NCBI GenBank assembly: GCA_005222975.1
Contig: NJBI01000068.1
Span: forward strand, 1-14,848
Length of the DNA stretch: 14,848 nucleotides
Source: Promethearchaeota archaeon Loki_b31
GTDB lineage: Archaea; Asgardarchaeota; Lokiarchaeia; Sigyniarchaeales; SOKP01
Reading direction: 5' to 3'
Shown: positions 1 to 14,848 of the stretch, piece by piece
How positions within the stretch are numbered: the stretch's first letter is position 1
Layout: the number at the start of each line of letters is the position of its first letter
Program-made: the position numbers and the translations under genes
Notes under the pieces: model-generated
The model's database searches: none
What the model was told of the DNA's origin: nothing
Seen by the model: the letters and a program-made list of their open reading frames with translations, nothing else

Positions 1-116
1 ATGAAGAATCATTTATGGAACCTTATGAAGATTCATATAAATATTGGAAAAATCCCGATGGTACTATGCATGTACCAAAAAGAGATTTAGATGATATTAT
101 TTTCAAAATTTTTTAA
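1..116 (+). CDS. 3' end of an upstream gene (partial), product unknown
   Basis: Frame starting at 3 reads EESFMEPYEDSYKYWKNPDGTMHVPKRDLDDIIFKIF and stops at TAA 114-116; open from the window edge and followed by AT-rich intergenic DNA. Confidence 0.65.
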   Translation, partial: EESFMEPYEDSYKYWKNPDGTMHVPKRDLDDIIFKIF

Positions 117-249
117 AAATTAAATAATAATTTTAAATCAAGTTTATTTCTTAAAGTCTATTTTTCCATCTCTAACGCTTCTAATCATGTTAAGAAGAAT
201 AATTGCTATTCGATAGTTCTAGGTTTATTACTTAATACACCTATTACTT

Positions 250-368
250 AATGAAACCTAGCCCCACCCTAGATTTTGTTTTTAGTTGTTTAAAGAAAAA
301 AGATCAAAAATCTTTTTTTAAACAATCTTCCCTTTGATACTTTGTAACCTAACTCAAATTTAAGGTTT
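250..368 (+). ncRNA. Candidate structured small RNA, copy 1 (CCCCACC-loop family)
   Basis: Hairpin AAUGAAAC-CUAG[CCCCACC]CUAG-AUUUUGUU (250-280); hairpin GUUGUUU..GAU[CAAAA]AUC..AAACAAU (285-326); linker CUUCCCUUU; hairpin AACCU..AGGUU (346-350/363-367). Homologous in sequence and architecture to 2093-2222 on the minus strand. Confidence 0.55.
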
Positions 369-660
369 ATTCCCCAGAATTGAGGACAAATTTTGATAAT
401 TGCATATTATGTCCTCAACATTGGAGAAAAATTATTGGTAACATTAAAAATGAGGTTCAGATTTTCGTTTTCATAAAATTAGTTTTCTTTTATATATAGA
501 AAGCGATTTTCAATAACCAAAAATTTATATAGGTTTTCTTGCTTCTATTTTTTACTGATTTGACAATAAGATTAAAAAAAAATATTTGATATTCATAAAA
601 TAGCGAGTGGTGTATGGCTCGATATCTAATTTAACAATTAAAACTTGATATAATATTAAT

Positions 661-1224
661 ATGACTCCTCAGAAAAATTCTGTTAAAAATCCTAGTTCAA
701 ATAAAAATAGTTTTAACTTAAATAATTTATCCATGCGAGAGTTTGAAACCTTTCTGATTTTTTTAAGGCACGAAGGAGAAGAATTAAGTGTTTTGAAAAA
801 ATTTATCGATTTGAGTTTTGATTATACAAGTAGAACAAAAGCTTATGATTACATCAGTAGCTTATGCAAAAAAGGTTTAGCATTTAAGAGAACGACTCTT
901 GAAAAGGGAAAAAACATAACGAGAATTTTTATCAGAAAAAAAATTAGAAAAGAATACGAAAAATTTATACTACCCACGATTGGAAGTATAAAAGAATCGC
1001 TGAAAGATGTTTTCGAAGAATACCTATATGACCTTAAAGACGTGGAAAAAATACGCGAAAAATTTAGAGCATACACAGAAACGGTTATATTATCAATTAG
1101 TAATTTATTAGTAAATGAGCCTGTAAAAACTTTAAATAGTAAACGATTCCAAAAAAAGCTATATGACACGATTTGGAAATATTTTAGAGCTGAAATGCTA
1201 AAATACGAGATGTTTTCAAAATAA
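661..1224 (+). CDS. Winged helix-turn-helix (TrmB-like) DNA-binding protein, putative transcriptional regulator
   Basis: 187 aa; SRTKAYDYISSLCKKGLAFKR resembles the TrmB-type recognition helix pattern (R-x-x-x-Y-x-x-L-x-x-L-x-x-K-G-L) followed by a wing; helical C-terminal half of unknown function. Confidence 0.6.
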   Translation: MTPQKNSVKNPSSNKNSFNLNNLSMREFETFLIFLRHEGEELSVLKKFIDLSFDYTSRTKAYDYISSLCKKGLAFKRTTLEKGKNITRIFIRKKIRKEYEKFILPTIGSIKESLKDVFEEYLYDLKDVEKIREKFRAYTETVILSISNLLVNEPVKTLNSKRFQKKLYDTIWKYFRAEMLKYEMFSK

Positions 1225-1300
1225 AAGAGAATAATTTATAAAATCTAACAAATAGTTTTAAGTGCAAATATTTAATATTTAATTAAAAAACTGGGAAAAA

Positions 1301-2023
1301 TTGTTACTTCAGAGCGCTTTAACAGAAAGAATAATTATAGTTGGTGTATTCCAGATATGGCCAATTATATATGATTCTTTTTTTGCGTATAAATTATTAA
1401 AACGCGCAAAAAATCGTTCAACAGCCACTCTAAGTTGCTTTTTTATTTTTAATGCACTTGCTTTTTTCCTTGCTCTTGTTTCAATTATTCTTGCAAATGC
1501 CCTTTTTGCATATCTCTGCTATGTAATTGCTTTTTTTATCATTATGCTCGCTCAAAGTTTTGTAGTAATATTTAGTTGGCTTATCGTAAATCTTGGCGAG
1601 AAATTATCTTACAAAAAGTATTACTTAGGGTTTTTAATTTATGGAATCATTTCAACTTATGTCTTCTGGATAGGAATATTTTTAAAAGGGATTAGATACG
1701 ATTCTAGCACAGGTTGGATACCTGTTTTTAGCTGGTTATTTCTTTTTATAAGTTGGAGCTACATAATAATTTTTTTAATCGTTCCCGAAATAATTTTAGC
1801 AGTAAAGCTAATAAATATATTTGAAGGTGTAGCACTAAAACGAAGAATTAAATTATTTATTCTTAGCGTATTCTTAGAATTTGCTATTGTACTTCTCATA
1901 GTTTTGTATAATACTGGGATAAACAATACTGTTTTCAAGGTAATTAATTTATTTCTAATGCCACCCTTAGGCACTTTAGCAGCTTATTTTATTTACAAGA
2001 GCTTTGGAAAAGGATTGGAATAA
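1301..2023 (+). CDS. Stand-alone seven-transmembrane protein (HisKA_7TM-like sensor-type membrane domain)
   Basis: 240 aa, TTG start, seven hydrophobic segments separated by short basic loops (KRAKNR, KRRIK); loop GWIPVFSW between TM4 and TM5; no cytoplasmic output domain. Confidence 0.6.
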   Translation: MLLQSALTERIIIVGVFQIWPIIYDSFFAYKLLKRAKNRSTATLSCFFIFNALAFFLALVSIILANALFAYLCYVIAFFIIMLAQSFVVIFSWLIVNLGEKLSYKKYYLGFLIYGIISTYVFWIGIFLKGIRYDSSTGWIPVFSWLFLFISWSYIIIFLIVPEIILAVKLINIFEGVALKRRIKLFILSVFLEFAIVLLIVLYNTGINNTVFKVINLFLMPPLGTLAAYFIYKSFGKGLE

Positions 2024-2092
2024 TTTAATTTGTAAATATTCAAAATTCTATTTTATACTCTTTTACTTGATTAAATTATCAATAAATAGTTT

Positions 2093-2222
2093 AAAAGGTG
2101 ACTCCTAGCCCCGGGACCTAATAATAAGGTCTGAAACTAAATAGGGAGAGAAGGGTGAAACGAGTGTGCGTTCAAACACACTACCAAAAGACAAAAATCC
2201 AGGGTGGGGCAGGAGTCTTTGT
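2093..2222 (-). ncRNA. Candidate structured small RNA, copy 2 (CCCCACC-loop family)
   Basis: GC-rich island in an AT-rich intergenic region. Terminal helix GACUCCU-GCCCC/GGGGC-U-AGGAGUC (2217-2206 with 2112-2100); hairpins AGUGUG/CACACU and GACCU/AGGUC; upstream TATA-like GAAACTTAAATTTAAAAA (2257-2240); downstream UUUU (2096-2093). Confidence 0.65.
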
Positions 2223-2239
2223 TAGGTGTTATGGTTATA

Positions 2240-2257
2240 TTTTTAAATTTAAGTTTC
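2240..2257 (-). promoter_or_regulatory. Putative archaeal BRE/TATA promoter for small RNA copy 2
   Basis: Minus strand GAAACTTAAATTTAAAAA lies about 20-25 nt upstream of the first helix; AT-rich background weakens the signal. Confidence 0.35.
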
Positions 2258-2380
2258 AATTTCTGTCGATTTTTAGCTAATTCTCCCTTTAGTTCTAATT
2301 ATTATTATTATAACATACTATAATAAACTTTTGTGTCATTTAAATTGAAGATTAAGTTGAAATTTTTTTTATGTATAATA

Positions 2381-3100
2381 TCAAGATTTTTGAAGAACAT
2401 TTAAAGCAATTTCTGTTGAAATTTTTGCTTCCTCAACGGTAACCATTCCAATCGTCGAGCAACATATATTATGCTTAGAGATATATTCAAACGCTTTAAG
2501 TGGCTCTAATTTACCTGCTGCTAAAGTTTTCATTCCTATAAAATAATGGTCTTTATGACTATTTACAATATTTTCTAACTTTTTTTGTTCTCCCATGAAC
2601 ATACCTCGAGCGTTAAAGGGAATTAGAAAAGCTTTAACATAAGGAATATGTTCGAAAGCGTATTCTAAAGTAGAAACGGGGTTATGAGCGGCAATTCCGG
2701 GAATTATCCCTCTTGACTTAATGTCGTCTAATAACTTTATTAACTTATCATCCTTCTTATCAGAAATCATTCCATGTACGAAAATTAACTTAGCATCCAG
2801 TTTTGCAAGTTCTTCAATTAAAGGATCGGGTCCAGGAAAAGTAGAGCCTATTATTATAAAATCGTTGTGAGTTTCTGCCATTATTCTGGCAGCTTCACTA
2901 ACTTTACCCGCTGGCACTAATTCTATACCACGCCCCCCAGCTTCATAGCACGCTTCTAATATCTCTAATACCGCTTCCGTGTTATGCAAAAACTTTTTGC
3001 GGTAAATTCGGGCGTTTATTCCAAACTGCGAAGCTCCAAAAAAAGGAGAAGTCCCTGTCGAAACTAATGGGATTTGTTGGCCTTTTATTTCATAAAATAT
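2381..3100 (-). CDS. Aldo/keto-reductase-like TIM-barrel protein (archaeal hypothetical family), probable ATA start, 239 aa
   Basis: The frame of ORF 2381-2989 stays open up to TGA 3109-3107, adding IFYEIKGQQIPLVSTGTSPFFGASQFGINARIYRKKF. The C-terminal GMKTLAAG and IGM..VEE motifs are AKR-like. Confidence 0.7.
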   Translation of the reverse strand: MFYEIKGQQIPLVSTGTSPFFGASQFGINARIYRKKFLHNTEAVLEILEACYEAGGRGIELVPAGKVSEAARIMAETHNDFIIIGSTFPGPDPLIEELAKLDAKLIFVHGMISDKKDDKLIKLLDDIKSRGIIPGIAAHNPVSTLEYAFEHIPYVKAFLIPFNARGMFMGEQKKLENIVNSHKDHYFIGMKTLAAGKLEPLKAFEYISKHNICCSTIGMVTVEEAKISTEIALNVLQKS

Positions 3101-3120
3101 AATATATCACTTTAATTTGT

Positions 3121-3153
3121 TAATATTGACGATTAGTTTTAACTTCTTTTTTT
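3121..3153. repeat. 33-bp direct repeat, left copy
   Basis: TAATATTGACGATTAGTTTTAACTTCTTTTTTT, identical to 3502-3534. Confidence 0.95.
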
Positions 3154-3242
3154 TATATTTTTGTAAAGATTTAAATTTTTTGTCAGTATGATAAGAATGA
3201 ATAATTTTAAAATATTAAAAAAAACATAAATGAGGAATAAAA

Positions 3243-3458
3243 ATGATTTTTCAAGAGACTATTCAAAAGCTTATGTTTGTAATTACATGGTTTAATGTAA
3301 TTATTATAATAGTCATTATTTGTGTAATATCAATAGCTATAGCTGTATGGGTTTACAACGATGCTAAGAAAAGAGATATGAATGCTGTAGTGTGGTTATT
3401 AATTGTGTTATTAACTAGCTGTGTCGGATGCATTATATATTTGATAGTTAGAGAATAG
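3243..3458 (+). CDS. Small membrane protein, PLDc_N-like two-helix hairpin
   Basis: 71 aa with the W-V-Y-x-D-A-K-K-R ... W-L-L-I-V ... G-x-I-I-Y-L-I-V-R pattern; GAGGA motif upstream of the ATG. Confidence 0.8.
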   Translation: MIFQETIQKLMFVITWFNVIIIIVIICVISIAIAVWVYNDAKKRDMNAVVWLLIVLLTSCVGCIIYLIVRE

Positions 3459-3501
3459 TCATAAGAAGATTTTGGAAGTAAAAGTAGATTAAAGACATTC
3501 C

Positions 3502-3534
3502 TAATATTGACGATTAGTTTTAACTTCTTTTTTT
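3502..3534. repeat. 33-bp direct repeat, right copy
   Basis: Identical to 3121-3153, 381 bp downstream. Confidence 0.95.
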
Positions 3535-3538
3535 ATTT

Positions 3539-4528
3539 TTAATTCACTTTTGTTTTTGTATGTTTTTGTTTTAATAAAGAGAAGAAGTCGGATAAATCGA
3601 TATTTCCCCCGCTAATTATAAGCCCAATTTTTTTACCTTTAATTAACGATGGTTCTATATCACCGTACAATAATCCTGCTAAGGGAACTGCTCCCGAAGG
3701 TTCTACAACTAATTTCATGCGTTCCCAATAGAATTTCATTGCGTCAATAATTTGTTCTTCGGTCACCGTAATAATATCGTCGACGAACTCTTTGATTATA
3801 GGAAATGTTTTTTTCCCCACTGAAATTCTCAATCCATCAGCAATAGTATTTGGGTTTTCTACGGGTACCCTCTTTCCTAATTGAAACGACCTAAATGTAT
3901 CGTCAGCGTTTTTAGGTTCTACACCAATGACTTTGATTCTCGGTTTCAACCCTTTAGCTGCTATAGAGCATCCACTAATTAACCCACCTCCACCAACAGG
4001 GACAAGTAATAAGTCTAGAGCTCTATAATCGCTGATAAATTCATAAGCAGTAGTTCCCGCACCAAAAATTACGTTATAGTCGTCGAAAGGGTGAATTAGT
4101 CTATAATCGTTCTGTTTTATTAATTCAGCGGATAATTTGTCTCGATCACCCGGCTGGTTCCCACATAAAACGATTTCAGCTCCATAACCGCGTGTAGCAG
4201 TTATTTTAGCCGGTGTCGCATTATTGGGCATGACAATTGTAGCTTTAATGTGTAAAATTTTAGCTACTAAAGCAACCGCTTGAGCAAAGTTCCCTGACGA
4301 GTGAGCAATAATTCCCCTCTCCATTTCTTGCGAAGGTATGTGACTTATACAATTCCAAGCCCCCCTGAACTTAAACGAACCTGTTCGTTGAAAATTTTCA
4401 CATTTTACTATTACTCGTTTTGCACTTGTCAACGAATCTAAAGTTCTGCTAGTCATCAATGGCGTTAGGTTTGCAACATGGGACACTATTTTTTCGGCAA
4501 GTTTTATGTTTTTAAATATTTTAATCAA
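3539..4528 (-). CDS. PLP-dependent serine/threonine dehydratase family enzyme (short form; serine racemase / hydroxyaspartate ammonia-lyase-like)
   Basis: KCENFQRTGSFKFRGA (PLP lysine), SSGN, VGGGGL, TIADGL, EPSGA and SGGN motifs; no C-terminal ACT domain. Confidence 0.92.
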   Translation of the reverse strand: MIKIFKNIKLAEKIVSHVANLTPLMTSRTLDSLTSAKRVIVKCENFQRTGSFKFRGAWNCISHIPSQEMERGIIAHSSGNFAQAVALVAKILHIKATIVMPNNATPAKITATRGYGAEIVLCGNQPGDRDKLSAELIKQNDYRLIHPFDDYNVIFGAGTTAYEFISDYRALDLLLVPVGGGGLISGCSIAAKGLKPRIKVIGVEPKNADDTFRSFQLGKRVPVENPNTIADGLRISVGKKTFPIIKEFVDDIITVTEEQIIDAMKFYWERMKLVVEPSGAVPLAGLLYGDIEPSLIKGKKIGLIISGGNIDLSDFFSLLKQKHTKTKVN

Positions 4529-4665
4529 CCTCTTAATCGTCGTTTATAAATATATTGTTCAATTTAGAGTTTTTATTTGTTTTTATTTGTTAGTAATAAT
4601 AAATGTGTGTAATCTTAAAAAAAATGCTTAAAATTTGAATGTTCAAAATTGAATTTAAATAATAA

Positions 4666-4770
4666 AAAAACAATTTAATAATTCTTACTCCGAAAATCGG
4701 TCATATGATTCAATACGAAGCCTATGAAGATTATACAAAAGCAATTGAAGACTTTTTAAAAACCCTCTAA
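4666..4770 (+). pseudogene. C-terminal remnant of an alpha/beta hydrolase
   Basis: Reads LIILTPKIGHMIQYEAYEDYTKAIEDFLKTL*, the typical G-H-x-x-x-x-E...I-x-x-F-L end of alpha/beta hydrolases; in-frame TAA at 4663-4665 directly upstream and no N-terminal part. Confidence 0.65.
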
Positions 4771-5148
4771 AAATCATAAACCAACTCTTTTTTTTGCCAA
4801 TCTATAATTAGTACTTGATTAAATAATAATAAACCTCCTTCCTATTAATTTTTTAGTTCGACAAAACTTTAAAATGGGCATGTCGGTATTTATGAATTAT
4901 CGTAATACGGTTAACAAGACAATTTTGAAGAGTTCTTTGAAATAAGCCATCTTATGATATCGATTTGAGACTTAGTTGATTTTCTATAGCTTTTTTTAAT
5001 GTTTTCCTTGAGGTGGAGTGCCCAAACAACAAAGAGATTGATAGTCTACTGAACAAAAAATTAATAGATAAAATGAGATCAATCTAAATTTTTAGCAAAA
5101 TAAGAAAAAAAAATATTAGAAATAATTATAGGATTTAAGTTTAATTTA

Positions 5149-5994
5149 TTATTTCCTCTTTCTTCTTATTAATACTACGACTACAACGCCTATTACTGCT
5201 CCTCCGCCAATAACCGAAGCTATAATAATTAATCCGAAAGGAATTGCTCCTCCCCTCTTTTGGACTTGTATAACCGCCAAGCCGGAATTACCATCCGCCA
5301 CATAGGCGTAATCTCCGCTTACGTAAACGCCAAGGGCATCTCCTGTCGTGTCTTCGTAGACGGGCGTTTCAGGGTTTGTCGGGTCTGAAACATCGATAAC
5401 CGCTAATCCACTAGCTTCATCCGCCATGTAGGCGTAATCTCCGCTCACGTAAACGCCACACGCATATCCGGTCGTGTCTTCGTAGACGGGCGTTCCCGGG
5501 TTTGTTGGGTCGGAAACATCGATGACCGCCAATCCGCTGGCATCATTCGCCACATAGGCGTAATTTCCGCTCACGTAAACGCCACACGCATATCCGGTCG
5601 TGTCTTCGTAGACGGGCGTTCCCGGGTTGGTCAGGTCAGAAACATCGATGACCGCCAATCCACTGTAAAGATCTGCCACATAGGCGTAATTTCCGCTCAC
5701 ATAAACGCCAAGTGCATATCCAGTCGTGTCTACGTAGACGGGCGTTCCCAGGTCTATAGGCACGGAAACATCGATGACCGCCAATCCCGAAGTATAATCC
5801 GTGTTTTCGTAATAAATAGAACATTCTTGGGGTGGTCGTGTATTAATAATCTCGTTAGGATTCTTCTCGTAGATGGGAATTCCGAGATCTCTCTGAATAC
5901 TTATTAACAAATTTGGAATTACGATAAACATTGAAATCAGTAGAATAACCAGCAAGAAATTTATTTTTTTTGATTTCTTTTTTGATTTCTGCAT
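5149..5994 (-). CDS. LVIVD-repeat (beta-propeller) cell-surface protein with N-terminal signal anchor and C-terminal TM anchor
   Basis: Basic and hydrophobic N-terminus; 42-aa repeats SGLAVIDVSDPTNPGTPVYEDTTGxAxGVYVSGxYAYVADxx; C-terminal hydrophobic helix followed by RRKRK. Confidence 0.9.
   Translation of the reverse strand: MQKSKKKSKKINFLLVILLISMFIVIPNLLISIQRDLGIPIYEKNPNEIINTRPPQECSIYYENTDYTSGLAVIDVSVPIDLGTPVYVDTTGYALGVYVSGNYAYVADLYSGLAVIDVSDLTNPGTPVYEDTTGYACGVYVSGNYAYVANDASGLAVIDVSDPTNPGTPVYEDTTGYACGVYVSGDYAYMADEASGLAVIDVSDPTNPETPVYEDTTGDALGVYVSGDYAYVADGNSGLAVIQVQKRGGAIPFGLIIIASVIGGGAVIGVVVVVLIRRKRK
5270..5790. repeat. Coding tandem repeat, 126-bp unit, about 4 copies
   Basis: TAGGCGTAAT recurs at 5303, 5429, 5555 and 5681 (period 126). 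Confidence 0.95.
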
Positions 5995-6084
5995 TAATTT
6001 ACACCACTATCTTTAATTTTCTTAAAGATATCGTTTTAATATTAAGATACTATTACTTTTAAAGAATGAGATCGGTAATTGAAA

Positions 6085-6272
6085 ATGACAGCTTTCCGTT
6101 GCCCTCGCTATAATGGAAAGAAAATTATAGCGACTCTTTCGAACGTGCTGAATCTAATTTAAAATTTAATAAAGCCGATTTAGAAAAGTTTGGCAAATCG
6201 AACATATTAGCCTTTGAAGAAAAGAAAAGTACTTTAGAAGTGCTAAAAGAAAATAGAGGAATTAGAGAATAA
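6085..6272 (+). pseudogene. Frameshifted, degenerate small zinc-ribbon protein gene
   Basis: MTAFRCPRYNGKKII, then a frame change near 6124-6130 to YSDSFERAESNLKFNKADLEKFGKSNILAFEEKKSTLEVLKENRGIRE*. CPRY and RAES are consistent with decayed CxxC pairs; TAT, CGT and TCT are each one change from TGT. Confidence 0.55.
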
Positions 6273-6307
6273 AAGTAATTTTTTATTTATTTAGTCAAGT
6301 ACCGATA

Positions 6308-6427
6308 ATGGAAAAATCAAATTTACCAAAAATTGGATAATATTCAAATATTGATATTTGAACCGGCGAGCTTCAAGAATACATTAAATTTAAATTAAAT
6401 AAAGAAAAAAGAAGATTAATATATTGA
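6308..6427 (+). pseudogene. Possible decayed small ORF
   Basis: MEKSNLPKIG*YSNIDI*TGELQEYIKFKLNKEKRRLIY* in one frame with two internal stops; family not recognised. Confidence 0.25.
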
Positions 6428-6487
6428 CATTCAAATAAATAAAAAACTAAAAATGGTAAGTTGATTGTAATACCCTTTTTTATTCTT

Positions 6488-7663
6488 CTATTTTTCCAAT
6501 ATTGTGGTATTATTTATAGCGAATCTATCCAAAGCATTTTCGTCTAGTTTTACACCCCATCCAGGACCCTCAGGAACTTTTGCCATTCCATTATTATAAT
6601 CTATAGGCTTTAAAATTAGATCATCTTCTAACATTTCTTGTCCAAATAATTCTGTCGCGTAATCAATAAACGGATATTTTGCGGTTACAAAGTGAATATG
6701 CATCGCTGTGGCAATTCCTAACGGTTGGTTATGTAAAACAACGCCTAAACCACGCATTTTTGCGTAATCCAAGGCTTTCAGGGCTTTAGTTACTCCTCCT
6801 GGACGATCAGAGTTTAGCCCTAAAACTCTTACTGCTTTTAATTCGACTAGCGTAATAAAATCTTTTAACGAAAAAAATCCCTCGTGAGACATTAAAGGGA
6901 CATTAACTCTACTTTGAACGTAAGCCATTCCTAAATAGTCCGAAGCATTCACTGGTTCTTCGGCAAAGTCAATTCCGTAAGGTTCAATGGCTTTGATAGC
7001 TCGAACGGCCATTGAAGGACTATAAGCTTGATTGTAATCTACGCGTAAATTAATTTTGTTTCCAAAAATTTTCCTTATTGCTTGTAAGATTTTTACGTCG
7101 TCTTCAACGCTTTTTCCGAGCTTTAGTCGAAAATTTCTAAACCCTTTTTTGTAATAGGTTCTTACAAGTCCTTTCATTAACATTGGGTCTCCTAAAGGTA
7201 TAAGCGCCGCTAAAGGAATCTTATCTACGAACTTTCCCCCCATGTAATAACACGCAGGTAAATCAGTTATTTGACCCATTAAATCGTAGCAAGCCATATC
7301 GATCATTCCTTTTGCTGCTTCGTTACGCGCCAAGTTTACATCCATCCGATAATTTATCTTTTCGATATTGAATGGGTTTTCACCTAAAATATACTTCGCT
7401 AAACAATTTTTTATTGCATCAATAATCTGGTTGGGCGATATGCCAGTCTCAGGTAACCAAAGAAAAGCTTCTCCTAATCCTATATTTCCAAGTTTACTAA
7501 TGAGTTTACAAACTACGAAATCTCCCCCAAGCCATGCCTCTTCTGCAGCAATTGCCATTCCTAAATTCCCTTCCCCTTCGCCCATTGCCTTTATAACGTA
7601 GTCTTTAAATGGTACATGTAAAGGAGTTAATTCAATGCTAGTTATTTCATCTTTTATAGTCAT
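6488..7663 (-). CDS. Enolase superfamily, muconate-lactonizing-enzyme / epimerase subgroup protein
   Basis: GxGLGEA capping domain, IDMACYDL.G, RVDYNQ, EEP and VPEGPGWGV.LD motifs. Confidence 0.92.
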   Translation of the reverse strand: MTIKDEITSIELTPLHVPFKDYVIKAMGEGEGNLGMAIAAEEAWLGGDFVVCKLISKLGNIGLGEAFLWLPETGISPNQIIDAIKNCLAKYILGENPFNIEKINYRMDVNLARNEAAKGMIDMACYDLMGQITDLPACYYMGGKFVDKIPLAALIPLGDPMLMKGLVRTYYKKGFRNFRLKLGKSVEDDVKILQAIRKIFGNKINLRVDYNQAYSPSMAVRAIKAIEPYGIDFAEEPVNASDYLGMAYVQSRVNVPLMSHEGFFSLKDFITLVELKAVRVLGLNSDRPGGVTKALKALDYAKMRGLGVVLHNQPLGIATAMHIHFVTAKYPFIDYATELFGQEMLEDDLILKPIDYNNGMAKVPEGPGWGVKLDENALDRFAINNTTILEK

Positions 7664-7733
7664 ATTAAATCAAATAGTTTTATTTTGGTAATACTAAAAA
7701 TAAAAAAAAAATTAAATTAATAATTTATTGATT

Positions 7734-9800
7734 TTAGAACGGACCACCTAAGCTCATAAAAACGCAGGGGTGATCAGCAGCGGTTCCTCCTGTGTATGTG
7801 ATAAAAGTAACTGATGTATTAAGCTCCCCAGATACGAAGATATGATCAATTCTTCCATCTGGAAGTCTAGTCTCCCAACCTTCGGGAACATTGCCAATTG
7901 TCTTTCCTATAGTAGGAGCAACTTCCCAACAATCGTATAATTGTGCTACTGTTATATTGTATTGTTCGGTACCAAGTTCAAAGTTAAAATCCCCCATTAA
8001 TATTACATTGCTCAAACCGTTAATTACCGATAAAATATTTTCTTGTTGGACAATTTGCGAACGATCTTCTGCAGGGTCCTCGTAATTTCCGAGGTGGGTA
8101 ACGAAGATATTGAATGTAGTGCTTCCAACAAATATTTGAGCCCATATCGTTGCTGTTTGTTCGCCCTCGCTTTCCATATAAAAGGTTTGAGGGTTCAAGA
8201 TCGGATATTTTGAAAGCAATGCAATTCCAAAAGTCCCAGTTAATGTTTTTGGTCCATAGTATGAATATAACTTCAATCGATTACTAACGAATCTTACAAT
8301 GTCTGAATTACCACTTGAAATTCTACAAGTATCTGATTCTTGTAATCCTATGATATCGGCATTCAGATCTTTGATGACTTGGTATTGAGCGTCAAAATTT
8401 TTGTTACCAGTTTCGTCTGATCCTTGCTGTATGTTATATGACAAGACTCTTAAAGAATCTCCAGATACATTGTGATCTATAGGGAATTCTAAAGCTACGG
8501 CTCCTATAATAGTCGCTAAACTAATTATTACAATTATTAACAAGGCTTTTTTTTTGTTTTTGACGATTGAATTAATTGATTCAAATGTACCTCTTGAAGC
8601 TTTGTTTATTAAAAAGAGCGGTAAGAACACTAACACTCCTAAGATAAGGAATATAACCCAAATTGCGTCTCTAAATAAATCTCCGATTAAAGGAATGTAA
8701 TCCCAAACAATCGTAAATACCGCAGATAAAATCATAATTAGGAAAAAGCCAGACGAGACAAAAAAACTACCACCTAATTTTCTTATACCTGGTCTACTTC
8801 TAAACAATTCACTCGATAGTAAGATGAAATCAAGTAAAATTATTGGGCTTAGAACTAGCATTATCATTAGCATTGCTTCGTTTAACATATTCGCGTCAGG
8901 AGTAAAGAATGGATAAGACGGAACAAAGGCAAAGATTACAGTATTGCCTAATATGGTTAAAATTAGAGTCACAATAAAAGTAAGATTCCAAATAGTAACT
9001 ATATATGATTTCAATTTCCCTATTATGCCCGGGTTAGAGATTACGAGAATTATAAAAGCAGAATTCATTAATACGAGAAGGGTTAGAATTAAAATGTAGT
9101 TTGATTCCGTCCACCTTGCTATAACTGTAGGGCTACTAAATACGAAATATATTAGAGTTATCACGCTTATCATCCCTAGAGTTAGTCCAATAATTTTCCA
9201 TTTGCTTGCTGGTTTAAAGTTACTTTTAGTTAAGTCGTTTGAAGGGGTTGAGATTTGCTCTGAAATTGGTAAATGGATTATCATCAATCCCGCAAATATT
9301 GCTAATATCCACCCAATCCACATGAACCAACTATATGCAGATAGATCAATAGAAGATCCCAGTGTTCGCAATAAAATCGATAATAATAATCCTAAACCTA
9401 ACCCAGCTCCTAATAAAATTCCGTTGCTTTCGTAGTTTCCTTTTGTTTTTTTATGAAGATAAAGAGGAAAAAAAATCATAAAACAGCCCAATCCGAATCC
9501 AGTAACAAGCATTTTTAGTTGAACATCTAAAAAAGGTTGTAAAACTCTACAAATAACAAAAATCTCACCGATTGCGATAAAGGCTTTGTTAGGAAAACCT
9601 CTTTTAAAGAATAAAAGTAAAAAAGGAGTCAAAAGAAATAACAAAGCTAAGACATTTTCGTTCAATTCCACTTCAATAAGATTTAACGCATATATAGATT
9701 CTAAGAACTCTGTCATGAGTTGGAAGAAGAATAGGAACATTATACTGAGAAAGATTAATTCTGAATAGAATTTATTAATAAATTTGTTATAGATTTCCAT
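7734..9800 (-). CDS. Multi-pass membrane protein with C-terminal endonuclease/exonuclease/phosphatase domain, Cwh43/PGAP2-interacting-protein-like
   Basis: About 430 hydrophobic residues followed by SYNI, DIIGLQESD, GIALLSKYPI, THLG, MGDFN, RIDHIF and DH motifs. Confidence 0.85.
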   Translation of the reverse strand: MEIYNKFINKFYSELIFLSIMFLFFFQLMTEFLESIYALNLIEVELNENVLALLFLLTPFLLLFFKRGFPNKAFIAIGEIFVICRVLQPFLDVQLKMLVTGFGLGCFMIFFPLYLHKKTKGNYESNGILLGAGLGLGLLLSILLRTLGSSIDLSAYSWFMWIGWILAIFAGLMIIHLPISEQISTPSNDLTKSNFKPASKWKIIGLTLGMISVITLIYFVFSSPTVIARWTESNYILILTLLVLMNSAFIILVISNPGIIGKLKSYIVTIWNLTFIVTLILTILGNTVIFAFVPSYPFFTPDANMLNEAMLMIMLVLSPIILLDFILLSSELFRSRPGIRKLGGSFFVSSGFFLIMILSAVFTIVWDYIPLIGDLFRDAIWVIFLILGVLVFLPLFLINKASRGTFESINSIVKNKKKALLIIVIISLATIIGAVALEFPIDHNVSGDSLRVLSYNIQQGSDETGNKNFDAQYQVIKDLNADIIGLQESDTCRISSGNSDIVRFVSNRLKLYSYYGPKTLTGTFGIALLSKYPILNPQTFYMESEGEQTATIWAQIFVGSTTFNIFVTHLGNYEDPAEDRSQIVQQENILSVINGLSNVILMGDFNFELGTEQYNITVAQLYDCWEVAPTIGKTIGNVPEGWETRLPDGRIDHIFVSGELNTSVTFITYTGGTAADHPCVFMSLGGPF

Positions 9801-9865
9801 ATTAAAATTTAATATTTTAGAAATATATAAACTTTTAAAATAATCTAAAAATTAAAGTGAAAATT

Positions 9866-10711
9866 ATGAGTAAAATAATTAAAAAGGTCGCAATAATTGG
9901 AGCGGGCTTTACTGGAAAGCAAATTGCAGCAATAGCTGCTTTATATGATTTTAATGTATCTCTTTTTGATATAAATATTGATACTCTAGCGGAAGCGAAA
10001 AAATACATATCTGGATTTTTAAAAAGAAAGAAGAAAAATGACGCCCTTAAGAATGTCTCCTATTATAGTGATATGTCTGAAGCAGTTTCGGATGTAGATT
10101 TAGTAATCGAAGCAGTTCCAGAAAATCTCGAATTAAAAAGAAAAGTGTTTTCTCAAATTGATAGCTTAGCCCCTGCAAAGACTATTATTGCTACTAATAG
10201 TTCTTCTTATCCCGTTTCGAGAATTGAATCTGCAGTCAAAAGAAAAAATAAAGTTCTAAATATTCATTTTTATCCTCCAATTCCTACACGACCAATGGCA
10301 GATATTATGCGTGGAAGTGAGACTAGCGATGAAACTTTTGAAATTGGAAAAAATTGGATAATAAATATTGGATGCGAACCTCTTATAGTGAAAAAAGAAT
10401 GTTTTGGTTTTGTTTTCAATAGAATATGGCACGCTGTAAAAAAAGAATGTCTTAAAATGTGGGCCGGAGGTTATGCAGATATAGAAGTTATTGATACAGC
10501 TTGGAAAATATTTACTAAAATGAAATTGGGGCCATTTACTATGATGGATGGCATCGGTTTAGATGTTGCATATGCTGTAGAAATGTCATATTATAAAGAG
10601 AGTGGAGACCCAAAAGACAAACCACCGCAAGCTTTTAGGGCGATGGTGGAACGAGGAGATTTAGGCTTAAAAACGGGTAAGGGATTTTATACTTGGAAAA
10701 AAAAGAAATAA
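9866..10711 (+). CDS. 3-hydroxyacyl-CoA dehydrogenase family NAD-dependent oxidoreductase
   Basis: GAGFTG Rossmann motif, EAVPE, ATNSSS, HF, GFVFNR, GPF..MD.IGLD, G.KTGKGFY. ATG 9866 is preferred over GTG 9857 because AAGTGA serves as the RBS. Confidence 0.92.
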   Translation: MSKIIKKVAIIGAGFTGKQIAAIAALYDFNVSLFDINIDTLAEAKKYISGFLKRKKKNDALKNVSYYSDMSEAVSDVDLVIEAVPENLELKRKVFSQIDSLAPAKTIIATNSSSYPVSRIESAVKRKNKVLNIHFYPPIPTRPMADIMRGSETSDETFEIGKNWIINIGCEPLIVKKECFGFVFNRIWHAVKKECLKMWAGGYADIEVIDTAWKIFTKMKLGPFTMMDGIGLDVAYAVEMSYYKESGDPKDKPPQAFRAMVERGDLGLKTGKGFYTWKKKK

Positions 10712-10722
10712 TTTTTTTTATT

Positions 10723-11658
10723 TTAGACTCCTAAGATTAATATTAAGACCCATATAAGACCAAAACTAATTATAATTGACAGGTTTACAATCATCGTCAC
10801 TAATTTTTGATCGTAATCGTATTCTACAGAGAATGGTATAACCGCAAGACCCACAGGCAAAAGTAAAGAAAGGCAAATAATAATCCTAAAAAGTGGGTCA
10901 AATAAGCTTGTCGGTAGAAAAAAGAATAATATTAACCCTACAAATAATCCTAACGCATATCTTAGCATAAGAACTTTAATTATTGATATCCATTCAGCTT
11001 TACCGAATTTAAAATTAAGAAAAATTCCCAATAATAACAACGCTAAAGCTGTATTTGCTCTTGCTAATACATCTATTAACTCAGAGAAAATAATTGGGAT
11101 TGTAAATCTCGAAAAATTTATCGTAAGAGCGATAACATAGCTCATTAAAGGAGCAGACTTGATTAAACGCTTTAATATGAATCTAAAATCGATTTTAACG
11201 CCTTTTTCGTGATTTTTCGGAGAATAGATCGATGCTAAAATATAACATAATACGAAAATCGTAAAAGCATTACCTGCGTCAACAAGAGCAATATATCGCA
11301 TTCCATCGGCGCCCCAAATGCCTTCTACTAGCGGAAAAAAGAAATGTGCGATGTTAAATCCTACCATAGTCATAATCATCGCTCCCTTTAAACGATTCGG
11401 ACGCTTTCTAAAACTTAATATTCCAATTGCGGCCATTCCAAGGCCAAAAGCTAAATTAACTAAAGGTAGTAACATTAATGACAATTCAAATTGGATTGTA
11501 CAGGTAAATTTAAGAATTACTGCTGGCAAAGTAACGTTAAAGATGATTTTAGCAATAACATCCCCATTTTCTTCTTTAATTATTCCTAATCTTTTAATTA
11601 AATAACCAATAGCAACGATAAAGATTGATATCAAAAAAACGACATTTACGTCAGTCAT
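10723..11658 (-). CDS. AEC (auxin efflux carrier) family secondary transporter
   Basis: 311 aa, about 10 TM helices, IGY..KR.G, VTLPA.I, GFN...F..PL and ALLLLG motifs. Confidence 0.85.
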   Translation of the reverse strand: MTDVNVVFLISIFIVAIGYLIKRLGIIKEENGDVIAKIIFNVTLPAVILKFTCTIQFELSLMLLPLVNLAFGLGMAAIGILSFRKRPNRLKGAMIMTMVGFNIAHFFFPLVEGIWGADGMRYIALVDAGNAFTIFVLCYILASIYSPKNHEKGVKIDFRFILKRLIKSAPLMSYVIALTINFSRFTIPIIFSELIDVLARANTALALLLLGIFLNFKFGKAEWISIIKVLMLRYALGLFVGLILFFFLPTSLFDPLFRIIICLSLLLPVGLAVIPFSVEYDYDQKLVTMIVNLSIIISFGLIWVLILILGV

Positions 11659-11770
11659 ACCAGCGTTAATTAATGTTTTTTTAGTAGATTATTAAAATAT
11701 TTAAAATAATTAAATAATTATTTAATCCTAAAAATTAAAATAATAAAGAATACATTAAAAGTGAGGAAAA

Positions 11771-12685
11771 TTGAAACCTAATCTACTTTCAGATAAAAAA
11801 GTAATAATTACGGCAGCAATTACCGGTGGAATTCATGGTAAATGGGCTAATCCCGCTTTACCATTAACTGCCGAAGAACAAGCACAAGCTGCGCTAGAAT
11901 GTTATGAAGCGGGGGCTTCAATTGTTCATATTCATGTTCGTGGCGATGATGGTCAAAATACTCCTGATTTAAAATATTACGGTAAAACAGTAAAGCAAAT
12001 TGGGGAAAAATGTCCCATATTAAGACAAATAGGAAATGGGATCGGTGCTAAAGTTGTAGAACATTCATTTACCACCAAATCTGGTAAAAAAAGAGTTACG
12101 ACGGAAATTGTCCAACCCTCTTTAGAAGAACGATTAAACCTAATAAATATAGAACCCGAACCTGAAATGCATACTATTAATGCTGGTTCATTCGAATTTA
12201 GAACTCCCTATGGAGGATCGCTATTCCTAAATCCACAAGATTTCAATCGTAAATATATTAAAAGGTGCAACAAAAAAGGGTTTGGCATAGAAATCGAGGT
12301 GTACGATTCGAGCCATATTACTAATGTTTTAGAATTTGTTGAAACCGGGCTCTTAACACCCCCTCTACACTTTAGTTTAGTATTAGGTATTAAAGGAGGC
12401 GCTGAGGCTAATCCTGCTAACCTTTTACGCATGGTTGATCAAATACCAGAAGGATCAACATGGCAAGTAGTTACCGTTGGCAAATTCAATTTGCGTACGA
12501 CTGTAATGGCTATGTGTATGGGAGGTAATGTAAGAACTGGTTTGGAAGATACTATTTATTATGGAAAAGGAGAACTTGCTCAAGGTAATGCTCAACTAGT
12601 AAAAAGAATGGTTAGGATAGCTAAAGAAATCGGAAGAGAAGTCGCTACTGTTGATGAAACTAAACAAATTTTAGGAATAATATAA
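11771..12685 (+). CDS. Beta-keto acid cleavage enzyme (BKACE/DUF849, 3-keto-5-aminohexanoate cleavage enzyme family)
   Basis: IITAAITG, LP.T.EE, AGASIVHIHVR (Zn-binding HxH), EIEVYD, GGNVRTGLED, N.QLV.R, GREVAT. Confidence 0.93.
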   Translation: MKPNLLSDKKVIITAAITGGIHGKWANPALPLTAEEQAQAALECYEAGASIVHIHVRGDDGQNTPDLKYYGKTVKQIGEKCPILRQIGNGIGAKVVEHSFTTKSGKKRVTTEIVQPSLEERLNLINIEPEPEMHTINAGSFEFRTPYGGSLFLNPQDFNRKYIKRCNKKGFGIEIEVYDSSHITNVLEFVETGLLTPPLHFSLVLGIKGGAEANPANLLRMVDQIPEGSTWQVVTVGKFNLRTTVMAMCMGGNVRTGLEDTIYYGKGELAQGNAQLVKRMVRIAKEIGREVATVDETKQILGII

Positions 12686-12799
12686 AAATTGTTGGAGTTA
12701 TTCAACGTAACTTATTTTTTGGACATTACCATAATTTCATACTAACATTTATTAAGTGAAGTTAGATCATAATATATAGCACTATTGAGAGTGAATTTG

Positions 12800-13243
12800 A
12801 TGAGTAGAAAAAAAATCACTTGGTTTGGATTTAACTTAACGCAAAAACAATCTGTACAAATATTTATATTATCAATTGCAGGACTCTTCATTTCAGCATT
12901 TTTGTTTATGACGATGTTATACCCATTAATGATGAACATCATGTATAACGATCCTTATTATTATCCGGAGGATTACTTTATTATGATGCTTTTTAGTATG
13001 CTTCCTTATATGTTTGTATTTTGTGGCGTATTTGTATTAAGTCTTTATTCCTTGATTCGATGCAGAAAAATAGCTAAATATTACTCTCCCTCAATTGATC
13101 CTGTGATAGAACAGAAACCAAAATCCTCTCATACTGAACAAAAACCGAAATCCATTGCTCAATTTTGTTCTAACTGTGGTGAAATGAAGAAAAGTCATGA
13201 AAGATTTTGTACTAATTGTGGGCATCAAGTAGGGTATCAATAA
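12800..13243 (+). CDS. Two-TM membrane protein with C-terminal zinc ribbon
   Basis: Two hydrophobic helices, then FCSNCG...FCTNCG; ATG 12800 is preceded by GAGTGA. Confidence 0.8.
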   Translation: MSRKKITWFGFNLTQKQSVQIFILSIAGLFISAFLFMTMLYPLMMNIMYNDPYYYPEDYFIMMLFSMLPYMFVFCGVFVLSLYSLIRCRKIAKYYSPSIDPVIEQKPKSSHTEQKPKSIAQFCSNCGEMKKSHERFCTNCGHQVGYQ

Positions 13244-13278
13244 AAAAAATAAAAAAAATAATAATATTTACTTTAAGC

Positions 13279-14682
13279 TCAGTTTTTTTTCAATTCTTCT
13301 CTTATGCGTTCAAGTCTTTCTCCATGTAAACCATAAGATTTCATGGCTAGAAGTCCAATTACAAGTGCGATACTAGGAAAGATAACCATTATGGCTTTTA
13401 GACCTAATATAACTAAAAATGGATCTGAAGGTAAGGGATCAAATTGTTTGTCCCAACCTATATTTCCAAACATGAGTCCAATAGTTAAAATGACTAAGAT
13501 TATTGAGATTCGATGAATAAATGCGTTAATTCCATAAAAGCTTGCAGATCGCTTAACTCCAAATTTAACTGCGTCTTCGTCTATAACATCAGCGTGTAAA
13601 ATGTCTACGTAAAACAATGCTCCCGACAATGGAAATCCTTGAAGTGCTATAAGAAGAATAAAAGCGATTTGAAATGCTTCTCCAGTAATAAATAAGAATG
13701 GAAACAGCGTACAAATCCAAATTCCTAATGTTATCATGAAAGCTTTTCGCATTCCGTATTTAAAGCCAAGTTTTTTGTGAATTGGCATGACAAGTGCAGC
13801 AATGATAAAAGCTAACATTAGCGCTATCCCGACTATAATTGAGCCGCCTCCCGCAAAAAGAGGACCTCCAATAACGAATTCAGCGTAAATGGGAATAATC
13901 ATAGGTAAAATCGAAAAACAATACCAAACCGCTGTATTTGCTACAACAAATTTTATAAATATTTTATTAGTCAATGTAATTTTCATTGATTGAAAAAACG
14001 ATGGTCTTTTTTCGAAATCTTCCGCCATTTCTACTTTCTCTTCAATCCCCTTCAAAAGAAACGGTATTGAGATTATAAGAGTAAAAATTGCTATGACGAT
14101 CGCCATCGTAAAATATTGGCTTTTAGCGAAGGGAATTGCGTCGTCTGCTGGAACGTAATCGGAAATAAATATCATCGGAATAAGTGAGCTTAAAATTAAG
14201 GCAACTACGGTTAGACCTTTTATAAATAAATTGGTATTAGCTCTCTGTTTCTCATTTGGGAACATTTCTGGGAAAATTGCGTTCACGTTCACATCAAACA
14301 TAGTATAGAAGAACTCAAAGATAACAATCGTTGATAAGAAGTAAAAACTCTAGCATTTTATCACTTGTATTGAAAGGCATGTAGAACATTAAAACCACCA
14401 TAACGCATAACGAGATTATCGAAAGGAGTAGATAAAACCTCCTTTTTCCCACTTTTCTCTATGTTTGGTCCTTTCCGAGAGCGCTCCGAGCATTGGGTCG
14501 TTAACTGCATTCCATATACCCCAAATAATGTATGTAATTATCATTAAAAGCAAAGGTATTTTGACGACTGTAAAATAGAAGGTAAAAATCAAGAATTGAA
14601 AGATTTGGTAAGTAAGCTGGTCCGGAAATGCACTAAGCCCAAAAAGGAATTTTTTCTTAAATGTTAATTTCTCTTCACTCAT
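13279..14682 (-). pseudogene. GPH-family MFS (sugar/glycoside-cation symporter) gene interrupted by two frameshifts (pseudogene or sequencing error)
   Basis: N-terminal WNAVNDPMLGALSERT motif in 14416-14682. The bridge KRRFYLLLSIISLCVMVVLMFYMPFNTSDKMLEF lies in another frame between homopolymers at 14443-14450 and 14343-14347, then rejoins YFLSTIVIFEFFYTMFDV of ORF 13279-14301, which carries ADVIDED...G.KR..SFYG. Confidence 0.85.
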
Positions 14683-14848
14683 ATTTTTTATCCCTAAATT
14701 GTAATTAAATTTTAATTAAATTTGATTACATTATATCGTATTTAAAATTATGCATAAATGAAGTTAATAAAGAGCTCTTAAAAGGTTAATTCTGAAACTC
14801 TCTTCTAATGATATTCAATTATATCATATCTTACATCTAAGTTTTCTT

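Follow-up and report, generated by a model that had tools for sequence, protein, structure and literature searches.

Comparative sequence analysis shows that the window, a 14,848-nt stretch of a Lokiarchaeial contig, carries a working gene for a folded small RNA from an as yet uncatalogued multi-copy family of the Lokiarchaeia. The gene (copy 2; window positions 2217-2093, minus strand) spans ~125 nt, beginning with GACUCC and ending in ACCUUUU. As a full family member it scored 123.8 bits (E 1e-31) against the R1 covariance model. Its orthologues in 4-6 sister species were 96-99% identical. The fold z-score was -3.96 on the minus strand vs -1.9 on the opposite strand. With a GC content of 0.44-0.46 vs ~0.25 locally, the gene forms a GC-rich island in an AT-rich intergenic region. 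Searches of Rfam 15, which covers tRNA, 5S, SRP, RNase P, Y RNA and known archaeal sRNAs, gave no match for the window at the gathering threshold, for copy 2 or the second element of the window (copy 1) at E<10, or for eight diverse family members at E<0.5. ARAGORN found no tRNA at either element, and the searched literature held no description of the RNA, which we call here the U-box RNA. The earlier note had proposed an undescribed structured small RNA, read from its C-rich strand and with the look of an independent transcript, and for copy 2 this holds.

Copy 2 is closed by the helix P1, in which the 5′ strand (GACUCCU-GCCCC, 2206-2217, minus strand, as are all features of this gene) pairs with a 3′ strand containing a bulged U (GGGGC-U-AGGAGUC, 2100-2112), as seen from covariation and mutual information. 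The GCCCC/GGGGC part is clade-specific, and other copies have CC-CCA/UGG-U-GG instead. The U-box (CCUGGAUUUUUGUCUUUUGG, 2184-2203) is a single-stranded core between P1 and P3; it contains AUUUUUG, and the family U-box 20-mer is matched exactly at 2203-2184. It is followed by the hairpin P3 (AGUGUGU/GCACACU, 2163-2182; 5/5 modelled pairs covary), the pyrimidine-rich linker J3/4 (CGUUUCACCCUUCUCUCCCUAUUUAGUUUCA, 2132-2162; columns 60-90% conserved) and the hairpin P4 (GACCU/AGGUC with a 7-nt loop, 2115-2131; 5/5 pairs covary, 97.9% of cells paired). The 3′ tail ACCUUUU (2093-2099) has a conserved NCC and then a U run, the family consensus being (C)ACC(C)UUU; this U run after P1 is likely a termination site. 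A TATA-like box read from the sequence (UUUAAAAAUAUAA, 2235-2247) lies ~27 nt upstream (-30 to -18, counted from the G that opens P1), and other family copies have AAUAAAAUA at the same place. Both the upstream box and the downstream UUUU had been pointed out before. A scan for bacterial-type promoters and terminators was uninformative, the host being an archaeon.

Covariation in further homologues had been named as a test of RNA function, and the helices P1, P3 and P4 were strongly backed by it across 103 copies. In this alignment, which was fitted to the model, 96% of cells were paired, vs 81% in shuffles and 39-55% in slid controls. All 20 modelled pairs carried double changes (242 cells), and all 10 pairs of P1 showed double compensatory changes. 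Mutual information recovered P1, P3 (pairs 38-54 to 44-48) and P4, and gave no intra-RNA pseudoknot beyond them. One copy lengthens P1 by matched ACAC/GUGU insertions on both strands. The G-U plus U-G cells outnumbered the A-C plus C-A cells (83 vs 21), which places the RNA on the C-rich strand, as proposed.

The invariant CCCCACC loop of the earlier note did not survive this analysis. The proposed hairpin had 0 covarying pairs, and its centre pair was unpaired in 92/98 sequences. Covariation joins those 5′ bases to the 3′ end as P1, and most of CCCCACC lies in the inner part of its 5′ strand. The motif varied freely, being found in 5/103 and 0/35 members. It is the U-rich box, and not CCCCACC or ACACCU, that forms the conserved functional core. 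Among 35 BLAST-detected copies from the same genus the U-box did not vary, and it was near-invariant in 35 model-found copies from five other genera; neither set had been selected for it. Part of the invariance in the contig-derived loci is circular, because these were fetched by exact 20-mer match. The family form is AUUUU(U)GUCUUUU(U)GG; the sister family retains it in a minimal version, AUUUUGUCUUUU(U)GG, with the variant AUUUUGUCUUUUUGG.

This genome holds six full copies (77-82% identity), and a search of 126 genomes from its GTDB family found the RNA in 119, with 1-18 copies each. A pattern probe detected diverged members in 5/5 sister-family genomes vs 0-1 control matches; these scored 24-40 bits against model R2 with filters off. 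Sister-family genomes carrying the RNA include ones assembled as a single contig. Model and pattern searches of 10-11 genomes from the remaining five GTDB families of the class gave no convincing member, and one weak partial match in one genome. Some matches bore the NCBI labels Hermod-, Hod-, Thor- or Odinarchaeota; these labels do not show presence outside Lokiarchaeia. On viral contigs the U-box was matched exactly 14 times, but a full member was convincing in a single case, a 225-kb contig of IMG/VR. When the ORFs near 112 copies were clustered, no recurrent partner gene emerged: the neighbours were specific to each locus (a radical-SAM enzyme, orphans and spurious frames) and had no relation to each other. 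An RNA retained in almost all genomes of two large families, in up to 18 copies, must have a central role.

The second element of the window, copy 1 (251-378, plus strand; GC 0.30), is a degenerate paralogue 1.9 kb from copy 2. The similarity reported between 257-286 (plus) and 2213-2183 (minus) is present and not due to chance: the 10-mer GCCCCACCCT has only three occurrences in the 3.5-Mb genome, two of them in full family copies and the third in copy 1. On the plus strand, copy 1 consists of a P1 5′-like segment (253-265), an eroded U-box (267-285) with two substitutions and two deletions relative to the family 20-mer, an AU-rich hairpin ending in U7 (286-325), a pyrimidine tract (326-337) and a weak hairpin (346-367). 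As had been described, the U-rich tract of both copies leads into a hairpin and then a pyrimidine linker. Copy 1 was missed by BLAST and nhmmer, and it fell short of a full-length score, with 13.3 and 15.0 bits from the covariance models (E 7.7 genome-wide), compared with the 123.8 bits of copy 2. Its P1 3′ strand and GC-rich helices are gone. The locus is syntenic in two sister species; there the 3′ strand is likewise missing, and P1 and the last hairpin are unpaired. Nor was the third hairpin of copy 1 confirmed: AACCU/AGGUU is broken in the sister species and reads AAGCUU there.

The ACACCTA shared by both copies proved a coincidence. In front of copy 1 it stems from a window-specific 15-16-nt tandem duplication (a direct duplication of UAUUACUUAAU, period 15, 227-252, plus strand; 16 extra bases vs L065 and L176), absent in the sister species, and in front of copy 2 it varies among orthologues. 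Copy 1 is most likely a pseudogene, an old inverted duplicate without the closing helix and the GC-rich stems. Genuine members of the family show each of its core changes individually, so some activity may remain. The claim of two sibling small RNAs was thus correct in that siblings exist; the real ones are five full-length copies on other contigs, and the partner in the window is a degenerate relic.

The most likely role of the RNA, we infer from these patterns, is that of a protein-bound particle docked on the U-box. P1, a long closing helix, joins the ends of the molecule and encloses the hairpins P3 and P4 and two conserved single strands. The RNA may serve as a stable scaffold, with the U-box (AUUUUUG-UCUUUUGG) and the UGAUUU after P3 as a putative protein docking site. 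The foremost candidate for docking on the U-box is an archaeal Sm-like (SmAP/Lsm) ring, and the pyrimidine linker would offer a pairing surface, for purine-rich partners or for the RNA's own upstream leader. This genome has three LSM-fold genes; nearly all archaea have such genes, so their presence discriminates nothing. For pairing of the U-box or the linker with 16S rRNA, duplex energies were no better than those of shuffled queries. A Y-RNA/Ro identity was rejected, the genome having no TROVE (Ro) gene. On balance we lean towards the account as a whole, with copy 2 as a working gene, copy 1 as a pseudogene, and a U-box scaffold with a SmAP candidate partner and a pairing linker. That the U-box RNAs are archaeal Sm-class particles, with a SmAP ring around the AU5G box, the linker as working surface and leader control in some copies, is a bolder proposal from the same sequences and would seem unlikely at present.

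New here is a conserved upstream motif (AGAACUAAAGGGAGAA, 2281-2296, minus strand), the sequence of which is complementary to the J3/4 linker. The predicted duplex (RNAduplex, -19.8 kcal/mol) was far stronger than those of shuffles (-8.7 ± 2.3 kcal/mol; 0/300 as good). This could mean that the mature RNA arises by processing of a longer precursor, the 5′ leader of which would pair with the linker, as a pseudoknot or an alternative fold, masking it until processing or acting in autoregulation. A strong duplex between positions -60 to -1 and the linker was predicted in 26/98 copies vs 3, 6 and 0 in controls, counts that are not independent because the copies are related. The pairing covaries, UAAUAUAGGG occurring with CCCUAUAUUA and CAAAAUAGGG with CCCUAUUUUG, and the window motif carries changes matching the UUUAGUU and UCUCCC of its own clade. 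Seven orthologues had the motif unchanged, whereas the sequence around it and its spacing to P1 (33-63 nt) varied. A conserved TTTATTATA-like block lies ~25 nt further upstream, and the sister family has an internal linker partner instead. However, about three quarters of the copies had no such partner within 120 nt. In most copies, moreover, the motif falls where a TATA box would be expected if transcription began at P1, which makes part of the A/U complementarity trivial. A precursor of this kind would appear rather improbable.

More doubtful still is the original interpretation, in which two sibling trans-acting RNAs pair with ribosome-binding sites through C-rich motifs (a CCCCACC loop, ACACCU and CUCCCU). 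It found some footing in the P3-P4 linker only. There, CCUCCUCCC, the motif of the cuckoo RNAs (PMC4615179), belongs to the family consensus and was present in 38/103 members, and CCUCC in 59/103. The 16S 3′ end in the genus reads GGAUCACCUCCU, and Shine-Dalgarno motifs were detectably enriched before long ORFs (GGAGG 74 vs 9, GGTG 142 vs 24). Against this, CCCCACC is an unconserved part of the helix P1 rather than a loop, ACACCTA is coincidental, copy 1 is degenerate and the truly invariant part of the RNA is U-rich. The linker of copy 2 reads CCCUUCUCUCCC, without CCUCC. Members from the sister family have their C-rich tract paired within a hairpin that covaries (e.g. CCUCC-UUCG-GGAGG). Copy 2 belongs to neither the cuckoo nor the staphylococcal UCCC RNAs, to which its C-rich motifs had been likened, and CCUCCUCCC is in neither window copy.

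A DNA-level element is largely refuted and, in our judgement, highly improbable. On this reading, P1 would represent the terminal inverted repeats of a miniature transposon, or the element would be a recombination or attachment site, with copies 1 and 2 as the inverted ends of a 1.9-kb cassette. The element is indeed multi-copy with 12-13-bp terminal inverted repeats, and the window copies are inverted and flank two orphan ORFs. Yet the repeats change by compensatory substitutions with a one-strand G-U bias rather than staying conserved, and the protein-bound ends of transposons show no such change. Copies keep their synteny between species. There was no sign of a transposase, an integrase or a target duplication, the element ends included, no neighbouring protein recurs, and copy 1 lacks the second repeat. 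An IS or MITE end, named beforehand as a possible refutation, was thus not what we found. A cis-regulatory leader or riboswitch of a flanking gene is just as improbable: one orthologous copy is always near a radical-SAM lipid synthase gene, but the neighbours of different paralogues are unrelated and stand in either orientation, the closing helix is followed by a U run, and copy 2 leads no gene because it converges on the upstream ORF (1301-2023) at that ORF's end.

Among the archaea known, Lokiarchaeia belong to the closest relatives of eukaryotes, and to our knowledge almost nothing is known about their non-coding RNAs. Overall, the observation of the earlier note was partly confirmed and its interpretation partly supported: the RNA of copy 2 stands, while the CCCCACC loop and the intact pair do not. 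As corrected here, the U-box and the closing helix are conserved, one of the two window copies is intact, and the upstream motif provides a new experimental handle. The invariant U-rich box resembles a candidate protein docking site. Were its partner a Sm-like ring, the origin of Sm-class RNA-protein particles would become directly testable.

Among known systems, the Hgc-type RNAs are GC-rich structured small RNAs of AT-rich archaea that were found by composition. Copy 2 is likewise a GC-rich island in an AT-rich intergenic region, with promoter-like and terminator-like signals, but it has no sequence or structure relation to them; Rfam holds Hgc families and gave no match. The cuckoo RNAs of alphaproteobacteria have 2-4 adjacent hairpins, each with CCUCCUCCC in its loop (PMC4615179). 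They share with the U-box RNAs multi-copy siblings with variable stems and, in many members, the nine-base anti-Shine-Dalgarno-like word. In the U-box RNA, however, this word occurs once, in a linker between helices, is missing from the window copy and is paired in the sister family. The U-box RNA also differs as a closed three-way junction from an archaeal host, with no Rfam match.

The Sm-class snRNAs (U1, U2, U4 and U5) carry the consensus RAU3-6GR, flanked by stem-loops (PMC2582628). The U-box RNA resembles them as a small, multi-copy, stable-looking RNA with a single-stranded AU5G tract (GGAUUUUUGU) between the helices P1 and P3, and its host encodes LSM-fold proteins. In copy 2, GAUUUUUG-U has the 5′ purine, the U5 and the G of the consensus; unlike in the snRNAs, the base after the G is a U and not a purine, and in the sister-family U-box the base before the A is also a U. 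The invariant box is longer, with UCUUUUGG as its second part, and Rfam searches gave no sequence or model similarity to any snRNA. If the Sm-class reading were true, the U-box RNA would be a prokaryotic counterpart, possibly a forerunner, of snRNP-type particles, in the archaeal lineage closest to eukaryotes.

Copy 2, a small RNA gene of about 125 nt on the minus strand (window 2217-2093), lies in a GC-rich island at ~2100-2220, with a GC content of 0.44 vs ~0.25 in its surroundings. Its minus strand folded with z = -3.96, the minimum-energy structure making up 22% of the ensemble, and its plus strand with z = -1.9. In 5'-to-3' order along the minus strand, the RNA consists of the 5' strand of the closing helix P1 (2217-2206), a junction of 2-3 bases, the U-box CCUGGAUUUUUGUCUUUUGG (2203-2184), hairpin P3 (2182-2163), the pyrimidine-rich J3/4 linker (2162-2132), hairpin P4 (2131-2115), the 3' strand of P1 including a bulged U (2112-2100), and the tail ACCUUUU (2099-2093). 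Both signals described in the earlier note were present: a TATA-like box (2235-2247), whose usual form in the family is AAUAAAAUA, ~27 nt 5' of the first G of P1; and, 3' of P1, a U run within the tail (2099-2093), found also in other copies. No recurrent protein family was found beside the copies, and the neighbours of the paralogues were unrelated to one another. Given these signals and neighbours, the U-box RNA is a free-standing gene, and its reading as a leader or a transposon was rejected on the same grounds. By eye, the stretch made up of P1's 3' strand and the tail (2093-2112 in the window, and the corresponding 3' ends in the family) often has the sequence GGAGUCACCU or GGAUCACCU; this resembles how the genus 16S rRNA ends (GGAUCACCUCCU, stretch L267), possibly by coincidence.

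Five full-length homologues of copy 2 (77-82% identity) were located on other contigs of the same genome, and homologues were detected in 35 of 36 same-genus genomes. The exact 20-mer core occurred in at least 120 stretches of species-representative genomes; among the matches listed, nearly all were Asgard MAGs. Of 126 genomes in the GTDB family of the window genome, 119 carried the RNA according to R1, a covariance model, with 1-18 copies each. In the neighbouring (sister) family, filtered searches recovered it in 1/13 genomes with R1 and in 3/14 with R2, a second such model. The minimal core pattern ATTTTGTCTTTTN{0,1}GG matched in all five sister-family genomes searched (1-5 matches each; reversed control 0-1), and R2, run with filters off, scored the matched sites at 24-40 bits as members of full length. 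Five genomes from three other families of the class gave one weak partial match only. One convincing member (41.9 bits) was found on a 224,826 bp IMG/VR contig classed as viral (L229, 6-140, minus strand). The comparison with Rfam proposed in the earlier note gave no match to a known family, whether the query was the window or any of eight diverse members. Rfam 15 does not contain the family, and no description of it was found in the literature searched. ARAGORN called no tRNA at the elements. Elsewhere in the window, it called a tRNA-Ser (GGA) at 11381-11468 (-), inside a long minus-strand ORF (10723-11658), and one of these two calls may be spurious.

Among 103 copies aligned to the covariance model, standard pairs filled 96% of the cells, compared with 81% in shuffles and 39-55% with partners slid, and double compensatory changes were found at 20/20 modelled pairs (242 cells), figures that lean towards the model because the alignment was fitted to it. 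Mutual information over all column pairs recovered exactly P1, P3 and P4, and no further helix. P1 was longer in one copy, by ACAC/GUGU insertions matching across both strands. G-U and U-G cells outnumbered A-C and C-A cells (83 vs 21); this places the RNA on the C-rich strand, in line with the earlier guess. Some copies were 140-160 nt long, with an extra hairpin within the linker or right after P3 (L150, L141, L067, L146, L148, L153).

The near-invariant part of the family is the U-box, not CCCCACC. BLAST recovered 35 copies within the genus, all with an unchanged U-box, and 35 copies that the model detected in five other genera had it nearly unchanged; loci fetched by the exact 20-mer, being selected on the core, were left out of this argument. 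In the sister family, the U-box is shortened to AUUUUGUCUUUUUGG, and both families have a further short motif, (C)UGAUUU, after P3. CCCCACC, previously taken for an invariant loop, combines the inner part of P1's 5' strand with the junction, a place where other copies have CCCCGCC, CUACCGC, CCUACAC or GCGCCAC, among others, and it was present in only 5/103 and 0/35 members. On the family alignment, the hairpin drawn around it had no covarying pairs, 92 of 98 sequences left its centre pair unformed, and changes on its 5' side always broke pairing.

Copy 1 (251-378, plus strand), 1.9 kb from copy 2, is a degenerate relative. The reported resemblance between 257-286 (+) and 2213-2183 (-) is beyond chance, since the 10-mer GCCCCACCCT has only three sites in the 3.5-Mb assembly, namely two full family copies and copy 1. 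BLAST and nhmmer searches from copy 2 did not reach copy 1, and no other relatives of it were found in the same genome. The models aligned it end to end at 13.3 and 15.0 bits (copy 2: 124 bits), with E = 0.035-0.07 within the window and 7.7 genome-wide. In two sister species it is syntenic and inverted, its 5' end still reading AUGACUCCUAGCCCC, which identifies it as a true old paralogue. Two bases of its U-box are substituted and two deleted, its P3 forms a long hairpin of A and U only with U7 at the end, the P1 3' strand is missing, and its GC content (0.30) is at background level. The supposed compensatory change AACCU/AGGUU did not hold, as the hairpin is broken in the sister species (AAGCUU). 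Copy 1 is probably a pseudogene; some residual function is conceivable, since each of its core changes occurs singly in good members. The ACACCTA noted before both copies is a coincidence: before copy 2 it falls within the variable spacer between TATA box and P1, and before copy 1 it was created by a window-specific direct tandem duplication of UAUUACUUAAU (227-252, period 15, 15-16 nt). The duplication is lacking in both sister species and so reflects recent slippage immediately 5' of copy 1. The segment between the copies bore no cassette marks, and its two ORFs (661-1224, 187 aa; 1301-2023, 240 aa) matched no Pfam family at E<0.01.

The J3/4 linker may be masked by the leader of a longer precursor. 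The motif AGAACUAAAGGGAGAA (2281-2296, minus strand), 60-77 nt 5' of copy 2, is complementary to copy 2's own linker and matches the linker variant of the window's clade, UCUCCC...UUUAGUU. The duplex reached -19.8 kcal/mol (shuffles -8.7 +/- 2.3, 0/300 as good). Seven orthologues carried the motif unchanged, but with differing flanks and with 33-63 nt between it and P1. Many other copies have an equivalent, AAAUAAAAUAGGG, at -33 to -20, which covaries with the linker. The best ungapped duplex between positions -60..-1 and the linker was strong in 26/98 copies, compared with 3 copies for -120..-61, 6 for reversed sequence and 0 for shuffles, although the copies are related and these counts overstate independence. 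The pairing itself covaries (UAAUAUAGGG with CCCUAUAUUA, CAAAAUAGGG with CCCUAUUUUG). Across copies the motif lies 20-44 nt from P1, and it is therefore not simply a TATA box serving transcription from P1. The C-rich tract of sister-family members has instead an internal, G-rich partner, with which it forms an extra covarying hairpin after UGAUUU (CCUCC-UUCG-GGAGG, CCCC/GGGG or CCUCUUC/GAAGAGG; L275, L276, L281-L287, L182, L183, L273), which suggests that the paired state is the intended one. In L049 (~1560-1625) and L038, the opening bases of the gene, AAAUGACUCCUAAAAUGACUCC, recur as short tandem duplications just upstream of the copies, altering the motif-P1 spacing. Copies at the lipid-synthase locus (L002, L037-L052) have two conserved direct repeats of AAGAUAAAAAUUU, at about -125 and -85, 5' of the complementary motif, which may serve a longer transcript as promoter or regulator sites; it is the repeats that are the candidates. 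New here are the covarying leader-linker complementarity, the window's own motif included, the sister family's extra hairpin, in which the C-rich tract is sequestered, and the verdict on both window copies, with the CCCCACC loop refuted and the strand read from G-U counts.

Anti-Shine-Dalgarno pairing, proposed earlier for the C-rich motifs, is partially supported as a possible role of the linker. Its consensus holds CCUCCUCCC in 38/103 members, the same word as in the cuckoo RNAs (PMC4615179). The genus 16S rRNA ends in GGAUCACCUCCU, and SD words are enriched before long ORFs. However, the window copy has no CCUCC, the invariant part of the family is U-rich, and the anti-SD-like word is not single-stranded in the sister family, locked as it is in the extra hairpin. 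In pairing with 16S rRNA, neither U-box nor linker did better than shuffled queries. A Ro/Y-RNA-type particle is unlikely, since no TROVE gene was found in the window genome.

The family keeps its single strands conserved while the helices framing them covary freely, a pattern that suggests recognition by a protein or by a nucleic acid partner. With modest confidence, we read the U-box RNA as a scaffold on which a putative protein would dock, an Sm-like ring being the first candidate partner and the J3/4 linker a possible secondary pairing surface. Three LSM-fold genes were found in the window genome. The Sm-like reading is weakened because the U-box is without the 3' purine of the Sm consensus RAU3-6GR and because LSM genes are, to our knowledge, nearly universal in archaea. 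The architecture is alike: an Sm site is RAU3-6GR flanked by stem-loops (PMC2582628), and the U-box RNA holds AU5G between two helices.
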